Source: a candidate division WWE3 bacterium RIFCSPHIGHO2_01_FULL_40_23 (GTDB lineage Bacteria > Patescibacteriota > WWE3 > UBA101185 > 2-01-FULL-41-18). Taken from it: a stretch of DNA of 64,000 nucleotides. Positions 1 through 64,000 of this stretch are shown here, one piece after another. The DNA lies in assembly GCA_001772615.1 (NCBI GenBank), contig MEUZ01000003.1:12450-76449 (forward strand). The letters run 5' to 3'. A program made the translations under genes and the position numbers. Numbering within the stretch: position 1 is the first letter of the stretch; each line of letters starts with the position of its first letter. The notes under the pieces were generated by a model that saw only the letters and a list, made by a program, of their open reading frames with translations, was not told where the DNA came from and searched no databases.

Positions 1-1217
1 GCTGCAGTTGCGGAATGCACGTCCCAATCCTTCTCAAACGCTTTTATCAGTCTTTCATCACCAGTCAAATCCGCCACTATCCTCATTTCCATACTTGAGT
101 AATCGGCCACAACATATTTATACCCTTCGGCCGGAACAAAACATGATCTGAAAGGAGCAACTTCAGATTCTCTCGGTATTTGTTGGAAATTAGGGTTGCT
201 GCATGAAAACCTACCTGTATCAGCACCAATCTGCTGAAAATCAGGATGAATCCTCCCCGTCTTTTTATTGACTTTTTCCAAAATGCTTTCACCAAAGGCG
301 GATATTAATTTTTCATGACCTCTGTACTCCCTTATCAGGTCGGCTACAGGATGTTTTACGGTTTCCAAAACGGAGTCTCCGGTTGAACCTATATCTATGT
401 TCAACTTATTGTTAAAAAGATCCAGAAGCTGGGGCTGGCTGTTCAGATTTAGCACATCAGCAGAACCGCCAAATAGACCCATTTGCTGAACTTTGTATAA
501 AGGTCGTATGGTCTCTTGGATTTTTGAAGCAGTTTCATCTCTTTTCTTCTCCAGCTCCCTTATAATCTTTCTCCATTTAGAAGAGTTAATGCATAAACCC
601 TTAAGCTCCATTTCACCCACAACCCTCACAACTCCAAATTCAAGTTTTGCTACCTTAACAAGATCCTCTTTTTGTAAAAGCTCCCACTGCCTTTTAAACA
701 CAGGAAAAAGTATTAACACATCAAGAGCCGCATATCTAACTTGCTGTTCATTTACTTGTGTTATAAGACCTTCGAAAGTCTTTCTGATGTCCTTATCCAA
801 ACTTAAACCTGTGTGCTTTTCCGCAATCGCTGCGAGTGAGTTACTTCTTTCCAAACCACAAGTAAGTATCCTCTCAGCAAGCATTGAGTCAAAAATATTA
901 TTTAAAGTTATTCCGCAATGCGCCTTTAACATCTCATAATCAAATTTGGCATTTTGCAAAACTTTTAGCTTTTTTGGATCCTCAAGTAGAGGCTTTAAAG
1001 TATCACAGTCTATCTTTCTGGCATCAAAGACATAGGCCATATCTTTCTTTCCTATTTGAATGAGCAGAATTTTAGAGTTATAGGGATCTAAACCAGTACA
1101 TTCGGTATCAACTGAAATAACCTCCTCTTTTAAAAGATCCTCAAAAGCACTTTTAGCATCAGAAGGAGAATCCACAAACTTGTAAGGTAATTTTGTTGGA
1201 TCAAATTCAAGATTCAT
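1..1217 (-). CDS. polA: DNA polymerase I, N-terminal part (3'-5' exonuclease-like domain plus start of polymerase domain); partial, runs off the window start. No 5'-3' exonuclease domain is encoded at its N-terminus.
   Basis: Hand translation from the ATG at 1215-1217 (minus) gives MNLEFDPTKLPYKF...VISVDTECTGLDP (Exo I DxE motif) ...TGRFSCSNPNFQQIP... and ADYSSMEMRIVADLTGDE...DVHSATAA (Pol I motif A region). It is not in the ORF track because there is no stop inside the window. The track ORF 83..295 is a wrong frame of the same strand. Confidence 0.8.
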   Translation of the reverse strand, partial: MNLEFDPTKLPYKFVDSPSDAKSAFEDLLKEEVISVDTECTGLDPYNSKILLIQIGKKDMAYVFDARKIDCDTLKPLLEDPKKLKVLQNAKFDYEMLKAHCGITLNNIFDSMLAERILTCGLERSNSLAAIAEKHTGLSLDKDIRKTFEGLITQVNEQQVRYAALDVLILFPVFKRQWELLQKEDLVKVAKLEFGVVRVVGEMELKGLCINSSKWRKIIRELEKKRDETASKIQETIRPLYKVQQMGLFGGSADVLNLNSQPQLLDLFNNKLNIDIGSTGDSVLETVKHPVADLIREYRGHEKLISAFGESILEKVNKKTGRIHPDFQQIGADTGRFSCSNPNFQQIPRESEVAPFRSCFVPAEGYKYVVADYSSMEMRIVADLTGDERLIKAFEKDWDVHSATA

Positions 1218-2499
1218 TTATCTCTTTCCTTAAAATTTCCTTGACGAGCAAAGGATCTGCTTTACCATTTGCCTTTTTCATAACAGCGCCAAGAAGAAAC
1301 ATAATTGACTGCTCTTTCCCCGATTTATAATCTTTTATGGCTTTCACATTTTCTTTTAGATTAATAACGTCTTTAACGATCACTTTAAGTGCGGATTCAT
1401 CTAACAAATCTTCTTTAACTTTTATTCTTTTTAACAAATTATCTACGTCTAAATTCCTTAAATCCGTTTTATTAACGAGAAGGTTGGCCAACCTTTTAGG
1501 ATCGGTTTCTTTGGAAGCTTTTTCAAACTTTTCAGAAAGCTCTAAACTTTCGCAAAGCACTCTTGCCGTGTCAACCCCAATCCCATATATCCTAACAAAT
1601 CTCTCCACTTTTTTATCGGGAAGTTCGGGAACTCTGGCCTTTATTTCCTTCAGGTATTTACTGCTAAACTCCATCGGAGGAATATCCGGCTCGGGAAAAT
1701 ATCTATAATCATGGGCCTCCTCTTTTTCTCTTTGAGACAAAGTTACACTTTTAATGTCATCCCATCCTCTATTTTCTTGTTCGGGCATTAATCCTGACTC
1801 AAAAAGTTTAGATTGTCGTGTCACTTCATATTTTATAGCTTTCTCTAAAAACCTGAATGAATTTATGTTCTTAATCTCAACCTTATAAGTGGGTAGTTTC
1901 TCACTACCTTGTTTTCTAAGAGATACATTGGCTTCAAGTCTTAACTGGCCTTTTTCCATATCTGCGTCCGAAATTTGAAGATATCTTACTATTCTTTGTA
2001 TTAACTTTGAAAGCTCCACTGCCTCTGTAGAAGTTCTAAAGTCAGGCTCCGTAACAACTTCAACAAGAGCCAGTCCCGATTTATTAAAGTCAAGAAGTGT
2101 TAAACCATTTTCATGTATTGATTTTCCCGTATCCTCCTCCAAATGTACCCTTGTGATTCCTACTCTTTTACTAAAAAGATCCAAATGACCATCTACACAA
2201 AGAGGTAGATCATACTGGCTTATCTGATAACCCTTTGGTAAATCGGGATAAAAGTAGTTTTTTCTGTCAAATTTTGAAAACCCACTTAGTTTACAGTTCA
2301 ATGCAGCTCCGAGGAGTTGCGTTGACTTAATTGCTTCCCTATTTGGAACAGGGAGCGCTCCAGGCAAGCCAAGGCAAACAGGACATGTGAGAGTATTAGG
2401 TTCCGACTGATAAATATCGGCGGAACATCTGCAAAACATTTTACTTTTAAGCTTCAGCTGAATGTGGATTTCAAGTCCCAAAACAAGTTCAAGCTTCAT
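1207..2499 (-). CDS. gatB: Asp-tRNA(Asn)/Glu-tRNA(Gln) amidotransferase subunit B
   Basis: N-terminus MKLELVLGLEIHIQL...CPVCLGLPGALPV is typical of GatB. It sits in a gatC-gatA-X-gatB operon. Confidence 0.9.
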   Translation of the reverse strand: MKLELVLGLEIHIQLKLKSKMFCRCSADIYQSEPNTLTCPVCLGLPGALPVPNREAIKSTQLLGAALNCKLSGFSKFDRKNYFYPDLPKGYQISQYDLPLCVDGHLDLFSKRVGITRVHLEEDTGKSIHENGLTLLDFNKSGLALVEVVTEPDFRTSTEAVELSKLIQRIVRYLQISDADMEKGQLRLEANVSLRKQGSEKLPTYKVEIKNINSFRFLEKAIKYEVTRQSKLFESGLMPEQENRGWDDIKSVTLSQREKEEAHDYRYFPEPDIPPMEFSSKYLKEIKARVPELPDKKVERFVRIYGIGVDTARVLCESLELSEKFEKASKETDPKRLANLLVNKTDLRNLDVDNLLKRIKVKEDLLDESALKVIVKDVINLKENVKAIKDYKSGKEQSIMFLLGAVMKKANGKADPLLVKEILRKEINES

Positions 2500-2912
2500 A
2501 TCTTAACCCCCAAAGCAGTAAGAGCTCTTTTTAAGTCCTCTACGGATTTATTAATAACGTAGTACGGTGGATCAAAATTAGCCTCGTGAACCATTGTATT
2601 TCTTATTTTATGAGCTTTCCAGATATCATCATAAAGATACCTGTCAAATCTTGTGGATGCCATTTTTAAACGCTCACCCATAGTTTCTCCCGCAAAAATA
2701 TCCCTCAAAGCGCTATCAAGTGATCTATCCGCAAGTAGTAGAGCCTGTTTTAAATTACTTGGGCCAGAAAGTTTTATTAACTGCTCAATCTTTACCCAGT
2801 CATTTTTAATCTTATCTTCAGTCAACGAAGAAACAGTTGTCCTAAAAAATTTTTTGCCAAAAAGAAAATCTAATAAGCCCATAAATTTATAATTCACCCC
2901 TACTAGCCTCAT
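2496..2912 (-). CDS. Small hypothetical protein with a HEPN-like Rx4H motif (KIRNTMVHE), inserted between gatA and gatB
   Basis: 138-aa ORF. The likely real start is M11 (MGLLDFLFGKK) at 2882, 4 nt after the gatA stop. Its stop (2496-2498) overlaps the gatB start (2497-2499), which points to translational coupling. The protein looks all-alpha, and the R-x4-H motif near the C-terminus resembles HEPN. Confidence 0.45.
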   Translation of the reverse strand: MRLVGVNYKFMGLLDFLFGKKFFRTTVSSLTEDKIKNDWVKIEQLIKLSGPSNLKQALLLADRSLDSALRDIFAGETMGERLKMASTRFDRYLYDDIWKAHKIRNTMVHEANFDPPYYVINKSVEDLKRALTALGVKI

Positions 2913-4296
2913 ATGAAGCAGCCAAATTTAACACTTTCTCTTCATTGAATTTATCAGCCATAATCCCAAATCCTACAGGAAGACCATTTGAAAAACCGCA
3001 AGGGACAGAAATACCGGTTATACCAGCCATTGAGCTTGGTTCAAGAAGCATATCCTGAATTTCCCCAAACATCGCATTATCTTTTGTTGCACCTTCCTTT
3101 AAAGCTGTGCAAGGAGAGATAGGTCCAACAATAACATCAACCTCACTAAAAGCCCTTTTAAAATCCTCAATGATTAAAGTCCTTACTTTCTGTGCTTTGG
3201 CATAGAATTGGTCATAATACCCTGCTGAAAGAGTGTATGTCCCAAGCATAATTCTCTTTTTGGCTTCAAATCCGAAGCTAGAGCGATCAAAACCATACCT
3301 TATCCCATCAAAACGAGCCAGATTGGATGATACTTCCGACCTTTGAATAATCGTGTAAACTGCAACAGAGTACTTCGGATCTAATAAATCCACCTCTTTT
3401 ACGCTGTATCCTTCTTTTTTCAATACCCCAACAGCTTCTAAAACTTTAGACTTAACACCCTCATCCATTCCTTTAACAAAGTAGGATTTAGCTATCCCTA
3501 TCTTTAATTTCGTTTCTGTCCTTCCTACAGACCGTGTAAAATCGGAAACATCTATATCGGTGGAAGTCGCGTCAAACTCGTCCTTACCCGAAATTATGTT
3601 AAGTATAAATGCAGCATCCCAAACCGTCTTAGTAAGCGGTCCCGGTGAATCCGTAGATGAAGCCATAGAGATAACACCATACCTGCTTACCCTTCCGTAA
3701 GTGGGTTTAAGGCCAACTACTCCGCACCAAGCGGCTGGCTGTCTTATTGACCCGGCTGTTTCAGAACCAACGGCAAAAATACACATGTTGGATGCTACAG
3801 CGGCCGCTGATCCTCCCGAGGAGCCTCCCGGCAATCTGGTGATGTCATAGGGATTTTTGGTCGTAAAAAAATCGGAGGCTTCAGTTGAAGAACCGTGAGC
3901 AAAGGCGTCAAGATTTGTCTTGCCTAAGAGGATAGCCCCCGCTTCTTTAAGTTTTTTAGAAACGGTTGATTCATAAGGTGGTGAAAAATTTCTTATGATA
4001 TTTGATGAAGCTGTTGTTAATACATTCTCCGTACAAAAATTATCTTTTAAAGCATAAGGAACTCCTAGCAAAGGAAATCTAGCAAAGGCCTCACCCCCAA
4101 GTTCCCTGATAAGATCATCAGCCCTAGCCGCACTTTTAAGAGCTTCCTCTCTTACTAAAGTAACAAATGCCCTCAAATCTTCATCTTTTGTTTTTATCTC
4201 ATCAAGACAGGCAAAGACTAAATCTTGGGGAGTAAATTTTAGTTCTTTTAAGCCTTCCAAGCTCTCTTTAATTGAGAGTTCATTTAATTTTTTCAT
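2887..4296 (-). CDS. gatA: Glutamyl-tRNA(Gln) amidotransferase subunit A (amidase signature family)
   Basis: Amidase signature GGSSGGSAAAVA and a Ser-cisSer-Lys context. 469 aa. Confidence 0.9.
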   Translation of the reverse strand: MKKLNELSIKESLEGLKELKFTPQDLVFACLDEIKTKDEDLRAFVTLVREEALKSAARADDLIRELGGEAFARFPLLGVPYALKDNFCTENVLTTASSNIIRNFSPPYESTVSKKLKEAGAILLGKTNLDAFAHGSSTEASDFFTTKNPYDITRLPGGSSGGSAAAVASNMCIFAVGSETAGSIRQPAAWCGVVGLKPTYGRVSRYGVISMASSTDSPGPLTKTVWDAAFILNIISGKDEFDATSTDIDVSDFTRSVGRTETKLKIGIAKSYFVKGMDEGVKSKVLEAVGVLKKEGYSVKEVDLLDPKYSVAVYTIIQRSEVSSNLARFDGIRYGFDRSSFGFEAKKRIMLGTYTLSAGYYDQFYAKAQKVRTLIIEDFKRAFSEVDVIVGPISPCTALKEGATKDNAMFGEIQDMLLEPSSMAGITGISVPCGFSNGLPVGFGIMADKFNEEKVLNLAASYEASRGEL

Positions 4297-4582
4297 TCTT
4301 TTTTATAACAGATTTTGTAACAAAAAAACTTTCTTTCTTTTCCTTCGCGTTTCTCAAAACATCTTTCATACTTAAAGATTTTCTTACAAAGTCCTCATCA
4401 AAAATATTTACCTTACCCGATACTTGAGATGTAGGTTTAATATCAGTAGTATCTAGCTCATTAAGAACTTTGATGTAGTCTATTGCCTCTGATAAAAGTG
4501 TTTGAAATTTTTTAACTTCTGTCCCGCTAATTTCAAGTTTAGAAAGTCTGGCTACTTTTTCTACATCCGATGTGGAAATCAT
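4280..4582 (-). CDS. gatC: Asp/Glu-tRNA amidotransferase subunit C
   Basis: 100 aa. Start MISTSDVEKVARLSKLEISGTE is typical of GatC. It overlaps the gatA start. Confidence 0.85.
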   Translation of the reverse strand: MISTSDVEKVARLSKLEISGTEVKKFQTLLSEAIDYIKVLNELDTTDIKPTSQVSGKVNIFDEDFVRKSLSMKDVLRNAKEKKESFFVTKSVIKKNEKIK

Positions 4583-4629
4583 GCAGTTATTATAGTTAAA
4601 AGCTTAAAAAAAACCAGAGATAAATGGGA

Positions 4630-5190
4630 CTAAGACTCTTTAAAACTAACAGCAATATCCTTTTTCTCTTCTTCTGAAGCCTTAAAGAATTCAGCCGCTT
4701 TAAAATTAAAAAGAGAAGCTAAAATCATATTTGGAAAAACTGCTATTTTATTATTGAAATCCAAGACATTCGCGTTATAGAACTGTCTTGAATAAGCAAT
4801 TTTATCTTCAATCTCCGCTAAATCCGACTGAAGTTTTCTAAAATTTTCTGAAGCCTTAAGCTCCGGGTATGCTTCTGCAACTGCAAAAAGTGACTTAAGA
4901 GCACCGGTAAGCATATTGTCAGCTTCAGCAGCAGCTCTAGGATCCGTTGCGGACATTAAGGCAGCTCTCGCTTTGGTCACATTCTCAAAAACACTTTTTT
5001 CATGAGAAGCATAACCTTTTACGGTTTCAACTAAATTGGGAATTAAACTTGATCTTCTTTTAAGCTGAACATCTATACCACTCCATGCTTCCGAAATCCT
5101 ATTTTTCAATGTGACAAGAAGGTTGTATGTTGAAATAAAATAAACCACTAAGAGAACAAGAAAACCAACAAAAATTAAAATGTTAAACAT
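4630..5190 (-). CDS. LemA family membrane protein
   Basis: N-terminal TM helix followed by the conserved LemA core ([30 protein letters not shown]). Confidence 0.85.
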
Positions 5191-5197
5191 AATTCCT

Positions 5198-6952
5198 TTA
5201 CAAAAACTTCCTACTAAAAACCTTTAAAAACTCCTTTAGAGGGAGGGTGTTAACTACACTTCGGCTTTCAACCCAACCTCTCCTTGCAACATCTATACCA
5301 TACCTCATTAATGAATAATCTTCAAGATCATGTGCATCTGTATTTATTATTAGCTTAACACCTTTTTTTACAGCTTCTCTAACAAGCATGTCAGGAAGAT
5401 CCAATCTTTCCGGATGTGCATTAATTTCAAGAATCTTATTTCTTTCCAAAACTTCTTTAAAAACCTTCTCCCAGTCTACCTCATAAGAATCTCTTTGCTC
5501 AAGAAGCCTTCCCGAGGGATGAGCAATAAAGCCGATATAAGGATTCTTTATAGCGTATGTAAGCCTTTCCGTTATTTTTTCTTTGCTTTGATTAAAACTT
5601 GTATGAATGGAGCCTATAGCATAGTCTAAAATTTTTAAATAGTCATCAGGAAGGGAGACTGACACATCAGTAAGAATGTTAACTTCGTATCCAAATAGTA
5701 CTCTCATTGAATCATTTGAGTTATTTATTGATTCAATATGCTTCTTTGTCTTATTTATCAAGGATAAAACTTCTTTCTCACCTCGTGAGTTTATACTAGG
5801 TGCATGATCCGAAATACCGATATATTCATATTTAAACTCTCTTGCTTTTTTTACCATCTCATCCAAAGTGTTATTTCCGTCAGAAAAATTAGTATGCAGA
5901 TGAAGGTCGCCTCTTATATCTTTAAGTTCTATAAGTTTAGGAAGTTTTTTCACCTTCGCTGCTTCTATTTCACCTGAATCTTCCCTTAATTCAGGCTCTA
6001 TGTATGCAAGTCCTAAAAAACTGTAGAAAGATTCCTCATCCGAAAATTCTTTAACCTTTCCTTTAACCTTTATACCGTGCTCGGATAACGAATAACTCTT
6101 TTCAAGGGCAAATTTTCTTAAAGAAATATTATGGGCTTTAGAGCCTGTGAAATGTTGTAAAAGAGCCCCAAACGCATCCGGCTTTTCAGTCATAAGATCA
6201 ACCCTAACGCCGCTTTTTAGTAAGATACTTGCCTTAACGTCACCTTTATTCAAAATTTCGCTTGTATCAGGAAAGCTAACAAAGTGATCAATTACCTTGT
6301 TCGCCGACCTAGTAGAAACTGCAAAATCAATATCCCCAACTGTCACTACCCGCCTCCTAAGGGATCCAAGTGGCTTTATGTCCAAAACCTCCTTGATACC
6401 ACGCATGTAATTTGAGATTTTCTCGGAAACCCAGCTGGCTGTGGGTAAAAGCAACCTTTTCCTTCCTTCTTTATTGGGCTTTAGTTTTTCTATAGCCTCA
6501 AGAATTTCTTTCTCCTTTTGTTCCCCAAAACCCTCAATTTGGCTTATTTTGCCCTCAAGTGCAGCCTTTTTCACCACTTCTAATGAATCTTCCCTCCTTT
6601 TAATATTAAGCTCCTTAGCAAGCCTGTAGGCGGTCTTAGCCCCTATCCCATGTATCCCAAAGAGCCCAAACATACCTCCAGGAAGTTTATTAAAACTAGC
6701 TTCAAAATGCCTAACTTTCCCTGTTCTAAAGTACTCGTCAAGATGCCCAGCTATGCTTGAACCAATACCCGGGATTTCAGTAAGCTTGCCTTCTTCCCAC
6801 AAATCCTTTACCTCCGATGTAGCGTGTTCAATCGCGGTCGCGGCATTTTGATAAGCTCTAATTCTAAAACGGTCCTCTCCGGTCACTTCATACGCAGCGG
6901 CAACCTCTTTTAGTAGTTTTGAAACAAAAGCGTTAGAATACCTGCTCTCCAT
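5198..6952 (-). CDS. Family X DNA polymerase with C-terminal PHP phosphoesterase domain
   Basis: HhH motifs ([24 protein letters not shown]), a PolX palm, and a PHP motif [10 protein letters not shown]...ISDHAP. Confidence 0.85.
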
Positions 6953-7057
6953 ATTTTTTCATATTAGCATCATTGACTTAAAAAAATCCATTTGTTAGGA
7001 TGGGCATGTACGTAGGGGGTCCACACATAAAGATACCAACCTTTAGTGGGACCTTAT

Positions 7058-7134
7058 GGTCCCGTAGTGTAGAGGCCAAACACGTTTCCCTGTCACGGAA
7101 AAGATCGCCGGTTCGAATCCGGTCGGGACCGCCA
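7058..7134 (+). tRNA. tRNA-Asp (anticodon GTC)
   Basis: Manually folded cloverleaf. Acceptor GGTCCCG/CGGGACC, D-stem GTGT/ACAC, anticodon stem TTTCC/GGAAA with loop CTGTCAC, T-loop TTCGAAT, CCA encoded. Confidence 0.85.
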
Positions 7135-7231
7135 AGGTCCCCTTCTAACTGCCCAAATACTCAAGGAGGCAGATCCAAAAATAAATTCCAGAGAATAAAA
7201 AATTAGTATAAACATTAAACTAGGAGGATAA

Positions 7232-7717
7232 ATGGAGCAGAAAGAAATTGATGTTAATCCATCAAGAAGTGCTACAACAGCTATAATAGCGGGTATTATA
7301 ATCATTGCACTTGGTTACTTATCATATAGATATTTTAATAGGCCAACTAAACCTGAAATCGGCGAAGGCATTAAAATTGAAAGAGCTACACCGACACCTG
7401 AACCGACTGTAACTCCAACGGAAGAAAAGGACTCTACAAAGGAAGTTACTAAAGTAGAAGAAAAAGAAACAGTTCAGGAAAGAAAGATAGAATCCATTTT
7501 CGCCGCGTGGGTAGCTAATGATTATAAACCTGGGGATATCAAAGGAAGTCAATATAACGTAAGGTCAGGCGACACCCTGTGGGAAATAGCAGAAGGAAGA
7601 TATGGGAATGGATCCGAATGGACTAAAATCCTTTCAGCTAATTCCAGTAAAATAGGCTTTTTACCAAATGGGAGTCAAGCCTTAATTTTCCCGAGTCAAA
7701 CGCTGGCACTACCGTAA
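7232..7717 (+). CDS. LysM domain protein with N-terminal membrane anchor
   Basis: AGGAGG RBS 8 nt upstream. TM helix, then a Pro/Thr/Glu-rich linker and a C-terminal LysM (YNVRSGDTLWEIAEGRYGNGSEWTKI). Confidence 0.8.
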   Translation: MEQKEIDVNPSRSATTAIIAGIIIIALGYLSYRYFNRPTKPEIGEGIKIERATPTPEPTVTPTEEKDSTKEVTKVEEKETVQERKIESIFAAWVANDYKPGDIKGSQYNVRSGDTLWEIAEGRYGNGSEWTKILSANSSKIGFLPNGSQALIFPSQTLALP

Positions 7718-7779
7718 AAGGTTCGTTATTTGTTGATCGTGCTGATATTCATAACGGTTGAAATAAACCAAGTTTTGTG

Positions 7780-7808
7780 TTGGCTGTTAAACTTATAAAA
7801 GTTATAAT
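7780..7808 (+). promoter_or_regulatory. Candidate sigma70-type promoter for the tRNA-Gly/tRNA-Thr pair (-35 TTGGCT, 17-nt spacer, -10 TATAAT)
   Basis: TTGGCT at 7780-7785 and TATAAT at 7803-7808. The tRNA-Gly 5' end is at 7825. Confidence 0.4.
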
Positions 7809-7824
7809 TAAGTGGTTTATAAAT

Positions 7825-7901
<77 letters not shown>

Positions 7902-7931
7902 GTTCTTTTTGTTGTAGAATGTTTTTGCTAC

Positions 7932-8006
7932 GCCAGAGTGGCTCAAAGGCAGAGCAATCCCTTCGTAAGGGATAGGTTGTGGGTTCAATTCCCACCTCTG
8001 GCTCCA
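7932..8006 (+). tRNA. tRNA-Thr (anticodon CGT)
   Basis: Acceptor GCCAGAG/CTCTGGC, D-stem GCTC/GAGC, anticodon stem ATCCC/GGGAT with loop TTCGTAA, T-loop TTCAATT, CCA encoded. Confidence 0.85.
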
Positions 8007-8010
8007 GATT

Positions 8011-8766
8011 ATGATCAAAAGAGATTTTAAATTAAAGAGTAGATTTAAATATGCAGGTCCAAAAGCCTTAAGCAATGAAGAAGACGTTGTTCTTTACAAA
8101 AAACTACTTGCAGCAATATTTGGTATTTTCGCGGTTCTCACTTTATTCCTTCTGACCCTTCAATTTCTTGGACCGAAGATTTTCTCAGTTTACAGTCTTT
8201 TATCTCTTGATAGGCAAAAGAAAGATGAGGAAAAACTTCAAAGTGCTACACCGAGTTTCACTGATACTCCAAAAGCTACAAAATCAAAATTTGTTACATT
8301 AAAAGGTTTTTCTGAACCTCAAAGCAAAGTCAAACTTTTTGTGAACGGGCCCGAAGCAGACAACACTACAAGTGATCAGGAAGGAAAATTCACTTTTGAA
8401 AATGTAAGTCTGTTAGAAGGTCAGAACATTATTTTCGCCAAATCAGAAGCCCCTAATAAAGTTGAAAGTGATAAATCCGAAACGCTTTATGTAATTTATG
8501 ATCTAAAAAAACCTGAAATCTTCATAACTTCTCCTAAAAACGGTGAAGAAATAGAAAGTGTTGACAGTAGAATACCGGTAAAAGGGTCTGTGAATGAAGA
8601 AGCGTCTGTATTTGTTAACTCACATTTAACGATAGTTGATAGCGAGGGAAACTTTCAAACACTCATAGCTGTAAAGGAAGGCCCTAATGTGGTGAAGGTC
8701 ACAGCTATTGATACAGCAGGTAATGAGTCCACATCCTCAATAACTGTTAAATTTGATAAGCGTTAG
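8011..8766 (+). CDS. Hypothetical membrane-anchored surface protein with predicted beta-sandwich (Ig-like) repeats
   Basis: Single N-terminal TM helix (LLAAIFGIFAVLTLFLL). The rest is Thr/Ser/Val-rich with repeated beta-strand-like segments. The called start directly abuts tRNA-Thr, so the real start is probably further in. Confidence 0.45.
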   Translation: MIKRDFKLKSRFKYAGPKALSNEEDVVLYKKLLAAIFGIFAVLTLFLLTLQFLGPKIFSVYSLLSLDRQKKDEEKLQSATPSFTDTPKATKSKFVTLKGFSEPQSKVKLFVNGPEADNTTSDQEGKFTFENVSLLEGQNIIFAKSEAPNKVESDKSETLYVIYDLKKPEIFITSPKNGEEIESVDSRIPVKGSVNEEASVFVNSHLTIVDSEGNFQTLIAVKEGPNVVKVTAIDTAGNESTSSITVKFDKR

Positions 8767-9980
8767 GTCTCATCATAAGATATTGCAAACAAAGTCCACA
8801 TCCAAAGCAGAATTTGGGGATAAAATAAAGAGTTTACAAACTGGCTATGTACAAACAGTGACAAAATGGAAGAAAAAGATACAAATGGATAGGATAACCT
8901 CCTCGTTAAAAAAATGCCCTTCCCGGTTTTTATAAGAAAACTTGCGTAAATCAATAAATATGAGATAAGACCGAAAATTCCTGTTGTTGCCAAAACAAGA
9001 AGCAAGCTTGAATCAGATCCCGATCCCGAATGCCCTCCCGTAGAATCTCTAAAATCAAAAAAACCGTAAGCATCCTGATAATACCTGTAATTATTAAACC
9101 CGATACCAAACCAGAGATTAGTTTTTGCTATGCTAAGGGCATTTTGCCAAGATATCAGCCTGTATCTCGCTGAATCTGATGGGTCGGTAACCCCACTTAG
9201 TCTTGTTTGAACTCTTGGAACAAAAAAATAAACCGAAAAAAATAATACCATAAATATCAAAATGTTTACTTTTTTAGACCTTAAAAGACCTGTAATGAGC
9301 ACAAATACACCTAGCATCAGCCACGTGCTTCTTGAAAATGTCAGGAAAATTGCAAGAACATGGATTATTAACACAAGAATACCTAAAGTCTTCCGATAAC
9401 TAAATAACTCATTGAACCTGCTTAAAAGAAGAATAAACCCAAGAACAATGTAAGCCCCTGCAAAATTGGGATCAAAGAAGCTTGAAGTTAATCTGTTTAT
9501 GTGAGGATCCCACCCAAGTTCCAAAGAAAGTTTTGACAGATCAGGAAAGATTGCAAGCTGTATAAAGCCAAATACACTTACAAGTAAAGATGAAACAATC
9601 AAAATCTTTGATGTTTTGTTCTGTAATTTCTTATCTTTGTGAACTAAATTATAAATAATCAAAGAGACCATAACATATATAAGAAACCTCGCGATGTAAA
9701 AACCGGAAAAGACGGCCTTAGGTATCGTTACTTCCCCTATGCTTATAAAAAGGGTGATCAACGAATAACAGGTAAAGAGCAAGGCGAATAAAATGAAGGC
9801 GGGAATAATTATTTTCCTTTTTAAATTCAACAGGTAAAAACCTCCTACGACTGAGAATGCAAAGGCCAGGATTTCAAAAAGATAAATTTTTAGGTTTTCC
9901 CCTGAAGCTATAACACTAAACTGTCCTAAGGAAGCTGTTAAGAACACAAACAAGAGTAAAAATAAAAGATACATTTTCAT
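8763..9980 (-). CDS. O-antigen ligase/polymerase (Wzy/WaaL-like) family polytopic membrane protein
   Basis: About 10-12 predicted TM helices with a large loop near the C-terminal third. It sits in a glycosyltransferase and flippase operon. Confidence 0.55.
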   Translation of the reverse strand: MKMYLLFLLLFVFLTASLGQFSVIASGENLKIYLFEILAFAFSVVGGFYLLNLKRKIIIPAFILFALLFTCYSLITLFISIGEVTIPKAVFSGFYIARFLIYVMVSLIIYNLVHKDKKLQNKTSKILIVSSLLVSVFGFIQLAIFPDLSKLSLELGWDPHINRLTSSFFDPNFAGAYIVLGFILLLSRFNELFSYRKTLGILVLIIHVLAIFLTFSRSTWLMLGVFVLITGLLRSKKVNILIFMVLFFSVYFFVPRVQTRLSGVTDPSDSARYRLISWQNALSIAKTNLWFGIGFNNYRYYQDAYGFFDFRDSTGGHSGSGSDSSLLLVLATTGIFGLISYLLIYASFLIKTGKGIFLTRRLSYPFVSFSSILSLFVHSQFVNSLFYPQILLWMWTLFAISYDET

Positions 9981-11095
9981 CTGCCTAAAACCTCTTCAAA
10001 TAATGTTTCAAGTTTATTTATCTCCATCTGAATCAGATTTTCCTTCATTACCATATCATATCCGGCAAGAGAAACTTTCTCCCTTAACCTTTTACTTCTT
10101 ATAACTTCTTTTAAAACTTTTGTTAGTTCCTTACTACTCTCGCTATCAATTGAAATTCCTGTTTTTTTACCAAATATTATTTCGGAAGTACCTCCCAAAT
10201 CCGTAGCAACAACAGGAAGCCTCGTCATTAAAGCTTCAATAATACTTGTGGCATAAGGTTCTGGTTCTCTTGCAGGATGAACAAAAAGATCCAGACACTT
10301 TAAAATCAAAGCTACATCTTTCCTATACCCCAGAAAAATAATTCTACCTTTTTCACTATATTTCAGAATGTTAGCTATCTCTTTTAAGAACTCTTCCTCC
10401 TTATCGTCAAACACTCCCGCAATAAGACACACAATATTTCGTTTTTTCAGATCTAAAATTGATTTTACCAGTATGTCTATTCCTTTCCATCTGGCCAGTC
10501 TTCCAATAAAACCTATCACAAACTTTCCCTTTAAACCGTAGTCGTTTTTAAACCTTTGAATATCGCGACTAGAAACCTTTCTTAACCTTAAATACATGTC
10601 ACTTGATACATGAACTACTATATTCTTATCCCCTTTTACTCCATAAAAGTTTATTAAGCTTTCAGAAACGTAAATAATTTTTGATGGAACCCATTTAAGC
10701 AAGCTAAATAAAATCCTTGAGTAACAGTAGTCTCTCACGCACCAAATTACCTTTCTTCCGGTTAAAAAAGAGGCTATCGTTCCAGGATACATTCCCCTTT
10801 CAGTATTTGTGACAACCAAGCTTATCTTTTCTTTATAAATAATTATTAATATCTGTAACACAAGTTTAAAAAGATCAATTATCACAAAGGGAGAAAACCT
10901 TTTTAATTTTGGGAAATCCAAAATATACAAAGAATCAGAATATTTTTTATAATCTTTAAGGAGTTCTACCCTACTCCCTGAAGTAATTAATACTTTCTTA
11001 TATTTATTTTTATTAAGATACTTCAAATAATTCATTAATACGAGCTGTGCACCGCCAACCACACTTGCGTGATCAATAAATAAAATGTTTGTCAT
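9977..11095 (-). CDS. Glycosyltransferase family 4 (GT-B fold)
   Basis: C-terminal GT4 signature EPEPYATSIIEALMTRLPVVATDLGGTSEII (E-x7-E region). Confidence 0.8.
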   Translation of the reverse strand: MTNILFIDHASVVGGAQLVLMNYLKYLNKNKYKKVLITSGSRVELLKDYKKYSDSLYILDFPKLKRFSPFVIIDLFKLVLQILIIIYKEKISLVVTNTERGMYPGTIASFLTGRKVIWCVRDYCYSRILFSLLKWVPSKIIYVSESLINFYGVKGDKNIVVHVSSDMYLRLRKVSSRDIQRFKNDYGLKGKFVIGFIGRLARWKGIDILVKSILDLKKRNIVCLIAGVFDDKEEEFLKEIANILKYSEKGRIIFLGYRKDVALILKCLDLFVHPAREPEPYATSIIEALMTRLPVVATDLGGTSEIIFGKKTGISIDSESSKELTKVLKEVIRSKRLREKVSLAGYDMVMKENLIQMEINKLETLFEEVLGR

Positions 11096-11970
11096 ACTTT
11101 TAGCCTCTCAATATCTTCATAAAATTTCAGTTTTCCAACATTTCTAAAGATAAAAGCTAAGGTCTCACAATAAACCATGTCTATCCTAAACCTTGCCGAT
11201 ACCAAAGAATAAAAAAGGTGCAAAGGAGATAAAAAAAGCCTTACTGTAATTTCCCGTTTACTTTGCATTCTTCCTTTAAGCTTTGAGTATAAAAGAACAC
11301 CGCATCCCCTATGCATTGACTGCCTGAAAAAAGATTTAAAAGTAAGTTTGTTATCGTGAAGAATTGGAACAGGAACGTATAAAAATCTTTTTCTTCTTTT
11401 TAACCCTTTTTCTTTAAGTAGAGCATCCTCTCCTGAACAATAATAAGGTATCCTCTCATTAAATCCTCCAAGCTCCCAAAAAGCATCCTTTCTGTATGCT
11501 ATGTTACCAAGAGCAAAAGGAAGTTCGTTTCTTTCCTTACTTATATATTCTTTCTCCTCTCTTACATAACGTTTATAAACATAGCTTTCATACCTACAGT
11601 AGATTGACTTCCCTAAGTTTACATAGCTCCCCCCTGCCGAGAAGAGATCCGGATATCGTCTAAAAACATCAGAAAAGGATAAAAGCCAGTTTTTTGGCAC
11701 TAAACAATCAGAATCTGTAAAAGCAAGGTATTTCCCCCTCGCTTTGGAAGCCCCGAAGTTTCTTGCTACTGAAGGACCTGATCTTTCTTTTAATCTTAAA
11801 ATAGTCACATCCTCTTTTAAAAGAAGTTTATGAGTCCCGTCGGTAGAGGCGTCATCAACAACAATGATCTCAAATTTGTCAGATGGAAAATCCTGATTGT
11901 AAATTGACTTAAGGCATTTAAGAATCTCCCGCTTCCTGTTGTAAGTAGGGATGATTACGGAAAAGAGCAT
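11092..11970 (-). CDS. Glycosyltransferase family 2 (GT-A fold)
   Basis: N-terminus FSVIIPTYNRKREILKCLKSIYNQ...EIIVVDDASTDGT is a classic GT2 start with the DxD region. Confidence 0.8.
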   Translation of the reverse strand: MLFSVIIPTYNRKREILKCLKSIYNQDFPSDKFEIIVVDDASTDGTHKLLLKEDVTILRLKERSGPSVARNFGASKARGKYLAFTDSDCLVPKNWLLSFSDVFRRYPDLFSAGGSYVNLGKSIYCRYESYVYKRYVREEKEYISKERNELPFALGNIAYRKDAFWELGGFNERIPYYCSGEDALLKEKGLKRRKRFLYVPVPILHDNKLTFKSFFRQSMHRGCGVLLYSKLKGRMQSKREITVRLFLSPLHLFYSLVSARFRIDMVYCETLAFIFRNVGKLKFYEDIERLKV

Positions 11971-13229
11971 TACAATTTAATCCAGAGCCTTCGAGCAGTT
12001 AAAGCTAGTAGAAATAAAATAAGTAATTCGCTTATCCATGTTATATGAACTGATGCGTAAAATGAATATTTAGGTATTAACAAAACATTTAAAAGTAGAT
12101 TGGCTATAGACGCACTCAAATAAATAAAGGGAAGGTAATTTTGACCTTTTAATGTAACAATAAGCCATGATAGGGGCTGCGTAAGATAAAAAATAAAGAT
12201 AGTGCCAAGTAGCACTTTTAGAATAAAAACTGATTGATAAAAACCTTTTCCTCCAAGCGCGAAAATAACAAATTCCGATAAGAAAAACCCGAAAAGAGCG
12301 CATAATATTCCAGAAAGGAAAAGTATTAACGTTGACTTTGAAAATGTTGAAAAAAGTCTTTCTTTGCTGATGCTAAAGTTTTTGACCATTATTGGGTAAA
12401 CGGAATTCATAAAAAAAGTGGGTACAATAAGCGACACTTCAAACACCTTGTAAGGAAGGCCGTATATTCCAACAGTTTGAATGTTGTTTAAGTTTAATGA
12501 AGCGGGTAGTTTTAAAAAAGATAGCAACACCGAATCTGCTTTAAAATTTATTTGGCTAAAAATAAACATAAGTCCCAGAGGAATTGAGCTGACAAAGAGT
12601 CTTTTTGAAAGATTTGAATCAAATTTAAAAATGGGCGTTATTCCGACTTTCTTTAAGAACATAAAACTTAATAAGGCTTTAATGAATTCGGAAAATATAA
12701 AGCTGGCTACAATCAGGAAAATACTGCCTTTAGAAAAGATGATTACGGACGATAACAGCAAAGACATCAGACTGCCGACTGAATTTGCGTATGTTGTGAG
12801 ATCGTATCTTAGCCTCACTTGAAAACCGACATTTGAGGAAGAGTTAAAGGAGGTCGTAAGGATAAGTAAAAGACTTATTAATACACCAGCTTTAATTTTT
12901 GTGTCATAAGGCAAAAAGAGCAGCAATACTGAAGCCAAAAGTATTAAAACCACTGATAATAAAAACCTTAGTATAAAGACATTACCGATATGAAGATTAA
13001 TATCTTTATCATCAAGAGAGAGCTCTCTAGTTGAAATAGCATTAATTCCAAAGTCGCTTATTATATAAAATAAAGCCGGAAATGAGACCATAAGGTTAAA
13101 AGCGCCGTACCCCTCCACACCGTAGACCCTAGTGATAAGCATTGTGAGAATAATGGTCACACCCATGCTCACAAACTTTCCCAGAAATTGAGAGACTGTG
13201 TTGCTTGCGATTTTTTCTGCTGTAGTCAT
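11970..13229 (-). CDS. Polysaccharide biosynthesis protein / oligosaccharide flippase (Wzx-like, MOP superfamily)
   Basis: About 12-14 TM helices and 419 aa, positioned between the GT2 gene and a hydrolase in the same operon. Confidence 0.65.
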   Translation of the reverse strand: MTTAEKIASNTVSQFLGKFVSMGVTIILTMLITRVYGVEGYGAFNLMVSFPALFYIISDFGINAISTRELSLDDKDINLHIGNVFILRFLLSVVLILLASVLLLFLPYDTKIKAGVLISLLLILTTSFNSSSNVGFQVRLRYDLTTYANSVGSLMSLLLSSVIIFSKGSIFLIVASFIFSEFIKALLSFMFLKKVGITPIFKFDSNLSKRLFVSSIPLGLMFIFSQINFKADSVLLSFLKLPASLNLNNIQTVGIYGLPYKVFEVSLIVPTFFMNSVYPIMVKNFSISKERLFSTFSKSTLILFLSGILCALFGFFLSEFVIFALGGKGFYQSVFILKVLLGTIFIFYLTQPLSWLIVTLKGQNYLPFIYLSASIANLLLNVLLIPKYSFYASVHITWISELLILFLLALTARRLWIKL

Positions 13230-13241
13230 ATGAAAATTATA

Positions 13242-14486
13242 TCAGGGGCAGGTGATAACCTCTTTCTCAACATAGGTAAGTACCGGAGGCCTTCCTGAAA
13301 CTTTTTTTAAGCTTTTGATAAGATCAAACTGCGGGTAAACACTTCCATCTTTCTTCACCCATGAAAAGTGATCAAAAGGAGGGTCATAGTAAATGGTAAA
13401 TGGTGTTATAGCTACAACCCTATCATCCTTGAGCCATACTTTTTCAAAAGTCTCCTTAATATATGAGGCTACTGTGTTTGAATCGTAAAAGCCGTAGTTA
13501 TGATTCTTCCCTTCTGCATGAGGCCAGCCTGTTTCAGTAATAAACACAGGAATAGTTTCTATTCCGAAACGATTCTTTAACACATCAAGTTCCCATTCAT
13601 AACCTCTCACACTTTGCCTTCCGTATTCAGACGGTTTTCCAAGATATGCAGGCATTGGGTATGGATGACTTGCCCACCCATCGAGCTTTGAAAAAATACC
13701 AGGTGTACTGTCATTCATTCTTACCAAGTAGAGTTCCTCATCCATATACCCATTGAGATTCGGAGCTGTTGAATTAAAGGCACCGTTTAGCATAAAAAAT
13801 CCCTTGTCATAAGATTTGAACGTTTTTATTGTAAAATCAAGCACTTCCGCATATTCTTTTGGATTAACCTTTCCTTTCCAAAATCTGGAATCGTTTGTTT
13901 CGTTATAAACACTTATGTATTTCTTTTCTATAGGCCAGAGGAGTTTATTTAAAAAGTTTGCGGCCTTTTCCGTATCCTTCTTATAACTTTTTGCCGAAAA
14001 GTCCCATAACTGGATTATAGGAATAAGATGTTTTTTGTTAAGAAGGTCAAATATCTTTCTCCATTTAGATCCATCATAATCTCTTACATTATAAGGAATC
14101 AGTACGTAACCCCAGTCCCCACCATTTGAGTTAATGAGCTCGTCAGCCTTTTTTATGAAGTTTTCAGTGGAATAAACATAAAGACCAAACTTATTATTAA
14201 TATAGCCGATATTTTTTTGTACATCTCCTTCCCCTTTCCTATCCTCATAGTACTTATAAGTCAGGCTATCCTCAAAAAAGCAAGGTTCTACTTTAAACTC
14301 AATATCCGAAGGGTTCTCAAACTTACTCTCAAATAAAGCATCCTCGTTTAGGTTGACTTTTCTTGAGTAGACAAGGAAAGACACCAAAACTATTAAGATA
14401 CAAATTAAAGCTTTTCTTAAAGGTAGTTTCATTGTTAAAATACCTAAGTGAAAAAATTTTTTACTCCAAGGGTAATTATACTTCAT
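13242..14486 (-). CDS. Secreted/membrane-anchored putative glycoside hydrolase (TIM-barrel, clan GH-A-like)
   Basis: The FITETGWP motif resembles the nucleophile region (I/V-T-E-x-G) of GH5/GH39-type hydrolases. An aromatic-rich barrel follows. The real start is probably MKLPLRKALICILIVLV (TM anchor) near 14432, because the called start overlaps the divergent gene at 14448. Confidence 0.45.
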   Translation of the reverse strand: MKYNYPWSKKFFHLGILTMKLPLRKALICILIVLVSFLVYSRKVNLNEDALFESKFENPSDIEFKVEPCFFEDSLTYKYYEDRKGEGDVQKNIGYINNKFGLYVYSTENFIKKADELINSNGGDWGYVLIPYNVRDYDGSKWRKIFDLLNKKHLIPIIQLWDFSAKSYKKDTEKAANFLNKLLWPIEKKYISVYNETNDSRFWKGKVNPKEYAEVLDFTIKTFKSYDKGFFMLNGAFNSTAPNLNGYMDEELYLVRMNDSTPGIFSKLDGWASHPYPMPAYLGKPSEYGRQSVRGYEWELDVLKNRFGIETIPVFITETGWPHAEGKNHNYGFYDSNTVASYIKETFEKVWLKDDRVVAITPFTIYYDPPFDHFSWVKKDGSVYPQFDLIKSLKKVSGRPPVLTYVEKEVITCP

Positions 14487-15671
14487 ATCGCAACAATAAA
14501 CCTTTTACTTTTAGCGTTGGTTTTTATTATATTAAGGAAGACGGATGTAGTGTTCTTCTCCCCCATCGGAGAAACCATACAAGTAATAAACTCACTATTT
14601 AGTAAACCTCCAAAAAGAGTCGTTTATGGATACCTTCCCTACTGGATGTTAAACAATTCCAAATATATTGAATATGACAAACTCACGGACATCGCATACT
14701 TTTCTTTAAAAGTTGACGAAAACGGCAATTTTGTAGAAAAAGATGCGGAAGGAAACGTTGAGGACGGATTTAAAAACTGGAAAGAAAGTGAAAAGTTAAA
14801 AAAAGTCATTGAATATTCAAAATTGTGGAAAATCAGATTTTCCTTAACTATAACAGGAGAGAATGATGAATCCATTGATGCCTTCCTCTCTTGCAGGAAA
14901 TGCTGGGATGCTCTTCTGGCAAATGTTAAGCAGGAGCTAGACGCTAAAAGCATAAAAGATCTAAATATTGATTTTGAGCATGCAGACGAAACAACGGAAG
15001 AGGTATCAGATGCTTACGCTTTGTTTGTAAAATTTATGAATGACAGCCTAGATGAAACGTTCCAAGATTCGCGAGTTGTTGTCGCTTCCTTCGCAGATTC
15101 ATACAAAAGGAAGAGGGTTACTAACCCCACAAAACTTGCAGAAGCTTCGGACGCTTTATTTGTAATGGCTTATGACTTTCATCAGCCAACCTCTGAGAAT
15201 GCAGGTCCTGTCGCTCCAATAAACGGTTCACCTGAAAAATATGATTATGATGTTTCCAACGCCATTAAAGACTACAAAAAATATGTGTCGGAGCACAAGC
15301 TTATACTCGGCGTACCCTATTATGGCTATAACTTCCTGATTGAAAAACCTGAACCAGACTCCAAAAGAGTTATAGGAAACCCTTCAAACGGGTACTCAAT
15401 ATCGCAGTATTACGCAATGATTAAAGACAACAAAAATATCCCCCTTGAAAAAGCCGTATGGGACCCCACGTCTGAAACGCCTTATTTAATATATAACAGT
15501 CAGGAAAACGGCGCGCTAAGAGTTTTGCATTTTGAAAATGAGGAATCTCTTAAGAAGAAGTATGATATTGTTTTGGACGAAAACTTATTGGGAGTGGGTT
15601 TATGGGCTCTTGGGTACGATGGTGATTACGAAGAGTTCTGGGACGCCCTATCTGATAAATTTAAGAACTGA
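14448..15671 (+). CDS. Glycoside hydrolase family 18-like (chitinase-like) secreted protein
   Basis: N-terminal TM/signal. Carries GYLPYW, a DLNIDFEH segment corresponding to the GH18 DGxDxDWE catalytic motif (first Asp replaced by Asn, Glu kept), and C-terminal GVGLWALGYD. Confidence 0.6.
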   Translation: MKKFFTPRVIILHIATINLLLLALVFIILRKTDVVFFSPIGETIQVINSLFSKPPKRVVYGYLPYWMLNNSKYIEYDKLTDIAYFSLKVDENGNFVEKDAEGNVEDGFKNWKESEKLKKVIEYSKLWKIRFSLTITGENDESIDAFLSCRKCWDALLANVKQELDAKSIKDLNIDFEHADETTEEVSDAYALFVKFMNDSLDETFQDSRVVVASFADSYKRKRVTNPTKLAEASDALFVMAYDFHQPTSENAGPVAPINGSPEKYDYDVSNAIKDYKKYVSEHKLILGVPYYGYNFLIEKPEPDSKRVIGNPSNGYSISQYYAMIKDNKNIPLEKAVWDPTSETPYLIYNSQENGALRVLHFENEESLKKKYDIVLDENLLGVGLWALGYDGDYEEFWDALSDKFKN

Positions 15672-16329
15672 ATTCCCCAACAAAGTCGGTTATGCTCTGG
15701 ATTATCTCATTTAAAATATCCTCGCTTTTTCTTATATTCTCGTCATTTGAAGCTAAATTGTGAGCTCCCCCTTTCAATTCAGTAAGTTTAAAATTCAAAT
15801 GGTTTCTTTCAAGAACCGTCCTGACATCGAAAGCCTTTATATATTCGTCATTTTCCCCTTGCAGCACAAGAACTGGAGATTTTAACTCCCTTAATCTTTC
15901 CTCGGTTATGTAATTTGTAATCGCTGGCTCATAAAAGCCTAATATGATGACCGGAGATCTTAGGTTATTTTGTATTAAGTACTCTAGCGACACTACACCA
16001 CCTATAGACTTACCCACAAGAAATACATTTTTAACCGGTGCATTATCAAGAAGCAAAGAATAGGCACTATCAAGATCCATTATGAGATCTTCAAACTTAA
16101 CCTCTCTAAAATCAATTTTTGAAACATAATAAAAGTTATATCTTAAAGCTGTAAATTTGTACTGATGATAAAAATGGTCATGAAGAGTTACTATTATGGG
16201 ATCTTCTTTATTTCCCGATGCATTGTGAGAAAAAAGGACAGCACCTTTTGGTTCCAAAACTTTATCTAATGTCCCCGAAAGTTTAGAACCCCCTAAAGAG
16301 AGTGATTTTATTTCAACATCGTTAAACAT
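15661..16329 (-). CDS. Alpha/beta-hydrolase fold esterase (dienelactone-hydrolase-like)
   Basis: GxSxG nucleophile elbow (VGKSIGGVV), an HDHF-type His region, and a length of about 220 aa. Confidence 0.65.
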   Translation of the reverse strand: MFNDVEIKSLSLGGSKLSGTLDKVLEPKGAVLFSHNASGNKEDPIIVTLHDHFYHQYKFTALRYNFYYVSKIDFREVKFEDLIMDLDSAYSLLLDNAPVKNVFLVGKSIGGVVSLEYLIQNNLRSPVIILGFYEPAITNYITEERLRELKSPVLVLQGENDEYIKAFDVRTVLERNHLNFKLTELKGGAHNLASNDENIRKSEDILNEIIQSITDFVGEFSS

Positions 16330-16376
16330 ACTAACTGGTGGACCATTCTGGACTATGTTGGAATAACTTGTAGTAA

Positions 16377-17228
16377 CTATGAGACTAAATAAATTCCAAC
16401 AACACTTATAACTGCGCCTACTATTTTCAACAAAGCATTATCTTTTTCTTTGAGTAACAAAATTCCCATAAACACAGTCAATATAACTCCCACTAGGTTA
16501 ATAGTTACCACTTTTGAAGGAAACTCTGCAATCTGTAAAGCTGAAAAGAAAGTTATAGCACCAATCCCATAAAATAGTGATGTAATCAACATTGTTTTGA
16601 TTAGACTTTTATTAAAAACTGTATTTAATTTTAAAATTATCTGTGGCTTGATAGCTAGCATTAACAATGATGGAAATAAAAAAGCTATAAACACAAATGG
16701 GTATAAGGGTATAGACTCCAGAATAATTTTGTCATTTATATTTGCTAGACCAAAGCATAACCCTGCTAACAATGCTGGTATATCGCTTTTGGAAACTGAA
16801 AGCGTACCTTTTCTGTAATTCACAATAATTACGCTTAATATTATTAGAATTGTACCTACTAATTCCTTTAACCCATAAGACTGACCCAATATTAAAACAA
16901 ACCCAATAGTTGAAAATAACGCCCTACTAGCAAAAATGACCACAAATTTAGATGCTTCAGTTTGTTTTAGAGACTTGAAAATAAAGATGTTACCTAATCC
17001 ATATAACACAGTCATGAAAATAAGGTTTACCAAAATATTACTCATGTTACTGAATACAAGTTTCCCTGTTGAAAGGGCGAAAGCACCTATCAAACCTGCA
17101 ACAATTAGTTGAAATACAACTGAAAATATAAAGGGGTCACTATCCTTATCCTTTAACATTATCCTTTGTAGGATAGACACAAAAGATGATAAGACAACGC
17201 TAATTAAAATCAATAATAGCCAACTCAT
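16377..17228 (-). CDS. EamA/DMT family transporter
   Basis: Ten predicted TM helices arranged as two 5-TM halves. Confidence 0.7.
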   Translation of the reverse strand: MSWLLLILISVVLSSFVSILQRIMLKDKDSDPFIFSVVFQLIVAGLIGAFALSTGKLVFSNMSNILVNLIFMTVLYGLGNIFIFKSLKQTEASKFVVIFASRALFSTIGFVLILGQSYGLKELVGTILIILSVIIVNYRKGTLSVSKSDIPALLAGLCFGLANINDKIILESIPLYPFVFIAFLFPSLLMLAIKPQIILKLNTVFNKSLIKTMLITSLFYGIGAITFFSALQIAEFPSKVVTINLVGVILTVFMGILLLKEKDNALLKIVGAVISVVGIYLVS

Positions 17229-18097
17229 AATGTTATGTTAGCAGAATTTAATGATTCTTTGTGATAGATTGCACTTTCCAACCTAATATTCAACTGGTGC
17301 TTTTTAACACAGTCTTTAATTATCAGGTCTAATTGGTCGCGATAATCTTTGTTTTTAGAGGAATAAAATTTCTCAAGCACAGCCTTATCTAATCCTACAG
17401 CTTCCTTTTTTAGCCTATTCAGAATATAGGTACTCAAATTAATATGCTCTACATAGATATCATTAGTACCTGTTTCCTTAATCTTTTTAAATAATTCATC
17501 TAATTTTTCAGGGTACGCGACAAAATGTGGAAGTAATGGTCCTACAAACGCATAGGTTTTTAAACCTTCAGAATTTAGTTTCCTTAAAGCTTCAAATCTT
17601 TGGGTAACATTAGGTGCATATTTTTCAAAATATCTTGATATACCATCTTCAAAGCTGGTAATTGTTAACCCAATTTCAATATTTTTAAGCTTTTGAAACA
17701 AATCAATATCTCTCAATACCAAATCTGATTTTGTTAATATACTAACTAATCCTTGATAATCTGCGTCAACTAACACTTCTAAGCATTTTCTTGTAATTTG
17801 ATATTTCGCTTCTACTCCTTGGTAAGGGTCTGTTACCGAGCTAAACAATATTCTTTTACCAATACCTTTATTTTTAAGTTTTAGTACCGCAGTTTTCAGC
17901 AATTCAGCGGCGTTTGTTTTAACATATACAAACTCACCCCAATCATTTATGTCTTTCCCAACATATCTACACATAAAAGACGCATAACAGTAAATACAAC
18001 CAAATCTACAACCTGTATATGGATTTACAACAAAATCCGCATCAGGTAATTTACTTGGAGTTAATATTGACTTCGCAACAACCTCTTTAATTTCCAT
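17225..18097 (-). CDS. Radical SAM protein, SplB-like (spore-photoproduct-lyase / DNA repair photolyase family)
   Basis: VNPYTGCRFGCIYCYA contains the CxxxCxxC Fe-S motif in the N-terminal context typical of COG1533/SplB-like enzymes. Confidence 0.7.
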   Translation of the reverse strand: MEIKEVVAKSILTPSKLPDADFVVNPYTGCRFGCIYCYASFMCRYVGKDINDWGEFVYVKTNAAELLKTAVLKLKNKGIGKRILFSSVTDPYQGVEAKYQITRKCLEVLVDADYQGLVSILTKSDLVLRDIDLFQKLKNIEIGLTITSFEDGISRYFEKYAPNVTQRFEALRKLNSEGLKTYAFVGPLLPHFVAYPEKLDELFKKIKETGTNDIYVEHINLSTYILNRLKKEAVGLDKAVLEKFYSSKNKDYRDQLDLIIKDCVKKHQLNIRLESAIYHKESLNSANITL

Positions 18098-18128
18098 TAC
18101 CAGTGATTATACCGCGTGTTTACCCTAT

Positions 18129-18191
18129 CCCCCAACATTATAAGAGAAACAACACAACGCAGTTGTGTTAAAATCCTCCAAATGTTGGGGA
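18129..18191. repeat. Nested inverted repeat: outer arms CCCCCAACATT / AATGTTGGGGG (18129-18139 and 18181-18191), inner perfect hairpin AACACAAC-GCA-GTTGTGTT (about 18150-18168)
   Basis: Read directly from the sequence. It lies in the 115-bp gap between the radical SAM gene start and the first ORF of the element. Candidate double-strand origin/nick site for the Rep protein, or an operator/att site. Confidence 0.6.
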
Positions 18192-18193
18192 GA

Positions 18194-18223
18194 TTGGATT
18201 TTCGCTAAAGCTTGGGGTACACT
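18194..18223 (+). promoter_or_regulatory. Candidate promoter of the element's first ORF (-35 TTGGAT, 18-nt spacer, -10 TACACT). The transcript would be near-leaderless, starting at ATG 18233.
   Basis: Hexamers at 18194-18199 and 18218-18223. The -35 abuts the right arm of the outer palindrome. Confidence 0.3.
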
Positions 18224-18997
18224 CCTTTTGCTATGGAGTTACGCGATATTAAATACTTAAAATCATTAAATCCAATAGAGTTTTTAGATAAACCAAGTAA
18301 GGAAACTGTTGAGTTTTTGGCTAAGTTTATGCAAGACCCTAACTTTGTTGCAGTAATCAAACAAATGAGAAGTTACTACAACTACCCTGAAACTGGTATT
18401 GATTTAACACCTTTTATTGGTAAAAACTTTTCAGATACTCTGACTGAAGAAAATGTATTACTAAAAGATACGCTATACCTAAATGCTGATAGGTTAAGAG
18501 AGAAGGTTGGATTAAACGCTGATTTTACACAACAGTTATATTTACTGATATATTTCAATTCATTTATTGATGTTGATTATTATGAGGGGTTTATCACAGA
18601 TAAGGTTGATTTTGCAGTAACAAAAAAGCAGATAATACTTAAACTACTGGATTATAAACAAGAGGTAGCAACAATATATATCCCTTACACCATGAGTTTT
18701 AATACTTTCATAAAACAAACAAAAGAAGTGTGGAATACCATGCAGGATGAAATGGATAAAAACTTAACAGATAATCCTTATGAATTAAGGTTACACAAAA
18801 ACACAGAATTAGCAGTTGAAATAACCAGATTAAAAGATACTGAAAACAAAACATTTTCTGAAATATCTGAATTATTATCTTCAAAAACTAAAGAGGTGGA
18901 TGAAAAGCTTAGTAATGAGAAGTATATTAAAAAACTATATTATGATTACAAAATGCTTTGGTTAAAACCACAAAACCCAGAAGTACCAAAAAGTTAA
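18212..18997 (+). CDS. Hypothetical protein (element-encoded), no recognisable domain
   Basis: 261-aa ORF (TTG-called start; an in-frame ATG at 18233 gives MELRDIKYL...). It is Lys/Glu/Tyr-rich and predicted helical. Confidence 0.5.
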   Translation: MGYTPFAMELRDIKYLKSLNPIEFLDKPSKETVEFLAKFMQDPNFVAVIKQMRSYYNYPETGIDLTPFIGKNFSDTLTEENVLLKDTLYLNADRLREKVGLNADFTQQLYLLIYFNSFIDVDYYEGFITDKVDFAVTKKQIILKLLDYKQEVATIYIPYTMSFNTFIKQTKEVWNTMQDEMDKNLTDNPYELRLHKNTELAVEITRLKDTENKTFSEISELLSSKTKEVDEKLSNEKYIKKLYYDYKMLWLKPQNPEVPKS

Positions 18998-19037
18998 TAA
19001 ACTTTTAGGGTCTGACCATTTAGTGATATAGCAATAT

Positions 19038-19057
19038 TCTCCAGTTAATGCTGGAGA
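19038..19057 (+). promoter_or_regulatory. Stem-loop TCTCCAG-TTAATG-CTGGAGA that sequesters the ATG (19048-19050) of the following 60-aa ORF
   Basis: Perfect 7-bp inverted repeat with a 6-nt loop containing the start codon. It sits between the first ORF and the small ORF and is preceded by GCAATATTC. Confidence 0.3.
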
Positions 19058-19230
19058 TTAAATCCCCTACAAAAGAAGAATTAGACCAACTTAAATGCTT
19101 TTTAGAAGCAAAATTTGGTATTTCTTTTTCTGATGATGAGGTTTTAGAAAGTTATTACTCCCTAACCCATTTAGGAAAAGCAATATATCTGTTTTGTAAG
19201 CAACAGGGGGTCAAAAATGAAATCTCCTGA
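19048..19230 (+). CDS. Small hypothetical protein (60 aa), element-encoded
   Basis: ORF with stop/start overlap into the rep gene (ATGA at 19217-19220... the rep start is at 19217). Acidic, helical. Confidence 0.35.
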   Translation: MLEIKSPTKEELDQLKCFLEAKFGISFSDDEVLESYYSLTHLGKAIYLFCKQQGVKNEIS

Positions 19231-20167
19231 AACTATAGATGATTTTATTGCTTATTTATCCTCCCCTTTAGAAGCACCAGAAATAAACCAAGATTTATAT
19301 TACAAACCCTACCACTCAAAAACTGATGATTTAATAAAAGAAATTCTCGCCAAGCGTAGCGATGGAAATCGCACGCTTTCCCCCTTCTCTCTACTTGATA
19401 GTAGCGTCATAATTCCACCAGTAATTGATAGCTTTAAAACTGCATATTACTTAACTGCAACTACCTATGGGGATTATGTTGACCTGTATATTCATGAAAA
19501 ACCCATTATCAAAGCAAAAAATCTTCAATCAAGAAGAAATCATGGGTTTAAACAAAAAGAGAAAGTTGATAGAAGTAGCGATTACAGAAGAAGAAACTCA
19601 ATAAGGGCGTTAAACAACATTCGCCAACTTACCCTTGCTAACTTTAACAATGACTATGTAAAACTTCTAACCCTTACTTTTGGTGATTGTGACTTTGATA
19701 TTACTAATCCCAGAATTTGCAACAAATTGTTAAGCAAGTTTCTTCAAAAATTACGCAAACGCTATCCTAAATTTAAATATCTAGGTGTTATTGAGTTTCA
19801 AAAGCGAGGTGCTGTGCATTATCATGTTTTATGTGATTTACCCTTTATTGATAAAGAAGATTTAGCAAACTTGTGGGGATATGGATTTATAGATATCAGA
19901 AAACCTGATTTTATTGTTGGAAGTTACCTTTTCAAATATCTTTCAAAAACCCTGTATGACCAGAAATTAAAGGGTATTAGGGTGTATTTCCACTCTAAAA
20001 ACCTTACCAAACCAGTTTTAAATACAGGCGTTACAGCTTTTACTATTGCTGAAAAACTACAGACTTCTGAGATACACTTTGCTAATGAGTACACTAACAA
20101 ATATAATGGGGATGTTATTAAGTATCGCCAGTTTAAAATTCTTCCTGCACCACCAACAAATGTATGA
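19217..20167 (+). CDS. rep: Rolling-circle replication initiator protein (HUH endonuclease superfamily, two-tyrosine type)
   Basis: Motif I KLLTLTFGD (uuTuT). Motif II AVHYHVLCDL (HUH). Motif III GSYLFKYLSK (Y-x3-Y-x2-K, two catalytic Tyr as in phiX174 gpA-type Reps). Confidence 0.8.
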   Translation: MKSPETIDDFIAYLSSPLEAPEINQDLYYKPYHSKTDDLIKEILAKRSDGNRTLSPFSLLDSSVIIPPVIDSFKTAYYLTATTYGDYVDLYIHEKPIIKAKNLQSRRNHGFKQKEKVDRSSDYRRRNSIRALNNIRQLTLANFNNDYVKLLTLTFGDCDFDITNPRICNKLLSKFLQKLRKRYPKFKYLGVIEFQKRGAVHYHVLCDLPFIDKEDLANLWGYGFIDIRKPDFIVGSYLFKYLSKTLYDQKLKGIRVYFHSKNLTKPVLNTGVTAFTIAEKLQTSEIHFANEYTNKYNGDVIKYRQFKILPAPPTNV

Positions 20168-21678
20168 CTAATAATTGTTTTATTTACTGTAGAAAATCTA
20201 CTGATAGAAATGATAAACAAGAGAAATCCTTGGAAACACAGGAAAGAATTTGTTTAGAAACTGCAAGGCGTAACAATCTTAATGTTTTAGAGGTAATTTT
20301 AGAATCTAAATCAGCTAAAGACGCTGGTAATAGACCTAAATTTGATGAGTTAATCGCACATATTAAAAGTAAAGATGCAGGTGTTATTGTTACTTGGGAT
20401 ATTGATAGATTAGCAAGAAATTTAACTGAAGCAGGACTACTTCAATCTTTATATGAAACTGGCTTTATTCAAAAAATAATCACTGAAAATGATATTTACC
20501 AATCTGATAGGGATTTTATGAATATTGGTCATGAGTTTGTTGATGCTTCTAACTACTCCAGAAGATTAAGGTCAAAAGTTAAAGATGGAATTGAAACAAA
20601 ACTTAGAAATGGCGAAATTCCAGGGTCTGTAAAAATAGGTTATTACATAGTTGATAAGAAAATGAAACCAGACCCAGATAGGTCACCTTTTGTAAAACTA
20701 GCATTTGAAATGTATGTACAAGGTAATTCTCTACGCATTATTACTCAAAAACTTTATGAAATGGGTTTTAGAAGCAAAAAAGGTAACAAAATGTATCTAT
20801 CCAGTATTGCTGAAATGCTAAAAAGAATTGATTACACTGGTACTTTTGAATACAACAAGCAACTTTATCAAGGAAACTATGACCCACTTATTTCAATGGT
20901 TTTATTTGATAAGGTACAAAAATTACTTGTTAAAAACAATCTTCCAAAATCTCAAAAACATTATTTTCTTTACAGGGGGGTTATAAGATGTGCTGACTGT
21001 GGTTGTATGCACACTGCAACTATGAAACAAGGAAAATATGTTTATTACTACTGCACCAACTCAAAGCGTATCTGCAAACAACATGAAAAGTATATTGAGG
21101 AAGAAGAAATGCACAAACTCTACAGCACTAAACTATCTGAATTACCTATAGATGTTGAAATTTTAAATCAATCCTATGACCTGTACGCTAAAAATTACCT
21201 AATGCAGTACAAAGATGTGGAAAATCAGAAAAACCTTGTTAAAAAGCAACTAGGGAATGTAGAAACAAGGATTAAGCGCTTGGTTGATATCTACATAAAT
21301 GGCGAAATCCAACAGGAAGTATATTCTCAAAAATACAAAGAGTTAGTTTTAGAAAAAGAAACACTCCAAAATACCTTAAATAAACTAGAAACCCAAAAAC
21401 CTGAAGAAACCTTGGAAACAATTAGAAAATTCAAAGATTATTGTTGTGACCTGCAAAAAACCTATTCACTTGGTAATAATGAGGTAAAAGATGAAATACT
21501 AAATGCAGTGTGTTGGAATTTTTCTATCCTCAATGGTGAAATAGCGTCAATACAATACAAAAAGCCCTTTGATATGATAGCAAAACTACCCAAAAACGCT
21601 GATTTTAGAAATTGGTGGGTCAAGCAGGATTCGAACCTGCGACCTCCTCGATGTGAACGAGGCGCTCTAACCAGCTGA
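20164..21678 (+). CDS. Large serine recombinase (resolvase/integrase family) with recombinase domain, Zn-ribbon and coiled-coil
   Basis: N-terminal catalytic domain FIYCRKSTDRNDKQEKSLETQ (Y-x-R-x-S-T...SL..Q). Zn-ribbon CADCGCMHTATMKQGKYVYYYCTN. Long coiled-coil C-terminal region. The start overlaps the rep stop (ATGA). The last 22 codons are antisense to tRNA-Val. Confidence 0.85.
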   Translation: MTNNCFIYCRKSTDRNDKQEKSLETQERICLETARRNNLNVLEVILESKSAKDAGNRPKFDELIAHIKSKDAGVIVTWDIDRLARNLTEAGLLQSLYETGFIQKIITENDIYQSDRDFMNIGHEFVDASNYSRRLRSKVKDGIETKLRNGEIPGSVKIGYYIVDKKMKPDPDRSPFVKLAFEMYVQGNSLRIITQKLYEMGFRSKKGNKMYLSSIAEMLKRIDYTGTFEYNKQLYQGNYDPLISMVLFDKVQKLLVKNNLPKSQKHYFLYRGVIRCADCGCMHTATMKQGKYVYYYCTNSKRICKQHEKYIEEEEMHKLYSTKLSELPIDVEILNQSYDLYAKNYLMQYKDVENQKNLVKKQLGNVETRIKRLVDIYINGEIQQEVYSQKYKELVLEKETLQNTLNKLETQKPEETLETIRKFKDYCCDLQKTYSLGNNEVKDEILNAVCWNFSILNGEIASIQYKKPFDMIAKLPKNADFRNWWVKQDSNLRPPRCERGALTS

Positions 21679-21689
21679 GCTATAGACCC
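21613..21689 (-). tRNA. tRNA-Val (anticodon CAC). The acceptor stem has one U.U mismatch (6:67).
   Basis: Cloverleaf from the reverse complement: acceptor GGGTCTA/TTGACCC, D-stem GCTC/GAGC, anticodon stem CCTCG/CGAGG with loop TTCACAT, T-stem GCAGG/CCTGC with loop TTCGAAT, CCA encoded. Confidence 0.75.
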
Positions 21690-21701
21690 ATTACATCTCT
21701 T

Positions 21702-21710
21702 ATTGTAACA
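21702..21710 (-). promoter_or_regulatory. Extended -10 (TGtTACAAT in sense) about 12 nt upstream of the tRNA-Val 5' end
   Basis: Plus-strand ATTGTAACA at 21702-21710. It belongs to the same TGnTACAATAA family seen at uvrB and uvrC. Confidence 0.35.
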
Positions 21711-21718
21711 TTTAAACC

Positions 21719-22273
21719 ATGTTTAAATCACTGAAAAAGCTTCTAAAAGAATCGTTTTTAACGGCTCTTGTAGCAGTTTTATTAGTCTTTATTGTTAATC
21801 AACTCCTCATTGAACCAGAACAAATATTTGGAGTATCAATGGAACCTGCACTCAAAAACGCCGAAAGAGTGCTTGCGGATAAAATCTTCTATAAAAGAGG
21901 TTCACTAAAAAGAGGGGACATAGTTGTTTTTAAATCCGTTGAAGATAATAAAAGCGTTTTTGTAAAGCGTGTCATTGGTTTACCCGGTGAATCTCTTATG
22001 ATAAAAGAAGACAAGATTAACATATTTAACGACGTCAATCCACAGGGTTTTATCCTGGAAGAGAAATACCTCAAAGATTCTATCAAAACTTACTCTGGGA
22101 GTTTTCTTGAAGAAAGAAAAATTCTTAAAATTCCTGCGGAGGCTTACATTGTTTTAGGGGATAACAGATTTAAAAGCATAGATTCACGAGAATGGGGATT
22201 TCTACCTGAAGAGAAGATAATCGGAAAGATAATTTTTAGGCATTGGCCGCCAAACAGGTTCGGGTTTATATAA
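21719..22273 (+). CDS. lepB: Signal peptidase I
   Basis: N-terminal TM. Carries SMEP (Ser box), [24 protein letters not shown] (box E). Confidence 0.85.
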
Positions 22274-22517
22274 CACTTATTTTCTTTTTTGACTTTGTGA
22301 CTTGAGAAAAGGCCACTTTTCCATCTCGTTTTGCAAATATAGTAAAGTCTTTCCCCTGGCCAACACCCTCCCCTGCTCTATAAAGACTTCCTCTTTGCCT
22401 AACAATAATTTGGCCTGATTTCACATTTTCTCCCCCAAATATCTTTACACCCAGTCTTTTACCAGCTACGTTACCTTTTTGTTTAGCTTTTGAACTTCCG
22501 GCCTTTTTATGTGCCAT
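22266..22517 (-). CDS. rpmA: 50S ribosomal protein L27
   Basis: [16 protein letters not shown]...GKRLGVK is the canonical L27 N-terminus. Confidence 0.9.
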
Positions 22518-22519
22518 AT

Positions 22520-22909
22520 TTATCTGCCTTTAACTTTGCCTTTTGATACCTTCTTGGGCGTCTTAACCTCTTTAATACCCACTCCAACTGGTTTATGCTT
22601 AACTTCTTCATTAACCTTTCCTATTGAAGCCACTTGCAAAACGGTGAGTTGGGATCTGTATCCCCTTACTTTGTGATACCTTGATTTTGCCTTAAATCTT
22701 CTGATCGTTATTTTTTTACCCTTTTCTTCACCTTCAACTTTAAGATCAACTTTTACATCATTTAAATAAGGGTTTCCGATTGTTATTTTGCTTCCATCTG
22801 AATACATTATCACTTTAGGATCTATTTTTGAGAGCTTATTAACTTTTAATATTTCGCCTTCCTTAACTTTATACTCTCCTCCGGAAAGCTTAATCACGGC
22901 GTATTTCAT
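22520..22909 (-). CDS. rplU: 50S ribosomal protein L21 (with Lys-rich C-terminal extension)
   Basis: [21 protein letters not shown] is the L21 N-terminus. It is immediately upstream of rpmA. Confidence 0.9.
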
Positions 22910-22925
22910 AATTTTTAACCTAAGA

Positions 22926-22954
22926 AATATACATTAAACCAGAAGTTTTAGCAA
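22926..22954 (-). promoter_or_regulatory. Candidate promoter for rplU-rpmA (-35 TTGCTA, 17-nt spacer, -10 TATATT in sense)
   Basis: Plus-strand TAGCAA at 22949-22954 and AATATA at 22926-22931. The rplU ATG is at 22909. Confidence 0.3.
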
Positions 22955-22957
22955 TCT

Positions 22958-23824
22958 TTACTCCTTGCGAGCCGCTACCCAGATTGAGTCATAAAAATTA
23001 ACTCCAAAGAGCAGATTAATAACATAATGAAACATAAAATACAGGTCCTTAGCAAAGAGTTTTAGCCCTTTTGCTGCATAATAGGGATCAAGCGAGCTAT
23101 CTGTGACTTTAAAACCCTCCTTTTCAAGAACTTTAGTAAGCGTTTTTGTCGTGAAATGAGAAAGATGTATTTCTCTTATAGAACCGTCAAGAACGACTTT
23201 CGGAAACTGCATCTTACCCTCACCGTATTTCCTGATGCCAAACTTCCTCAAAAACCTCTTTACTAAAAACTTCAGGCTGTTTACATCGTTTGGAACTGCG
23301 ATAACTAAAACACCACCTTTTTTTAGAAGCATAAAACAGATTTTAATGACATCTCTTGGATAATGCACATGTTCAAGCACATGAAAAAGACTAATGGCAT
23401 CAAACTTTTCGGCTATTTCTTGAATTTCTTCCGCCCTTAGCCTAGTAAGTTTGATCTCGTATTTTTCTTTTGCTGTTTTAATAGCGCTTTCAGAAACCTC
23501 CGTTCCCAAAACTTTTAAAAAATTGCCTTTAGCAAGATTTAAGAACTCCCCTGTTCCAGCACCAATATCAAGAAGAGAACCACCTTTTGATATTGAAAGT
23601 ATTTTCTTCAAGCGCCTATTCCACATTCGCTTTCTCGCACTCTCTTCTAAAACCCACAAATCATATTGCGAGGGTTTTGAATAAAATTCCTCTATTTCCT
23701 TGGGGGAAGGTCTTGGATTATCAAAAATATAACCGCAGTCCAAGCATTTAAAAATTCCAGCGTAATCATCCACTTCCTGGATACCTTTTTCGCCGCACAA
23801 AGGACAAAAATCAAGTTTTTCCAT
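22958..23824 (-). CDS. Class I SAM-dependent methyltransferase with N-terminal Zn-ribbon
   Basis: CPLCG...CLDCG zinc ribbon, then motif I LLDIGAGTGEF and the D/E of motif II (Methyltransf_11/12-like). Confidence 0.7.
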   Translation of the reverse strand: MEKLDFCPLCGEKGIQEVDDYAGIFKCLDCGYIFDNPRPSPKEIEEFYSKPSQYDLWVLEESARKRMWNRRLKKILSISKGGSLLDIGAGTGEFLNLAKGNFLKVLGTEVSESAIKTAKEKYEIKLTRLRAEEIQEIAEKFDAISLFHVLEHVHYPRDVIKICFMLLKKGGVLVIAVPNDVNSLKFLVKRFLRKFGIRKYGEGKMQFPKVVLDGSIREIHLSHFTTKTLTKVLEKEGFKVTDSSLDPYYAAKGLKLFAKDLYFMFHYVINLLFGVNFYDSIWVAARKE

Positions 23825-23875
23825 AAACTAAGCTATAATAACATCTTTCAGTTTCTCTGCTATACTAAAAGTGCT

Positions 23876-25030
23876 ATGAAAATTGCTATAAATGGTCAGA
23901 TTCTCTTCATAGATGAATTAAAACCAACCGGACCTTACGCTTATACCGAAAATCTTATTAAGGCTTTATCTAGTATTGACCATTCCAATATTTATAATAT
24001 TTATATACCCGAAGAGAATTTAAATAATCATAGTAGCGTTGCTTTTAACGATCTGACAAACCAAAACCCAAACTTTAATTTAATAAAAATAAAAAAAGTA
24101 TTATCTTTCACCCACTTTTCTGTTCCGCTACAACTTTTTAAAGACCGCCCTAATATATTTTTCACAGCTATACACACAGTACCAATCGTCAAACCTAAAA
24201 AAACATTTCTAGTATCAATGGTGCACGGTTTAGAGTATGAATATTCCCCGCGATTTAAAAACACTCTTGGTAAACTAGCCGAAATACTCCCCTTATACCT
24301 CACTTCAAAACTATCAGATATAATTATTGTCCCCTCGAATTACACAAAAGATAAACTTATTGAAAAGAGGTGGGTAAATAAACAAAAGATGTCGGTTATA
24401 CCGGAAGGAATAAAAGACATATACGGTAAAAGCAGTCCGTCAGAAATTGAAGAGGTGAAGAAAAAATTTAATCTAGTAGAAAAACCGTATCTTATATTTA
24501 TCTCAACTATCCAGCCTAGAAAAAATATTCCTAAAATGGTGGAGGCCTTTTCACAAGCTTATAGAGATCTGGGTATAAAAAGTTTGTCACTTTTGATTGT
24601 AGGAAAAAAGGGGTGGGATTACAAAGAAGCGCTTGAAGCCCCAGCAAGATTTGGCATTGAAAATCAAGTCATCTTCAAACATGACGTTTCAGATAATGAT
24701 CTTGCCTCATTATTACCAGGCTCCACAGCTTTTATTAACATTTCGCTTGAGGAGGGCTTTGGGCTTACCGTTTTAGAAGCTTTACGCTGTAAAGTGCCCT
24801 GTATTCTTTCTGATATCCCTCCTTTTCAAGAACTCGCAGCCGGTGCAGCCTATTTTAATGCTCCTGATGATATAAAAGGAACAAAAGAAAACATTATAAA
24901 TGCCATTACAAACACTAAGTTAAATTTAACTCTCTTAAATAAAGGTTATGAAATTTCTAAAAAATACACCTGGGAGAACACAGCAAAAACAACCCTAAGA
25001 GTCTTTGAGAGCCTCGTTAAAAACATTTAA
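23876..25030 (+). CDS. Glycosyltransferase family 4
   Basis: The C-terminal segment EEGFGLTVLEALRCKVPCILSDIPPFQELAAGAA matches the GT4 E-x7-E region. Confidence 0.8.
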   Translation: MKIAINGQILFIDELKPTGPYAYTENLIKALSSIDHSNIYNIYIPEENLNNHSSVAFNDLTNQNPNFNLIKIKKVLSFTHFSVPLQLFKDRPNIFFTAIHTVPIVKPKKTFLVSMVHGLEYEYSPRFKNTLGKLAEILPLYLTSKLSDIIIVPSNYTKDKLIEKRWVNKQKMSVIPEGIKDIYGKSSPSEIEEVKKKFNLVEKPYLIFISTIQPRKNIPKMVEAFSQAYRDLGIKSLSLLIVGKKGWDYKEALEAPARFGIENQVIFKHDVSDNDLASLLPGSTAFINISLEEGFGLTVLEALRCKVPCILSDIPPFQELAAGAAYFNAPDDIKGTKENIINAITNTKLNLTLLNKGYEISKKYTWENTAKTTLRVFESLVKNI

Positions 25031-26140
25031 TGTCTGTGAGGCTGTATTTGTCCAGTTATACTTACCCATTAATCTCCTTCCTTTATCTATAAAACTTTGC
25101 TTCAGTTTAGTGTCTGAAAGTACCATATTTACTTTTTTAGCAATATCGTAGGGATTAAAAGGATCAAAATACAAAACAGAGTCACCATATACCTCCCGAT
25201 GGCAAGGAATATCCGATACAACACAGGGGGTATCATGAATCATTGATTCAAGAGGGGTTAAGCTAAACCCTTCTTTCAATGAAGGAAAGACATAAACTTC
25301 CGCCTCTTTCCGAAGTGAGGTCGCCTCCTCATCCGTTACATACCCACCTCTCCCGGGAAAAACAACAAACTCACCCATGCTCCTCTTCTGTGCTAATTCA
25401 AAAAGGCGCTTGGCAAATAAATCATTCTTCCCCACCAGAACTAACTGCCCCTTATAACCAAAATCTTCCCTCAAAATCTCAAAAGCCTCAAAAAGTCTCT
25501 TTAGATTTTTATGTTCGTACATACTGCCAACGTATAAAATGAAAGGTTCCATTATCCCGTATTTTTTCAAAACACTCTTGGAATTAAGGCCTGAATCTTT
25601 AAGGTCGGGATCTACACCTTCATAAGCCACTACATATTTGTCCCCATTAATGAACGGGTAATTTTCAACAAGGTCTTTTTTTGTAGCCTGGGAAGGCACT
25701 AAAACCCTCGTTGACTTAACCAAAGCCAGAAAAACCACTAAAAAATAGACCCATTTTTTAAACCTGTAATAAAATCTCGGAAGGGTCGTTCCCTCCTCTG
25801 TACTGAAAGTGTGCATTATTATATCGGCTATTGCCGTTACAATCTTAAAAGGATAAAAAAGCGGGATATTAAAGTGAGGTACATACAAAAGGTCTAGCCT
25901 GAAACGCAGTAGCTTTAAAAGAAAGAGAGTTTGTTCCTCAAACGAATACCAACTATAATTCGCCAGTATCTTTTTGAATCTTTCGGACTTCGGCCTGTAT
26001 AAATCAAAGCCCTTTTTCTTAAGAAAAATTAAATATGTATTTTTACTATCCAGCTTTTCAAGGTGAGAAATAATGTTTTTTAAATACCTTCCCGGTCCCG
26101 CTTCATGGTAAAATCTTGCATCTATGCCAATAACACTCAT
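24995..26140 (-). CDS. Glycosyltransferase family 4
   Basis: PSLKEGFSLTPLESMIHDTPCVVSDIPCHREVYGD. It is convergent with, and 3'-overlapping, the previous GT4 gene. Confidence 0.8.
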   Translation of the reverse strand: MSVIGIDARFYHEAGPGRYLKNIISHLEKLDSKNTYLIFLKKKGFDLYRPKSERFKKILANYSWYSFEEQTLFLLKLLRFRLDLLYVPHFNIPLFYPFKIVTAIADIIMHTFSTEEGTTLPRFYYRFKKWVYFLVVFLALVKSTRVLVPSQATKKDLVENYPFINGDKYVVAYEGVDPDLKDSGLNSKSVLKKYGIMEPFILYVGSMYEHKNLKRLFEAFEILREDFGYKGQLVLVGKNDLFAKRLFELAQKRSMGEFVVFPGRGGYVTDEEATSLRKEAEVYVFPSLKEGFSLTPLESMIHDTPCVVSDIPCHREVYGDSVLYFDPFNPYDIAKKVNMVLSDTKLKQSFIDKGRRLMGKYNWTNTASQTLNVFNEALKDS

Positions 26141-27486
26141 TTCCTGCCTATTATAATAAGCACATCATAGGCAGTACTTTCTGGTAGAGGCTTTGAGAGC
26201 TTAAAACTATAGGACTTTTGCAGATCAGTTTTGAGGGTGTCGGCAAACTCCTTTTTACTCTCTTTAATTGACACTTCCGTTTCCGCATAATCAAACCGGG
26301 CCGCATTTCCTATCTCGGTTACATTATATCCTTGAAGAGTCAGAAAATCCTTCGCTTTACCTGCTGTACCTACGACACCTGCTCCATTTTCAACTCTTAT
26401 CTTCAGCTTGTCCTTTTCAAGCTTTACAGGCTCTATTTCCGAAGTAGATTCCTTCACCTCTTCCAGCGTTTGTGATGAACTTGTTGACTCTTTAACACCA
26501 AAAACATCCGGTTTCTTTTCAACCTTTCCACCTAACAGATTAAACTTTGCGTGAAAAACCGAGAGAACGATTAAAAGAAGTGATATGGCAACAAGAGCTG
26601 GCGCCGCATATTTAATAAGTGATACTGATCCAACCCTTTCCTTCGTTTCTCCCAAGGAGGCCAGATTATAAAATGATGCAGCCTGTTCCTCATACCCCTC
26701 TTTTACTAACGAATACATTATCAGAAGCCTTTCAAAACCTTCATACTCTTTCAGGCTCACATCAAATGGCAGATCAACTTTTTTTGCGCTGAATGACTGA
26801 TCCAGCTTAAAATCTTCACCAAAATAATACAAAGTCTTTATAGGTTTTTCTCTGTTAAAAGTTGAGAGATCATTAACAAGGGAGCTCATCTTTGAATTTA
26901 TTTCAGAGGATGTAATATATGTCCCTGAAAAATAAACTCCCCCATACTCTGACGCAACAAGCGTGGCTTCATCCACACCTTTGAATATAAAGAAAAACGG
27001 ATCCCTAACCCCCACAAACTTTGAAAAAACAAAGGAATTAGGGAAAATTCCTATACACTCTTTAGTCAAAAGCTTGCAAACCTGTAAAAAGCTTTCAATA
27101 TGGCTTTTTCTTGCCCCCAGGAATTGATACACAAAAGGGCTGACTTTTTGATAAACACAGTAGAGATCCTCAAGAGATCCCCCCACAAAGGCTGAAGCTT
27201 GTTTTCTCAAATTTGAAAGCGGATCCTCCTCATCATTTCCGACTACGAAAAACCGGTCATATATATCTTTTTCTTGAATAAGAAAAAGGATCTTATTTGG
27301 CCGATTCCTAAAAAGTTTTAATAAATCTTTTAGATTTTTAGCAAAATCCTCAACCGAGAGAATGACGCTGTCATTTGCTGTTGTCGGATCAAGACTTACA
27401 GATCTATAAGAAAGGTCTGACGTGGAAATAGCCCTAAGCTGGTTCTTATTCAACTCAACGAGAAAGACCGAAGGAGCCTTAGTCAT
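26137..27486 (-). CDS. Hypothetical bitopic membrane protein: about 290-aa cytoplasmic N-domain, one TM helix, C-terminal LytR_C-like domain (LytR/CpsA/Psr C-terminal)
   Basis: TM helix AAPALVAISLLLIVLSVF. The C-terminal KIRVENGAGVVGTAGKAKDFLTLQGYNV...YDVLIIIGRK resembles the LytR_C domain. The N-domain was not recognised. Confidence 0.45.
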   Translation of the reverse strand: MTKAPSVFLVELNKNQLRAISTSDLSYRSVSLDPTTANDSVILSVEDFAKNLKDLLKLFRNRPNKILFLIQEKDIYDRFFVVGNDEEDPLSNLRKQASAFVGGSLEDLYCVYQKVSPFVYQFLGARKSHIESFLQVCKLLTKECIGIFPNSFVFSKFVGVRDPFFFIFKGVDEATLVASEYGGVYFSGTYITSSEINSKMSSLVNDLSTFNREKPIKTLYYFGEDFKLDQSFSAKKVDLPFDVSLKEYEGFERLLIMYSLVKEGYEEQAASFYNLASLGETKERVGSVSLIKYAAPALVAISLLLIVLSVFHAKFNLLGGKVEKKPDVFGVKESTSSSQTLEEVKESTSEIEPVKLEKDKLKIRVENGAGVVGTAGKAKDFLTLQGYNVTEIGNAARFDYAETEVSIKESKKEFADTLKTDLQKSYSFKLSKPLPESTAYDVLIIIGRK

Positions 27487-27506
27487 AACCTAAATATGAT
27501 ATCAAA

Positions 27507-28067
27507 TCACACCTTGGAGAGAAAGAGCAGATACTCTTTATTACCACCTCTTTTTCCTTGTATGGGAGATATGGTATAAGAATTGAGTCTTATCCCCTCC
27601 ACATTCTTTATTTTTAAAATGGTCTTTTTAAGAACTTCCTCTTGATCTTCATCCCCTAAAACACCTTTCCTAATTAAATCCCAGTTAGCTTCATAATGCG
27701 GTTTAAGAAGAGATATAACACTTCCCCCGATCTTAAGATTTTTAATGGTATTTGGGAGTATCTTTTCCTGTTTAGTCCATGAAACATCTATCGAAATAAA
27801 GTCTACATGTTCCGGAAGAGTAACGTGCAAAGCGTTTGTCCTTTCCATAACCACAACCCTTTTATCATTTCTAAGTTTATAACTTAACTGCCCGTATGAA
27901 GTGTCAACTGAATAAACTATGCGAGCGCCTTCTCTTAAAAGACATTCCACGAAACCCCCCGTAGAACTTCCGAAATCCGCGCATATCAAATCTTTTACCG
28001 ATATATTAAAGAACTTAAGAGCGTATGACAGTTTCTCCCCAGCTCTTGAAACAAACCCCTCATTCAT
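27507..28067 (-). CDS. TlyA-family / FtsJ-like RNA 2'-O-methyltransferase (no S4 domain)
   Basis: VSRAGEKLSYAL...CADFGSSTGGFVECLL...VYSVD matches the TlyA core. Confidence 0.75.
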   Translation of the reverse strand: MNEGFVSRAGEKLSYALKFFNISVKDLICADFGSSTGGFVECLLREGARIVYSVDTSYGQLSYKLRNDKRVVVMERTNALHVTLPEHVDFISIDVSWTKQEKILPNTIKNLKIGGSVISLLKPHYEANWDLIRKGVLGDEDQEEVLKKTILKIKNVEGIRLNSYTISPIQGKRGGNKEYLLFLSKV

Positions 28068-28083
28068 GTAGAAATAATATCAG

Positions 28084-28920
28084 ATGGCGCAGCACCAAGA
28101 TAACAGGTATCATCAGATAAAAAGAGTTCTTGAAATCCATCACAAAAAGGTAATTAAAGACTTTTCTAGAAAGCACGCTCCCCTTCTTAAAAAAACTGCA
28201 TCCAAAGGTGTTTCTTTGGCGGGTGCCGCCGTTATATTCTCATCCCTTCTGGCGGGTGCCGCTTCTTCTGATATTTCAGGAACAAAACAACCCATAAGAA
28301 GCGAGAAGAAAGAAGGCTCGGAAGACGAAAGGAAAGATATCAATCTTATCCTTAAAAGCGGAAATCTTCTTACCGTTGAAAAAGAAAATGAAATAGCGAA
28401 CAAGCTTTCAAAAAACTTTGATCTGAAGCTTTCATCAACCCTTGATGGAAACAGACTCAATGAGGTATATGGCTTTATTGGAGCGGAACAGCATCTTTAC
28501 AGATGGCCAGGGGACACACTTTCAAACCACGATCTTCAGCGAGCGGGAATTGCCCCTTTAAAGGGGGCTTTCGGGTATTTTGATAATGCAGAGCAGGAAA
28601 AGTATTATGTAGCCGTTCAGCTTCATGAACTCCCAGACTGGAATAGCAAATGGTCTACACTAAAACCTTGGTACAGATATAGAAAAGTTTTCGTTTATAA
28701 CCCTGATAACGGGAAGGCAGTTGTGGCCGTAATTGGGGATTCAGGCCCTTCCAAATTTACGGGAAAGACTTTTGGCGGAAGTCCTGAAATTATGGAATAT
28801 CTTCAGAGAGTTGATGGAGCCCAAAAAGGAAAAGTTGTAATATTATTTATAGAAGACCCTGATAACAAAGTTGCTTTGGGGCCAGTTATAACAAATGATA
28901 ACCTAGCACTAACAAGATGA
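28084..28920 (+). CDS. Hypothetical membrane-anchored extracytoplasmic protein (possible double-psi beta-barrel / 3D-like domain)
   Basis: Basic N-terminus, then TM helix (GVSLAGAAVIFSSLLAGAA). The C-terminal AVIGDSGP...GGSPEIMEYL is weakly reminiscent of RlpA/3D domains. No Cys. Confidence 0.4.
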   Translation: MAQHQDNRYHQIKRVLEIHHKKVIKDFSRKHAPLLKKTASKGVSLAGAAVIFSSLLAGAASSDISGTKQPIRSEKKEGSEDERKDINLILKSGNLLTVEKENEIANKLSKNFDLKLSSTLDGNRLNEVYGFIGAEQHLYRWPGDTLSNHDLQRAGIAPLKGAFGYFDNAEQEKYYVAVQLHELPDWNSKWSTLKPWYRYRKVFVYNPDNGKAVVAVIGDSGPSKFTGKTFGGSPEIMEYLQRVDGAQKGKVVILFIEDPDNKVALGPVITNDNLALTR

Positions 28921-29243
28921 AATTTTTATTTGAGGAAATTGCTAATATTGAATATTTAAATCTTGAATTTTCCAAGTTGGAAATAGAAGAAACGGAACTG
29001 GATCATTTAAACCACCTTGCAAAGTCAATTATCCATCACAAAACTTTGGATTTGATACTTGATGAGCTTCCCGATGACTGCAGGGAAGAATTCCTTGTAA
29101 TTTTATCAGAGGATGAGGACCATCAAACGGTTCTTGATTATCTAAAAAAGTCTATTAAAGACTTTGAGGTTAAACTAATTGAGAAAGTTAAAGAAATTGA
29201 GCTTGAATTAATGGCTGAAATTAAAGGTGAGGGTACTGCTTAG
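28917..29243 (+). CDS. Hypothetical acidic helical protein (108 aa)
   Basis: ORF overlapping the previous stop by 4 nt (ATGA). Highly acidic. No recognisable domain. Confidence 0.4.
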   Translation: MKFLFEEIANIEYLNLEFSKLEIEETELDHLNHLAKSIIHHKTLDLILDELPDDCREEFLVILSEDEDHQTVLDYLKKSIKDFEVKLIEKVKEIELELMAEIKGEGTA

Positions 29244-30294
29244 CCCTTTTCCACACAGCATTTACAAACCCCAAACCCATAAAAGTGCTTAACATTGAAC
29301 TCCCCCCATAGGACACGAGAGGGAGAGTAATTCCTGTTACCGGCATAATTCCTACATTCATCCCGATGTTAATAAACATCTGAAACAAAATAATTGTGAA
29401 GACACCCACACAGACGAAAAAACTAAATCTATCCTTTGAAAAAACCATTACTTTTAAAATACCCCAAAGAAGAAAGCCGAAAAGTACAAAAAGAAGGATT
29501 ACTCCCATAAAGCCCCATTCCTCCGAAAAAGAAGCAAAAATAAAGTCAGTATAATATTCAGGTAAAAACTTAAGCCTTGACTGTGTACCATGCCCGAAAC
29601 CTTTCCCAAAAATCAATCCGGAACCAACAGCAATCTGTGACTGTAAAACATTGTAACCTGCCCCAAGAGGGTCTTTATAAGGATCTAAAAACACAAAAAT
29701 CCTTTCTTTTTGGTAATCCTTCATTAAATTCCATACAGGGCCTGAAATAATACCAAATATAATAAAACCAATTAAAAAATAAACTTTATTAATCTTAGAA
29801 GACGCTAGAACCATTAAATAAACTAATACAATAATGATAGAGGTACCAAGATCCGGTTGAAGAAAAACCAAAAGAAATGTGGGAAGAAAAAGTGCCAAAC
29901 TTTTGAAAAAATCTGAAAGCTTGGGCTTTTCCTTGGCAATCTTTGAAAAAAAATAACTTAATAGGAACACCAGTATAATTTTGGCGAATTCAGAGGGTTG
30001 AAAGTTAAACGAACCAAAAGTTATCCATCTTAAAGATCCTCTAACTTCTTTTCCTGCTATCAGAGTTAATAAAAGCAGGAAATTCATGAATATAAATATG
30101 TACTTCCAAAAAGGAAAAAACATTGAGTAATCAATGGAAGAAAGCGTAAAAAAAAGAAGGATACCTAAAACAGTATATGCCACCTGTTGCCTTGCGTAAC
30201 CTTCAGAAAGAGATAAAAGAACAAAGATCCCAAGTGAGCTTATCAATATTGAGGGTATCAGAAGAGAAAAATTAATATTTTCAAGGATTTTCAT
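29221..30294 (-). CDS. rodA: SEDS-family peptidoglycan glycosyltransferase (RodA/FtsW/SpoVE)
   Basis: 10-TM protein with the conserved SEDS C-terminal loop (LPEYYTDFIFASFSEEWGFMG). There is a separate ftsW in the dcw cluster, so this one is the RodA-like copy. Confidence 0.75.
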   Translation of the reverse strand: MKILENINFSLLIPSILISSLGIFVLLSLSEGYARQQVAYTVLGILLFFTLSSIDYSMFFPFWKYIFIFMNFLLLLTLIAGKEVRGSLRWITFGSFNFQPSEFAKIILVFLLSYFFSKIAKEKPKLSDFFKSLALFLPTFLLVFLQPDLGTSIIIVLVYLMVLASSKINKVYFLIGFIIFGIISGPVWNLMKDYQKERIFVFLDPYKDPLGAGYNVLQSQIAVGSGLIFGKGFGHGTQSRLKFLPEYYTDFIFASFSEEWGFMGVILLFVLFGFLLWGILKVMVFSKDRFSFFVCVGVFTIILFQMFINIGMNVGIMPVTGITLPLVSYGGSSMLSTFMGLGFVNAVWKRAKQYPHL

Positions 30295-30325
30295 AGAAGA
30301 TAGTTTTGGTTAGCACTCTTTGAAG

Positions 30326-33133
30326 CTATGAGCGAATCCTAAGCTTGCTTCCCTTTATAAAAGCCTTCACCTTGGCTTTGGATTTTACATATTCCCCAAA
30401 TCTCTTAAGCATAATGTCGGTTTCGTTATTTTTTTCATATTCAAGCTCAATAAATTTGTCAAGAGAAACACCCATAACTTTTCTAAGAGACTGTATAGAT
30501 CTAATAAACTCCCTCGCGCTGCCTTCAAGTAATAACTCCTCATTTAGCTTTGTGTCAAGTTCAACGGTAATAAGATCGGTTTTTTGAGTTTTAATCTTAA
30601 CATCCTTCACATTAAGCTCATCTTTAATAACTTCTAAGAGAGCGGGAGTCAGTTTCCCTTTTGAACTTGCAATTTTTAGGAGCGTAAGCGGCTGTCTCAC
30701 CTTAATACCTTCTTCCCTTCTCTTGGCGTGCCCTTTTTCTGAAACAATCCTTACAAAAGCCATTTCTTCTTCCAGTTTTTTATCAATTTTTCTTGCATCA
30801 AAGCTTGGCCACTCTGAAAGATGAACGGACTCCTGGCTGGTAAGCTCTTTAAATGCCACCTCCGAAATAAAAGGCGCTATAGGGGCAAGCATTTTGGAAA
30901 GATTTATCAAGGAATAAGCCATTATACCCTGGGAAATTAAACTTTCTCTAATCCTTTCTCTGCTTCTTCTTAAATACCATGTGGAAAAATCATCAATAAA
31001 CGCCTGCAATGCCCTGCATGATGACACAACATCATATAAATCCATATACCTTGTTACATCTCTGACGGTTGAATTAATTCTAGAAAGGAGCCATTTATCC
31101 ATTAAGTCTGAAGAATTTTCCTTAACCACATCCGATTTAGAATAAAGCTTATAGAAAGAGAAAACATTCCAGAAAATATTAATAACTTTCTTATATACCT
31201 CATCTACATCTTTTTCGTTAATAATCACATTTTCCGCCCTCATTACTGAAGTAGACATCATATAAAATCTCAAAGAATCAACACCATACCTCTCAAAAAC
31301 TAGGGCGGGGTCGGGATAATTCTTTCTTGATTTTGATAATTTTTTCCCATCAGTCCCAAGATAAACTCCTGTCACTACCACATTCAAGAAACTCGGCTTT
31401 TCAAATAATGCAACTGAAATCCTATGAAGCACGTTAAACCAGGCTCTTACCTGCCCTACATATTCGGCGATAAATTGCGCGGGATAGTTTTCTTCAAACT
31501 TTTCCCGATTCTCAAAAGGATAATGCAAAGAGGCGAAAGGCATTGAGGCAGACTCAATCCAGCAATCAAAAACCTCGGGGATCCTTTTCATCTCCCCACC
31601 GCATTTACACTTTAATAAAATTTCATCAATGTATGGTCTGTGCAAATCTTTAAGCTTGTCAACAAGACTTTTGTCAACCGCCCTCTCCCTCATTTCCGAC
31701 ACACTCCCCACTATCTCTTTTAAGCCGCACTTTGAACAAATCCAAACAGGCATTGGAGATCCCCAATATCTACTCCTTGATATATTCCAATCTGGGGAGG
31801 ATTCAAGAATATTCTTAAACTGGCCATGTTTAAAATGGCCCGGAAACCAGTTGATCTTTTCATTTTCTTTTATAAGCTTTGGTTTTATCTTCTGTATATT
31901 AATAAACCAGGCGGGAACCGCATTGTAATATAGCGGCGTGTCACATCTGTAGCAAAAAGGATAAGAGTGGGTTGTCATCTCATCTTTTAAAAGAAGTTCT
32001 CTTTGCTTAAGATCTTCAATTATTATTGGATTGGCTTCTTTAAAAAATTTGCCTGACACCAATGTTACAAAATTTTGAAATCTTCCCTGATCATCAAGCA
32101 TCGGAACTGTGGGAAGGTCCATCTTTAACGCTGCTTTGTAATCATCTTCCCCGTAGATTGCTGCCGTATGAACAACACCGGTTCCTTCCTCCATACTCAC
32201 AAAATCGGAAGAAAAAACATAGTAAGCTTTCTTATCTCCTATCGGCAGGTAATTGTACAAAGGCTCATACCCAAGCCCTACAAGATCTTTCCCCTTAAGG
32301 GTTCTTAAAAGTTTGTACCCTTTTGGAAGAATTGAAAGCCTGCTCTTGGCAAGGTAATAAGTTTCGTCTCCGGCTTTAACCTCCGCATAATCCAAACTTT
32401 CATCAACTGCAAGACCTACATTTCCAGGGAGAGTCCAAGGTGTAGTCGTCCAGGCCAGAATGTACGCACTCTTCTTTGATACAAGCTTAAATTTTACATA
32501 AACCGAGGTTTCAGTGACATCCTGATAACTGTTATCCATCGCAATCTCAAAATTTGAAAGCGGCGTAGCACATCTTGGACAATATAAAATTACATGCCTT
32601 CCTTCATAAATAAGTCCTTTGTCATAAAGTTTTCCAAACGCCCACCAGACAGATTCAATGTAGGTATTATCAAGAGTCTTATAGGAATTTTCCATGTCAA
32701 CCCATCTTCCAACCCTCCTTATCACTTTCCTCCACTCCTTGTCATATCTAAAGACTGAAGCTCTGCAGGCTTGATTAAACTTTTCAATACCCAATTCTTC
32801 AATACCTCGCTTCCCTCCTTTGAGTTTTAATTCCTGCTCTATTAAATTTTCTATAGGAAGACCATGGCAGTCCCATCCCCATACTCTCTCAACTCTATAA
32901 CCTCTCATGGTGAAATATCTGGGGACAACATCCTTTGCCGTGGATCCAAGAATATGACCGTAATGGGGAAGTCCTGTCGCAAACGGGGGTCCATCATAAA
33001 AAACGAAGGAACGGGACTTAGGATTCTTCTCAACGCTTTTTTCAAAAATTTTATTCTTATCCCAAAAATCCAAGACTTTCTTCTCAAGCTCTGAGAAATT
33101 CACTTTTTCCTGATAGTTTTTTACAAATTGCAT
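30326..33133 (-). CDS. ileS: Isoleucyl-tRNA synthetase (type 2, compact)
   Basis: PPFATGLPHYGHIL (HIGH) and KLSKSRKN (KMSKS). The editing domain is present. 935 aa. Confidence 0.9.
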   Translation of the reverse strand: MQFVKNYQEKVNFSELEKKVLDFWDKNKIFEKSVEKNPKSRSFVFYDGPPFATGLPHYGHILGSTAKDVVPRYFTMRGYRVERVWGWDCHGLPIENLIEQELKLKGGKRGIEELGIEKFNQACRASVFRYDKEWRKVIRRVGRWVDMENSYKTLDNTYIESVWWAFGKLYDKGLIYEGRHVILYCPRCATPLSNFEIAMDNSYQDVTETSVYVKFKLVSKKSAYILAWTTTPWTLPGNVGLAVDESLDYAEVKAGDETYYLAKSRLSILPKGYKLLRTLKGKDLVGLGYEPLYNYLPIGDKKAYYVFSSDFVSMEEGTGVVHTAAIYGEDDYKAALKMDLPTVPMLDDQGRFQNFVTLVSGKFFKEANPIIIEDLKQRELLLKDEMTTHSYPFCYRCDTPLYYNAVPAWFINIQKIKPKLIKENEKINWFPGHFKHGQFKNILESSPDWNISRSRYWGSPMPVWICSKCGLKEIVGSVSEMRERAVDKSLVDKLKDLHRPYIDEILLKCKCGGEMKRIPEVFDCWIESASMPFASLHYPFENREKFEENYPAQFIAEYVGQVRAWFNVLHRISVALFEKPSFLNVVVTGVYLGTDGKKLSKSRKNYPDPALVFERYGVDSLRFYMMSTSVMRAENVIINEKDVDEVYKKVINIFWNVFSFYKLYSKSDVVKENSSDLMDKWLLSRINSTVRDVTRYMDLYDVVSSCRALQAFIDDFSTWYLRRSRERIRESLISQGIMAYSLINLSKMLAPIAPFISEVAFKELTSQESVHLSEWPSFDARKIDKKLEEEMAFVRIVSEKGHAKRREEGIKVRQPLTLLKIASSKGKLTPALLEVIKDELNVKDVKIKTQKTDLITVELDTKLNEELLLEGSAREFIRSIQSLRKVMGVSLDKFIELEYEKNNETDIMLKRFGEYVKSKAKVKAFIKGSKLRIRS

Positions 33134-33150
33134 ACAAGAAACCTTTCCCT

Positions 33151-33266
33151 TTACATCTCCCTAAGAACAATCTCATCAACTTCCCTAGCCCTAACAACCA
33201 GCACTCCCACAACAACAAATCCAAAAACAATCAAAATGACCAGTGATAAAAACGTTTTAAAACTCA
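33151..33266 (-). CDS. Possible small hydrophobic peptide (38 aa, MSFKTFLSLVILIVFGFVVVGVLVVRAREVDEIVLREM)
   Basis: Hand-translated ORF in the ileS-PduO intergenic region. It is below the 60-aa cutoff of the track and overlaps the PduO stop by 10 nt. Single predicted TM helix. Confidence 0.2.
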
Positions 33267-33805
33267 TCCCTTTTACTCCATATGAACTCTTTCGTATTTT
33301 CCATCTTATTAACATAGCGTGCAAGGGTAAAAAGCAAGTCAGAAAGCCTGTTTAAATACATGATGATACTTCCCGATACTTTTTCTTCCTTAGAAAAAGA
33401 CACAATGTTTCTCTCGCATCTTCTGCAAACAGATCTGGTTAAATGAAGTGAGGAAGAAGGAACTGATCCTCCGGGAAGAATAAAATTTGAAAGCTTACTA
33501 ACCTTGGCAGAATACTTATCTATGCACTTTTCTACAAAGGAAGTTCTCCTTTTTAACCTGGAGGATGTTCTAACCTGTTCTTCCAATGAAGGAAGTACAA
33601 AACCTATCGTAAATAAATCTCTCTGAACACCAGTAAGAATCAAGTTTATCTCGTCAAGCTTAATATAGGAGATGCTGACACCCAAAGCACTGTTAAGCTC
33701 ATCCAAACATCCTAAAGATTCTATGATTTTTGCATCCTTTGAAACTCTCTTACCTCTAAACAGAGAAGTTTTTCCCTCGTCACCTGTTTTAGTGTAAATT
33801 TTCAT
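33257..33805 (-). CDS. ATP:cob(I)alamin adenosyltransferase, PduO/MMAB type
   Basis: MKIYTKTGDEGKTSLFRGKRVSKDAKIIESLGCLDELNSALG is the hallmark N-terminus of PduO-type ATR. Confidence 0.8.
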   Translation of the reverse strand: MKIYTKTGDEGKTSLFRGKRVSKDAKIIESLGCLDELNSALGVSISYIKLDEINLILTGVQRDLFTIGFVLPSLEEQVRTSSRLKRRTSFVEKCIDKYSAKVSKLSNFILPGGSVPSSSLHLTRSVCRRCERNIVSFSKEEKVSGSIIMYLNRLSDLLFTLARYVNKMENTKEFIWSKRDEF

Positions 33806-33853
33806 ACTATTAAGGATTATAGGTTAAAGTTGAAGAAGATGAAAATTGAATCC

Positions 33854-36337
33854 TTAGCATCTGCTGTACCCGCACGTATAGCACTTGGCACAGCCCTCTT
33901 CCAAAACGAGAGTTGAGTTACCACAGTCAGGGCACATGTCGGAAGAAAAGAACAAGTTTTGCTCTTTCTTTTCGGGCTCAATAATATTGTGGCCGTTCTG
34001 TTTAACGGTAAAACCAAATTCCCTGGCAAAAACTTTTGCCACAGCATCAGGTATTGATGAAATCCTGTTAGGGCCAAAACCTATAGAGCTCGAACCACCG
34101 ATACCTATAAGCTGGTCTATTATTTCGCTAACTGTATGAGAGGAATCTCTTGATGATCTTAACCATCCGGACATAAGTCTTCCCATTGCCTCTGCGAGGC
34201 CTGAAACATCTGAACCCGCTTTACCTACAGTTAGAAAAACCTCAAAAGGCTCATTTTCCCTTTCCCTTGTTATGTTTATATACGCTACCCCTTGAGGTGT
34301 TCTTAATTTATATGTCACACCTTCAAGTCTTTCCGGTCTTGCCTTTACAGCACTCACATCAATATTCTTTATGGTACTAGAAGCATCCGATTCTTTCTTC
34401 TTTTTGGTTTCATGTGTTTCCAAGACCACTTCCTTTCTTGTACCGGTAACATAGACTGTAATCCCCTTACACCCAAGCTTCCAAGCCTTTATATAAACCG
34501 ATGCAATGTCATCCTTAGTTGCCGTTTCCGGAAAATTACATGTTTTTGAGAGCGAGTTGTCAATAAAAGCCTGGATAGAGGCCTGCATCATAACATGTTC
34601 ATCAGGTGTAATATCAGATGAAACTACAAAAACGTTTTTTATTTCTGCGGGAAGTTCTGCTACTCTCTGGCATGTTCCGGTTCTAACAACCTCATCTATT
34701 ATTTTTTCTTTAAGCTTTGCCTCTATACCAGCTTCATTTAAAGCGTTTTCAAAAAGCGGACTTGTGTAAGTAAGGGTGAGCTTGTTTTCATTTCCAGCGG
34801 CCTGATAAACATTCCTCAAATAGGCCAAAGCAAAGGCGGGCTCACAGCCATATCCTTCGCAACCTGCGACAGTTGAGATTGTCCCCGTAGGGGCAACCGT
34901 CGTCTGAGCCCCATTTCTTATCCCATACTTTTTTATACCTTCGGTTACAACATTCCAGTCCAGTTTGGGCCTCCACCAGTTTGTGGCATGTGAAAATAAT
35001 GGTTTTGGAGGTTCCCACTTCAAGTCTTTAGGATCGTAGATACTTCCCGAAATAGCTTTGAAGGACCCGCGCTCCCTTGCAAGATCTATGGATGTAATCA
35101 TTGAGTGGTATCTGATAAATTCTGAAACTTGAGACGCAAACTCACAACCTTCCCTACTCCCATAACGGATCCCAAGGGTATACATACTATCAGCAAGACC
35201 CATAAAACCAAGTCCTATTCTTCTTACGCTTTCTGCCGATCTTCTTAGCTCCGGAACTGCCTCAACGTACTTATTGGCCGTAACCACATTGTCTAAAAAT
35301 CTTGTAGAAAGGATCACTGTTTCCTTCAAGGCACCCCAATCCAGTTTTTTATCAGGGGTTATATGCTCGGCAAGGTTAACAGAGCCAAGACAACAATTTT
35401 CGTAAGGGCCTAACCACTGCTCTCCACAAGGGTTGGTTGCTTCTAGAGAGTAAAGATGGGGAACTGGATTTGATCTGTTTGCAACATCAATAAATAAAAC
35501 ACCGGGTTCTCCGTTCCTGTGAGCGAAAGAAATAATCATATCAAATATTTCTTTAGCTAAAACCGTTTCAACAATCCTTCCGTCGTGTGGGTCAATAAGA
35601 TCGTAGGTGGTGTTTGATTCAACAGCTTTCATAAAAGCATCTGTAACTGCAACAGAAATGTTAAAATTGGAGACACTTCCCTCGGTTGCTTTGCAGGAAA
35701 TAAAGTCCCTTATATCCGGATGGTCAACTCTTAAAACTGCCATATTTGCCCCCCTCCTTGCTCCCCCTTGAGCTATCTCCCCAAAAGCTGAATCATAAAC
35801 TTTAAGAAACCCTACTGGACCTGTTGCTTTGCCATTGCTCGTTTTAACAATTGCACCCTTTGGCCTTAATCTTGAAAACGAGAAACCATTCCCTCCGCCA
35901 ACCTGCTGAATTAACGCTGCTGCTCTAAGAGTGGAAAATATCCCATTAGATTCTTTACCAAGGTCGTCTTCTATAGGCAGTACAAAACAAGCCGCGAGCT
36001 GACCAAGTGGAGTTCCGGCACCCGTAAAGGTAGGGGAGTTTGGAAAAAACTTTTTTGTGGTGAGAAGATTATAAAACTCAACTTCAGAAGTCTTTACATC
36101 AAGGTATCCCAAGTCCGGCTCCGCAACACATCTTGCGATTCTTTCAAACATTTCTTCTATACCCTCCGCAGGCTCTCCGTCGGCGCCTCTTCTTAAGTAT
36201 CTTTTTGTAAGAACTGTTTTACTATTTTCATCTAGTACAATTCTTGTATTCTTCTCAATATGTTTTTTTGAATCAACTCCACCTGATCCATTTAAAGTAG
36301 CATCTTTACTTGAAGGTTTAACCTGTAGCCACTGCAT
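33854..36337 (-). CDS. nrdJ: Ribonucleoside-diphosphate/triphosphate reductase, class II (adenosylcobalamin-dependent) with C-terminal Zn-ribbon
   Basis: Active-site region [21 protein letters not shown], monomeric class II architecture, and a C-terminal CPDCG...[12 protein letters not shown] ribbon. Confidence 0.9.
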
Positions 36338-36481
36338 ATTCTAAAAAACAAAAAATCCCTGACGAAGCTTATAACAAAGCCTAATTGTTAATAATAAATA
36401 AATACCTGGCTATATTTATTGAACCATACACAAGATTAGCAAGCAAGAAGATTTTTCTGCTACATTAGAGGGAATTAAGGA

Positions 36482-37582
36482 TTATCTTTTTCTCAAGAAA
36501 GTTGGAATATCAAATCTCTCATCACCAAACAGATTATCTTCTTTCTTAATTTCTTCTTTTTCAGGTTGTTCTTCCAGTTTTTCCGCCATCTTTTCTCTCT
36601 TCTCTATTCTCCCATACTGCTTAACCAGCTCATTATCAAAACCTGTGGCAATAACGGTTATTTTAACTTGATCATCAAGACTTTGATCTATCGTTGCCCC
36701 AAATATGATATTGGCATCAGAGCTTGCAGCCTCGCTTATAATCCTTGCTGCCTCATCTACTTCATGCATTGATAGGTTATCACTTCCAATAACGTTAAAT
36801 AATATACCTGTAGCACCTTCTATTGAAACTTCAAGAAGCGGTGAGGAGACAGCTGCCCTTGCTGCTGTTACAGCTCTATTCTCACCTGTTCCTCTTCCAA
36901 TACCCATTAATGCGGAGCCAGCTTCCGTCATAATAGTTCTAACATCCGCAAAATCAACGTTTATTAGTCCTGGCATAGTAATTAAATCTGAAATCCCCTG
37001 TACACCTTGACCCAAAACATTATCTGAAACCTTAAACGCTTCTATTATAGACATCTTTTTCTCTACAACTTCCAAAAGCTTCTGGTTCGGAATGGTAATC
37101 AACGCGTCAACCTTTCCTTTCAGATTAGTGACGCCTCTTTCAGCATTTTGCATTCTCCTAGTACCTTCAAAGTTAAAAGGTTTAGTAACAAAACCGACGA
37201 CCAAAGAACCTACCGATTTTGCAATCTCTGCAATTATGGGTGCAGCACCCGTGCCGGTTCCACCCCCCATCCCCGCTGTAATAAAAATCATGTCTGAACC
37301 CTCAAGATGCCCTTTTATCACATCAGAGGACTCGTGAGCTGCCCTTTCCCCTATTTCAGGATTAGCTCCCGAACCAAGACCTTTAGTTATTTCCTGACCA
37401 ATTGGAATTTTTATAGGCGCTTGATTAACAGACAAGGCCTGTGCATCCGTGTTAATTGCAATAAATTCCACTCCTGCAATACTTTGGGATTCAATCATCG
37501 TATTTAATGCATTGCAACCGCAACCTCCTATACCGACTACTTTAATTTTAGCGTAACGCTCTATCTCAGGCTTCACCAACAT
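36482..37582 (-). CDS. ftsZ: Cell division protein FtsZ
   Basis: GGGTGTGAAPIIAEIAK tubulin signature and an NTDAQAL T7-loop region. Confidence 0.95.
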   Translation of the reverse strand: MLVKPEIERYAKIKVVGIGGCGCNALNTMIESQSIAGVEFIAINTDAQALSVNQAPIKIPIGQEITKGLGSGANPEIGERAAHESSDVIKGHLEGSDMIFITAGMGGGTGTGAAPIIAEIAKSVGSLVVGFVTKPFNFEGTRRMQNAERGVTNLKGKVDALITIPNQKLLEVVEKKMSIIEAFKVSDNVLGQGVQGISDLITMPGLINVDFADVRTIMTEAGSALMGIGRGTGENRAVTAARAAVSSPLLEVSIEGATGILFNVIGSDNLSMHEVDEAARIISEAASSDANIIFGATIDQSLDDQVKITVIATGFDNELVKQYGRIEKREKMAEKLEEQPEKEEIKKEDNLFGDERFDIPTFLRKR

Positions 37583-37594
37583 AAATTGAAAATC

Positions 37595-38845
37595 TTAGGG
37601 CAGAAAAGATTTAAAGAAATTAATACTCTTAGAGACTAATCCACCAATCTTACTCTTTGAGCCTCCAAAAGACAAGTTTGAACTCTTAGTTCGCATAAAA
37701 TGACTTCCGTAAAGAAGAACCCCAACAGTTGCTGAAAAAGCCGGGCCTTCAATTTCATCAATTAAACCCGTAACACCTCTAGGATATCCAACTCTTACAG
37801 GCATTTTTAGCACGTTTTTTGCTATTTTTTCAATACCACAGGTCGCGGCAGCCCCTCCTGTTACAATGAGACCAGCCGGAAGCTTACCCGAAAGGTTTCC
37901 TTTCCTTACTTCCAAAGCAATCAACCTCAAAATTTCGTCAAGCCTAGCATCAATGATGTCATATAAAAGTTTTTTTGGGATAGTATCTGTATCAAGATTA
38001 AATTCTGTAACATCCAAATCGTCGTTTTTCTTCTCGCCTTCCAAAGGTTTTTTGTCTCTCTCAAGAGAAAGATTAATCTTTATTTTTTCCGCAGCTTCCA
38101 TTGAAGCCCTTAGCCCTATTGCAAGATCAGAAGTTACATGCTGTCCTCCAATTGGAAGAACTGAAGAATATACGGGACTTCCATCTGAAAAGATAACTAT
38201 GGATGTCGTGCCCCCGCCTATATCAACAAGTATAGCCCCAAGCTCTTTTTCGGTATCGGTTAAAACAGCCTCACTTGATGCTATACCAGTAAATACAAGA
38301 TCCTCAACCTCTACACCGACTTGAGTAACGCATTTAACCAAATTTCTCATGCTTGTTGCAAGGCCTGTTATAACATTCGTCTCAACCTCAAGTCTTACAC
38401 CGCTCATACCGGTCGGATCTTTTATGCCGCTTTGTCCATCCACTATGAAATCCCTAGGAATAACATGGATTATCTCTTTGGAAGATGGTAAAGAAATTGC
38501 CTGCGCGGCTTCCGTAACTCTTGCTATGTCTTCTGCACCTATCTCAACACCTTGATGCGACACTGCAACCACTCCATGTGAATTCATTGACTCTATATGA
38601 CTTCCTGAAACCGTTACATAAGCCGACTGAATTGATATTCCGGCCATCCTTTGAGCTCTCTCCAAACTCTGATCAATTGCCTCCACAGCCTCATCAATAT
38701 CAACAACTACACCCCTTTTTATTCCAGTGGATGGAACTTGAGAAACACCTATAACTGAAACCCTGCCTTCTGAAACATTCGCAACTATGGTACTGATTTT
38801 TGAAGATCCTATATCTATTCCGGTTACAAATTTATCTTTACCCAT
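37595..38845 (-). CDS. ftsA: Cell division protein FtsA
   Basis: Actin-like ATPase: GIDIGSSKISTIV, DIGGGTTSIVIF. It is adjacent to ftsZ. Confidence 0.9.
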   Translation of the reverse strand: MGKDKFVTGIDIGSSKISTIVANVSEGRVSVIGVSQVPSTGIKRGVVVDIDEAVEAIDQSLERAQRMAGISIQSAYVTVSGSHIESMNSHGVVAVSHQGVEIGAEDIARVTEAAQAISLPSSKEIIHVIPRDFIVDGQSGIKDPTGMSGVRLEVETNVITGLATSMRNLVKCVTQVGVEVEDLVFTGIASSEAVLTDTEKELGAILVDIGGGTTSIVIFSDGSPVYSSVLPIGGQHVTSDLAIGLRASMEAAEKIKINLSLERDKKPLEGEKKNDDLDVTEFNLDTDTIPKKLLYDIIDARLDEILRLIALEVRKGNLSGKLPAGLIVTGGAAATCGIEKIAKNVLKMPVRVGYPRGVTGLIDEIEGPAFSATVGVLLYGSHFMRTKSSNLSFGGSKSKIGGLVSKSINFFKSFLP

Positions 38846-38851
38846 ACTGAT

Positions 38852-39619
38852 CTATTCTACTACTACATTATCATATCTTAAATCTATTTTTTTTAACACG
38901 ATTTCATTCTGATCTTGACGCTTAATAACCTCTTTTAACAAACTTATCTGTGAAAAAACATCTTTCTTTAGGCTTATATAAACCTTAATATCGCCTTTTA
39001 TTAGAGCTTCCACATAGCTGTCATTTTCAATTCTTAAAAAAGTCATATTTATGTCTTCCTCTTCCATTATTTTTACAATTAAAAGGGGTACACTAAGGTA
39101 ATTTCCAGGAACGAAACCACCGTTTGTTATGTCGCCATCCCCCCTATAAAGCACCAGGGGAAGATTTAAAAAAGGTGGTTTAACTTCTCCCAGAACAAAA
39201 CCTTCATCATCAACTAAATATGTAACTTCTGAACCTTCCTTTTTTACGAGTGCCGCTTCTTTTCTTTCCACAAAGTTCACATATATGGAATCAGGATAAA
39301 CTCTCTTCACACTAAGCACTTTTATTGAGGGGAATGTTCCCAAAAACATTGCTATCAACTCTTTTTTATTGAGAAGCACTATGTTTTTCCCTAGCACATT
39401 TGCCTCCACAACCGTTTTAATATTTTTGGCATCAGTAAATTTGGCATTTCCCTCTACGATCACTCTTTTGATAACGAGATTTTCAAGAAACTTTTTTGGA
39501 AGTGAGGATCTAAGAAAAAAAAGTATAAAACCAACAAAAATTATCCCCAAGAAAATAGGCGGGAGTTTTGAAAACTTTCTTCTGATGTTACTTAACAAGT
39601 ATTTCCTGGTATATGTCAT
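38852..39619 (-). CDS. ftsQ: Cell division protein FtsQ/DivIB (POTRA domain)
   Basis: N-terminal TM, a POTRA-like domain (VKRVIVEGNAKFTDAKNI) and a position between murG and ftsA. Confidence 0.7.
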   Translation of the reverse strand: MTYTRKYLLSNIRRKFSKLPPIFLGIIFVGFILFFLRSSLPKKFLENLVIKRVIVEGNAKFTDAKNIKTVVEANVLGKNIVLLNKKELIAMFLGTFPSIKVLSVKRVYPDSIYVNFVERKEAALVKKEGSEVTYLVDDEGFVLGEVKPPFLNLPLVLYRGDGDITNGGFVPGNYLSVPLLIVKIMEEEDINMTFLRIENDSYVEALIKGDIKVYISLKKDVFSQISLLKEVIKRQDQNEIVLKKIDLRYDNVVVE

Positions 39620-40694
39620 CTGCTAAAACTTTGGCTGAATCCGAAACTATCTCAATCTTTCGATCACTTTTTAAAATAAACGAATTTAAATTTCTTAACA
39701 CAAATGAAATATCATCTATAAGTCTTTTTTTAGTAAGCTCTTCCTCGGGTATTATTTTGGAAAGGCCTAAATCTTCCACAATTTTTGCATTTAGAAACTG
39801 TTCGTTATGAGAAACCCACGGAATAGGTATAAATATAGATGGTTTTTCTAACGCTAACAGTTCATACACTGTATTAGCTCCGGCTCTTGAAACAACAAGT
39901 GAGGTTTTAGACAGCACCTCTCCAATATGTTTAGTGTCAATGTAATCATAAACTTTATACCTTTCCTTCAGACCTTCCGGTAGTTTCTCCCGTCTTTGTA
40001 ACAATTCATTATAGTCATCCGATTCACTGTAACTTCCGCATTGATGAATGACATTTGCAATAATCAGGAGATCTTCAAGAACACCTTTAACGCATTCGTT
40101 TATTACATGAGAACCCTGCTTTCCACCGGTAATATAAATTATCGGCAGGTTGTTATTAAAAGTGACTTCACTTGACCTGGGATTTAGTACTTCTTCCCTT
40201 ATCGGAAGTCCTGTATACAAAGTTTTGCTTTTCGGAAAGTACTTGGCCGAATCCCTCCAGGATATATAAATTCTTTTTACAAAGAAAGAAATAAATCTAT
40301 TTGCAAACCCGGCCACAACTGTCTGTTCGTGGGTAGCAGACGGAATTCTTAACAAAAAACCGGCAAGTACTACAGGAACCGATATATAACCCCCGAATGA
40401 CAAAATCCCATCTGGTTTAAGCTTTTGTAAAAGCCTAAATGCCTTAGCAAGCCCAAAAAAAGTTTTGGCTATCCTAAAAGGACTATAAATTTTATAAAAC
40501 TTGCCGGCATCAATATCAAAAAACGGAATGCCCATAGATGTAATTTCTTTATATTCAGAGCTTTTATTCTTGTCCTTCCACAAAGAATATGTATGCCCAA
40601 CCCACAGAATTTCAACATTTTCATATCTCTTTTTAAATTCATTTATCACAGGAATTGCGGTTGTGTGATGACCCCCGGTAATAAGAAGTTTCAT
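39588..40694 (-). CDS. murG: UDP-N-acetylglucosamine--N-acetylmuramyl-(pentapeptide) pyrophosphoryl-undecaprenol GlcNAc transferase
   Basis: LITGGHHTTAIPV and YITGGKQGSHVIN. The start was reassigned to MKLLITGG (ATG 40692-40694), which overlaps the ftsW stop (ATGA). The track ORF extends to 40856 in the same frame. Confidence 0.85.
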   Translation of the reverse strand: MKLLITGGHHTTAIPVINEFKKRYENVEILWVGHTYSLWKDKNKSSEYKEITSMGIPFFDIDAGKFYKIYSPFRIAKTFFGLAKAFRLLQKLKPDGILSFGGYISVPVVLAGFLLRIPSATHEQTVVAGFANRFISFFVKRIYISWRDSAKYFPKSKTLYTGLPIREEVLNPRSSEVTFNNNLPIIYITGGKQGSHVINECVKGVLEDLLIIANVIHQCGSYSESDDYNELLQRREKLPEGLKERYKVYDYIDTKHIGEVLSKTSLVVSRAGANTVYELLALEKPSIFIPIPWVSHNEQFLNAKIVEDLGLSKIIPEEELTKKRLIDDISFVLRNLNSFILKSDRKIEIVSDSAKVLADDIYQEILVK

Positions 40695-41836
40695 ATATTC
40701 TGACAGCTCCGGCTTACATTTAACAGTACGCCAAGTCCACATAAACCAAAAACCATAGAGGAACCCCCATATGAGATTAACGGAAGGGGCACCCCTGTTA
40801 GGGGCAGCAGATTTACCATACCGGACAAATTCACGATACTCTGTACGGCAAACCAAGAAGTCACTCCTGTTGCTAACAGGGTTCCAAGCTTATCCGGAGC
40901 TTTTAAGGCGATACGATATCCCCTGATTATAATAAAAAGAAATAGTGAAACAAGAAAAACCAACCCAATGAAACCAAGCTCTTCACCTATAACCGCAAAA
41001 ATAGAATCAGTCGCTACTTCAGGAATATACTGGTATTTTTGCCTTGACTGTCCAAAACCAAGACCAAACAAACCCCCCGACCCAAGTGCAATTAATATTT
41101 GATTTATGTGATAAGAAGTTCCTTCAGTATCTTCTGAATTAAACCCTAAATATGTCAAAAACCTTTCCTTTCTGTAAGCGGATGAAAGTATGAAAACAGA
41201 AGCAAAAGCTAGAGCAATGGGAACGCCTACCAGAAAATATGAGAAATTTAAACCGGACACTAAAAGCATAATTAACCCAATAATCGATATAAGCATGGCT
41301 GTGCCAAAGTCGGGTTGAGCAAGCACTAGTCCTACAAGGAGGATACAAACGGGAATAAAAATCAGAAGTGCCTTAACCTCTCTCTTGGAAAAAATAACTG
41401 AAAGATAAAAAATAAAAGATAGTTTAATGAGCTCGCTTGGCTGAAAACCAATTCTACCAATGATTGGAATGGTAGGAAAAGGAGATGGGTTAAGATAAAT
41501 CCACCTTCTAGCCCCATAAATCAAAGGCGCGAATGGGGACGGTATTAAAACAAAGATTAAGGAAATTAAAGACACTACAAAAAGGGGTAGGGCTACTTTT
41601 GAAATTGAATGATAATCTATTCTATACCCTATAAAAAAACCTGCTAAGCCGAGGAGAACCCATACAGCCTGAAGATAAAGAAAATAATATTTCCCCCCAA
41701 ATATGTCATAAGCATAGACGACGGAGACATCATAAACCATCACGACACCAAAAATTAATAAGAATAAAATTGCATATAAGAGGAGGGTGTCCTTTCCTTG
41801 ATAGGCCTTTTTCCTTTCACCGGAAGGTTTTTTCAT
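40691..41836 (-). CDS. ftsW: SEDS-family cell division protein FtsW
   Basis: 10-TM SEDS protein located between mraY and murG. The start was reassigned to MKKPSGERKK (41836), overlapping the mraY stop. The track ORF extends to 41917. Confidence 0.8.
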   Translation of the reverse strand: MKKPSGERKKAYQGKDTLLLYAILFLLIFGVVMVYDVSVVYAYDIFGGKYYFLYLQAVWVLLGLAGFFIGYRIDYHSISKVALPLFVVSLISLIFVLIPSPFAPLIYGARRWIYLNPSPFPTIPIIGRIGFQPSELIKLSFIFYLSVIFSKREVKALLIFIPVCILLVGLVLAQPDFGTAMLISIIGLIMLLVSGLNFSYFLVGVPIALAFASVFILSSAYRKERFLTYLGFNSEDTEGTSYHINQILIALGSGGLFGLGFGQSRQKYQYIPEVATDSIFAVIGEELGFIGLVFLVSLFLFIIIRGYRIALKAPDKLGTLLATGVTSWFAVQSIVNLSGMVNLLPLTGVPLPLISYGGSSMVFGLCGLGVLLNVSRSCQNI

Positions 41837-42930
41837 AATAGGGCGATTATTAAACCAACAACCGACAGTATAGAGTTCACAAGCCAAAATCTCATAGTTA
41901 CTTTCGTTTCGTGCCACCCAAGCTTTTCAAAATGATGGTGGATCGGCGCCAAAAGAAATACTCTCTTTCCTCCTCTTAATTTAGCTGACCACTGCTGAAT
42001 AAAACTAGACCCTATCTCTGCAATAAAGATCCCGCCTATAAAAAGCAAAGCAAACTCACGTTTTAAGTAAGAAGCAGTTAAAACAAAGAGAATACCAAGT
42101 GGAAGGGTTCCTACATCAGACATCTCCACTCTTGCAGGATAAATATTAAAGTAAAGAAAGGCGAGTTCAGCCCCAACTACAGAAGCACAAAATAACGCCA
42201 ATTCATATCTTCCAAATATTAGAGAAAGGATCCCAAGTGCTAAAAAGGAAACACTGTGCAAACCTGCCGAAAGTCCATCCATACCATCCGTTACCCCAAA
42301 TGCATTCGCAAACCACAAACACAAAAAAATGATAAAAGGTATGTACAACACTCCTATATTCACGTCACCTATAAAAGGAAACCAGAATACGTGAAGGTTA
42401 GATTTAAAATAAAGCCATAAAACCCCGGCTAGAGCAGGAACAACCTGCATGAGAAATTTTTCGTGAGTTTTAAGTCCTCTTTGGGTACTTCCCATAATTC
42501 TAAAAACTTCTTTAAAAAGATCCCACGGTATAAGAGCAAGTTTATAAATTTTCCACAAAAGTACATTTTTTGAAACGACAGCATCCACTTTCTCCCGTAC
42601 CGCGAATGAAAACCCTTTTCTCCCAATAGTGTTTATAAACTCATCCACAGCACCAAAGATTGATCCCACAACTAAAATAAAAGAAAAGGGTATTAAAAGA
42701 TCCCAATTTCTAAAAAAGAGTACAGAAATTACAAAAACAGTAAATGTAATTAAAGCCCCTCCCATAATCGGTGTACCAAACTTCATGGCCCTTTCAGGAA
42801 GATTGTTATCAAGATCCGCTTTGCTGATTCTTCTTATATTAAACTTGTAAAGAAAACCTATAAATAAAGGAGCAAGTAAGAAACAAAGTATAAAAGATGT
42901 TAATAAAATTATTAGGAATTTTAATTCCAT
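41833..42930 (-). CDS. mraY: Phospho-N-acetylmuramoyl-pentapeptide transferase
   Basis: 10-TM protein with the conserved D-D motifs (VGAVDEF, GLHSVSF...DGMDGL). Confidence 0.9.
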   Translation of the reverse strand: MELKFLIILLTSFILCFLLAPLFIGFLYKFNIRRISKADLDNNLPERAMKFGTPIMGGALITFTVFVISVLFFRNWDLLIPFSFILVVGSIFGAVDEFINTIGRKGFSFAVREKVDAVVSKNVLLWKIYKLALIPWDLFKEVFRIMGSTQRGLKTHEKFLMQVVPALAGVLWLYFKSNLHVFWFPFIGDVNIGVLYIPFIIFLCLWFANAFGVTDGMDGLSAGLHSVSFLALGILSLIFGRYELALFCASVVGAELAFLYFNIYPARVEMSDVGTLPLGILFVLTASYLKREFALLFIGGIFIAEIGSSFIQQWSAKLRGGKRVFLLAPIHHHFEKLGWHETKVTMRFWLVNSILSVVGLIIALL

Positions 42931-42958
42931 AAAAGATCTTCATCCTCAAGTGACTAGC

Positions 42959-44284
42959 CTAAGGAACAATCGAAATCTTTGCACCAAGACTTAAAAGTTT
43001 TTCATCAAACTTTTCAAATGATGAAGCTATGTGTTCATATCCATAAATTTCACTTCTTCCCTCGGAAGCAAGAGCGGCTAAAATTAAGGCTGCGCCGTCT
43101 CTTAAATCGGATATAAAAAGTTTTTCCTTCCGAAGTTGTGTAGGGCCTTCAACCCTGGCAACTGTATAAGGCTCTCCTTTTACATTAACATCATAGCTGT
43201 CATCACTTATAACAGCTGCTAAGCCAACTTCCGAAGGTTTTAAAAGACTTATTTTGGCACCCATTCTATTTAGCTCCCTAACGTAGGAAAACCGGTCAGT
43301 ATAGATTGTGTCGTGAATAATACCTGCTCCCTTAGTTTGTGTTAGAAGCACCGCAAAAGGGGCCTGCCATTCGGTCATAAAACCCGGAGCCGGAGCCGTT
43401 TCCACATCAACGGCGTTAAGAGCTTGATCTTTTCTCCTCCAAATCCTTAGCTCCTTCCCTTTAAATTCAAAGCTTGCACCCATGGCCTCAAGCTTTCTGA
43501 TAAAAGAAAGAAGATCCGAAGAAACTACATCTTCAATCTTTATATCACCATAAGTCACAAGAGAAGCTATTGCAAATGTTACGGCTTCGCTCCTATCAGG
43601 CATGATTCTGTGTTTTGTACCTTTAAATGTCTGGGTGCCGTTTACAACAATCTTTCTTTCCTCTACCCTTTTAACGTCGGCTCCCATAGAATTCAAAAAT
43701 AAAATAAGGTCATCTATCTCCGGCTCCGACGCGGCATTATTTATATAAGTCTCCCCTGGGACAAAGACACTTGATAAAAGAGCGTTTTCAGTCCCCATAA
43801 CCGTTGAAGTTTTAAAAGACATACTAACATTCAAAAGTTTTTTTGATTCAAGAAAGTAATAGTTATTATCCTCTTTTACTTCAAAACCTAATGCCTCCCA
43901 CGAGCTTACCCATCTGTTAACAGGTCTCGCACCAAATGTGGATTTGAACTTCGGAATTAATGCTTTGCCAAATCTATAAAGCAAAGGACCTGCCAGCAAA
44001 GCAGAGGTCCTACTCTTACTGGAGAGATCATATGGGAGCTCATAAGAAGATATTGAGGAAGCATTTATTAAAACCTTATTCTGTGAAATCCAAGTGACTC
44101 CTACACCGATACCTTTTAATATTTCAATGTCTGACAGCACAATGCCTACATTCGGAATGTTCTCCAATGTAACGTCTTCATTTGAAAACAAAGAAGCAAC
44201 AAGAAGCTTTAAAGCCGTATTTCGGGATCCTGAAGTTTTGATATTCCCAACAAGGGGTTCTTTGCCATCAACAACTAGTTTCAT
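42959..44284 (-). CDS. murA: UDP-N-acetylglucosamine 1-carboxyvinyltransferase
   Basis: MKLVVDGKEPLVGNIKTSGSRNTALKLL is the canonical MurA start (the start was reassigned to this Met; the track ORF extends to 44341). EPSP-synthase fold repeats. Confidence 0.85.
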   Translation of the reverse strand: MKLVVDGKEPLVGNIKTSGSRNTALKLLVASLFSNEDVTLENIPNVGIVLSDIEILKGIGVGVTWISQNKVLINASSISSYELPYDLSSKSRTSALLAGPLLYRFGKALIPKFKSTFGARPVNRWVSSWEALGFEVKEDNNYYFLESKKLLNVSMSFKTSTVMGTENALLSSVFVPGETYINNAASEPEIDDLILFLNSMGADVKRVEERKIVVNGTQTFKGTKHRIMPDRSEAVTFAIASLVTYGDIKIEDVVSSDLLSFIRKLEAMGASFEFKGKELRIWRRKDQALNAVDVETAPAPGFMTEWQAPFAVLLTQTKGAGIIHDTIYTDRFSYVRELNRMGAKISLLKPSEVGLAAVISDDSYDVNVKGEPYTVARVEGPTQLRKEKLFISDLRDGAALILAALASEGRSEIYGYEHIASSFEKFDEKLLSLGAKISIVP

Positions 44285-44288
44285 ACAG

Positions 44289-44513
44289 TTATTTAAACAA
44301 TCCGACAAGTAAAAGGGAGTTGATTGAAAACAGCACGCCAAAAATAATCGTCAGGATAAAGACGAGCTTTTCAAATCCCCTTTTTGACCTATACATTCCC
44401 GTAAGATTAGTGGACAGTCCCCTCCCTCTTGCCTGAAGAAGAATAAGAATTGCCAGTAGCACCGAAAGAAATATCTGAAAAATTTTAAGAAGCGGTAAAA
44501 ACCTGCCTTCCAT
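44289..44513 (-). CDS. secG: Preprotein translocase subunit SecG
   Basis: ILILLQARGRGLSTNLTG matches the SecG LLQxGKGxGLS signature. Two TM helices. The start was reassigned to MEGRF (44513); the track ORF extends to 44591. Confidence 0.6.
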   Translation of the reverse strand: MEGRFLPLLKIFQIFLSVLLAILILLQARGRGLSTNLTGMYRSKRGFEKLVFILTIIFGVLFSINSLLLVGLFK

Positions 44514-44926
44514 TAATCTTTCCCCCCTCCCAGCCAACCAAAAAACTGCTGAATAAGTGTGAACAGCGCTGAAGCAAGTACATAGCTCCAAAAAACAGAT
44601 AAGGTGCTTGAATTAACCACAAACACTAAAAGCTTCAAATGCCTTACGCTCCCAGGAGCAAGCTTAAAAGAAGGAAGAAACTTATCAAGCAGAAAGAGAG
44701 AAACAAGGTTAATAAGAAAACTTAATACTAAATAACCTATGCCTTCGGTTGGAAGAGACATAACTTTCAAAATAGGTTTTGTAAAAATTAAAATTAAACC
44801 AAGACCCAGTGAAACTAAAAATAAAGAGGCGTTTTCTTCACCTCCAAAATATAAACCCGAAAAATAATAAGAAACCACAAGGAGACTTATAAAAGAAAAA
44901 ATAATATTTCTTAAAATCAGCTTCAT
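44513..44926 (-). CDS. Four-TM membrane protein, DUF360 / phage_holin_4_2-like family
   Basis: 137 aa with 4 TM helices. The LPTEGIGYLVLSFLINLVSLFLLDKFLP segment resembles the PF04020-type family. Confidence 0.45.
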   Translation of the reverse strand: MKLILRNIIFSFISLLVVSYYFSGLYFGGEENASLFLVSLGLGLILIFTKPILKVMSLPTEGIGYLVLSFLINLVSLFLLDKFLPSFKLAPGSVRHLKLLVFVVNSSTLSVFWSYVLASALFTLIQQFFGWLGGGKD

Positions 44927-44940
44927 ATCAGATAATTATA

Positions 44941-46272
44941 TCAACCTTTGGATCTTAATTCCTTTAATCTTAATAAATGGTGGTAAACTCTTGCAAATCT
45001 ATGAGCCTCATCACGCAGTCTTTGAAGAAGTTTCAAACCCTCATTTGTTCTGTCAAGGTACAATTCTTTAAAAACACCGTTTTTCTTATAAACAAGAGCC
45101 TCGTTTCTTTTCGCAAGCCCGACTACCGGAATCTTAAGATTTTTCTCCTTTAACACGTTTAATGCTATGGTCACCTGTCCTTTTCCCCCATCAACAAGAA
45201 TAAGATTTGGCATCTCCCAGCTTTTCACATCTTCTCTAGGGTAAAATCTTCTATTTAGTACTTCCGACATCATAAAGTAATCATCAGGTTGGTCTTTCAA
45301 CTTAATTCTAAAACGCCTATATTCGCTTTTATTAATTCTGCCGCTCGTTGCAACAACCATGGACGCTGTAGCATTTTTACCTGATACGTTTGAGATATCA
45401 TAGCATTCAATTCTACTTGGTTTATCCCTGATGATGGGTAAGTTAATTCTAATTTCCGACAAGGCCTCGTTTCTTATATCTTCCGAAAGATTTGGATTAT
45501 CTATATATAAAGATGCGTCTCTAAACCTTTGGGTAACGTATTCATACTTTTTTAATGTATCTCTTAATTTAGCTGCCTCTTCATATTTTGATTCTTTTGC
45601 TGCTTTTATCATCTGTTTTGTGAGACTCCTTTGAAAAGATTTAGAATCTCCTGACAAAAACCTCTTAAGAATTAAGATCCCTTTTCTATAAGTTTTCGGA
45701 GTAATAAAACCAGTACACGGCGCACTACAGAGCCCTATATGTCCATACAAACATGGTGATTTCAGCTTTTTATATTTCAAATACTTTGATTTGGAGCAAT
45801 CTCTAAAAGGTATAACTTTTCTTATTGACCTTAATACGTCATTAACCACTCCTCCAAAAGGAAAAGGTCCAAAAAAGTTTTTTCTTATTCCTTTCAGTTT
45901 TCTCACTGTGGTTACAACGGGAAGGGTCTCTCCATCTATTCTTTCATTCCTTATCACAATATATTTATAAGATTTATCATCCTTAAGACTAATATTAAAC
46001 TTTGGTTTATATCTTTTAATCAGTTCTGCCTCCAAAAGCAGGGCTTCTAGCTCGCTTTGAACTTCTATGTGACTAATGTCATAAGCGTTTTCTACTAAAG
46101 CTTTGGTTTTTGATCCAAGAGGAACATCAGAAGCAAAATAGGATGAAACACGATCCCTTAAACTTTTAGCCTTCCCCACATATAAAACCTTCCCCTTTTT
46201 ATTTATATACAAATAAACTCCAGGCACCTTGGGAAGCATTTTCGCTTTATTTTCTAAGTTTGATATACTCAT
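44941..46272 (-). CDS. uvrC: Excinuclease ABC subunit C, short form (GIY-YIG + UvrBC-interaction + RNase-H-like endonuclease domains; C-terminal (HhH)2 absent)
   Basis: GIY-YIG domain (PGVYLYINKKGKVLYVGKAKSLRDRVSSYF). The C-terminus EAHRFARVYHH matches the UvrC endonuclease domain end. The 443-aa length implies loss of the HhH tail. Confidence 0.8.
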   Translation of the reverse strand: MSISNLENKAKMLPKVPGVYLYINKKGKVLYVGKAKSLRDRVSSYFASDVPLGSKTKALVENAYDISHIEVQSELEALLLEAELIKRYKPKFNISLKDDKSYKYIVIRNERIDGETLPVVTTVRKLKGIRKNFFGPFPFGGVVNDVLRSIRKVIPFRDCSKSKYLKYKKLKSPCLYGHIGLCSAPCTGFITPKTYRKGILILKRFLSGDSKSFQRSLTKQMIKAAKESKYEEAAKLRDTLKKYEYVTQRFRDASLYIDNPNLSEDIRNEALSEIRINLPIIRDKPSRIECYDISNVSGKNATASMVVATSGRINKSEYRRFRIKLKDQPDDYFMMSEVLNRRFYPREDVKSWEMPNLILVDGGKGQVTIALNVLKEKNLKIPVVGLAKRNEALVYKKNGVFKELYLDRTNEGLKLLQRLRDEAHRFARVYHHLLRLKELRSKG

Positions 46273-46277
46273 ATGGG

Positions 46278-46288
46278 TTATTGTATCA
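46278..46288 (-). promoter_or_regulatory. Extended -10-like element TGATACAATAA (sense) 6 nt upstream of the uvrC ATG, identical to the one at uvrB
   Basis: Plus-strand TTATTGTATCA at 46278-46288. The uvrC ATG is at 46270-46272. Confidence 0.35.
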
Positions 46289-46308
46289 TTAGATTCACTT
46301 TAAAACGG

Positions 46309-48024
46309 ATGAAAAAACTTCTTCTACTTCTTTATGTTCTAATCTCTTTACCCCTTTTTGAGAGGAAAGCCATGGCTTCTGATTTTCTAGTATCCTATAA
46401 TGTAACATATGAGGTTCTTGATAATTCCGAAACGGAGGTTTTCCAAGAAATAAAAGTTAAAAACCTTACAAACAGTATTTTTGTCAGCAGTTACAAACTT
46501 AATGTAAATCATATAAAAATAACTGATATAAAAGCCTCCAATAAAAGCGGAGAGCTTAAGCTTGACACCAGTTACAAAGACGGGCAGACAACGATTCAAG
46601 TTTTCTTTAATGATCAGGTAATAGGAGAGGGTAAAGAGATCAATTGGAATTTAAAATACAAAACAAAAGACGTATCAACAAAAAACGGCCAGGTTTTAGA
46701 AGTAACCATTCCAAAGATCTCAAACTTTACTAATGTGGAAGAGTATAACGCAAAGCTTCTGGTTCCTGATAAGTTTGGGGATCTTCTAACGATAAACCCA
46801 CCCCCCATTCTTGTGGAAGAAAAAGATTCTAAAAGGATTTATAAATTCAATTTAAATCAGATACAAGATTCGGCCGTAAACGCGACATTTGGAAAGTATC
46901 AGCTGTTTAATTTTAAACTCACTTATGACTTAAAAAACGAAGGTTTCTTCTCTCAAGAGAAAACCATAGCTTTACCACCCGACATAAAAGACAGACAAAC
47001 GATCTTAATTAAAGAAATCAGCAAGAAGCCTGATAAGCTTAAGATTGACAAGGATGGGAACCATATTGCAGTTTTTACCGTTCCCCCAAGATCCGAACTT
47101 CAGATAAACCTTATTGGCCAAGCTAAGATTAAAAACAAACGAATTGACGCAAAAAACGGAGGAAGGTTTGATGACCTACCCAAAAACCTCGTAAAAGACT
47201 ACACCACATCAAAAAAATATTGGGAAACGGGTGATCCAAAAATCACATCAATTTCTAAATCCCTCAATGAGAAATTAATTGTTTCCGAAGATGCAAAAAG
47301 AGTTTATGAATACGTGTTAAAAACACTAAGTTATGACAATTCCAAAAATAAAAACATCATAGTGGAAAGGCTTGGAGCTTCAAAATCCCTCCTTAAACCA
47401 AAAGAAGCCATATGCATGGAGTTTGTTGATCTCTTCATAACAATAGCAAGGTCCATGGGAATTCCTGCAAGAGAAGTCAACGGCTACGCTTACTCTAAAA
47501 GCCCTTCTTTAACTCCTCTATCCATCAATTTACGCGGAGGAGATGTACTCCACTCTTGGGCGCAATATTACGATCCCAAATTCGGGTGGGTTCAGATTGA
47601 TCCCACCTGGGGAGAAACTTCAGGCCTTGATTACTTTGAAAATCTTGACTCTAACCACTTTGCCTTTGTAATTAAAGGACTTTCTTCAGAGTATCCTCTC
47701 CCGGCAGGTGCTTACAAAAATACAGATCGTGAAAAACCACAGGTTGATGTAAGCTTCGCTATTACAGATGACACTAAAGAGGAATACTCCGTAAAGGCCG
47801 AGAAAGTTTTTGACATAAACTTTATAAATTTACTTCTTGGAAAGAAGAAAGTAATACTCACAAACACAGGCGGGCAAACTCTTTTTGATGTTAAGGAACC
47901 AAAACTTGGAAAGTTTCCGCCTATGTATAAAACCAAAGCTTACATAAGAGGGGACGAAATTACAGTACAATTTAAAAATTTTGACGGAGAAGATAGAGAA
48001 CTGAAAGTTAAACTTTCACGTTAG
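46309..48024 (+). CDS. Secreted transglutaminase-like (Cys-His-Asp) domain protein
   Basis: The start was reassigned to MKKLLLLLYVLISL (signal peptide; the track start at 46273 would abut uvrC with zero spacing). Carries the transglutaminase core CMEFVDLFITIARSMGIPAREVNGYAY...HSWAQYYDPKFGWVQIDPT. Confidence 0.7.
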   Translation: MKKLLLLLYVLISLPLFERKAMASDFLVSYNVTYEVLDNSETEVFQEIKVKNLTNSIFVSSYKLNVNHIKITDIKASNKSGELKLDTSYKDGQTTIQVFFNDQVIGEGKEINWNLKYKTKDVSTKNGQVLEVTIPKISNFTNVEEYNAKLLVPDKFGDLLTINPPPILVEEKDSKRIYKFNLNQIQDSAVNATFGKYQLFNFKLTYDLKNEGFFSQEKTIALPPDIKDRQTILIKEISKKPDKLKIDKDGNHIAVFTVPPRSELQINLIGQAKIKNKRIDAKNGGRFDDLPKNLVKDYTTSKKYWETGDPKITSISKSLNEKLIVSEDAKRVYEYVLKTLSYDNSKNKNIIVERLGASKSLLKPKEAICMEFVDLFITIARSMGIPAREVNGYAYSKSPSLTPLSINLRGGDVLHSWAQYYDPKFGWVQIDPTWGETSGLDYFENLDSNHFAFVIKGLSSEYPLPAGAYKNTDREKPQVDVSFAITDDTKEEYSVKAEKVFDINFINLLLGKKKVILTNTGGQTLFDVKEPKLGKFPPMYKTKAYIRGDEITVQFKNFDGEDRELKVKLSR

Positions 48025-50992
48025 AAAAAAGCTTTGTTTTCATCTCTTCTCTTAATACGGAAGCTGTGTGAGATTTTGTATTTTTAAGTAGTCCTTCCAA
48101 AGTTCCTGCATACAAAACTTCTCCCCCCTTGTCTCCCCCTTCGAGCCCAAGATCAATAACATAATCGGCGTTTTTTATAACATCTAAATTATGCTCTATA
48201 ACAAGGATCGTATTTCCTTTGGCAACTAATCTTTTAAGTATGGCAATAAGCCGTTCTAGATCATAGAAATGGAGCCCTGTAGTCGGCTCATCAAGAATGT
48301 AAAATGTTCCTCCTGTTGATCTTTTTGAAAGCTCTGTGGCAAGTTTTACTCTTTGAGCCTCTCCGCCGGAAAGCGTTGGTGCCGGCTGACCAAGTTTAAT
48401 ATATGAGAGCCCTACATCATATAAAGTTTCAAGTTTGTTTCTAATTTGAGGTATATTTTCAAAAAAGCTCAAGGCTTCCTCAACTGTCATGTTTAATATA
48501 TCGCTAATGTTTTTCTGCTTGTAATAAATTTCAAGGGCCTCACGATTGTATCTTTTTCCCCCGCAAACTTCACAGTTAATATAAACATCAGGCATAAACT
48601 GCATCTCTATCCTAATCTGCCCTTCTCCAAGACAAGCCTCGCACCTGCCTCCTTTAACATTAAAGCTAAACCTTCCGGGCGCGTAGCCTCTTACTCTCGC
48701 TTCAGGAGTCTGCGAAAAAACTTCTCTGATAAAATCAAAAGTTTTTGTATAAGTTGCAGGATTTGACTTCGGAGTTCTACCAATCGGGGATTGATCTATT
48801 GCTATTGCATTATCTATTTCTTCGGCGCCTACTAAACCATCAAAACCTTCAGGCTTTTCATCGTTTTTAAGACCAAAATGTGATCTTAAAGCTCTATATA
48901 GGGTTTCATTGACTAGCGTAGACTTTCCAGAACCCGAAACACCGGTTACGCAAACAAATTTTGACAAAGGTATTTTTACATTGATATTTTTCAGATTATG
49001 CCCTTTTGCTCCAAGGATTTCCAAAAACTTTTGCTCTTTAACCTCCTTATAAGAGAACCTTAATCTGGAATCGCTTTTCACCTCAAAATCTTCCTTTCCA
49101 ACCTCTTTTTCCCCTGATAGATATCTCCCTGTGAGAGATGACTTATTCTTTTTTATTTCCGAAGGTGTTCCAAAAGCTACAATCTTTCCGCCGTGCTCAC
49201 CTGCACCCGGACCAAAATCAAGTATATAATCCGAATTTAACATGGTTTCCTTGTCATGCTCCACAACAAGAACCGTATTTCCAAGATCTCTTAAATTCTT
49301 TAATGTATCAATAAGCCTACCCTGATCTCTTTGGTGCAGCCCTATAGATGGCTCATCCAAGACATACAAAACGCCTGACAAACCCGAGCCTATTTGGGAT
49401 GCCAATCTAATTCTTTGAGCCTCCCCTCCCGCAAGAGAAGCAGAACTTCTATCAATTGTCAGGTAGTCCAAACCAACATCAAGCAAAAACTTAAGTCTTG
49501 CGTCTATCTCTTTAATTATAGGAAATGCGATTTTCCTTTCATTTTCCGAGAGTGCTGGCTGTTGTTTAAGGTTTCTTACCCAGAGAGAAACATCGGAAAC
49601 GCTCAAAGAGCAGACTGAAGAGATATTAAAATTGTCAATGGTAACTGAAAGAGCTTCCTTTTTCAGCCTTGTTCCAAGACATACTGAACACGGTTCTTTG
49701 ACCATATATCTTTCAATCTCACCTCTTACATAATCAGAGGAGGTTTCTTTATATCTTCTTTCAAGATTTGGTATTACTCCTTCAAATCTGGAATTAAAGG
49801 TTCCGCTATTTTCCCCATCTTTACTTACATATTTAACTCTGAAAACTTCATTTGGAGCTCCGTAAAGAATAATTTTTTTAACACCATCGGATAAATTTTT
49901 TATGGGTGTGTTTAAAGAAAAGTCATATTGCTTTGAAACGGCCTCAACAACTCTCATCATCCAAGATGACCCCTCTATCATTCTTGACCAGGGGAATACT
50001 CCACCTTCCATAATTGACAAATTTTGATTAAGAACAACATCCGGATCCACCTTAAGTTTATTTCCAAGACCATCACATGAAGAGCACGCGCCATGCGGTG
50101 AGTTAAATGAAAAGTTTCTGGGTTCAAGTTCAGGAAGAGATATATTACAAACCGGACAGGCAAACCTTTCAGAATACAAGTGATCGGAGAACTCTTTTGG
50201 AAACTCGGGAAAATCCAAGGAGGCATCCTTCACCTCCGAAACAATAATATTTCCATTCCCAAGCTTCAAACCCTGATCAACTGATGAAGTAAGGCGCTTA
50301 GTTATCTCCTTTTTCAAAGAAAAATCTTTTAATCTGGCCTTAGTAAGAACCACCCTGTCTATTAAAAGGTCAATAGTATGTTTATTGGTCTTAATTAGCT
50401 CAAAATCATCATTTAAATTTCTAATCTTTCCGTCAATTCTCGCTTTTATGTAACCCTCTCTTCTTAAATTTTCAAAAAGCGTTGAATATTCGCCTTTCCT
50501 ATCTTTGACAATGGGGGACAAAACCAAAAGTCTTATACCCCTAGAACCCACAGGGACAAGTTCAAAAATTTTATCAACAATCTGTTCCGAACTCTGCTGG
50601 CTTATTTCCCTTCCACAGCTTGGACAATGCGGATGCCCGGCTCTTGAAAATAAGAGCCTAAAAAAATCATAAATTTCGGTTACAGTGCCAACCGTAGATC
50701 TTGGGTTATGTGAAGTTGTTTTCTGATCTATGGCAATGGCCGGTGAAAGGCCCTCAATGCTTTCAACATCCGGTTTGTCCATAACTCCTACAAACTGCCT
50801 GGCGTAAGCGGACAAGCTTTCCACATATCTTCTTTGACCTTCGGCATAAATAGTGTCCATGGCCATTGATGACTTTCCCGACCCCGAAACACCGGTAAAA
50901 ACAACCAATTTATTCTTTGGAATTTCAAAACTCACATTTTTGAGATTGTGTTGTCTTGCTCCTTTGACTACTATCTTATCTAAAGCATTCAT
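48008..50992 (-). CDS. uvrA: Excinuclease ABC subunit A
   Basis: Two ABC ATPase modules (GVSGSGKSS...; GVSGSGKSTLV), Zn-finger Cys clusters, 994 aa. Confidence 0.95.
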   Translation of the reverse strand: MNALDKIVVKGARQHNLKNVSFEIPKNKLVVFTGVSGSGKSSMAMDTIYAEGQRRYVESLSAYARQFVGVMDKPDVESIEGLSPAIAIDQKTTSHNPRSTVGTVTEIYDFFRLLFSRAGHPHCPSCGREISQQSSEQIVDKIFELVPVGSRGIRLLVLSPIVKDRKGEYSTLFENLRREGYIKARIDGKIRNLNDDFELIKTNKHTIDLLIDRVVLTKARLKDFSLKKEITKRLTSSVDQGLKLGNGNIIVSEVKDASLDFPEFPKEFSDHLYSERFACPVCNISLPELEPRNFSFNSPHGACSSCDGLGNKLKVDPDVVLNQNLSIMEGGVFPWSRMIEGSSWMMRVVEAVSKQYDFSLNTPIKNLSDGVKKIILYGAPNEVFRVKYVSKDGENSGTFNSRFEGVIPNLERRYKETSSDYVRGEIERYMVKEPCSVCLGTRLKKEALSVTIDNFNISSVCSLSVSDVSLWVRNLKQQPALSENERKIAFPIIKEIDARLKFLLDVGLDYLTIDRSSASLAGGEAQRIRLASQIGSGLSGVLYVLDEPSIGLHQRDQGRLIDTLKNLRDLGNTVLVVEHDKETMLNSDYILDFGPGAGEHGGKIVAFGTPSEIKKNKSSLTGRYLSGEKEVGKEDFEVKSDSRLRFSYKEVKEQKFLEILGAKGHNLKNINVKIPLSKFVCVTGVSGSGKSTLVNETLYRALRSHFGLKNDEKPEGFDGLVGAEEIDNAIAIDQSPIGRTPKSNPATYTKTFDFIREVFSQTPEARVRGYAPGRFSFNVKGGRCEACLGEGQIRIEMQFMPDVYINCEVCGGKRYNREALEIYYKQKNISDILNMTVEEALSFFENIPQIRNKLETLYDVGLSYIKLGQPAPTLSGGEAQRVKLATELSKRSTGGTFYILDEPTTGLHFYDLERLIAILKRLVAKGNTILVIEHNLDVIKNADYVIDLGLEGGDKGGEVLYAGTLEGLLKNTKSHTASVLREEMKTKLFSNVKV

Positions 50993-51006
50993 ATTCGCGA
51001 TTAAAA

Positions 51007-51036
51007 ATTATATGGTATTTCTTCGGGTCTTGTAAA
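51007..51036 (-). promoter_or_regulatory. Candidate uvrA promoter (-35 TTTACA, 18-nt spacer, -10 TATAAT in sense)
   Basis: Plus-strand TGTAAA at 51031-51036 and ATTATA at 51007-51012. The uvrA ATG is at 50990-50992. Confidence 0.4.
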
Positions 51037-51039
51037 GTG

Positions 51040-51061
51040 CCAATTAGGGCAGGTTAATTGG
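51040..51061. promoter_or_regulatory. Palindrome CCAATTA-N8-TAATTGG immediately upstream of the uvrA -35
   Basis: Perfect 7-bp inverted repeat read from the sequence. It lies between the stop of the small membrane-protein gene (51063) and the uvrA promoter. Candidate operator or weak terminator. Confidence 0.35.
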
Positions 51062-51062
51062 G

Positions 51063-51344
51063 CTATTTAGAGGACGTATTGGGCAAAACATTTATTTGAC
51101 CTCCTGTGCCTAAGACATTTTCCGGTTCGCTTGCCTCTTCTTTCACGTCATCCGTAGATTCAACCTGGTCCTCCTTAGTAACACTTTCCTCTTCCACCTT
51201 ACCCACTTCACTTACTGGCTTTCGGCCAAAATACCACATGCTCCCTACGGCAAGAATTAATAATAAGAGGATACCAACAATAAGATTAGCCCAGTTTGCT
51301 TTTGAGTTTAGATTTTGAAGATCTTTAAGAAAATTTTCAAGCAT
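51063..51344 (-). CDS. Small bitopic membrane protein with acidic C-terminal tail ending ...VLPNTSSK
   Basis: 93-aa ORF with one TM helix (LIVGILLLLILAVGSMWYF) and a Glu/Asp-rich tail. Confidence 0.4.
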   Translation of the reverse strand: MLENFLKDLQNLNSKANWANLIVGILLLLILAVGSMWYFGRKPVSEVGKVEEESVTKEDQVESTDDVKEEASEPENVLGTGGQINVLPNTSSK

Positions 51345-51363
51345 TTAAATCACCCCCTTTTGT

Positions 51364-53688
51364 TTAATCATTTTTCTTTTTCTTATCGGATTTTTCCTTT
51401 TCCTCCATTCCACAGCTTATCTTATCAGGTTCACCTCCTCTAACAAAAACCTCTCTGATATTTGAGCAGTCGGAATACACTTTAACTATAACACCTTCAG
51501 GCAAAGCAAAGCCCTCCAGAGCCTTTCCGGTAAGAAGTTCTGTCATCATTCTATTCCATGCAGGAGCGGCTCCAGTTAATCCTGAAGAAAGTGTCGGATT
51601 CATGGGCGTATTATCGTTATTTCCAACCCATACGCCTACTACAAAAGAAGGTGTGTATCCAAGTGTGTAATTATCTCTTTTCTGATCCGTAGTTCCCGTT
51701 TTAACTGCAACTTTATGTCCTTTAATACTTAAGAAATTATTAGTCCCGAAAGCGGGTATTCTTGCATAGTAATCAGAAAGAATATCCGTGATAATGTAAG
51801 AAACTTCTTTTGAGAGAACTCTTTTTTCCAGATTCTCGTTTGAAAATATCTCATACCCCTTACTGTCTTTAATGTTTAAGATTGGTCTGGTAGGTTTGTA
51901 GACTCCTCCCCTTGCTAAAGTTCCATACACATTTGTTAAATCCAGCAAATTAGCCTCTTTTCCCCCAAGTGTTATTGAAAGCCCGTAATTTCCGTCAGCC
52001 TCCCAGCTGACTAGACCCATATCTCTCCCAAGGTTAACCATATCATCTATGTTAAGGGTCCTTAAAACTTTTACGGCAGGTACATTGTAAGAATTAGCAA
52101 GCGCCCGTCTTAATGTAATCTTCCCGTGAAACTTGCCGTCATAATTCACAGGTGAGTAGGTCTCATAAGGAGTTTTTACTGTCAGGGGAGAATCATCTAT
52201 TACAGAAGTAGTTTTATACCCTCTTGTTAAAGCAAGAGAGTAAGTTACCGGTTTGATTGCGGAACCGGGCTGCCGCTTAGCAACCGAAACATTAAAAACG
52301 CCATCATTTTTAACATCAAAATAGTCTACTGATCCAACCATTGACAGGATCTCCCCCGTTTTAGGATCAAGAACTATTAAAGCCCCATTAGAAACATTAA
52401 GCTGTCTGCTTTTTTCCACCTCCTCTTTTACAATTACCTGCGCTTTATCCTGGATATCAAGATCAATTGTTGTTAAAACGGTTAAGCCTCCAAAACTAAC
52501 AAATCTTTTCCCATACATCCTTTCAAGCTCCGATCTTACATAATCCACAAAATGAGGGGCTCTGATAAAGTCACTTTGAGGAGTAAAAACAAACTCTTCA
52601 CTAAACGCTTTATCTGCTTCTTCCTGTGTAATTTTCTTTAACTTTACCATCCTTGATAGAACAAGCTTCTGCCTGTCTTTTGCTACGGATAAAGATGAGA
52701 AAGGAGAATACACACTTGGGGCCGAAGGAAGAGCCGAAAGAAGAGACGATTCCGATAGTGTGAGTTCAGATGCACGCTTTCCGAAAAACTTTTGAGAAGC
52801 CGATTCAACACCCACAACATTTCCTCCATATGGAGCGTTATTTAGATACATCTCAAGTATTTGATCTTTTGAATACTTTTGTTCGGTTAAAACAGATAAA
52901 ACGAGCTCTTTAATTTTTCGCGTGACGGTCCTCTCCGGTGACAAAAGGGACAACTTCACAAGCTGCTGCGTTATGGTTGACCCTCCTTGAACATTGTCTT
53001 TAAAAAAAGTTTCGTTAGCAGCTCTTAGAATACTTAACAGCCTAAAACCTTTATGGTTATAAAACGAGGAATCCTCAATCGCCAGGGTAGCATCAATCAT
53101 ACTTTTAGGCACCAAATTTAGAGGAACCGGATCACCCCTTTTTTCAGGGCAGATCTCATAAATCAACCTTCCTTTCCTGTCCAAAAGCTTTGTGCACTTA
53201 ACCATATTTTCATTAAGCAGATCGGGTCTTGGAAGCTGCCTGTACCAAGAATAGGCAGTTGCGGGAGTAAGTAAAAAGAAAATTGTAAAGAGAGAACCAA
53301 GTATAAACCACTTAACTTTCTCTCTCGCTTTAGGCTTACTTAAATTAAGTGTCTTAACAGAAGAAACTGATTTAAACATCCTGGCCTTAAATTTCTTAAC
53401 ACCTTTGTTCCTCTTAAATACCTTCACAATCAGATCATCTAACCTGTTAATAGAGCTTAAGAGGTCCTTCCCTAGGTTTGAAAAAAAGCGGAATATTTTC
53501 TTTAAGAGAATATTTAACTCGGAATAAATAGCTGAAGGAATAACAACAAAAGAAGAGCCAACAAGAATTATTGCGTCCAAGGCAAATTTGAATATAGCTC
53601 TTCTGAAATTATCAATTACCTGGCGTATACTCATCCTTGTCCTTAAATCTGGAAATAACCACCACTCTTTTCTCATCTTCCGGGCCAT
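51364..53688 (-). CDS. Class A penicillin-binding protein (PBP1A-type: GT51 transglycosylase + transpeptidase)
   Basis: GT51 motifs EDSSFYNHKGF and GGSTITQQLVK. Transpeptidase motifs SAIKP (SxxK) and KTGT. A TM anchor lies near residue 125. The called start overlaps the sortase gene by 77 nt, so an internal Met (MSIRQV at 53634) may be the true start. Confidence 0.85.
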   Translation of the reverse strand: MARKMRKEWWLFPDLRTRMSIRQVIDNFRRAIFKFALDAIILVGSSFVVIPSAIYSELNILLKKIFRFFSNLGKDLLSSINRLDDLIVKVFKRNKGVKKFKARMFKSVSSVKTLNLSKPKAREKVKWFILGSLFTIFFLLTPATAYSWYRQLPRPDLLNENMVKCTKLLDRKGRLIYEICPEKRGDPVPLNLVPKSMIDATLAIEDSSFYNHKGFRLLSILRAANETFFKDNVQGGSTITQQLVKLSLLSPERTVTRKIKELVLSVLTEQKYSKDQILEMYLNNAPYGGNVVGVESASQKFFGKRASELTLSESSLLSALPSAPSVYSPFSSLSVAKDRQKLVLSRMVKLKKITQEEADKAFSEEFVFTPQSDFIRAPHFVDYVRSELERMYGKRFVSFGGLTVLTTIDLDIQDKAQVIVKEEVEKSRQLNVSNGALIVLDPKTGEILSMVGSVDYFDVKNDGVFNVSVAKRQPGSAIKPVTYSLALTRGYKTTSVIDDSPLTVKTPYETYSPVNYDGKFHGKITLRRALANSYNVPAVKVLRTLNIDDMVNLGRDMGLVSWEADGNYGLSITLGGKEANLLDLTNVYGTLARGGVYKPTRPILNIKDSKGYEIFSNENLEKRVLSKEVSYIITDILSDYYARIPAFGTNNFLSIKGHKVAVKTGTTDQKRDNYTLGYTPSFVVGVWVGNNDNTPMNPTLSSGLTGAAPAWNRMMTELLTGKALEGFALPEGVIVKVYSDCSNIREVFVRGGEPDKISCGMEEKEKSDKKKKND

Positions 53689-54235
53689 AGCAAGTAAAAA
53701 GTACTAGGGCTTTACCGTAGTCCTCCTTCAGAAAATCTATTTCATAAGGGTAAACATAAATCTTTTTGTACACCTCAAATCTATACCACTCTTTATCGGA
53801 GGACACATAAACAAAATCATTTTTATTTAAATTATCAAGTCTGGAAAACAGAGCATCTTTCGCATGAGCAAAAATAACTGTGTTTCCGGTTTTATCATTG
53901 AGAAAAGAGGTTCCTATACCATAAGAAGCGAAATTGTCAAAAGTTATCCAAGTCCCTTGATCCACCCTTGCACCCTTCACAACCAAATCTACGGAGATTT
54001 TAGGTATAACAATTCTTCTTGGAACATCTTTCTCTTCCCTAAAAATTAGCGTTTTGGGTAAAACAGCACCTTTAGCGTAGGTAGAAGTTTTTATTTGGGT
54101 TTCTATAAGATAGCCCGCGAAGATAAAAACACCAAGAAGCATAACAATAGGGATGAGGAAAACTAAAATTATTCCTTTCAAATCTTTAGTGAAAGCTTCT
54201 TTTATAAAGGAGAAAAGTGTTTGGTTTTCCGACAT
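53612..54235 (-). CDS. Sortase family transpeptidase
   Basis: N-terminal TM, a conserved His (VIFAHAKD), catalytic LVLFTCYG (TLxTC-type) and a downstream Arg. Confidence 0.7.
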   Translation of the reverse strand: MSENQTLFSFIKEAFTKDLKGIILVFLIPIVMLLGVFIFAGYLIETQIKTSTYAKGAVLPKTLIFREEKDVPRRIVIPKISVDLVVKGARVDQGTWITFDNFASYGIGTSFLNDKTGNTVIFAHAKDALFSRLDNLNKNDFVYVSSDKEWYRFEVYKKIYVYPYEIDFLKEDYGKALVLFTCYGPEDEKRVVVISRFKDKDEYTPGN

Positions 54236-54312
54236 AGTTTTTCAGATTGTCGGGCAGGAATAATTACTAGCTATCCTATCAAACCATAAAATCAAGTCAA
54301 ACCACGCTAAAT

Positions 54313-56388
54313 TTAAGTTCTTATGTATTTTTTAATTAATAAAACTTTATCTCTAATCTTTGCAGCCTCTTCAAAGTTTAAAGCTTCAGCTTCAAACCTC
54401 ATTTGAGCTTCTAGTAGCTTAATCTCTTTTTTAAGCTTTGAAGGGGAGACAAAAGACAAATCCTCATCCTCTCCTACCCTTTCTTTATTAACAGACTGTT
54501 CTTCAATTATTTCATCCACTAACCTCTCCCTGATTGGTTTTGTAATACCTATTGGGGTAATTTTAAATTCCTCATTATATTTTTCCTGGATATCCCTTCT
54601 TCTTCCTACCTCCGTTATTGCTCTTTCCATACTCTTTGTAACATTATCGGCATACATAACAACACTTCCCTTTATATGTCGTGCCGCTCTGCCCATCGTT
54701 TGAATCAAGGATCCTTCCGATCGTAAAAAACCTTCCTTATCTGCATCAAGAATAGCAACAAGTGAAACTTCGGGAAGATCCAGACCCTCTCGTAAAAGAT
54801 TTATCCCAACCAGTACATCAAAATTTCCCTTCCTTAAATTATCAAGGATATCGGTTCTTTCAAGAGTTTCAATGTCAGAGTGAAGATAAGTTGCCTTAAT
54901 GCCTTTTTCAATAAGATATGATGAGAGCTCTTCTGCCATCCTTTTGGTAAGGGTTGTAACAAGCACCCTCTCTTTATCAGCTACTCTTATCATAATCCTC
55001 TCAAACAAGTCCTCTACCTGGCCTTTAGTTGGTAACACTTTTATGTCTGGATCAACAATTCCTGTAGGTCTTATAAGCTGCTGCGCAACTTTCCCTGAAG
55101 TCATGCTAAGTTCCCAGTCTGAAGGAGTTGCCGAGACAAAGATTGCCTGATCTATTTTTCTTAAAAACTCCTCAAATCTTAGAGGCCTGTTCTCAAGCGC
55201 CGATGGAAGTCTGAACCCATAATTAACAAGTGTTTCCTTTCTTGAGCGATCTCCGTTGTACATACCTCGTATTTGAGGAACTGTAATATGAGATTCGTCT
55301 ATAACTGTAAGAAAACCCTTTGGAAAGAAGTCTATTAAAGTATAAGGACTGTCACCCTCTTTCCTACCGTCAAAATAAATTGAGTAATTTTCAATACCCT
55401 TGCAATAGCCTATCTCCCTGATCATCTCAAGATCATATTTAGTCCTTTGTTCCAGCCGGTAAGCTTCAAGCTCTTTTCCCAACCCCTTAAGCTCCTTTAA
55501 CCTCTTTTCCAAATCGGCTTCTATTAGTTTTAAAGCCCCCCCTCTTTTTTCTTCAGCCGTAATATAATGTTTAGCCGGAAATATGACTGTAACCCCCTCC
55601 TCACGCGCCGCATGCTCTAAATAATCCTGCTCATCATCTGATTTTATTCTTAAATGGCCTCCCCTTCTGATCAAAGGTAATTTAGTTCTGTCTATCACAT
55701 TTCCATTTAGAGGATCAAAGTGATATATATCCCTAAGCCTATCATCAAAAATCTCAAGATGAACCCCGTAATCCTGGTAAGATGGGTAAACATCAACACT
55801 TTCGCCTCTTACCCTGAAAGTTCCCCGTTTAAACTCAAAATCCGACCGTTCATAGTAAAGCTGTGATAGTCTTTTTAAAAGATCTGACAATCTAAACTTC
55901 ATTCCCTTTCTTAACTCAAGTGCTATTTTTGAGTATTCCGCAGGAGAACCAAGATTATAAATGCAGGAAACCGAAGCTACTATAATCACATCATTTCGTG
56001 TTATTAAAGAATTGGTGGCTGAAAGTCTTAACTTATCAATTTCTTCATTTATGTCGGCATCTTTTTCTATGTAGGTATCAGTTTGTGGAATATAGCTTTC
56101 AGGTTGATAAAAATCATAATAGCTCACAAAATATTCAACCGCGTTTTCGGGGAAAAACTCTCTAAATTCCTGGTATAACTGGGCAGCAAGAGTTTTATTG
56201 TGGGAAATAACAAGCGTAGGCTTTTTTACGTTTGCTATAACATTAGCAACACTAAAGGTTTTGCCTGAACCGGTAACCCCAAGAAGAACTTCATAAGGAT
56301 TTTTTTCATTAATCCATTCTGTAAGTTTCCGAATTGCCTGCGGCTGGTCTCCCGTAGGCGAAAAAGAGGATTTAAGCTTAAACACCAA
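54313..56388 (-). CDS. uvrB: Excinuclease ABC subunit B
   Basis: Walker A GVTGSGKTFSVANVIA, helicase motifs, C-terminal UVR domain. TTG/GTG start. Confidence 0.95.
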   Translation of the reverse strand: MVFKLKSSFSPTGDQPQAIRKLTEWINEKNPYEVLLGVTGSGKTFSVANVIANVKKPTLVISHNKTLAAQLYQEFREFFPENAVEYFVSYYDFYQPESYIPQTDTYIEKDADINEEIDKLRLSATNSLITRNDVIIVASVSCIYNLGSPAEYSKIALELRKGMKFRLSDLLKRLSQLYYERSDFEFKRGTFRVRGESVDVYPSYQDYGVHLEIFDDRLRDIYHFDPLNGNVIDRTKLPLIRRGGHLRIKSDDEQDYLEHAAREEGVTVIFPAKHYITAEEKRGGALKLIEADLEKRLKELKGLGKELEAYRLEQRTKYDLEMIREIGYCKGIENYSIYFDGRKEGDSPYTLIDFFPKGFLTVIDESHITVPQIRGMYNGDRSRKETLVNYGFRLPSALENRPLRFEEFLRKIDQAIFVSATPSDWELSMTSGKVAQQLIRPTGIVDPDIKVLPTKGQVEDLFERIMIRVADKERVLVTTLTKRMAEELSSYLIEKGIKATYLHSDIETLERTDILDNLRKGNFDVLVGINLLREGLDLPEVSLVAILDADKEGFLRSEGSLIQTMGRAARHIKGSVVMYADNVTKSMERAITEVGRRRDIQEKYNEEFKITPIGITKPIRERLVDEIIEEQSVNKERVGEDEDLSFVSPSKLKKEIKLLEAQMRFEAEALNFEEAAKIRDKVLLIKKYIRT

Positions 56389-56389
56389 A

Positions 56390-56400
56390 TTATTGTATCA
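56390..56400 (-). promoter_or_regulatory. Extended -10-like element TGATACAATAA (sense) 1-2 nt upstream of the uvrB start codon, implying a leaderless mRNA
   Basis: Plus-strand TTATTGTATCA at 56390-56400. The uvrB TTG start is at 56386-56388, and an in-frame TGA lies immediately upstream. Confidence 0.35.
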
Positions 56401-56420
56401 AAAGTTTTAATATTTGGGTA

Positions 56421-57686
56421 TTATTTGGGTGTACTTATATCTCTGTAAAGAAAGCCCTTACCTTCAACAGGGATAAGATTATTCGGGTTTACCCAGTAGC
56501 CGGTCAACTTACTCTTAAGCTTTAAAACTGTATTGTCAATAACACCTTCGTTATACTTTTTCTTGTTTAAGCCATTCCAAATGGACTTTGCCAACACATT
56601 TCTATTTACGATTTTTCCCTTGTTAGAAAGAAACTGTTTCAAAATCTTCTTTTCAACAAGAGAAAGCCTTAAAGGCGACTTGGTACCGTTTATCAAAACC
56701 CCGTCTTTAGTAATTTCCACTTTAGTAACATATTCAACCGATTTCTCCATTCCGATATGTTTCAGAAGCCCAACCGTAAACTTATAACCGTTTCTTCCTC
56801 CCTTTAAAAGGCCTAAATTTATTAAGTGAAGAAGATCTTTTGCATAACTCTCTTCTACCTTTTTGCAACCCCAGACTATCTTAGCTAAAACTAACACTTC
56901 AGATGCACTTAAAGATTCCCATAACTTCTTAACTTCACGTTTAAGATGCCAATTTTCACATAAAATTTCCGAAAGATTCCTTCTTTTTTTAGGAGGAAGA
57001 TTGTTTTTTAGATCAGACGCTATGCCATAAAATCTATCAACGCCCCCCGTCAAACCATACATTACTTCAAAAATTTTTGCGGATATGGCGCTTTCAACCT
57101 GTCTAAGTCCTCTCTCATCCCTTACATTCATATAAATAATATTCTCATAAACATGAGATGACTTTGCAAAAAACGGGGTGTTTGCAGGATGTGATATGTT
57201 CATTCTGACTGTATAAATAAATACACAGCCCGGAAAAGATATGTTAAGAGACTCAAAAAACAAATAAGGCTCCTTGCCTAAAGCTAAAAGGATATCTGCA
57301 TCTTCAAAAAAGAAAACAACTTTTAATTTTTTTTGAGTAAGCTCATCAATCAGATCTTTTATCAAAGAAGTAAATTCCTCGTCTCCCTGAAACTGCCCAT
57401 CCGATTTAGATGAGAGCTTTTTCTCAACCAAAGTCCTTCTTATTGAAGTCAGCATTAAAGCGTATAAAGCTGGAAGCGTAGCAATACTTAAATGATTTAA
57501 ATCAACATAAACCGGAATAACCTGTCTTTTAAGAAGTAGATCCGAATGAAGATTTCTAAAAAAGATTGGATAATTTGTCCCATAGCAAACCTGACAGCTT
57601 GCACACTGCCCATTAGCTATTAAATCAAGGATTTTTCTCTTTTGGCTTTCCCAATGCTTATACATAAAGTAAGGCGATTGTAGCAT
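56421..57686 (-). CDS. Hypothetical regulator-like protein: unrecognised N-terminal domain (possibly degenerate P-loop NTPase, hhhhDE-type Walker B KVVFFFEDADIL) plus C-terminal OmpR/PhoB-type winged-helix DNA-binding domain
   Basis: C-terminal about 100 aa (LSLVEKKILKQFLSNKGKIVNRNVLAKSIWNG...VIDNTVLKLKSKLTGYWVNPNNLIPVEGKGFLYR) fits Trans_reg_C. There is no receiver domain and no clear Walker A. It is sandwiched between uvrB and divergent lexA. Confidence 0.5.
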   Translation of the reverse strand: MLQSPYFMYKHWESQKRKILDLIANGQCASCQVCYGTNYPIFFRNLHSDLLLKRQVIPVYVDLNHLSIATLPALYALMLTSIRRTLVEKKLSSKSDGQFQGDEEFTSLIKDLIDELTQKKLKVVFFFEDADILLALGKEPYLFFESLNISFPGCVFIYTVRMNISHPANTPFFAKSSHVYENIIYMNVRDERGLRQVESAISAKIFEVMYGLTGGVDRFYGIASDLKNNLPPKKRRNLSEILCENWHLKREVKKLWESLSASEVLVLAKIVWGCKKVEESYAKDLLHLINLGLLKGGRNGYKFTVGLLKHIGMEKSVEYVTKVEITKDGVLINGTKSPLRLSLVEKKILKQFLSNKGKIVNRNVLAKSIWNGLNKKKYNEGVIDNTVLKLKSKLTGYWVNPNNLIPVEGKGFLYRDISTPK

Positions 57687-57716
57687 ATTTATTGCAGTAT
57701 TACAAGCTATAGGCTA

Positions 57717-57746
57717 TTGACAACTTCGTGTTTATTTCGGTAATAT
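57717..57746 (+). promoter_or_regulatory. Candidate lexA promoter (-35 TTGACA, 18-nt spacer, -10 TAATAT). The transcript would start within a few nt of the ATG (near-leaderless).
   Basis: TTGACA at 57717-57722 and TAATAT at 57741-57746. The lexA ATG is at 57753. Confidence 0.45.
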
Positions 57747-57752
57747 AGGACT

Positions 57753-58373
57753 ATGCCTGTAACCTTATATCGCAAGCAAAAACAAATTCTTGACTTTATC
57801 TCCCAGTACATACAAAAAAGCGGGTACTCCCCTACTCTCCAGGAGATAGCGGACGCCATGTCTTTATCCTCTCTCGCCACGGTTCATGAACATTTGCAGG
57901 CTTTAGTGAAAAAAGGCGTCATAAAAAGGTTTGAGGGAGCTGTAAGAGGCATTGAGCTGATTGATGAAAAGATTTCGGCTACCTTAAACGGCATTGAACT
58001 TCCTCTCGTAGGTTATATAGCCGCCGGTCAGCCTATAGAGGCTATCGAGAATACGGCTGAAACCGTATTTGTGAACCCCGATCTTGTTTCAAAGGTTAAA
58101 AGGTGTTTTGTGCTCCAGGTAAAAGGGGATTCTATGATTACAGAGGGCATTCTTGATGGGGATTATGTGGTTGTAGCCCAGCAGGATCACGCTGAAAACG
58201 GAGACATAGTTGTAGCGCTCATAGACGGGTCTTTTGCCACCCTTAAAAAATACTATAAAGAAAAGGATAGAATCAGACTTCAGCCGGCAAATCCTAATAT
58301 GGAGCCGATCTACGCACGAGATGTCAAAATTCAAGGCAGAGTAACCGGAATAATAAGAAGATATTTAAAATAA
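57753..58373 (+). CDS. lexA: LexA repressor (SOS regulator, S24 peptidase)
   Basis: N-terminal wHTH (LTLQEIADAMSLSSLATVHEHLQAL), a cleavage-site region, and a C-terminal S24 domain (GDSMITEGILDGDYVVV...NGDIVVALIDGSFATLKKY) with the Ser/Lys dyad. Confidence 0.9.
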   Translation: MPVTLYRKQKQILDFISQYIQKSGYSPTLQEIADAMSLSSLATVHEHLQALVKKGVIKRFEGAVRGIELIDEKISATLNGIELPLVGYIAAGQPIEAIENTAETVFVNPDLVSKVKRCFVLQVKGDSMITEGILDGDYVVVAQQDHAENGDIVVALIDGSFATLKKYYKEKDRIRLQPANPNMEPIYARDVKIQGRVTGIIRRYLK

Positions 58374-58420
58374 TCTTTTAAATTACTAAAAACCTCCACG
58401 TGACGTGCTAAACTTAAGAT

Positions 58421-59089
58421 GTGAATATTGATAATTTCACTCCTAAACAGATTGAGGAGGCCAAAGAAGTAATACAAAAAAAAGAATTTATAATACCCTT
58501 ACCTAAAACTTCAAATGAAATTCCACCCGTCCTGTATGTTTTCAGGCATGGGCAGTCTGAAGACAACAGTAACTTTATCTTTTCTGGGTGGAGGGACTCC
58601 AAACTAACTGAACTTGGCAGAAACCAGGCTGAAATTCTTTCTGAAAAGCTAAAGGATGAGCACTTTGATCTTGCAATAACATCAAAACTTGTCAGGGCTA
58701 AAGAAACACTTGATATAGTTTTAAAGCATCATAGAAACGCAAAAGTAGAAATTGATGACAGAATAATAGAAAGATCTTACGGCGACTTACAAGGCTCTAG
58801 CAAAATTGAATTGTATCTTAAAGACCCAGTTACGGAAGAGAAATATAGAAGAGACTATGATTTCCCGGCAAATAACGGGGAGAGCCTAAAAATGGTTGAG
58901 AAAAGAGTTAAGAGTTTTCTTAATAGCCTGCTCCCAAGAATGAAGGCTGAAAAAATTAATGTGGTTGTTTCTTGCCATTCAAACTCAATGCGAGCCTTAA
59001 GAAAAATCCTAGAAAACTTAACAGTTGAAGAAATGTGTAAACTGGAAAATCCTTTGGGGCAGGATTTCGCATCTTATGAAATCAAATGA
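58421..59089 (+). CDS. Histidine phosphatase family protein (phosphoglycerate-mutase-like)
   Basis: LYVFRHGQSEDN (RHG catalytic motif) ... a late His in CHSNSMRAL. Confidence 0.75.
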   Translation: MNIDNFTPKQIEEAKEVIQKKEFIIPLPKTSNEIPPVLYVFRHGQSEDNSNFIFSGWRDSKLTELGRNQAEILSEKLKDEHFDLAITSKLVRAKETLDIVLKHHRNAKVEIDDRIIERSYGDLQGSSKIELYLKDPVTEEKYRRDYDFPANNGESLKMVEKRVKSFLNSLLPRMKAEKINVVVSCHSNSMRALRKILENLTVEEMCKLENPLGQDFASYEIK

Positions 59090-59801
59090 GATCACTAAAT
59101 TATTGAGCAACGACCCTTTATGGTACCGGGCTGTATATCAGGAAATTGAAAACATCAAAGCGATTAAAAACAATCGAAAAAGAAGGAGTTTGAAGCACAC
59201 TCTGCTCAAAATCACAAAGAGAGCATTAAAGGAAGGTACTATCATTCTTGGAAATAAATGGTACAACTGGGACCAGCATAGACTTCCTATCGACACTATT
59301 GTTCTTCACCACACATCCTCCAGCCCAACTATCTCCCTACTAGAATTATCGGCAGTGGAACTCCTAAACCTATATGTAAAACAATATATGACAGATGAGG
59401 ATGTCAAAGACCAGAAGATATTCTCCGGGCATTATTATCTAAATAAACCTGAGGATAAAAATGCTATGACTTTTACCTCATACCACTATCTGATCAGACC
59501 TGGTGGAAAGGTAACGAAAATAGTTGAAGACAGCGCATTTCTTTGGCATGCAGGAAACCTTGATATAAATAAGAGAAGTATAGCCATAGCGTTTGCGGGA
59601 AAGTTCATTAACGGTGAGAAACCATCAAAAATTGCTCTTGAAGTTTGCGCAAAGCTTATAAAAGAAACTTATGGTTTTATTCAAAAAGATAGAATTTTCG
59701 GTCATTGCGAAGTTATAAGAAAAGATATACTCGGCGAAACTATTTGCCCTGGTGAAAGCTTTATAAGTAACTGGAAACAAAGACTGTTAAAGCTTATATA
59801 G
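59025..59801 (+). CDS. N-acetylmuramoyl-L-alanine amidase (Amidase_2 / PGRP-like)
   Basis: VLHHTSS...WHAGN...GHCEV...CPG matches the zinc amidase_2 signature. The called start overlaps the previous gene by 65 nt, so an internal Met (MKSNEITKLL, about 59076) is more plausible. Confidence 0.65.
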   Translation: MKKCVNWKILWGRISHLMKSNEITKLLSNDPLWYRAVYQEIENIKAIKNNRKRRSLKHTLLKITKRALKEGTIILGNKWYNWDQHRLPIDTIVLHHTSSSPTISLLELSAVELLNLYVKQYMTDEDVKDQKIFSGHYYLNKPEDKNAMTFTSYHYLIRPGGKVTKIVEDSAFLWHAGNLDINKRSIAIAFAGKFINGEKPSKIALEVCAKLIKETYGFIQKDRIFGHCEVIRKDILGETICPGESFISNWKQRLLKLI

Positions 59802-61034
59802 GTTGCAATATCCCTCTATATTATTTATCTCCCCGTAGATCTCAAGTAAACGGTTATACTTGGCTACCCGCTCATGAGCCGGTGCTCCCGCTTTAAGATA
59901 ATCAGCGTTTATGGCTACGGCGAAATCCGCTATGAATGTGTCTTCCACAGCTTCCCCGCTTCGATGGGAAATAATTGTCGTAAGATTATTTTCCTTGGCT
60001 TTATTCACAAACTGGTAGGTCTCGGTTAAAGTTCCTATCTGATTGGGCTTAACAATAACGGCATTGTTGCACTTATGGGACAATGCATTATTCAACCTTT
60101 CAACATTTGTAACAGTGAGATCATCACCCACTACCAGTACAGAACCTCCAAACTTCTCATTAAATAAGCTCCAAGCCTTAAAATCACCCTCGGCAAAAGG
60201 ATCCTCTATGTAAATAAGGGGATACTTTCCTTTTAGAACCTCGTAATAACTTAAAAGCCGATCTGAATCCAAGGATAACCTCTCTTCAGGGATCACGTAA
60301 CTACCTTCCTTATAAAAAGAATTTGATGCTGCATCAATACCGACAAAAACCTCTTCATATAGCTTAAATCCGCTTCGCTGTATTGATTCGCATAATATTC
60401 CAAGGGCGGAGGAAGCGCTAAACTCTTTGGGTGAATACCCACCTTCATCCCCTATATCAAGCGAAAATCTTCTTTCAAGAAGAACCTGACCCAAAATCTT
60501 ATAGACCTTAGCTCCTATATCAAGAGCTTTTTCGTAATTAAGATTACGAGCAGGTACCACAAGAAACTCCTGAAAAGAAAGACCGTTTCGGGCGTGCATC
60601 CCTCCATTAATTACATTAAAAAGAGGTGTTGGAAATCTCTCCTGCCTAGTTTTAAATATTTCTGACAAATACCTATAAAGCGGTTTCCTTAATGAATAAG
60701 CCATAGCATTCGCTACAGCCAGAGAAACCGATAACGTGGTATTCTCGCCAAGCCTGCTTTTATCCGAAGTATTATCAAGCTCAATAAGCCTTTTATCTAC
60801 CCCGCTTTGATCAGAAGCTTCAATACCGCAGAAATTTGGGCCAAGATTATGGTTAATAAGATCTACCGCAAGTCCCGGATCGACGGATTTGGCCTCAAAC
60901 CCTCCTTTGGAAGCTCCTTCGGGAATTTCACCATGTCCCTTTGAACCATCCTCCAGCTCTACTTCAGTGCTAATGGTCCAATTCCCTCTTGAATTTAAAA
61001 CTTTATGTGCGTGTATATTTGAAATCTTTGGCAT
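59787..61034 (-). CDS. eno: Enolase (phosphopyruvate hydratase)
   Basis: MPKISNIHAHKVLNSRGNWTISTEVELEDGSKGHGEIPEGASKG is the N-terminus. Enolase C-terminal TIM barrel motifs (SHRSGE). Confidence 0.9.
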   Translation of the reverse strand: MPKISNIHAHKVLNSRGNWTISTEVELEDGSKGHGEIPEGASKGGFEAKSVDPGLAVDLINHNLGPNFCGIEASDQSGVDKRLIELDNTSDKSRLGENTTLSVSLAVANAMAYSLRKPLYRYLSEIFKTRQERFPTPLFNVINGGMHARNGLSFQEFLVVPARNLNYEKALDIGAKVYKILGQVLLERRFSLDIGDEGGYSPKEFSASSALGILCESIQRSGFKLYEEVFVGIDAASNSFYKEGSYVIPEERLSLDSDRLLSYYEVLKGKYPLIYIEDPFAEGDFKAWSLFNEKFGGSVLVVGDDLTVTNVERLNNALSHKCNNAVIVKPNQIGTLTETYQFVNKAKENNLTTIISHRSGEAVEDTFIADFAVAINADYLKAGAPAHERVAKYNRLLEIYGEINNIEGYCNLYKL

Positions 61035-61055
61035 TATTAAATTAAACCGAGGACC

Positions 61056-63308
61056 TTATTTCTTTTTATTTAAAAGTTTTCTTTCGGCGTCATAAATTAT
61101 TTTCCTTGTTTTATCAATAACATCGGGGCTAACTGAAACCGAGGTCACACCCCATGAGACCAGTTTTTCAACGAGCTCCGGATACTCGGACGGTGCCTGT
61201 CCGCATATAGAGCATGTGACTTTATTCTTACTGCATAAGGTTATCACCCTTTCAAGGGCCCATAAAACCGCGGGGTCCTGTTCATTAAATTCCTTTGAAA
61301 CTTTTTCATTGTCACGGTCAACTCCAAGAATCAGCATCGTAAGGTCATTTGACCCGATTGATACTCCATCAATACCCTCTTCAATAAAGCTTTCAAGCAG
61401 GATTACATTGGAAGGAATTTCGCACATCATCCAGAATTTAAAGTTTCCGCCTCTTCTTAAACCTGAAGCTGAAACGAACTTTTTCACTTCTCTTAGCTCG
61501 GGAACTGTCCTGACAAAAGGTATCATAAGATGCAGATTTTTAAATCCCTGCTTATTTCTCACTTCCTTCATAGCTTCAAGCTCAAGATTAAAAACTTCAT
61601 TATCCGATATATACCTATACGCCCCTCTAAAACCAAGCATAGGATTTGGTTCAAATCCTTCAAACTCTTCTCCTCCTTTTAAATTTTTATATTCATTTGT
61701 TCTGAAATCAGTTGCTCGATATATTACAGGTCTTGGGTTAAAAGCTTTGGCAAAAGATAAAAGTCCCTCCGACAGCCTCCTAATAAATTCCTTCTGCCTC
61801 CCCTCCTTTATAAATAATCTTGGGTGCTCCCCTATTTGCGCGATCATAAATTCGGCTCTCAAAAGACCTACCCCATCCACATTTCTTTTAGAGATTTCAC
61901 CCGCAATATCGGGCTCCGCCAGGTTTACATAAAGTTTAGTAGCCGTTTTCATGTTTGAGGTATCAACCTTTTCCTCTTTAACCTTGTGAGATTTTGATAC
62001 ATCACCCTCAAACACCTTACCAAACCCCCCATCAACCGTAATTACCTCTCCGTCTTTCAAAATCTTGGTAGCGTTGACAGTTCCAACAACCGCAGGAATC
62101 CCAAGCTCCCTGCTAACAATAGCCGCGTGGGACGTCCTTCCACCCTCATCCGTAACAATTGCTACTGCTCTTCTCATAGCAGGTACATAGTCGGGATTTG
62201 TCATAGTGGCAACAAGAACATCTCCTTCTTTTACCCTCCCAATCTCCTTCGGACCTTTTATTATTCTTACCTTGCCAAAGACCACTCCGGGAGATGCCGC
62301 AAGACCTGAAAGAAGAAGTTTTTCATCGGCAACACTTATCTTTTCATGTTCCCCCTCAACCTTCATTTTTAAAGTAGTTACTGGTCTTGACTGAACTATA
62401 TAAAGCTTACTGTTCTCAAGACCCCACTCAATATCACAGGGGTATCCATAGTGATCTTCAATTTTCTTTCCAATTACAGCCAGCTCAACTACTTTATCAT
62501 CCGTTAACTTCTGCGTTTCTCTATAAGCCTTTGAAATCTGAACTTTTCCCTCTTTGGTCAACTGCCAAGTCTGTTTAGAAAGCTCTTTGGCTTTGATTTT
62601 AAAACCTTCTTTCTCTACAACATATTGATCGGGAATCACCTCTCCAGAAACTATTGGCTGCCCAAGCCCAAAACCTGCTTCAATTGAAATCTCTGATCCT
62701 TCATTTGTGAGAGGGTTTACTGTAAACATTATCCCCGAAACTTCCGACTGAACCATAAGCTGAACTGGTACTGCAATACCCACTTTTAGATGAGAAAATC
62801 CCTTATCAGTTCTGTAAAATATCGCTCTTGACTCAAAAAGAGATGCATAGCATTTCTGAACCGAGTGAACAACGTCTTCATAACCGATCACATTGAGATA
62901 AGTTTCCTGCTGACCCGCAAAAGAAGCGTCAGGGAGGTCCTCCGCAGTCGCCGATGACCTTACGGCAACGAGCTTATCCATTTCACCGCAAAGCTTATGG
63001 TAAGCGTTTTTAATTTCCTCCCTTAAAGATTCGGCTAAAGAAGCGGATAATATCGCAGTCTTAATTTTATTTGAGGCTTCAAGAAGTTTCTTTGAGTCAT
63101 TTAAATCAAGTCCCGAAAGCTCTGTTAAAATCTTATTTTTTATTGAAGTTACCTCAATAAAATCAAAATATGCATCTGAAGTTACAACAAAACCGTTTGG
63201 TACTGGAATGCCCGCCGTGTACATCTCGCCAAGATTAGCACCCTTCCCCCCGGCAGTCTTTATATCGTTTTTACCAATCTCTGAAAACCACAAAACATGG
63301 GCAACCAT
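61056..63308 (-). CDS. ppsA: Phosphoenolpyruvate synthase / pyruvate, water dikinase
   Basis: N-terminal ATP-grasp (KTAGGKGANLGEM), a phospho-His domain (GGRTSHAAIVSRELGIPAVVG) and a C-terminal PEP-utilising TIM barrel. Confidence 0.85.
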   Translation of the reverse strand: MVAHVLWFSEIGKNDIKTAGGKGANLGEMYTAGIPVPNGFVVTSDAYFDFIEVTSIKNKILTELSGLDLNDSKKLLEASNKIKTAILSASLAESLREEIKNAYHKLCGEMDKLVAVRSSATAEDLPDASFAGQQETYLNVIGYEDVVHSVQKCYASLFESRAIFYRTDKGFSHLKVGIAVPVQLMVQSEVSGIMFTVNPLTNEGSEISIEAGFGLGQPIVSGEVIPDQYVVEKEGFKIKAKELSKQTWQLTKEGKVQISKAYRETQKLTDDKVVELAVIGKKIEDHYGYPCDIEWGLENSKLYIVQSRPVTTLKMKVEGEHEKISVADEKLLLSGLAASPGVVFGKVRIIKGPKEIGRVKEGDVLVATMTNPDYVPAMRRAVAIVTDEGGRTSHAAIVSRELGIPAVVGTVNATKILKDGEVITVDGGFGKVFEGDVSKSHKVKEEKVDTSNMKTATKLYVNLAEPDIAGEISKRNVDGVGLLRAEFMIAQIGEHPRLFIKEGRQKEFIRRLSEGLLSFAKAFNPRPVIYRATDFRTNEYKNLKGGEEFEGFEPNPMLGFRGAYRYISDNEVFNLELEAMKEVRNKQGFKNLHLMIPFVRTVPELREVKKFVSASGLRRGGNFKFWMMCEIPSNVILLESFIEEGIDGVSIGSNDLTMLILGVDRDNEKVSKEFNEQDPAVLWALERVITLCSKNKVTCSICGQAPSEYPELVEKLVSWGVTSVSVSPDVIDKTRKIIYDAERKLLNKKK

Positions 63309-63331
63309 AGTGGTTTTTAGTATACATTAAC

Positions 63332-64000
63332 CTATGAATATTTTACATACTCCGAAGGTAAAATCTCCGGAAGATTTGGCAATACTGACACCAAAAAATC
63401 AGCAATTTTATTAAAAACCTCTTTTGTGTCAGATTCAAATCTGATTGATATATAAGACCCTGTATTTGAAGCCCTCACAAGAAACCATCCCATCCTATCT
63501 AGGCTGACCCTTACACCATCAATTTCACTAACCATGATTTTTAGTCCCAAGTTTTTTAAGCTTTCACCGACTTTTTGAACAAGCCGGTCTTTCTCACCCT
63601 CTTCGCAAGGATATTTTATCTCACCTGTGTGATAAGTTTTGGGAAACTCATCCATCAGTTTAGAAAGCGACATACCTGCTTGAGACAAGATTTCAAGAAG
63701 TCTTACCGAGGAATACAAACCATCATCAAAACCAAAATATTTATCTCCAAAATACATGTGGCCTGAATACTCCGCCCCCAAAATGGCTCCCTCCTTAAGC
63801 CCCTTTATAAAATAAGGATGTCCTGTCCTTATCATTACGTGCTCCCCTCCAAAATCCTTTATAAACTTTTCTAAAAGACTGGTTGATTTAACATCACATA
63901 AAACCTTCTTTCCAGGATTTCCTTTTAATATATGTTTTGCAAACAGAAGAAGAAGTTTATCGTTTTCATAAATGTTCCCTTTATCATCAACAACTCCAAA
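63332..64000 (-). CDS. Phosphoglucomutase/phosphomannomutase, C-terminal part (partial; continues beyond the window end)
   Basis: Domains III-IV: GAEYSGH and RASNTGSYISIRFE (the RxSxTEP-like loop). The hand-translated upstream frame (FGVVDDKGNIYENDKLLLLFAKHIL...) stays open to position 64000. Confidence 0.8.
   Translation of the reverse strand, partial: FGVVDDKGNIYENDKLLLLFAKHILKGNPGKKVLCDVKSTSLLEKFIKDFGGEHVMIRTGHPYFIKGLKEGAILGAEYSGHMYFGDKYFGFDDGLYSSVRLLEILSQAGMSLSKLMDEFPKTYHTGEIKYPCEEGEKDRLVQKVGESLKNLGLKIMVSEIDGVRVSLDRMGWFLVRASNTGSYISIRFESDTKEVFNKIADFLVSVLPNLPEILPSEYVKYS

Follow-up and report, generated by a model that had tools for sequence, protein, structure and literature searches.

A conserved HEPN-fold protein encoded between gatA and gatB in Patescibacteria, a candidate housekeeping ribonuclease

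The genes gatC, gatA, and gatB are contiguous in most bacteria. Given that a small additional gene, ORF X, separates gatA from gatB in the genome of a candidate division WWE3 bacterium, we wondered whether this gene is a selfish toxin lodged in an essential operon, a further component of the amidotransferase GatCAB, or a housekeeping gene that shares the operon for its expression. The stretch of DNA analyzed here (the window) comprises 64,000 nucleotides of contig MEUZ01000003.1. A description made from the letters without database searches (the sequence-only reading) had characterized the product of ORF X as a small, all-alpha, HEPN-like protein with an R-x4-H motif near its C-terminus and had offered two explanations, namely, a selfish addiction insertion or a lineage-specific accessory subunit of the amidotransferase or transamidosome.

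Position, conservation, and inheritance of the gene

The ORF list and the Pfam matches place the four genes on the minus strand in the order gatC, gatA, ORF X, gatB. The first gene of the amidotransferase block, gatC (4280-4582; 100 aa; Pfam GatC, E 2.5e-13), shares 17 nt at its end with the start of gatA, which encodes a 469-aa amidase (2887-4296; Pfam Amidase, E 5.8e-125). Specifically, the junction between gatA and ORF X (2880-2889) reads as the gatA stop codon TAA (2889-2887), a 4-nt spacer ATTT (2886-2883), and the ATG of ORF X (2882-2880), with a Shine-Dalgarno-like GGGGTG located within the 3' end of gatA. At the other side, the stop codon of ORF X (TGA, 2498-2496) and the start codon of gatB (ATG, 2499-2497) overlap in the tetranucleotide ATGA (2496-2499), so that the extra gene noticed earlier between gatA and gatB is present just as described. 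Since polA starts ~10 nt before the stop codon of gatB (1207-2499; 430 aa; Pfam GatB_N, E 1.6e-106, and GatB_Yqey, E 2.8e-14), the gene block goes on without a gap; the 5' part of polA (3-1217, minus strand), which runs off the window, was identified by tblastn with the PolA protein of a related locus (L009; 53% identity over 411 aa). Promoter- and terminator-like sites in the gat block were in no excess over shuffled expectation, and an Rfam scan returned tRNAs only, all of them outside the gat operon. ORF X thus shares a transcript with gatA and gatB and is coupled to them in translation. Its size had been given as 128 to 138 aa, the longer form (2496-2912) being counted from the first ATG. 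However, the internal ATG at 2882 (MGLLDFLFGKK...) is where the homologues uniformly begin in the alignments, and they lend no support to the upstream ATG at 2912, so we retain the 128-aa form (2496-2882), gene 4 of the operon, and drop the 138-aa form.

The numbers and E-values of its homologues go far beyond what chance would give and mark ORF X as a real gene: close homologues number 26 (best E 1e-49), and its relatives at E ≤ 1e-3 amount to 2,861 representatives at 50% identity. The family as a whole comprises 5,137 clusters at 90% identity, all unannotated ("hypothetical"), with a median pI of 9.5; every cluster that bears an organism name comes from Patescibacteria. Scans of ORF X against Pfam, NCBIfam, PADLOC, and PHROGs assigned it to no family. 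We then counted the gene context at the X loci of 80 species-representative genomes (WWE3, Saccharibacteria, Berkelbacteria, Uhrbacteria, and others). At these X loci, which cover part of the survey of related CPR operons that the sequence-only reading had suggested, gatA lies upstream in 76 of the 80 genomes, is directly adjacent in 61, and has its stop overlapped by the start of X in 47. Downstream lies gatB in 69 genomes, adjacent in 56 and with its start overlapped by the stop of X in 25, and both neighbors flank X directly in 51 of the 80. The full order gatC-gatA-X-gatB is present in loci L001 to L009, down to 35% identity. Distances between X proteins track those between the GatA and GatB proteins (r=0.79, n=66), which argues that X was inherited vertically. 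A mirror-tree comparison with LigA as control gave r values of 0.785 for X-LigA and 0.783 for X-GatB (n=15) and hence no Gat-specific co-evolution beyond phylogeny. Taken together, these data describe a housekeeping gene that Patescibacteria have conserved and kept in place across phylum-level diversity.

The linkage has exceptions. X lies outside the gat context in three loci (L062, L074, and L090), with unrelated surroundings in L062 and L074 and next to tsaE in a Kuenenbacteria contig. Uhrbacteria retain gatA-X without an adjacent gatB. The gat operon of various lineages also holds unrelated genes, encoding a cyclophilin PPIase, a NUDIX protein, an SDR protein, a DUF3800 protein, or a histidine phosphatase (His_Phos), and synteny between ligA and gatC is widely conserved at these loci as well, with no known functional link. 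Nor is the contiguity of gatC, gatA, and gatB, taken as the norm at the outset, universal: although it holds for most bacteria, the phosphofructokinase gene pfk lies between gatCA and gatB in mycobacteria (PMC7541841). Position by itself is therefore no proof of a common function.

A gene placed in the same way exists in the naturally transformable saccharibacterium Southlakia epibionticum, where SEML1_0535, annotated as hypothetical and encoding 139 aa, lies between the genes for GatA (SEML1_0536) and GatB (SEML1_0534) and overlaps both of them (PMC10633639). Position, length, overlap pattern, and fold, rather than sequence, mark it as the evident orthologue of X. The source study lists it as a core, Patescibacteria-enriched family and, by Tn-seq, as GD/GD/ES (growth-defective/essential), with reads falling from 126.6 to 5.9 to 2.8 (PMC10633639, Table S1); there it appears as a row in the supplementary tables, while the text does not mention it and neither a function nor the gat linkage is given. 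On this Tn-seq evidence, X is apparently fitness-critical. Alternatively, the Tn-seq signal may reflect polarity on gatB.

Predicted fold, catalytic motifs, and N-terminal anchor

The AlphaFold2 (AF2) model of X (pLDDT 92.3, pTM 0.84) is all-alpha, as had been expected, with five helices at residues 19-38, 41-62, 68-78, 81-99, and 107-123. Nearly all of the best 30 Foldseek matches in the PDB are HEPN proteins, headed by the HepT structures 7bxo, 6m6w, and 5yep (TM 0.58-0.68 and probability 1.0, with E-values of only ~0.02) and including AF0298, YutE, TM0613, and the sacsin HEPN domain. An independent call comes from the Saccharibacteria orthologue, in which DPAM assigned residues 26-135 to the ECOD group "Nucleotidyltransferase substrate binding subunit/domain" (e1wtyA1, score 0.99; PMC10633639, Table S2). 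The HEPN-like character ascribed to X from its sequence, for which structure prediction had been recommended as a check, is borne out by these two lines of evidence. At the sequence level, the subthreshold Pfam matches of 127 family members cluster in HEPN families (Swt1 8, RiboL-PSP 7, Cthe2314 4, Hypoth_Ymh 3, pEK499_p136 3), whereas no curated HEPN model was significant over these members, the best being Hypoth_Ymh (1.9e-4) and HEPN_Swt1 (0.0088), and a PDB profile search with X matched no HEPN chain. The label "DUF4145" given to SEML1_0535 has ProtNLM as its sole source (PMC10633639, Table S2); the DUF4145 model (PF13643) was not among the Pfam matches listed for X and was absent from the top 25, by number of matching members, of the 138 families matched by at least one of the 127 members. 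The sole match of the PDB profile searches, a weak likeness of the N-terminal half of X to ribosomal protein bS20 (profiles A1 and A3, E 0.038 and 0.008), was judged to be compositional similarity between helical, K/A-rich sequences. Our conclusion from the predicted model is that X has the HEPN helical-bundle fold, with its core at residues 19-123 (2514-2828, minus strand) by AF2 and Foldseek.

Proteins with a catalytic HEPN domain carry an Rx4-6H motif that ends core helix 3 or opens the next loop, with a polar residue (N, D, or H) directly after the arginine; a conserved acidic residue, as a rule within E-x3-[KR], lies in helix 2 (PMC3710099). Under this description, X has the published features, with D replacing E in helix 2. 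Its predicted catalytic motif, H91-K-I-R94-N95-T-M-V-H99-E100 (R-N-x3-H; 2583-2612, minus strand), includes the string KIRNTMVHE noticed earlier (residues 92-100) and lies at the end of a long helix, R94-N95-x3-H99 forming the C-terminal end of helix 81-99 in the AF2 model, before the loop 100-106. Conservation was counted over the 127 diverse relatives: W88, R94, N95, and H99 are invariant (127/127 each), and H91 (126/127) and K92 (124/127) nearly so. The R-x4-H claim of the sequence-only reading therefore stands, and the loss of these residues in homologues, which would have spoken against it, was seen in none of these 127. The acidic motif D52-R-S-L-D56-S-A-L-R60 (D-x3-[KR]; 2703-2729, minus strand) lies in helix 41-62, with D52 kept in 125, D56 in 119 (plus three with E), and K or R at position 60 in 102 of the 127 relatives.

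Ahead of the bundle, alignments, hydropathy, and K/R bias delimit a hydrophobic N-terminal peptide, MGLLDFLFGKK (residues 1-11; 2850-2882, minus strand), whose counterpart in relatives is a transmembrane (TM) or amphipathic anchor followed by FGKK(K). A strong TM segment, defined by a hydropathy of ≥1.6, is present at the N-terminus of 116 of the 283 members sampled (~40%), and a further 32 are amphipathic there. Lysines and arginines around the TM segment amount to 0.42 before it versus 4.36 after it, and this strong positive-inside bias places the HEPN domain in the cytoplasm in the TM-bearing members. The X protein of the window and other WWE3 forms have only the 11-residue hydrophobic peptide, without a true TM helix; maximum hydropathy in the window's X is 0.67 to 0.8.

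Proposed function and rival explanations

The reading to which we incline, if only somewhat, sees X as a HEPN ribonuclease with a housekeeping role that associates with the membrane and is made together with GatCAB. By analogy with other HEPN proteins that have an intact Rx4-6H motif, X may be an endoribonuclease that needs no metal and generates 2',3'-cyclic phosphate ends; it would probably be dimeric, with a composite active site, and would act at the inner membrane face. Its output would stand in a constant ratio to that of GatA and GatB; this ratio, together with the observation that SEML1_0535 matters for fitness roughly as much as the gat genes do, makes an RNA of the same pathway its most likely substrate. 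A direct role in Gln/Asn-tRNA synthesis is thus plausible, and our preferred guess would be that X processes or quality-controls tRNA(Gln) and tRNA(Asn) or their mischarged Glu- and Asp- forms, although such a Gat-specific step is a tentative proposal and on balance rather unlikely. It is tempting to speculate further that the amidotransferase of Patescibacteria has four components, with a membrane-tethered, catalytically active HEPN ribonuclease as an obligatory partner of GatCAB that recognizes tRNA(Gln) and tRNA(Asn). [quoted passage not shown] We regard this extended version as quite doubtful.

That X is a HEPN toxin from an addiction, abortive-infection, or toxin-antitoxin system, inserted selfishly into an essential operon, would agree with HepT toxins as the closest solved structures and with the intact catalytic motif, but other observations speak against it. 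As the sequence-only reading had already noted, a nucleotidyltransferase or antitoxin partner is missing: neither an MNT nor any other antitoxin gene occurs in the block of the window or in ~90 related loci. The 79-aa antisense ORF at 2653-2892, a candidate for the overlapping antitoxin that was to be looked for, was rejected because antisense frames over X are not conserved (the longest open stretch ranges from 34 to 135 codons across 85 orthologous genes). Further, the tyrosine that is AMPylated in HepT (RX4HXY) is replaced in X, where position 101 is A, V, S, T, or I, and X has no defense or phage match in PADLOC or PHROGs. Also against the proposed addiction insertion, X descends vertically throughout the phylum at a fixed place (76/80), its distances co-vary with those of GatA, GatB, and LigA, and its disruption is costly rather than neutral (PMC10633639, Table S1). 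The selfish insertion is therefore highly improbable, and X is not the toxin of a toxin-antitoxin or defense module.

The two remaining rivals both accept X as a housekeeping gene and differ in what its place in the operon means. In one, X would not cut RNA but serve GatCAB or the transamidosome as an accessory or anchoring subunit; it would bind GatA/GatB or the tRNA substrates and hold the enzyme at the membrane or stimulate it there, with the conserved R, N, and H serving for binding. The translational coupling to both neighbors, the persistence of X between gatA and gatB throughout the phylum, the basic pI, the membrane anchors of many members, and a Tn-seq behavior resembling that of the gat genes are all consistent with it, and additional GatCAB factors have precedents (Hp0100/QueH, PMC8406222; yeast GatF, PMC4027206). 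However, HEPN domains that only bind usually lose the Rx4-6H motif (PMC3710099), which is invariant in X; in addition, X is not linked to the gat genes in every lineage, and its co-evolution with GatA or GatB is no greater than with LigA. Clearly unlikely as we judge it, this explanation keeps part of the earlier proposal of a lineage-specific accessory subunit: the lineage turned out to be the entire CPR instead of a narrow clade, and the subunit part is no more than possible, given the exceptions to gat linkage, the unrelated genes in the operon, and the lack of a specific co-evolution signal.

In the other, X is a housekeeping, membrane-associated RNase or RNA-/nucleotide-binding protein unrelated to the amidotransferase, an ancestral hitch-hiker present for expression only and frozen in the gat operon by its overlapping start and stop codons. 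In its favor are the clearly unrelated genes in the operon of various lineages (cyclophilin PPIase, SDR, NUDIX, and His_Phos), the direct passage of the window's operon into polA, the conserved ligA-gatC synteny, and the mycobacterial pfk (PMC7541841); the three loci outside the gat context and the distances of X, which follow LigA as closely as GatB, point the same way. Still, none of the other inserted genes is phylum-wide, as X is with gatA in 76/80 genomes, and overlaps of start and stop codons on both sides have been kept over very deep divergence. We consider this explanation unlikely, though not far-fetched.

Patescibacteria (CPR) are ultrasmall and hold a large share of bacterial diversity. 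To our knowledge, bacterial HEPN nucleases are known almost only from conflict, that is, from abortive infection, toxin-antitoxin systems, and the ancillary nucleases of CRISPR. The protein described here retains the full catalytic signature of a HEPN enzyme, and its gene belongs to an essential translation operon, descends vertically, and is apparently fitness-critical. Our literature search found no paper linking HEPN with gatCAB, Patescibacteria, or Saccharibacteria. Its large family is without a Pfam model and already carries a core/essential flag in a genetically tractable organism, so that X offers a concrete, testable function for one conserved CPR unknown. If the link with GatCAB is real, X would be a new component of indirect Gln/Asn-tRNA synthesis and fidelity control; if it is not, X would still be a candidate for a missing membrane-bound housekeeping RNase of these reduced genomes. 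Should the four-component reading prove true, X would be the first bacterial HEPN nuclease with an essential housekeeping role, as well as a translation-fidelity factor specific to the CPR.

Comparison with known systems

HepT of the HepT-MntA type VII toxin-antitoxin system (5yep, 6m6w, 7bxo) shares with X the size of ~130 aa, the all-alpha bundle, and the R-N-x3-H motif at a sequence identity of ~13-15%. In contrast to HepT, X has no adjacent MNT antitoxin and lacks the tyrosine AMPylated by MntA (RX4HXY), and while HepT is patchy and dispensable, X is vertically inherited, fitness-critical, and often membrane-anchored. The weak Pfam matches of X fall among HEPN families of the DUF4145/Swt1/RiboL-PSP type, all below threshold. 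SEML1_0535 likewise encodes a small HEPN-fold protein between gatA and gatB and overlaps both genes. The mycobacterial pfk, too, intervenes between gatA and gatB throughout a lineage, but it encodes a metabolic enzyme for which no GatCAB link has been proposed (PMC7541841). Membrane-associated bacterial HEPN groups combine a single TM helix with a cytoplasmic catalytic HEPN domain and are predicted to process RNA at the inner membrane face (PMC3710099). The three such groups of Anantharaman et al. 2013 were presented as stimulus sensors, whereas X is a member of an essential operon, and none of them is tied to gat genes or Patescibacteria (PMC3710099).

Precedent for a "fourth subunit" comes from lineage-specific extras that take the place of GatC or else bind or stimulate GatCAB: Hp0100/QueH stimulates the GatCAB of H. 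pylori and stabilizes its Asn-transamidosome (PMC8406222), and GatF acts in yeast mitochondria (PMC4027206). Their folds are unrelated to that of X, and their interaction with GatCAB is experimentally established, whereas for X it is suggested only by gene order. The best analogy for X is Las1, a eukaryotic housekeeping HEPN nuclease that processes the rRNA ITS2 (PMC3710099). Although Las1 is large and multi-domain, acts on another substrate, and is homologous to X at the superfamily level only, it provides an example of an essential HEPN nuclease with a role outside conflict.

Gene order and extent of ORF X

On the minus strand of the window, polX (5198-6952), lemA (4630-5190), gatC (4280-4582; Pfam GatC), gatA (2887-4296; Pfam Amidase, E 5.8e-125), ORF X, gatB (1207-2499; Pfam GatB_N, E 1.6e-106) and polA (3-1217, running off the window edge, its start preceding the gatB stop by about 10 nt) form one gap-free block, which brings together DNA repair, membrane and translation genes. 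The mechanically delimited ORF between gatA and gatB covers 2496-2912 (138 aa); since all aligned homologues start at an internal Met (MGLLDFLFGKK...), we set X to 2496-2882, encoding 128 aa. A 4-nt spacer separates the gatA stop (2889-2887) from the X start ATG (2882-2880); at the other end, the X stop shares an ATGA (2496-2499) with the gatB start, and KIRNTMVHE makes up residues 92-100, so that the gene arrangement and motif described in the sequence-only reading proved accurate.

In relatives, an M48 peptidase gene lies between lemA and gatC (loci L001, 2273-3178, and L009, 1817-2725), LemA and M48 being a usual pair; tblastn found no M48 gene in the whole 64-kb window, where the lemA-gatC gap spans 4583-4629. 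WWE3 GatB is short (430 aa vs about 470-500 aa in other Patescibacteria, or CPR, loci), and the C-terminal GatB_Yqey match of the window GatB spans only profile positions 88-148. Short GatB and an X without a TM helix occur in the same clade, which may reflect coincidence or shared phylogeny. Directly ahead of the block, but encoded on the plus strand, are tRNA-Asp(GTC) (7058-7134), tRNA-Gly(CCC) (7825-7899) and tRNA-Thr(CGT) (7932-8006). tRNA-Asp is a substrate of the aspartyl-tRNA synthetase step in the same pathway; its position beside the gat block is probably coincidental.

Fold and active-site signature

The AlphaFold2 model of X, built on a 27-sequence alignment, has five helices (residues 19-38, 41-62, 68-78, 81-99 and 107-123; pLDDT 92.3, pTM 0.84), and a Foldseek search of the PDB with this model returned HEPN proteins almost exclusively. 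The top matches are HepT toxins of HepT-MntA systems (7bxo, 6m6w and 5yep; TM 0.58-0.68, probability 1.0, E about 0.02), followed by AF0298, YutE, TM0613 and the sacsin HEPN domain. Likewise, a Pfam scan of 127 diverse family members gave only subthreshold matches, clustering on the HEPN families Swt1, RiboL-PSP, Cthe_2314, Hypoth_Ymh and pEK499_p136. Within this HMM-derived set, which offers non-circular evidence for the motif, W88, R94, N95 and H99 are present in 127/127 members, while H91 (126/127), D52 (125/127), K92 (124/127), D56 and R71 (119/127 each) are near-invariant and position 60 is K or R in 102/127. Catalytic HEPN domains carry Rx4-6H where core helix 3 ends and the next loop begins, a polar residue (N, D or H) after the R, and, further upstream in helix 2, an acidic residue that is usually part of E-x3-[KR]; binding-only domains tend towards loss of the motif (PMC3710099). 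All three features are found in X, with D56-x3-[KR]60 replacing E-x3-[KR]. Taken together, the modeled fold is well supported as a HEPN domain, in line with the original HEPN-like assignment, and the invariant residues point to an intact RNase-type site. The family profile also matches ribosomal protein bS20 weakly at positions 20-86 (X residues about 13-75; E 0.038 and 0.008 for profiles A1 and A3), probably through compositional similarity of helical, K/A-rich sequence.

A CPR-wide family and the fitness cost of disrupting a probable orthologue

X has no match in Pfam, NCBIfam, PADLOC or PHROGs. A single-sequence search matched 26 proteins whose identities range from 35% to 100%, with candidate division WWE3 as the sole organism name, and profile searches extended this to 2,861 proteins at E<=1e-3 (2,024 at E<=1e-10) among 1.84 billion representatives and to 5,137 matches in 90%-identity clusters. 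None of the latter carries a Pfam domain, and all named ones are “hypothetical protein” of Patescibacteria groups (WWE3, Saccharimonadales and Kuenenbacteria). X thus belongs to a real, large, unannotated family.

Homologue-encoding contigs show the order gatC-gatA-X-gatB, kept even for the TM-bearing P0026, the most distant first-round match (35% identity), whose outer neighbors differ (uvrB upstream, NUDIX downstream). When each GTDB species was represented by a single genome, the scan turned up at least 557 relatives, the best 80 of which span WWE3, Saccharibacteria/TM7, Berkelbacteria, Uhrbacteria, Nomurabacteria, Woesebacteria, Woykebacteria and Microgenomates; as the scan pattern was the motif itself, motif conservation within these 80 loci is circular. 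Neighbors were located by tblastn with the window Gat proteins, followed by ORF delimitation. Among the best 80 loci, gatA lies upstream of X in 76 (immediately beside it in 61, with the X start overlapping the gatA stop in 47) and gatB downstream in 69 (immediately beside it in 56, with the X stop overlapping the gatB start in 25); both genes adjoin X in 51. The degree of conservation of X is close to that of GatB: at Saccharibacteria loci, X shares 30-45% identity with its window counterpart, GatB 33-37% and GatA 40-44%. Pairwise X distances track those of GatA and GatB (r=0.79, n=66), indicating vertical inheritance with the operon.

Further genes in the operon encode housekeeping enzymes. 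In several non-WWE3 lineages, a cyclophilin-type PPIase with a 45-120-residue N-terminal extension lies between gatA and X (L029, 5089-5919; L031, 5142-5903; L036, 5210-5881; L057, 5105-5929; L065, 5269-5856; L077, 5126-5776; L091, 4268-5020; L092, 4430-4993), placing X alongside another possibly membrane-associated product. L091 and L092, the two of these loci with ligA seen upstream, read ligA-gatC-gatA-PPIase-X-gatB. A DUF3800 gene occurs once. Between X and gatB, some loci hold an SDR, NUDIX or histidine phosphatase gene. An adh_short (short-chain dehydrogenase) gene occupies this gap in some WWE3 genomes (L001, 5422-6111; L012, 6393-7097; Pfam-confirmed in L001-L004; similar-size gaps in L011, L013 and L014) and is absent from it in the window genome. 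X also turns up on contigs assigned to MAGs of Methylophilaceae, Gammaproteobacteria or Acidobacteriota (L022, L028, L053 and L081), most likely through binning contamination of public MAGs: L028, L053 and L081 carry CPR-type gatA as well (L081 also gatB), and L022 has only ligA beside X. The L022 homologue (5971-6570, 199 aa, resembling P0035) directly follows ligA, with neither gatC nor gatA, and has an altered N-terminus and an extended C-terminus; degradation or a chimeric origin close to the end of a contig may account for this copy.

Among 283 sampled members, 116 carry a strongly hydrophobic N-terminal segment whose median start lies 4 residues from the N-terminus. The mean K+R count rises from 0.42 over the 15 preceding residues to 4.36 past the segment, a bias that indicates an N-out/C-in topology with a cytoplasmic HEPN domain. 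A further 32 have an amphipathic segment, e.g. ...LWWIIALPFRMIFKRR. WWE3 members, the window protein among them, retain only MxLLDFLFGKK, aligned to the anchor end and the conserved FGKK(K), which does no more than suggest that the window protein itself associates with the membrane.

Fitness data exist for SEML1_0535 of Southlakia epibionticum (Saccharibacteria), a 420-nt “hypothetical protein” gene (510480-510899) that lies between, and overlaps, gatB (SEML1_0534, 508969-510480) and gatA (SEML1_0536, 510896-512299) and is flagged as core family and Patescibacteria-enriched (Wang et al. 2023, PMC10633639, Table S1). Since its length, position and overlaps agree with Saccharibacteria loci such as L045, L066 and L080, it is very likely the X orthologue. 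Its Tn-seq calls are growth-defective, growth-defective and essential (GD/GD/ES; normalized reads 126.6, then 5.9, then 2.8), compared with GD/ES/ES for gatA and gatB and GD/GD/GD for gatC; the main text does not mention it (PMC10633639). The defect may be partly polar on gatB, but insertions in X disappeared at a slower rate than those in gatB, which argues against simple polarity, albeit on small numbers (8 input insertions). X represents an apparently essential, CPR-wide, unannotated HEPN family embedded in the gat operon.

Relation to GatCAB and to known HEPN systems

The proposal that X is a selfish addiction insertion is rejected, as is any recent insertion, by the shared slot across CPR and the vertical inheritance. 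As the sequence-only reading had noted for the window, no MNT or other small partner gene accompanies X, and this holds in about 90 related loci; an antisense ORF (2653-2892), considered as an overlapping antitoxin, is not conserved among relatives. Unlike HepT, the X family is without the RX4HXY tyrosine, the site AMPylated by MntA. X is neither a toxin-antitoxin nor a defense gene.

It is possible instead that X is an accessory subunit of the amidotransferase, as its phylum-wide retention in one slot with overlaps on both sides and its gat-like fitness profile would suggest. Lineage-specific GatCAB partners have precedents, GatF among them. Another is Hp0100/QueH (PMC8406222). However, X adjoins tsaE on a Kuenenbacteria contig (L090, 233-1301), a gene of tRNA t6A synthesis, and stands in unrelated contexts in L074 and the complete CPR chromosome L062 (5600-6333), where it follows and overlaps a 103-aa ORF of unknown function near a SpoU RNA methylase gene. 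In Uhrbacteria, gatC-gatA-X is followed by an ABC1 kinase gene, with gatB absent within 6 kb of X. Moreover, the operon houses unrelated genes, ligA-gatC synteny is conserved too, and in mycobacteria pfk sits between gatA and gatB (PMC7541841). With LigA as phylogeny control, X correlates with LigA (r 0.785) as with GatB (0.783; n=15); partial correlations are small (X-GatB 0.34), and as the true partners GatA-GatB reach just 0.26, the test is without discriminating power. A literature search found no paper tying HEPN to gatCAB or to Patescibacteria. On this balance, we regard a Gat-specific role as rather doubtful, the firm part of the conclusion being a housekeeping HEPN protein co-expressed with GatCAB.

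As for how such a protein might act, the N-terminus of X would anchor to, or associate with, the cytoplasmic membrane face. By analogy with other Rx4-6H HEPN enzymes, X may dimerize and cleave RNA without metal ions, with H99 as general base on the 2'-OH (mechanism per PMC3710099). R94 and N95 would stabilize the transition state, assisted by D56 and K60, and the products would end in 2',3'-cyclic phosphate. Because a HEPN RNase left unregulated would be toxic, X is presumably narrow in specificity or partner-dependent, as Las1 is. Given the translational coupling to GatA and GatB, the most economical candidates for its substrate are tRNA(Gln) and tRNA(Asn), or mischarged precursors of these; both the substrate and any contact with GatCAB are conjectural. 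The finding extends from one WWE3 window to a CPR-wide HEPN family that is experimentally tractable in Saccharibacteria. Among known systems are TM-linked cytoplasmic HEPN domains, for which RNA processing on the inner face of the membrane has been put forward; none of those described was tied to gat genes (PMC3710099).

Follow-up and report, generated by a model that had tools for sequence, protein, structure and literature searches.

The locus described here lies in a stretch of 64,000 nucleotides (the window) from a candidate division WWE3 bacterium, a CPR organism with a tiny genome from Rifle groundwater. It contains a plus-strand operon of four genes, ORF1, ORF2, an HUH rolling-circle replication initiator (Rep) and a large serine recombinase (LSR), next to a gene for tRNA-Val. 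ORF2 and Rep overlap by 14 nucleotides, and an ATGA (20164-20167) is shared by Rep and the LSR. An earlier note on this DNA had described four co-directional plus-strand ORFs (an unknown protein, a 60-aa ORF, a Rep and an LSR) as well as the ATGA overlap, and all of them are present as claimed. The note had also placed an integrated element of about 3.6 kb at 18098-21700, in an otherwise minus-strand host region. The integrated element stands, but it is trimmed to about 18120-21612, a length of roughly 3.49 kb, and the tRNA-Val itself is host DNA. Nor is the host region uniform in strand, because lepB, to the right of the element, is a plus-strand gene.

The Rep (19217-20167, plus strand, 316 aa) belongs to the two-tyrosine HUH initiators. 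It matches the Pfam family PF23343, REP_ORF2-G2P (7.8e-21, 74.7 bits with a cut-off of 27.8), and phrog_3419, which is annotated as rolling circle DNA replication initiation (1.2e-21). As the earlier note had read, all three RCR motifs are there, and T152 and T154 of motif I, H201 and H203 of the HUH motif and Y237, Y241 and K244 of motif III are unchanged in 21 homologues, with identities down to 23%. The note had considered that the Rep might be a domesticated gene, with the catalytic tyrosine or HUH residues mutated in relatives; because these residues are invariant, this is not what the homologues look like. The annotated relatives of the Rep come from 1.5-1.8-kb rolling-circle plasmids of Bacillales and from small ssDNA phages. 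Another relative, with 38% identity, is encoded on circular contigs of 2,828 nucleotides (L045), the ends of which overlap by exactly the assembler k-mer. Transposons of the IS91/ISCR/Helitron type have a two-tyrosine HUH transposase as their sole mobility gene and insert beside GTTC or CTTG. This assignment was rejected: the Helitron_like_N match has 19.9 bits (cut-off 28.9), a dedicated serine integrase is present at the junction, and by our own reasoning an HUH insertion of one strand would not leave the ends in the orientation seen here.

The LSR (20164-21678, plus strand, 504 aa) is an integrase with Resolvase, Recombinase and Zn_ribbon_recom domains (PF00239, 5.2e-18; PF07508, 1.5e-15; PF13408, 2.4e-6), and together with the match to phrog_95 'integrase' (1.5e-74) these domains confirm the earlier identification of a large serine recombinase. 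The N-terminal resolvase domain contains the nucleophilic serine (...IYCRKS(12)TD...) and is followed by the recombinase domain and the zinc ribbon. The ORF is present as originally described except for one correction, namely that its final 66 nucleotides (22 codons) are the antisense of the tRNA-Val; the conserved part of the protein stops near 21612. The LSR ORFs of the relatives likewise extend into the neighbouring tRNA.

The first two genes have no match in Pfam or PHROG. ORF1 (18233-18997, plus strand) encodes 254 aa from the ATG at 18233; a longer frame with a TTG start exists (18212-18997), and both gene callers and homologues choose the ATG. No Pfam domain was found in its homologues (19 close ones and 72 representative clusters), in keeping with the earlier statement that it lacks recognisable homology. 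An AlphaFold2 model (pLDDT 56 overall) has confident helices at residues 182-243, and there is a weak match to ECF-sigma region 4 (E=0.076). Judged from the model, ORF1 would be a family-specific orphan that is helical throughout, with a C-terminus resembling a helix-turn-helix; evidence for the structural, partition or defence/anti-defence role that the earlier note had thought possible was not found. ORF2 (19048-19230, plus strand, 60 aa) is highly conserved, with a mean column identity of 75% over 12 elements, and is modelled by AlphaFold2 as a two-helix hairpin (pLDDT 83) to which a fold search also found no match. Of the two proteins, one is probably a regulator and the other a factor for directionality or copy control.

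The non-coding left end displays several conserved features. The candidate left terminus and crossover is a TTT at 18119-18121 (plus strand), a position that we infer; family similarity begins 0-12 nucleotides left of the left arm, and the DNA to the left of 18119-18121 is host DNA, the upstream region of a radical SAM gene. A TT dinucleotide is common to this terminus and the right junction. The left outer arm CCCCAACAT (18130-18138, plus strand) repeats the tRNA CCA end in inverted orientation and forms the 5' strand of an outer stem, the 3' strand of which is the internal arm ATGTTGGGG (18182-18190, plus strand), a direct repeat of the tRNA-end TGGTGGG. This outer helix is 100% paired in alignment A6, with two-sided changes in three of the eight pairs. 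It encloses an inner hairpin, AACACAAC-GCA-GTTGTGTT (18151-18169, plus strand), in which three of eight pairs have compensatory double changes across the family, and which scored terminator-like on the minus strand (18170-18150). In the nested hairpin as a whole, 97.4% of cells are paired and six pairs have double changes, a covariation that none of 500 shuffles reached. This non-coding left end is structurally constrained.

A TTATAAG motif (18138-18144, plus strand; family consensus CACTTATAAG) is at the same position in 12 elements and adjoins the conserved hairpins, and CTTATAAG also occurs in the hairpin loop of L045, the free 2.8-kb circular relative. Going by sequence, CACTTATAAG is a candidate for the site at which Rep nicks, that is, the double-strand origin. 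Upstream of the operon we read an extended -10 promoter-like box, TGTTAAAAT (18166-18174, plus strand; family consensus TGnTAAAAT), of which TAAAAT is unchanged in all 12 aligned left ends; a consensus promoter scan omitted it, as there is no -35 match. The near-invariant leader GATTGGATTTTCGCTAAAGCTTGGGGTACACTCC (18192-18225, plus strand) is non-coding and kept in all of the family members, for which it served as the search pattern. Possible roles are those of a ribosome-binding region, operator or origin.

At the right end is the host target gene, an intact tRNA-Val(CAC) (21613-21689, minus strand; found by ARAGORN, Rfam 70.9 bits). In every family locus the LSR gene abuts, by its 3' end, the CCA end of a tRNA gene, which stays intact, and five tRNAs are targets: Val-CAC, Val-TAC, Ala-CGC, Gln-TTG and Ile-GAT. 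The right ends are all conserved to ...GATTTTAGnAAT(T)GGTGG and are tRNA-specific beyond. For example, the window element and a relative in a second genome (L043) are near-identical up to TGGTGG, and thereafter each one matches the tRNA of its own host. No direct repeats flank the element. The candidate right crossover (GAAAT|T, 21608-21613, plus strand) is directly 3' of the encoded tRNA CCA.

The att sites of serine integrases have a 2-bp crossover core between imperfect inverted half-sites. There are two candidate 2-bp cores here, at the CCA end and in the T-loop (TT, 21630-21631), and each is at odds with some observations. An attP reconstructed with the crossover at the CCA end lacks the clear dyad symmetry that is usual for such sites. 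If the crossover took place in the T-loop instead, the element would carry the last ~19 nucleotides of the tRNA, much as the ssrA islands of Dehalococcoides do with tmRNA; we regard this placement as possible but rather doubtful. It would fit the finding that the same dinucleotide lies 10-11 nucleotides outside both terminal inverted arms in five of six elements (a match reached by 70 of 20,000 shuffles), which includes a 5-nucleotide identity, GGGAT, in L052 and a 4-nucleotide one, GGAA, in L032. In addition, a remnant in L043 terminates in the T-loop, Logan contigs break within the tRNA (window positions 21636 and 21660), and a serine integrase that inserts into a tmRNA T-loop provides a precedent (PMC3146451). 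However, a T-loop crossover predicts a displaced tRNA 3' end, and no locus has one at its left junction, nor does the window contain one. The near-identity with the L043 element, which stops at TGGTGG, also speaks against it, and the attB reconstructed from a T-loop crossover is a broken tRNA, yet the tRNA at a real empty site is intact.

That empty site is in a third genome (L051), where the order is purM, a 26-nucleotide spacer, tRNA-Val(cac) and lepB, with no element-like sequence at the tRNA-Val–lepB site. The earlier note had proposed to look for such an unoccupied site in related genomes. In L043 the same tRNA-Val–lepB site is occupied by the relative mentioned above, and by our own sequence comparison the attB reconstructed for L043 resembles the L051 site. 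The element proteins of the window and L043 are 84.5% (LSR), 78% (ORF2), 66% (Rep) and 57% (ORF1) identical, as compared with 36-38% for lepB and 33-43% for L21, host proteins encoded in the flanks. Because the element proteins are far closer than the host proteins, the family must have been mobile after those hosts diverged.

The module recurs in at least 10 other WWE3 contigs, at L030/L052, L031 (two copies), L032, L033, L035, L036, L037/L039, L040, L041, L043 and L044, and the family was found solely in contigs that are labelled WWE3 or resemble WWE3. It has not been described previously and has moved between distant relatives. The five tRNA targets, the constant position of the junction at the CCA end, and the unoccupied site in L051 indicate site-specific integration by the LSR. 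The same targets and empty site, along with conservation above that of host genes, back the original reading of a compact integrated replicon beside tRNA-Val. The window element is present at essentially 100% identity in approximately 24 contigs, assembled from many Rifle samples, and neither a circular form nor an empty site of this element was found among them; the search for circular contigs that the note had suggested thus gave no sign of current excision in the host population. Within that population the window copy has gone to fixation, and it may have lost the ability to excise.

We consider it probable, then, that the window element is a plasmid-like integrative rolling-circle replicon of ~3.5 kb in its chromosomally integrated state. 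In the cycle that we propose, the LSR would recombine attP, formed by the joined element ends, with an attB that consists of the 3' strand of the tRNA acceptor/T-arm plus a few A/T bases of the trailer, and the crossover would most likely fall a few bases 3' of the CCA. After excision, Rep would nick the conserved left-end origin, for which CACTTATAAG is the candidate, and replicate the excised circle by the rolling-circle mechanism. The nested hairpin might provide a single-strand origin, a regulatory or terminator element, or both.

Several known systems share some of these properties. The cryptic rolling-circle plasmids of Bacillales (Brevibacillus borstelensis NC_004938, 1,786 bp; Geobacillus NC_022994, 1,540 bp) and L045 have Reps of the same family (32-38% identity over the catalytic domain), but they are free circles without an integrase or homologues of ORF1 or ORF2. 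The ssrA-specific genomic islands of Dehalococcoides, which have the large serine recombinase DsiB (PMC3146451), resemble the window element in that a tRNA-like gene, preserved on integration, has the LSR gene directly at its 3' end. However, these islands are at least 10 kb, have cargo and a second small recombinase and lack a Rep, and they produce a ~20-bp direct repeat of the target 3' end, whereas the window element has an inverted copy of the tRNA end. This type was rejected, as no other copy of the 3' 19 nucleotides of the tRNA (≤3 mismatches) is present in the 64-kb window or at the left junctions of the relatives. The pSAM2-type integrative and conjugative elements of actinomycetes (AICEs) also integrate at a tRNA gene and have a Rep of the rolling-circle type. 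They are 9-24 kb and have a tyrosine integrase with an excisionase and an FtsK-like transfer protein, whereas the window element has neither a Tra protein nor a tyrosine integrase, and its Rep matches RepSA weakly and far below the cut-offs (PF20199, 23.5 bits versus 34; NF041486, 14.6 versus 700); this assignment was rejected as well.

The streptococcal integrative mobilizable elements, in which rolling-circle-type Reps occur with tyrosine or serine integrases (PMC5704250), make the pairing of an RCR Rep with an LSR less unusual than the earlier note had supposed. They too are small and integrated, with an HUH/RC-type initiator and a site-specific recombinase, and some are at tRNA 3' ends. 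They differ in being larger, usually with a TcpA coupling protein, as against the four genes here, and in having Firmicutes hosts with conjugative helpers, as against a CPR host with an intact target tRNA; furthermore, the streptococcal elements that use a serine recombinase are reported to interrupt protein-coding genes, and the window element sits at a tRNA end. One could imagine that the window element is itself mobilizable, with Rep serving as the relaxase and a helper conjugation system providing transfer, as it encodes both an integrase and an HUH protein, and as most of the streptococcal elements encode relaxases related to RC initiators (PHA00330, Rep_2, Rep_trans) in addition to their integrases (PMC5704250). 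This is unlikely, since there is no coupling protein, no oriT was identified, conjugation genes were not seen in the loci inspected, and the Rep relatives on free 1.5-2.8-kb replicons point to replication rather than to transfer. It is hardly more probable that the element is a satellite or miniature filamentous-type ssDNA phage that replicates as a rolling circle and is packaged by a helper inovirus or plectrovirus. Such a satellite, RS1 of CTXphi, and other filamentous-phage satellites are chromosomal and ~3 kb, with a gpII-type Rep and small regulators and without structural genes. PF23343 takes its name from ORF2 of plectroviruses and gpII of inoviruses, among phages the Rep best matches small ssDNA viruses called 'bajarodino' (46% identity in the core) and the rep of a Spiroplasma plectrovirus, and inoviruses, some with serine recombinases, have been reported from CPR bacteria (PMC6813254). 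However, RS1 uses the host XerCD at dif through a folded single-stranded attP, whereas the window element encodes a serine recombinase of its own and targets tRNA ends. The family is absent from IMG/VR, both by protein and by DNA pattern, ORF1 and ORF2 lack PHROG matches, and we know of no helper phage. An inovirus or plectrovirus prophage was itself rejected because, among only four ORFs, there is neither a pI-type morphogenesis ATPase nor a small coat-like membrane protein.

A more serious alternative, though still one that we tend to doubt, is that the window element has become grounded as a fossil or been domesticated as a resident, i.e., an old integration that lost excision and is kept as neutral or co-opted genes. 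The fixed, nearly identical copies in every contig of the population, with neither circle nor empty site, are consistent with this explanation, and decay occurs in the family: an IS3-type transposase replaces Rep in L038, one of the L031 copies (L031-E1) is without its left arm, L043 and L036 carry remnants, and one sample variant has a 40-nucleotide deletion inside the LSR gene. On the other hand, all four ORFs are intact, the catalytic residues are invariant and the left end is structurally constrained; like the close similarity of the window and L043 element proteins in hosts whose own proteins differ so much more, these observations argue against a fossil or domesticated resident.

The element at about 18120-21612 of the window belongs to a new family of minimal rolling-circle replicons that integrate into the chromosomes of WWE3 bacteria. 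The earlier note read this segment as a compact integrated replicon, with an HUH rolling-circle initiator (Rep) and a large serine recombinase (LSR) beside tRNA-Val, and that reading was essentially right. The four co-directional plus-strand genes that it described are borne out by the ORF list: ORF1 (18212 or 18233 to 18997), ORF2 (19048-19230), Rep (19217-20167) and LSR (20164-21678). ORF2 and Rep overlap by 14 nt, and Rep and LSR share the ATGA already reported. A radical SAM gene (17225-18097, minus strand) flanks the element on the left, and lepB (21719-22273, plus strand), then rpmA and rplU, lie on the right. An intact tRNA-Val(CAC) gene was placed at 21613-21689 on the minus strand by ARAGORN and Rfam, and therefore the final 66 nt of the LSR ORF are the antisense of the 3' part of this tRNA; Rfam matched the tRNA and nothing else in the region. 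The GC content is only slightly lower in the segment, and this over ORF1 (0.28-0.30 versus 0.31-0.38 in the flanks).

Two of the four proteins have clear assignments. Rep matches PF23343 (REP_ORF2-G2P) at 7.8e-21, far over the cut-off, as well as phrog_3419, "rolling circle DNA replication initiation". The three rolling-circle motifs that had been recognized by eye hold up in an alignment of 21 homologues, with identities down to 23%, where motif I (T152 and T154), the HUH residues (H201 and H203) and the two-tyrosine motif (Y237, Y241 and K244) are invariant. The annotated relatives of Rep are initiators of Bacillales rolling-circle plasmids of 1.5-1.8 kb (32-37% identity) and of small ssDNA phages, among them a Spiroplasma plectrovirus. 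LSR has Resolvase, Recombinase and zinc-ribbon domains and matches phrog_95, "integrase", at 1.5e-74. An inovirus prophage was considered and rejected because the element has no morphogenesis or coat genes.

The other two proteins are orphans. ORF1 had been said to lack recognizable homology, and searches of Pfam, PHROGs and PADLOC with it indeed came back empty. An exhaustive profile search of 1.84 billion representative proteins placed its relatives in 72 clusters of similar length, none of them with a Pfam domain. AlphaFold2 predicts an all-helical protein with low confidence (pLDDT 56), except for a confident three-helix C-terminus, to which sigma-factor region 4 is a weak match (E=0.076); Foldseek and a PDB profile search returned nothing. 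ORF2, the best-conserved non-enzymatic gene (mean column identity 75%), is predicted to form a hairpin of two helices (pLDDT 83), for which no significant structural neighbour came up. As to the function of either protein, Pfam, PHROG, NCBIfam, PADLOC, the PDB profile search, AlphaFold2 and Foldseek all gave no significant result.

The same four-gene module was reached, through ORF1 homologues and close homologues of Rep (63-94% identity), in the contigs L030/L052, L031, L032, L033, L035, L036, L037/L039, L040, L041, L043 and L044. All of the labelled contigs with the module are named WWE3 except L032, whose record is labelled Saccharibacteria. The target tRNA genes, on the minus strand, are Val-CAC, Val-TAC, Ala-CGC, Gln-TTG and Ile-GAT, and in every contig that includes the right end, the LSR ORF enters the CCA end. 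On the left, the elements are flanked by unrelated host genes, including a radical SAM gene, an MFS transporter, ksgA and a metallo-beta-lactamase-fold gene. A scan of JGI metagenomes added three further copies, all integrated, and nothing else; IMG/VR yielded nothing, either with the Rep protein or with a DNA pattern of the left end.

Some members are duplicated or decayed. L031 has two diverged copies that are 2.5 kb apart. The upstream one (L031:690-4376, JACPGI010000004.1) is strongly diverged and encodes ORF1' (247 aa), ORF2' (59 aa), Rep' (366 aa, with a Cys-rich insert) and LSR' (506 aa); its LSR' runs into tRNA-Gln(TTG), and the first copy is at tRNA-Val(TAC). In the decayed copy L038:1-2473, an IS3-type transposase (orfA/orfB, rve-like domain) comes after ORF1 and ORF2 in place of an intact Rep, and another decayed copy, L031-E1, is without the left terminal arm. 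Right-end remnants are present in L043 and L036. One type, seen in two genomes (L036:181-235 and L043:1166-1215), is a conserved "solo" sequence, (GATTTTAGAAAT)TGGTGGRCCRTTTGGGACTATGTTGGAACTYT.TAC; in the other (L043:930-1047), a 3' fragment of LSR is joined to 19 nt that resemble the 3' end of a tRNA-Ala and break off in the T-loop. Such remnants could be leftovers of older insertions or unusual att sites. Within a few kb of the L052 element there is a LAGLIDADG-type homing-endonuclease-like ORF with a faint Pfam match (L052:998-1597). The target of that element, tRNA-Ile(GAT), is followed by tRNA-Ala(TGC), an order that recalls an rRNA-operon spacer.

Evidence for mobility comes from L043, where a relative of the window element occupies the same tRNA-Val(CAC)-lepB-L27-L21 site with a different left flank. 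The element proteins are 84.5% (LSR), 78% (ORF2), 66% (Rep) and 57% (ORF1) identical between the two, whereas the host proteins are 36-38% (lepB), 33-43% (L21) and 64-69% (L27) identical, and therefore the element is younger than the split of the two hosts. Horizontal transfer took place, and the two integrations at this tRNA were independent of each other. The earlier note had also proposed a search for an empty site, and one was found in L051, a distant relative from the same sample series, in the order purM, a 26-nt spacer, tRNA-Val(CAC) and lepB. L051 was reached through its lepB homologue, and since this nearest homologue is only 48% identical, no close relative genome exists as far as a search by lepB goes.

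In the population of the window copy, the picture is different. About 24 contigs with the locus, from metagenomes of Rifle groundwater, were recovered by exact-protein look-ups, and the NCBI lepB protein record gives the host as candidate division WWE3 bacterium RIFCSPHIGHO2_01_FULL_40_23. The element is at one and the same place in every contig, and most contigs are 100% identical across 6 kb; among those with identical proteins all sites are occupied, with neither a circle nor an empty site. Thus, the window copy is fixed in its population, though the family has been horizontally mobile in the past.

Free forms are known from the wider Rep lineage. Contigs of 2,828 nt (L045-L048) from many metagenomes encode a distant Rep that is 38% identical to the window Rep. 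They are circularly permuted across samples, and their ends overlap by the length of the assembler k-mer (141, 127 or 55 nt); therefore the Rep lineage includes free circular replicons. This circle encodes Rep and five small ORFs (63-105 aa) and no integrase, and its non-coding region has a CTTATAAG motif within a hairpin loop. This motif is shared with the left end of the integrated family and is a candidate nick site, with the cut predicted within CACTT/ATAAG.

The right ends of all of the elements have ...GCTGATTTTAGnAAT(T)GGTGG in common, after which each continues with the sequence of its particular tRNA. The window and L043 elements are near-identical up to TGGTGG, and then seven of the next 12 positions differ, each matching the acceptor stem of its own host; therefore, the tRNA body is host DNA. 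At the left end, conservation starts at (T/C)CCCACCAC, which reads CCCCCAACAT in the window. This left arm is an inverted copy of the ...CCCACCA end of the tRNA, and its pairing partner is an internal arm, GTGGTGGG, some 50 nt downstream; a TTATAAG motif, a second hairpin and a TGnTAAAAT box lie between the two. The two helices are 97.4% paired in a 12-sequence alignment, with six pairs changed on both sides; none of 500 shuffles reached the observed value, and slid controls stayed at or below 48%. The inner hairpin and its T-run are terminator-like on the minus strand. We also considered that the left arm and hairpin were host DNA, i.e., a palindromic chromosomal target (attB), and ruled this out, since the left and internal arms covary and L051 has no such sequence.

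Where the crossover occurs can be argued in two ways. No direct repeat of the tRNA 3' end is present at the left junction or anywhere in the 64-kb window, and none flanks any copy, as expected of a serine recombinase with a 2-bp core. We favour a crossover within the A/T bases directly 3' of CCA, which in the window would pair TT at 21612-21613 with TT at 18119-18120. The tRNA would then be intact both before and after integration, and the sharp boundary between the window and L043 elements is accounted for. The attB of L043 reconstructed in this way, GCACGAGTA-AA-TTGGTGGACC, resembles the L051 empty site, GCAGAGTATTGAG-TGGTGGACGG, in our own sequence comparison. The live alternative is a T-loop crossover, by which the last ~19 nt of the tRNA would belong to the element. 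An identical dinucleotide is present 10-11 nt outside both terminal arms in five of six independent elements, which only 70 of 20,000 shuffles reach, and the identity grows to 5 nt in L052; one remnant stops in a T-loop, and there is a precedent in the Dehalococcoides ssrA islands, where a tRNA-like gene is the target of a serine integrase at its 3' end (PMC3146451). However, with a T-loop crossover, a displaced tRNA 3' end should lie at the left junction, where none was found in any copy, and the element should bear a tRNA end, which the window/L043 comparison contradicts. The joint of the circle would read ...GATTTTAGAAA-TT-TACCCTATCCCCCAACATT... with the CCA-end crossover and ...TGGTGGGTCAAGCAGGA-TT-TACCC... 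with the T-loop crossover, and the expected empty-site junction is ...ACCGCGTG-TT-GGTGGGTCAAG.... Neither position accounts for the inverted tRNA-end mimic at the left terminus.

Other routes fit less well. Placing the joined element ends (attP) at the internal arm would give a gene order other than that observed. The strand polarities at the two junctions do not fit a CTXphi-like single-strand exchange, nor insertion by an HUH protein as in IS91 or IS608. The element is not an IS91-type transposon.

With the favoured CCA-end crossover, the LSR C-terminus would differ by state, ...ADFRNWWVKQDSNLRPPRCERGALTS when integrated and, by our translation of the joined ends, a predicted ...ADFRNLPYPPTL in the circle. 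It is a long shot, suggested by an inverted acceptor/CCA copy at the left end, an arm duplex that mimics the chromosomal target and a rewritten integrase C-terminus, that the family uses a mode of tRNA-end integration new to description. The duplex of the left and internal arms could then be a folded single-stranded attP, CTXphi-like in spirit, served by the serine recombinase or by the recombinase jointly with Rep, and the antisense-tRNA fusion to the integrase on integration could be a built-in directionality switch. If true, no self-sufficient element that both replicates and integrates would be smaller, and it would be a natural genetic tool for work on CPR bacteria. The mimic itself poses a mechanistic question that is directly testable in vitro.

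CPR bacteria (Patescibacteria) have tiny genomes and are mostly uncultured, and to our knowledge very few mobile elements have been described from them; we also know of few documented serine integrases that spare their tRNA target without long direct repeats. A four-gene element that replicates and integrates at tRNA ends shows that plasmid-like elements are a route of horizontal transfer among WWE3 bacteria, and with Rep, a candidate origin, a serine integrase and a defined tRNA attB, this compact chassis could become a vector for organisms that still lack genetic tools. pSAM2-type elements pair a rolling-circle-type initiator with a tyrosine integrase. The earlier note called the pairing of Rep and LSR unusual, which is true only in part: small, integrated streptococcal integrative mobilizable elements also combine a rolling-circle-type initiator with a site-specific recombinase (PMC5704250). 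Unlike these, the pSAM2-type and the Dehalococcoides elements, the family is of minimal size (four genes in 3.5 kb), carries the orphans ORF1 and ORF2, resides in CPR hosts, and has a tRNA-preserving junction without direct repeats and a left-end architecture of its own. No description of the family was found in the searchable literature.

Several minor features of this locus should be mentioned. The window tRNA-Val(CAC) has a U6-U67 mismatch in its acceptor stem, and the tRNAs targeted by the L031, L032 and L043 elements are perfectly paired. One Rifle scaffold (L005/L024, SAMN03202994 scaffold_3914) has a deletion of ~40 nt within the LSR gene (window 20311-20350), which is due either to an artefact of assembly or to a minor variant whose integrase is inactivated; the end of the same contig is divergent beyond position 20912. 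Left of the element, the host genes (~9200-17200) vary at the strain level (L002, L004 and L023 versus L001), while the element is identical. In one left-flank variant, a 293-aa protein without a Pfam match replaces an EamA transporter, and in others, glycosyltransferase and polysaccharide-synthesis genes are fused or split.

Follow-up and report, generated by a model that had tools for sequence, protein, structure and literature searches.

Tyrosine integrases classically use tRNA genes as integration sites. The main database of tRNA islands left out serine integrases, with none known in tRNA genes (PMC4383910). An attP site inside the integrase coding sequence, such that integration provides the gene with a new 3′-end, has been described for Mx8 IntP and SSV-type systems (PMC6070905, PMC4383910, PMC7253208). 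The pSAM2-like AICEs are small elements in tRNA genes that carry a rolling-circle Rep beside the integrase and replicate after excision (PMC2440964). For serine integrases, the rule is that the ZD motif in attB lies 5 bp nearer the centre, shifted from bp 16-24 to bp 11-19 (PMC3783163). No earlier report of a serine integrase with a tRNA gene as its target was found in the literature.

The window, which is the whole stretch of 64,000 nt analysed here, includes an ORF for a large serine recombinase (LSR; 20164-21678, + strand, 504 aa). The final 66 nt of this ORF (21613-21678) are antisense to positions ~12-76 of a tRNA-Val(CAC) gene, which ARAGORN places at 21613-21689 on the - strand, and the overlap described in the first-pass annotation is thus borne out by the coordinates. 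Next past the tRNA gene are lepB, at 30 nt, and then the genes for ribosomal proteins L27 and L21. The acceptor reads GGGUCUA...UUGACCC-A-CCA, in which U6 (window 21684) faces U67 (window 21622) and all remaining stem pairs are Watson-Crick. The Rfam model RF00005 also marks a single non-standard pair, in the acceptor stem, in agreement with the earlier statement that 6:67 is the sole acceptor mismatch. Scoring with a covariance model had been suggested in the same annotation, and RF00005 gives the tRNA 70.9 bits, the top score among the window's four tRNAs. An assembly error is excluded as the source of the mismatch, since 13/13 independent contigs have the identical tRNA. Runs from Rifle groundwater, such as SRR3989342 and SRR3989344, include this genome. 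The overlap and mismatch had been read as signs of a chimeric tRNA made by insertion. That reading holds in part: the LSR does belong to an integrated element, and the 3′-end of the LSR gene contains the att site, but the core falls at tRNA nt 71-76 and both U residues of the mismatch lie in host DNA.

Comparison with related elements makes it probable that 16336-21618 is an integrative element of 5.28 kb that entered the tRNA-Val gene at its final six bases, by crossover in TGGTGG. Its features are:

16336-16341, no strand: attL core TGGTGG, left copy of a 6-nt direct repeat and the sole sequence in common with the right junction
16342-16364, + strand: P′ arm (ACCATTCTGGACTATGTTGGAAT), with a single match in the window and 0.02 expected by chance
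16377-17228, - strand: cargo gene for an EamA-family transporter (Pfam PF00892, 1.3e-23)
17225-18097, - strand: cargo gene for a radical SAM protein, SPL / 'mobile pair B'-like (PF04055)
18128-18203, no strand: internal non-coding region, conserved in sister alignments, with nested hairpins and then GATTGGATTTTC
18233-18997, + strand: conserved element gene (254 aa), in all sister elements
19048-19230, + strand: conserved 60-aa gene, in all sister elements
19217-20167, + strand: rolling-circle replication initiator gene (PF23343 REP_ORF2-G2P, 7.8e-21)
20164-21678, + strand: LSR (integrase) gene (PF00239, PF07508, PF13408)
21588-21612, + strand: P arm (…CCCAAAAACGCTGATTTTAGAAAT), within the LSR coding sequence, with near-invariant nucleotides among sister elements
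21613-21618, no strand: attR core TGGTGG, antisense of tRNA C71 C72 A73 C74 C75 A76 and read as Trp-Trp by the LSR ORF

The two junctions have only TGGTGG in common. The left junction reads ...catactaac, TGGTGG, ACCATTCTGGACTATGTTGGAAT, and a host alpha/beta-hydrolase gene begins at 16329, 6 nt left of the core. Directly past TGGTGG the sequences diverge, with ACC on the left (A at 16342) versus GTC on the right (G at 21619). The left junction continues as ACCATTCTGG..., an arm kept in every sister element regardless of the tRNA, and the right junction continues as GTCAAGCAGG..., which is the body of tRNA-Val. A pattern made of the core and the conserved arm, TGGTGG+[AG][CG]CAT..GGACTATGTTGGAA, matches the window once, at 16336, with 0.02 matches expected. 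The P′ block of ~22 nt occurs once, next to the core, at the distal end of 6/6 sister elements checked, which have different hosts and occupy Val-TAC, Ala-CGC, Ala-GGC and Ile-GAT genes, and its conservation ends on either side, in unrelated host sequence to the left and unrelated cargo to the right. At the other end, similarity between sister elements breaks off exactly at AATTGGTGG, with a different tRNA beyond in each, and the P arm is near-invariant in nucleotides though the sister recombinase proteins are 73-84% identical. The GC content is 0.31-0.33 over 16-21 kb versus 0.35-0.39 in the flanks. Look-ups of the LepB and radical SAM contexts gave 23-24 contigs with the flanking genes, all occupied and none with an empty attB, and scans of viral contigs gave no match to the circular attP junction or to the element ends of the close family. 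As no occupied/empty pair was found, the boundaries are based on comparison between elements.

A left end at ~18.1 kb, where a hairpin (CTCCCCACCAC…) coincides with the apparent start of sister similarity, was overturned by the single P′ match at 16336. The new boundary was reached from a 12-nt junction repeat in one relative (L007), which led to the conserved P′ block, and moving it to 16336 made the radical SAM and EamA genes cargo. Logan contigs beginning at 21636, inside the tRNA, resemble a junction but more likely reflect a 30-mer common to another tRNA-Val in the sample, because a neighbouring contig overlaps them.

Besides the LSR and a rolling-circle Rep, the element likely comprises two cargo genes, a structured internal region and two genes that are small or of unknown function. 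The EamA gene sits between attL and the core module, and other genes are found at the same place in sister elements. The radical SAM protein matches phrog_13321 (1.5e-48) and TIGR04470 'radical SAM mobile pair protein B' (1.6e-43, under its cutoff), and 23/23 contigs with this gene also have the element. The inner stem of the internal region covaries among eight sister elements, its outer arms CCCCCAACAT/ATGTTGGGG covary with CCACCAC/GTGGTGG, and the region is possibly a replication origin, a promoter or a degenerate inverted att copy. The 254-aa protein has no match in Pfam, PHROGs or NCBIfam. The 60-aa protein has no family match either and may, by inference, be a directionality factor or a regulator; the 254-aa gene is another candidate for the former role. 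Rep matches phrog_3419 'rolling circle DNA replication initiation' (1.2e-21), and its RepSA match of 23.5 bits is under the cutoff of 34. Profile searches of the genes in the element revealed no recognisable tyrosine integrase or transfer gene.

The LSR is the only recombinase in the element and is of the serine type. It contains a resolvase domain (PF00239, 5.2e-18), a Recombinase domain (PF07508, 1.5e-15) and a Zn_ribbon_recom domain (PF13408, 28.2 bits versus a cutoff of 25.3), and matches the phrog_95 integrase at 1.5e-74. Its only PDB match is the C-terminal domain of the A118 serine integrase (4KIS, 5.8e-08). The catalytic residues R10/S12/D81/R82/R85 and Cys276/279/281/297/304 are invariant in ten homologues. 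The LSR is predicted to catalyse attP x attB integration and, with a directionality factor, excision, which would be expected to continue. The last 22 codons cross the att core, where TGGTGG encodes W484-W485, and then go antisense into the tRNA, and a C-terminal W…DSN signature is found in homologues down to 36% identity. The predicted tail is …NWWTILDYVGITCSNYETK if excised and …NWWVKQDSNLRPPRCERGALTS if integrated, and among close relatives neither the length nor the sequence of the 20 residues from the tRNA antisense is kept.

Homologous loci (80, from GTDB genomes) were compared, and 41 of these have a tRNA on the opposite strand at the 3′-end of the LSR gene. The register of the ORF relative to the tRNA end is identical in 38/39, and at these frequencies the overlap is far beyond chance. 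Where the CCA end is encoded, it is read in frame as TGG (Trp) in every case (29/29), and 9 of the 10 without CCA share this register. In the sister group, the tRNA past the right end is Val-CAC, Val-TAC, Ala-CGC, Ala-GGC or Ile-GAT, each next to different host genes. These elements are 4.0-5.3 kb in size, and the common core is 6-12 nt across ten elements, being 6 nt in the WWE3 element. However, 15 nt of tRNA-identical sequence stand at each junction of a distant relative, L060, and as such longer blocks occur in some distant relatives, the family appears not to be uniform in the amount of tRNA sequence that an element could supply. A 38%-identical relative was found among viral contigs and is likewise integrated, in tRNA-Gln. 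Tandem tRNA-Ser-like fragments were observed at the L035 locus. Long inverted repeats are present in some relatives, and the homologues number roughly 280.

The T-loop motif TTCGAAC of tRNA-Val(CAC) is located at 21630-21636, +12 from the core, and in the P′ arm the T-loop-like TTGGAAT occupies 16358-16364, at +17. Across the family, a TTGGAAC-like motif recurs in P′ at +17 versus TTCGAAC at +12 in the tRNA arm, and the shift between attB and attP is exactly +5 in 13/13 matches when shifts of 3-7 are allowed. The IMG/VR element in tRNA-Gln also exhibits the +5 shift. As judged from these matches, the spacing is the known 5-bp attB/attP shift of serine integrases. The B and P arms contain no clear motif at the expected +12/+17 spacing, and the half-site logic is therefore demonstrated on the B′/P′ side alone. 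Recognition probably relies on generic features of tRNA genes, namely the CCA/discriminator core and the T-loop, where TTCGAAC would be the motif of the zinc-ribbon domain at the attB spacing and TTGGAAC its counterpart at the attP spacing.

In the proposed mechanism, the recombinase would join attP (…GCTGATTTTAGAAAT-TGGTGG-ACCATTCTGGACTATGTTGGAAT…) to the attB provided by the 3′ terminus of host tRNA-Val(CAC), reconstructed as …catactaac-TGGTGG-GTCAAGCAGGATTCGAACC…, with strand exchange within the common TGGTGG (tRNA C71-A76). We infer that the crossover dinucleotide is GG at 21617-21618, because the reconstructed attP has TGGT-GG-ACCA symmetry. The predicted attP junction sequence is GCTGATTTTAGAAATTGGTGGACCATTCTGGACTATG, the circular junction is expected to read …AGAAAT-TGGTGG-ACCATTCTGG…, and the predicted empty attB is TCGTTAAACATACTAACTGGTGGGTCAAGCAGGATTCG. 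The P arm and core would form the final codons of the recombinase gene (…N-W-W), and once integrated the ORF would proceed antisense into the tRNA up to a chance stop, giving rise to the 66-nt overlap. The exchange would be limited to A73-CCA (and C71/C72), and the tRNA would be rebuilt because these bases are identical in attP and attB. Positions 1-70 of the tRNA, including U6 and U67, would be untouched host DNA.

The first-pass annotation had placed the att core between tRNA positions 7 and 66, with position 67 borne by the element and the U·U produced by the joining of two halves. Integration within the tRNA body, with an element-borne 3′ half and U6·U67 marking the join, would match the usual layout of islands that tyrosine integrases place in tRNA genes (PMC4383910); the recombinase indeed adjoins the tRNA on its 3′ side, and the 15-nt blocks of L060 are also in its favour. 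It is nevertheless very improbable here, since the junctions share only TGGTGG and differ at the next base, so that positions 6 and 67 both lie to the host side of the crossover. Moreover, the left junction is the arm that is conserved in Ala, Ile and Val-TAC elements rather than a displaced tRNA-Val fragment, and no further copy of the 3′ portion of the tRNA was detected in the window or at the far end of the element with up to 3 mismatches allowed. The sister tRNAs also have covarying T stems and the Ala-specific G3·U70, as in intact host genes. A chance placement of the recombinase gene beside the tRNA, with an over-long ORF call and no functional link, would be consistent with the variable tRNA-antisense residues, yet it is scarcely credible given the recurrence of the arrangement in a constant register and the arrest of element similarity exactly at the final six bases of the tRNA. 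Mobile elements at times bear tRNA genes (PMC10865867), but past their near-identical ends the sister elements differ in both the tRNA and the host genes that come next, and tRNA-Val(CAC) adjoins lepB and the L27 and L21 genes, so that the tRNA is most improbable as element cargo.

Integration at the last six bases, the preferred reading, bears directly on the origin of the mismatch. Judging from the junctions, which differ right after TGGTGG, the U·U is not a scar of element insertion and not evidence of a chimeric tRNA, as U67 and U6 would both be host DNA. The position of the junction makes it likely that the tRNA had the pair natively or acquired it independently. Mismatches in the acceptor or T stem are not enriched in recombinase-adjacent tRNAs: they occur in 3/40 of these versus 2/38 of the other tRNAs in the same loci, and one of the two mismatched non-adjacent tRNAs also has U6·U67. 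Both stems are fully paired in the other recombinase-adjacent tRNAs (37/40). It is unlikely, though less so than the alternatives above, that the U·U is a later lesion, with position 6 or 67 mutated after integration, or after an earlier unrelated mobile element had used the same tRNA, and tolerated, perhaps, because another tRNA-Val is redundant with it or because the expression of this copy is altered. The element is fixed in the population (13/13 contigs identical, no empty site), which leaves time for drift, and integration replaced the native 3′ trailer of the tRNA with recombinase-antisense sequence. However, the remaining conserved tRNA features are intact, with the top Rfam score in the window, tRNAs away from the recombinase have the same mismatch rate, and an earlier element is without evidence.

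Searches for related tRNAs added little on position 67. An exact 54-nt pattern of the tRNA had 0 matches in GTDB genomes and JGI metagenomes. A 25-nt anticodon-arm pattern found 36 tRNA-Val(CAC) genes in unrelated bacteria, and as 0/36 have the GGGTCTA acceptor strand, these genes are uninformative on position 67. Pattern scans detected no closely related tRNA-Val(CAC), and a search of LepB homologues found no close relative of the host, the next best being 48% identical. On the original question the outcome is deflationary, as the U·U mismatch provides no evidence for a chimeric tRNA.

The chances are about even that the LSR is a member of a large undescribed clade of tRNA-specifying serine integrases, found mainly in CPR/Patescibacteria but also in MAGs assigned to other phyla. 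Such enzymes would read the T-loop and the encoded CCA-discriminator core, and have attP in their last codons with CCA always read as Trp; relatives of 75-84% identity would switch among Val, Ala and Ile genes through the common TGGTGG. If this is true, the tenet that tRNA genes are targets of tyrosine integrases alone would be overturned, and these would be natural integrases with a predictable landing pad in any CCA-encoding bacterium. As their targets could be predicted from universal tRNA features, they would be of interest for engineering the genomes of uncultivated or non-model bacteria. A clade with attB at the tRNA 3′-end would escape island-finding tools that need a displaced tRNA fragment, because the repeat is only 6 nt. 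It would also illustrate the 5-bp attP/attB motif-shift model in nature with several targets, and would document for the CPR, where mobile elements are poorly known, a small integrative element with a rolling-circle Rep and exchangeable cargo.

Islands of tyrosine integrases (Islander-type; P4, pSAM2, mv4) likewise insert on the 3′ side of tRNA genes, next to which lies the integrase gene, and leave the tRNA intact. However, their enzyme belongs to an unrelated family, and they bring along tens of nt of tRNA sequence, with a displaced fragment at the far end, whereas the WWE3 element has a serine-type recombinase, an identity and duplication of 6 nt and no recognisable displaced tRNA fragment. 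Mx8 IntP and SSV-type systems also have the core within the int ORF, but they are tyrosine recombinases, so that the likeness is in architecture only. The tails of the present family in the integrated state are not conserved. The AICEs (pSAM2) share with the WWE3 element their small size, the tRNA gene and a rolling-circle Rep next to the integrase, but pSAM2 encodes a tyrosine Int with Xis and a conjugation (FtsK-like transfer) gene, which are not recognisable in the WWE3 element.

The phage-type large serine integrases (A118/LI, Bxb1, phiC31) have the same three domains as the LSR (resolvase with the catalytic Ser, recombinase and zinc-ribbon), and the same short att sites with a small common core. 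Their outer motif is 5 bp nearer the centre in attB than in attP (PMC3783163), as on the B′/P′ side in the present family. Unlike these enzymes, the WWE3 LSR has as its attB a tRNA 3′-end, with a CCA/discriminator core and an outer motif in the T-loop, and its attP overlaps its own stop region. Close relatives of this LSR use different tRNAs, and the carrier is a 4-5 kb rolling-circle element of CPR bacteria rather than a phage.

The 3' end of the recombinase gene lies within a tRNA gene on the opposite strand. As the first-pass annotation stated correctly, the final 66 nt of the ORF are antisense to tRNA-Val(CAC). The closest solved structure to the recombinase is that of the A118 serine integrase. 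The relevant features are listed below in window coordinates.

15661-16329, alpha/beta-hydrolase gene, co-oriented with tRNA-Val
18128-18203, conserved non-coding region separating cargo from core module
20164-21678, + strand, large serine recombinase ORF (504 aa; Resolvase, Recombinase and zinc-ribbon domains)
21613-21689, - strand, tRNA-Val(CAC), predicted by ARAGORN

In 41 of 80 homologous loci in genomes of GTDB species, the recombinase ORF ends at a tRNA gene on the opposite strand, and the tRNAs involved are Ser, Val, Ala, Asp, Gln, Trp, Arg, Asn, Gly and Leu. At identities between 84% and 36%, all homologues have a C-terminal W…(D/E)SN…, which represents the tRNA CCA end and T-loop translated antisense. 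Where the tRNA gene encodes the CCA, the complement TGG is always an in-frame Trp codon (29/29), and the register is identical in 9 of 10 tRNAs without an encoded CCA. Because this register is kept, chance adjacency and an over-called ORF were ruled out, and the overlap characterises the protein family as a whole.

Sequenced genomes include no close relative of the host, candidate division WWE3 bacterium RIFCSPHIGHO2_01_FULL_40_23, and no empty site was found, as all contigs carrying the flanking genes are also occupied by the element. Boundaries were therefore defined using sister elements, namely 6 elements from different genomes with recombinases 73-84% identical to that in the window. The six share a module that encodes an unknown protein of ~255 aa, a 60 aa protein, a rolling-circle Rep and the recombinase. 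On the right, similarity breaks off exactly at AATTGGTGG, and the tRNA beyond differs in each element, with Val-CAC in the window and Val-TAC, Ala-CGC, Ala-GGC and Ile-GAT in the sisters. A left end at the conserved hairpin at ~18.13-18.20 kb was considered but dropped, as a conserved block is located further out. This outer block, found by way of a 12-nt right-junction repeat in one sister, is composed of TGGTGG followed by [AG][CG]CAT..GGACTATGTTGGAAC, and is present in a single copy at the far end of each sister element, with both flanks unrelated between elements. It has one match in the window (16336-16364; chance expectation 0.02). From the end of similarity on the right and the outer block on the left, the element spans 16336-21618, about 5.28 kb, and GC content is 0.31-0.33 within it and 0.35-0.39 outside. 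Reconstruction of the empty site puts the tRNA-Val CCA end only 6 nt upstream of the alpha/beta-hydrolase start codon (window 16329-16341), indicating that the element split a very tightly packed tRNA-gene pair.

The left junction (attL, catactaac-TGGTGG-ACCATTCTGG) and the right junction (attR, AGAAAT-TGGTGG-GTCAAGCAGG) have 6 bases in common, the complement of tRNA C71 C72 A73 C74 C75 A76, and the next base differs. The left continuation is the conserved arm of the element and not a displaced piece of tRNA-Val, and no tRNA 3' fragment was seen elsewhere in a search of the window. The divergence beyond the six bases, together with the element arm on the left, places strand exchange inside TGGTGG. 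Integration into the tRNA's 3' end, with att inside the integrase gene, had been proposed from the initial reading and is retained. However, the core had been placed between tRNA positions 7 and 66, whereas it is TGGTGG, corresponding to C71-A76. The mismatch at 6:67, itself reported accurately, had been attributed to a chimeric tRNA in which position 67 derived from the element through contiguity with the recombinase gene, but as the junctions diverge beyond the core, position 67 is host DNA.

The acceptor stem of tRNA-Val(CAC) reads GGGUCUA/UUGACCC, followed by A73 and the encoded CCA, with a U·U pair at 6:67 (U6 at window 21684, U67 at 21622) and complete pairing in the remaining stems. Scoring against the Rfam tRNA model gave 70.9 bits, the highest of the 4 tRNAs in the window, and a single non-standard pair was flagged, in the acceptor stem. 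The sequence is invariant across 13 independent contigs. Acceptor and T stems are perfectly paired in 37 of 40 recombinase-adjacent tRNAs across the whole family, and the mismatch rate (3/40) matches that of other tRNAs at the same loci (2/38), one of those two also being U6·U67. Strand exchange within TGGTGG leaves tRNA positions 70 to 1 original, so both U6 and U67 are host DNA, and the pair belongs to the host gene, whether ancestral there or independently acquired. Pattern scans of GTDB genomes and JGI metagenomes found no relative of this tRNA for comparison. The system behind the overlap is of more interest than the mismatch itself.

Single acceptor-stem U·U pairs were also seen in other CPR tRNAs, with U6·U67 in a tRNA-Arg(CCT) that has no adjoining recombinase (locus L031, 2561-2635) and U4·U69 in a tRNA-Asp (locus L051, 7597-7673).

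When the element ends are joined, attP is …GCTGATTTTAGAAAT-TGGT-GG-ACCA-TTCTGGACTATGTTGGAAT…. As the core is a 4-bp palindrome centred on GG, this is the likely crossover dinucleotide. The last recombinase codons (N-W-W) constitute the P arm and core. In the integrated state the ORF continues along the tRNA antisense strand with the tail …WWVKQDSNLRPPRCERGALTS, and the tail predicted for the circular state is …WWTILDYVGITCSNYETK. The tRNA remains intact because only A73-CCA and C71/C72 are exchanged, and these are the same in attP and attB. Where the family occupies G73 tRNAs, both sites carry TGGCGG, and one tRNA-Gln member has TGGCTG. After the predicted excision, the Rep protein would permit rolling-circle replication.

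In the tRNA arm (B'), the T-loop sequence (T/A)TCGAAC starts 12 nt past the core, and a TTGGAAC-like motif starts at 17 nt in the P' arm. The shift is exactly +5 in 13/13 matches in a scan permitting 3 to 7, and an additional IMG/VR element in tRNA-Gln has the same spacing. This is how, on the basis of the A118 integrase structure, attB half-sites have been proposed to differ from those of attP: the motif bound by the zinc-ribbon domain moves 5 bp centreward, from bp 16-24 to 11-19 (PMC3783163). We infer that this domain recognises the T-loop sequence, which is nearly universal among tRNA genes. Such recognition would account for the occupation of different tRNAs by close relatives. A motif search at the expected spacing in the P arm and host flank revealed nothing clear, and only one side demonstrates the half-site logic.

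Logan contig SRR3989342_578385 (L106; 5325 nt) begins exactly at the left TGGTGG (16336) and ends inside the tRNA, and scaffold L004 has a 40-N gap across attL (window 16314-16420). These hint at heterogeneity at attL and fit an assembly-graph branch at the att site, e.g. from excised circles, though neither is proof.

The EamA transporter and radical SAM genes (window 16377-18097) are cargo, and sister elements hold other genes at this variable position. The best matches of the radical SAM protein are phrog_13321, a phage family of unknown function, and 'radical SAM mobile pair protein B'. In place of these genes, three sisters carry an rRNA-adenine-dimethylase-family (KsgA/Erm-like) methyltransferase (L007 3382-4984; L022 2530-3423; L019 330-1220). 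The inner stem-loop of the conserved non-coding region covaries in 8 sister elements (GCATATCC…GGATATGC and GCACACAC…GTGTGTGC, with CAACACAAC…GTTGTGTT in the window), and the outer arms hold CCACCA/TGGTGG-like sequences and are followed by an invariant GATTGGATTTTC. Candidate roles for this region are an origin for rolling-circle replication, a promoter, or an att copy in inverted orientation that has decayed.

In two MAGs, labelled Saccharibacteria and WWE3 (L007/L023 and L022), a sister element occupies the same tRNA-Ala(CGC) site, and flanking genes appear homologous on both sides. One taxonomic label, or the binning, may be wrong.

Eight distant relatives (L039, L041, L043, L047, L049, L050, L057 and L083; 28-33% identical) have an inverted repeat of 47-126 nt bracketing the recombinase gene (e.g. 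L039 5852-5938/7354-7440; 100% complementary where scored in L049). Its first bases are exactly the six that end the tRNA, and it extends into the 3' portion of the recombinase coding sequence. Outside the left copy there is a T-loop-like motif, spaced as in attP (+17), and the left copy therefore resembles a complete inverted attP. A further inverted repeat in L049, of 121 nt, comprises the core and P' (2868-2988/5746-5866). The bracketing repeats are possibly two inverted attP sites, or the recombinase segment may be invertible. In L035 (137-232 and 289-384), two tandem 152-nt units lie ~4-5.7 kb upstream from a related recombinase, each opening with 21 nt identical to the adjacent tRNA-Ser 3' end, without the core TG, and closing with a sense-strand T-arm. 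In L060, a 35% identical relative at a tRNA-Gln without encoded CCA, 15 nt are common to both junctions (2751-2765 and 7440-7454) and cover the discriminator and the 3' strands of the acceptor and T-stems. Hence, in some family members the element-supplied part of the tRNA could exceed the six bases in the window.

By the tests that define them, the window enzyme groups with the large serine integrases, and pSAM2-type elements and tyrosine-integrase tRNA islands are both excluded, the enzyme being of the wrong type for the latter and a displaced tRNA fragment being absent. Integration likewise changes the gene 3' end for the integrases of Mx8 and SSV (PMC6070905, PMC4383910), but these are of the tyrosine type. 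Serine integrases had been left out of the main tRNA-island database because none was known to target tRNA genes (PMC4383910). A full-text literature search of partial coverage revealed no subsequent account of tRNA-gene targeting by serine integrases, and a prior account is possible. The window system is rated as a serine integrase with a new target class, whose own stop region contains attP.
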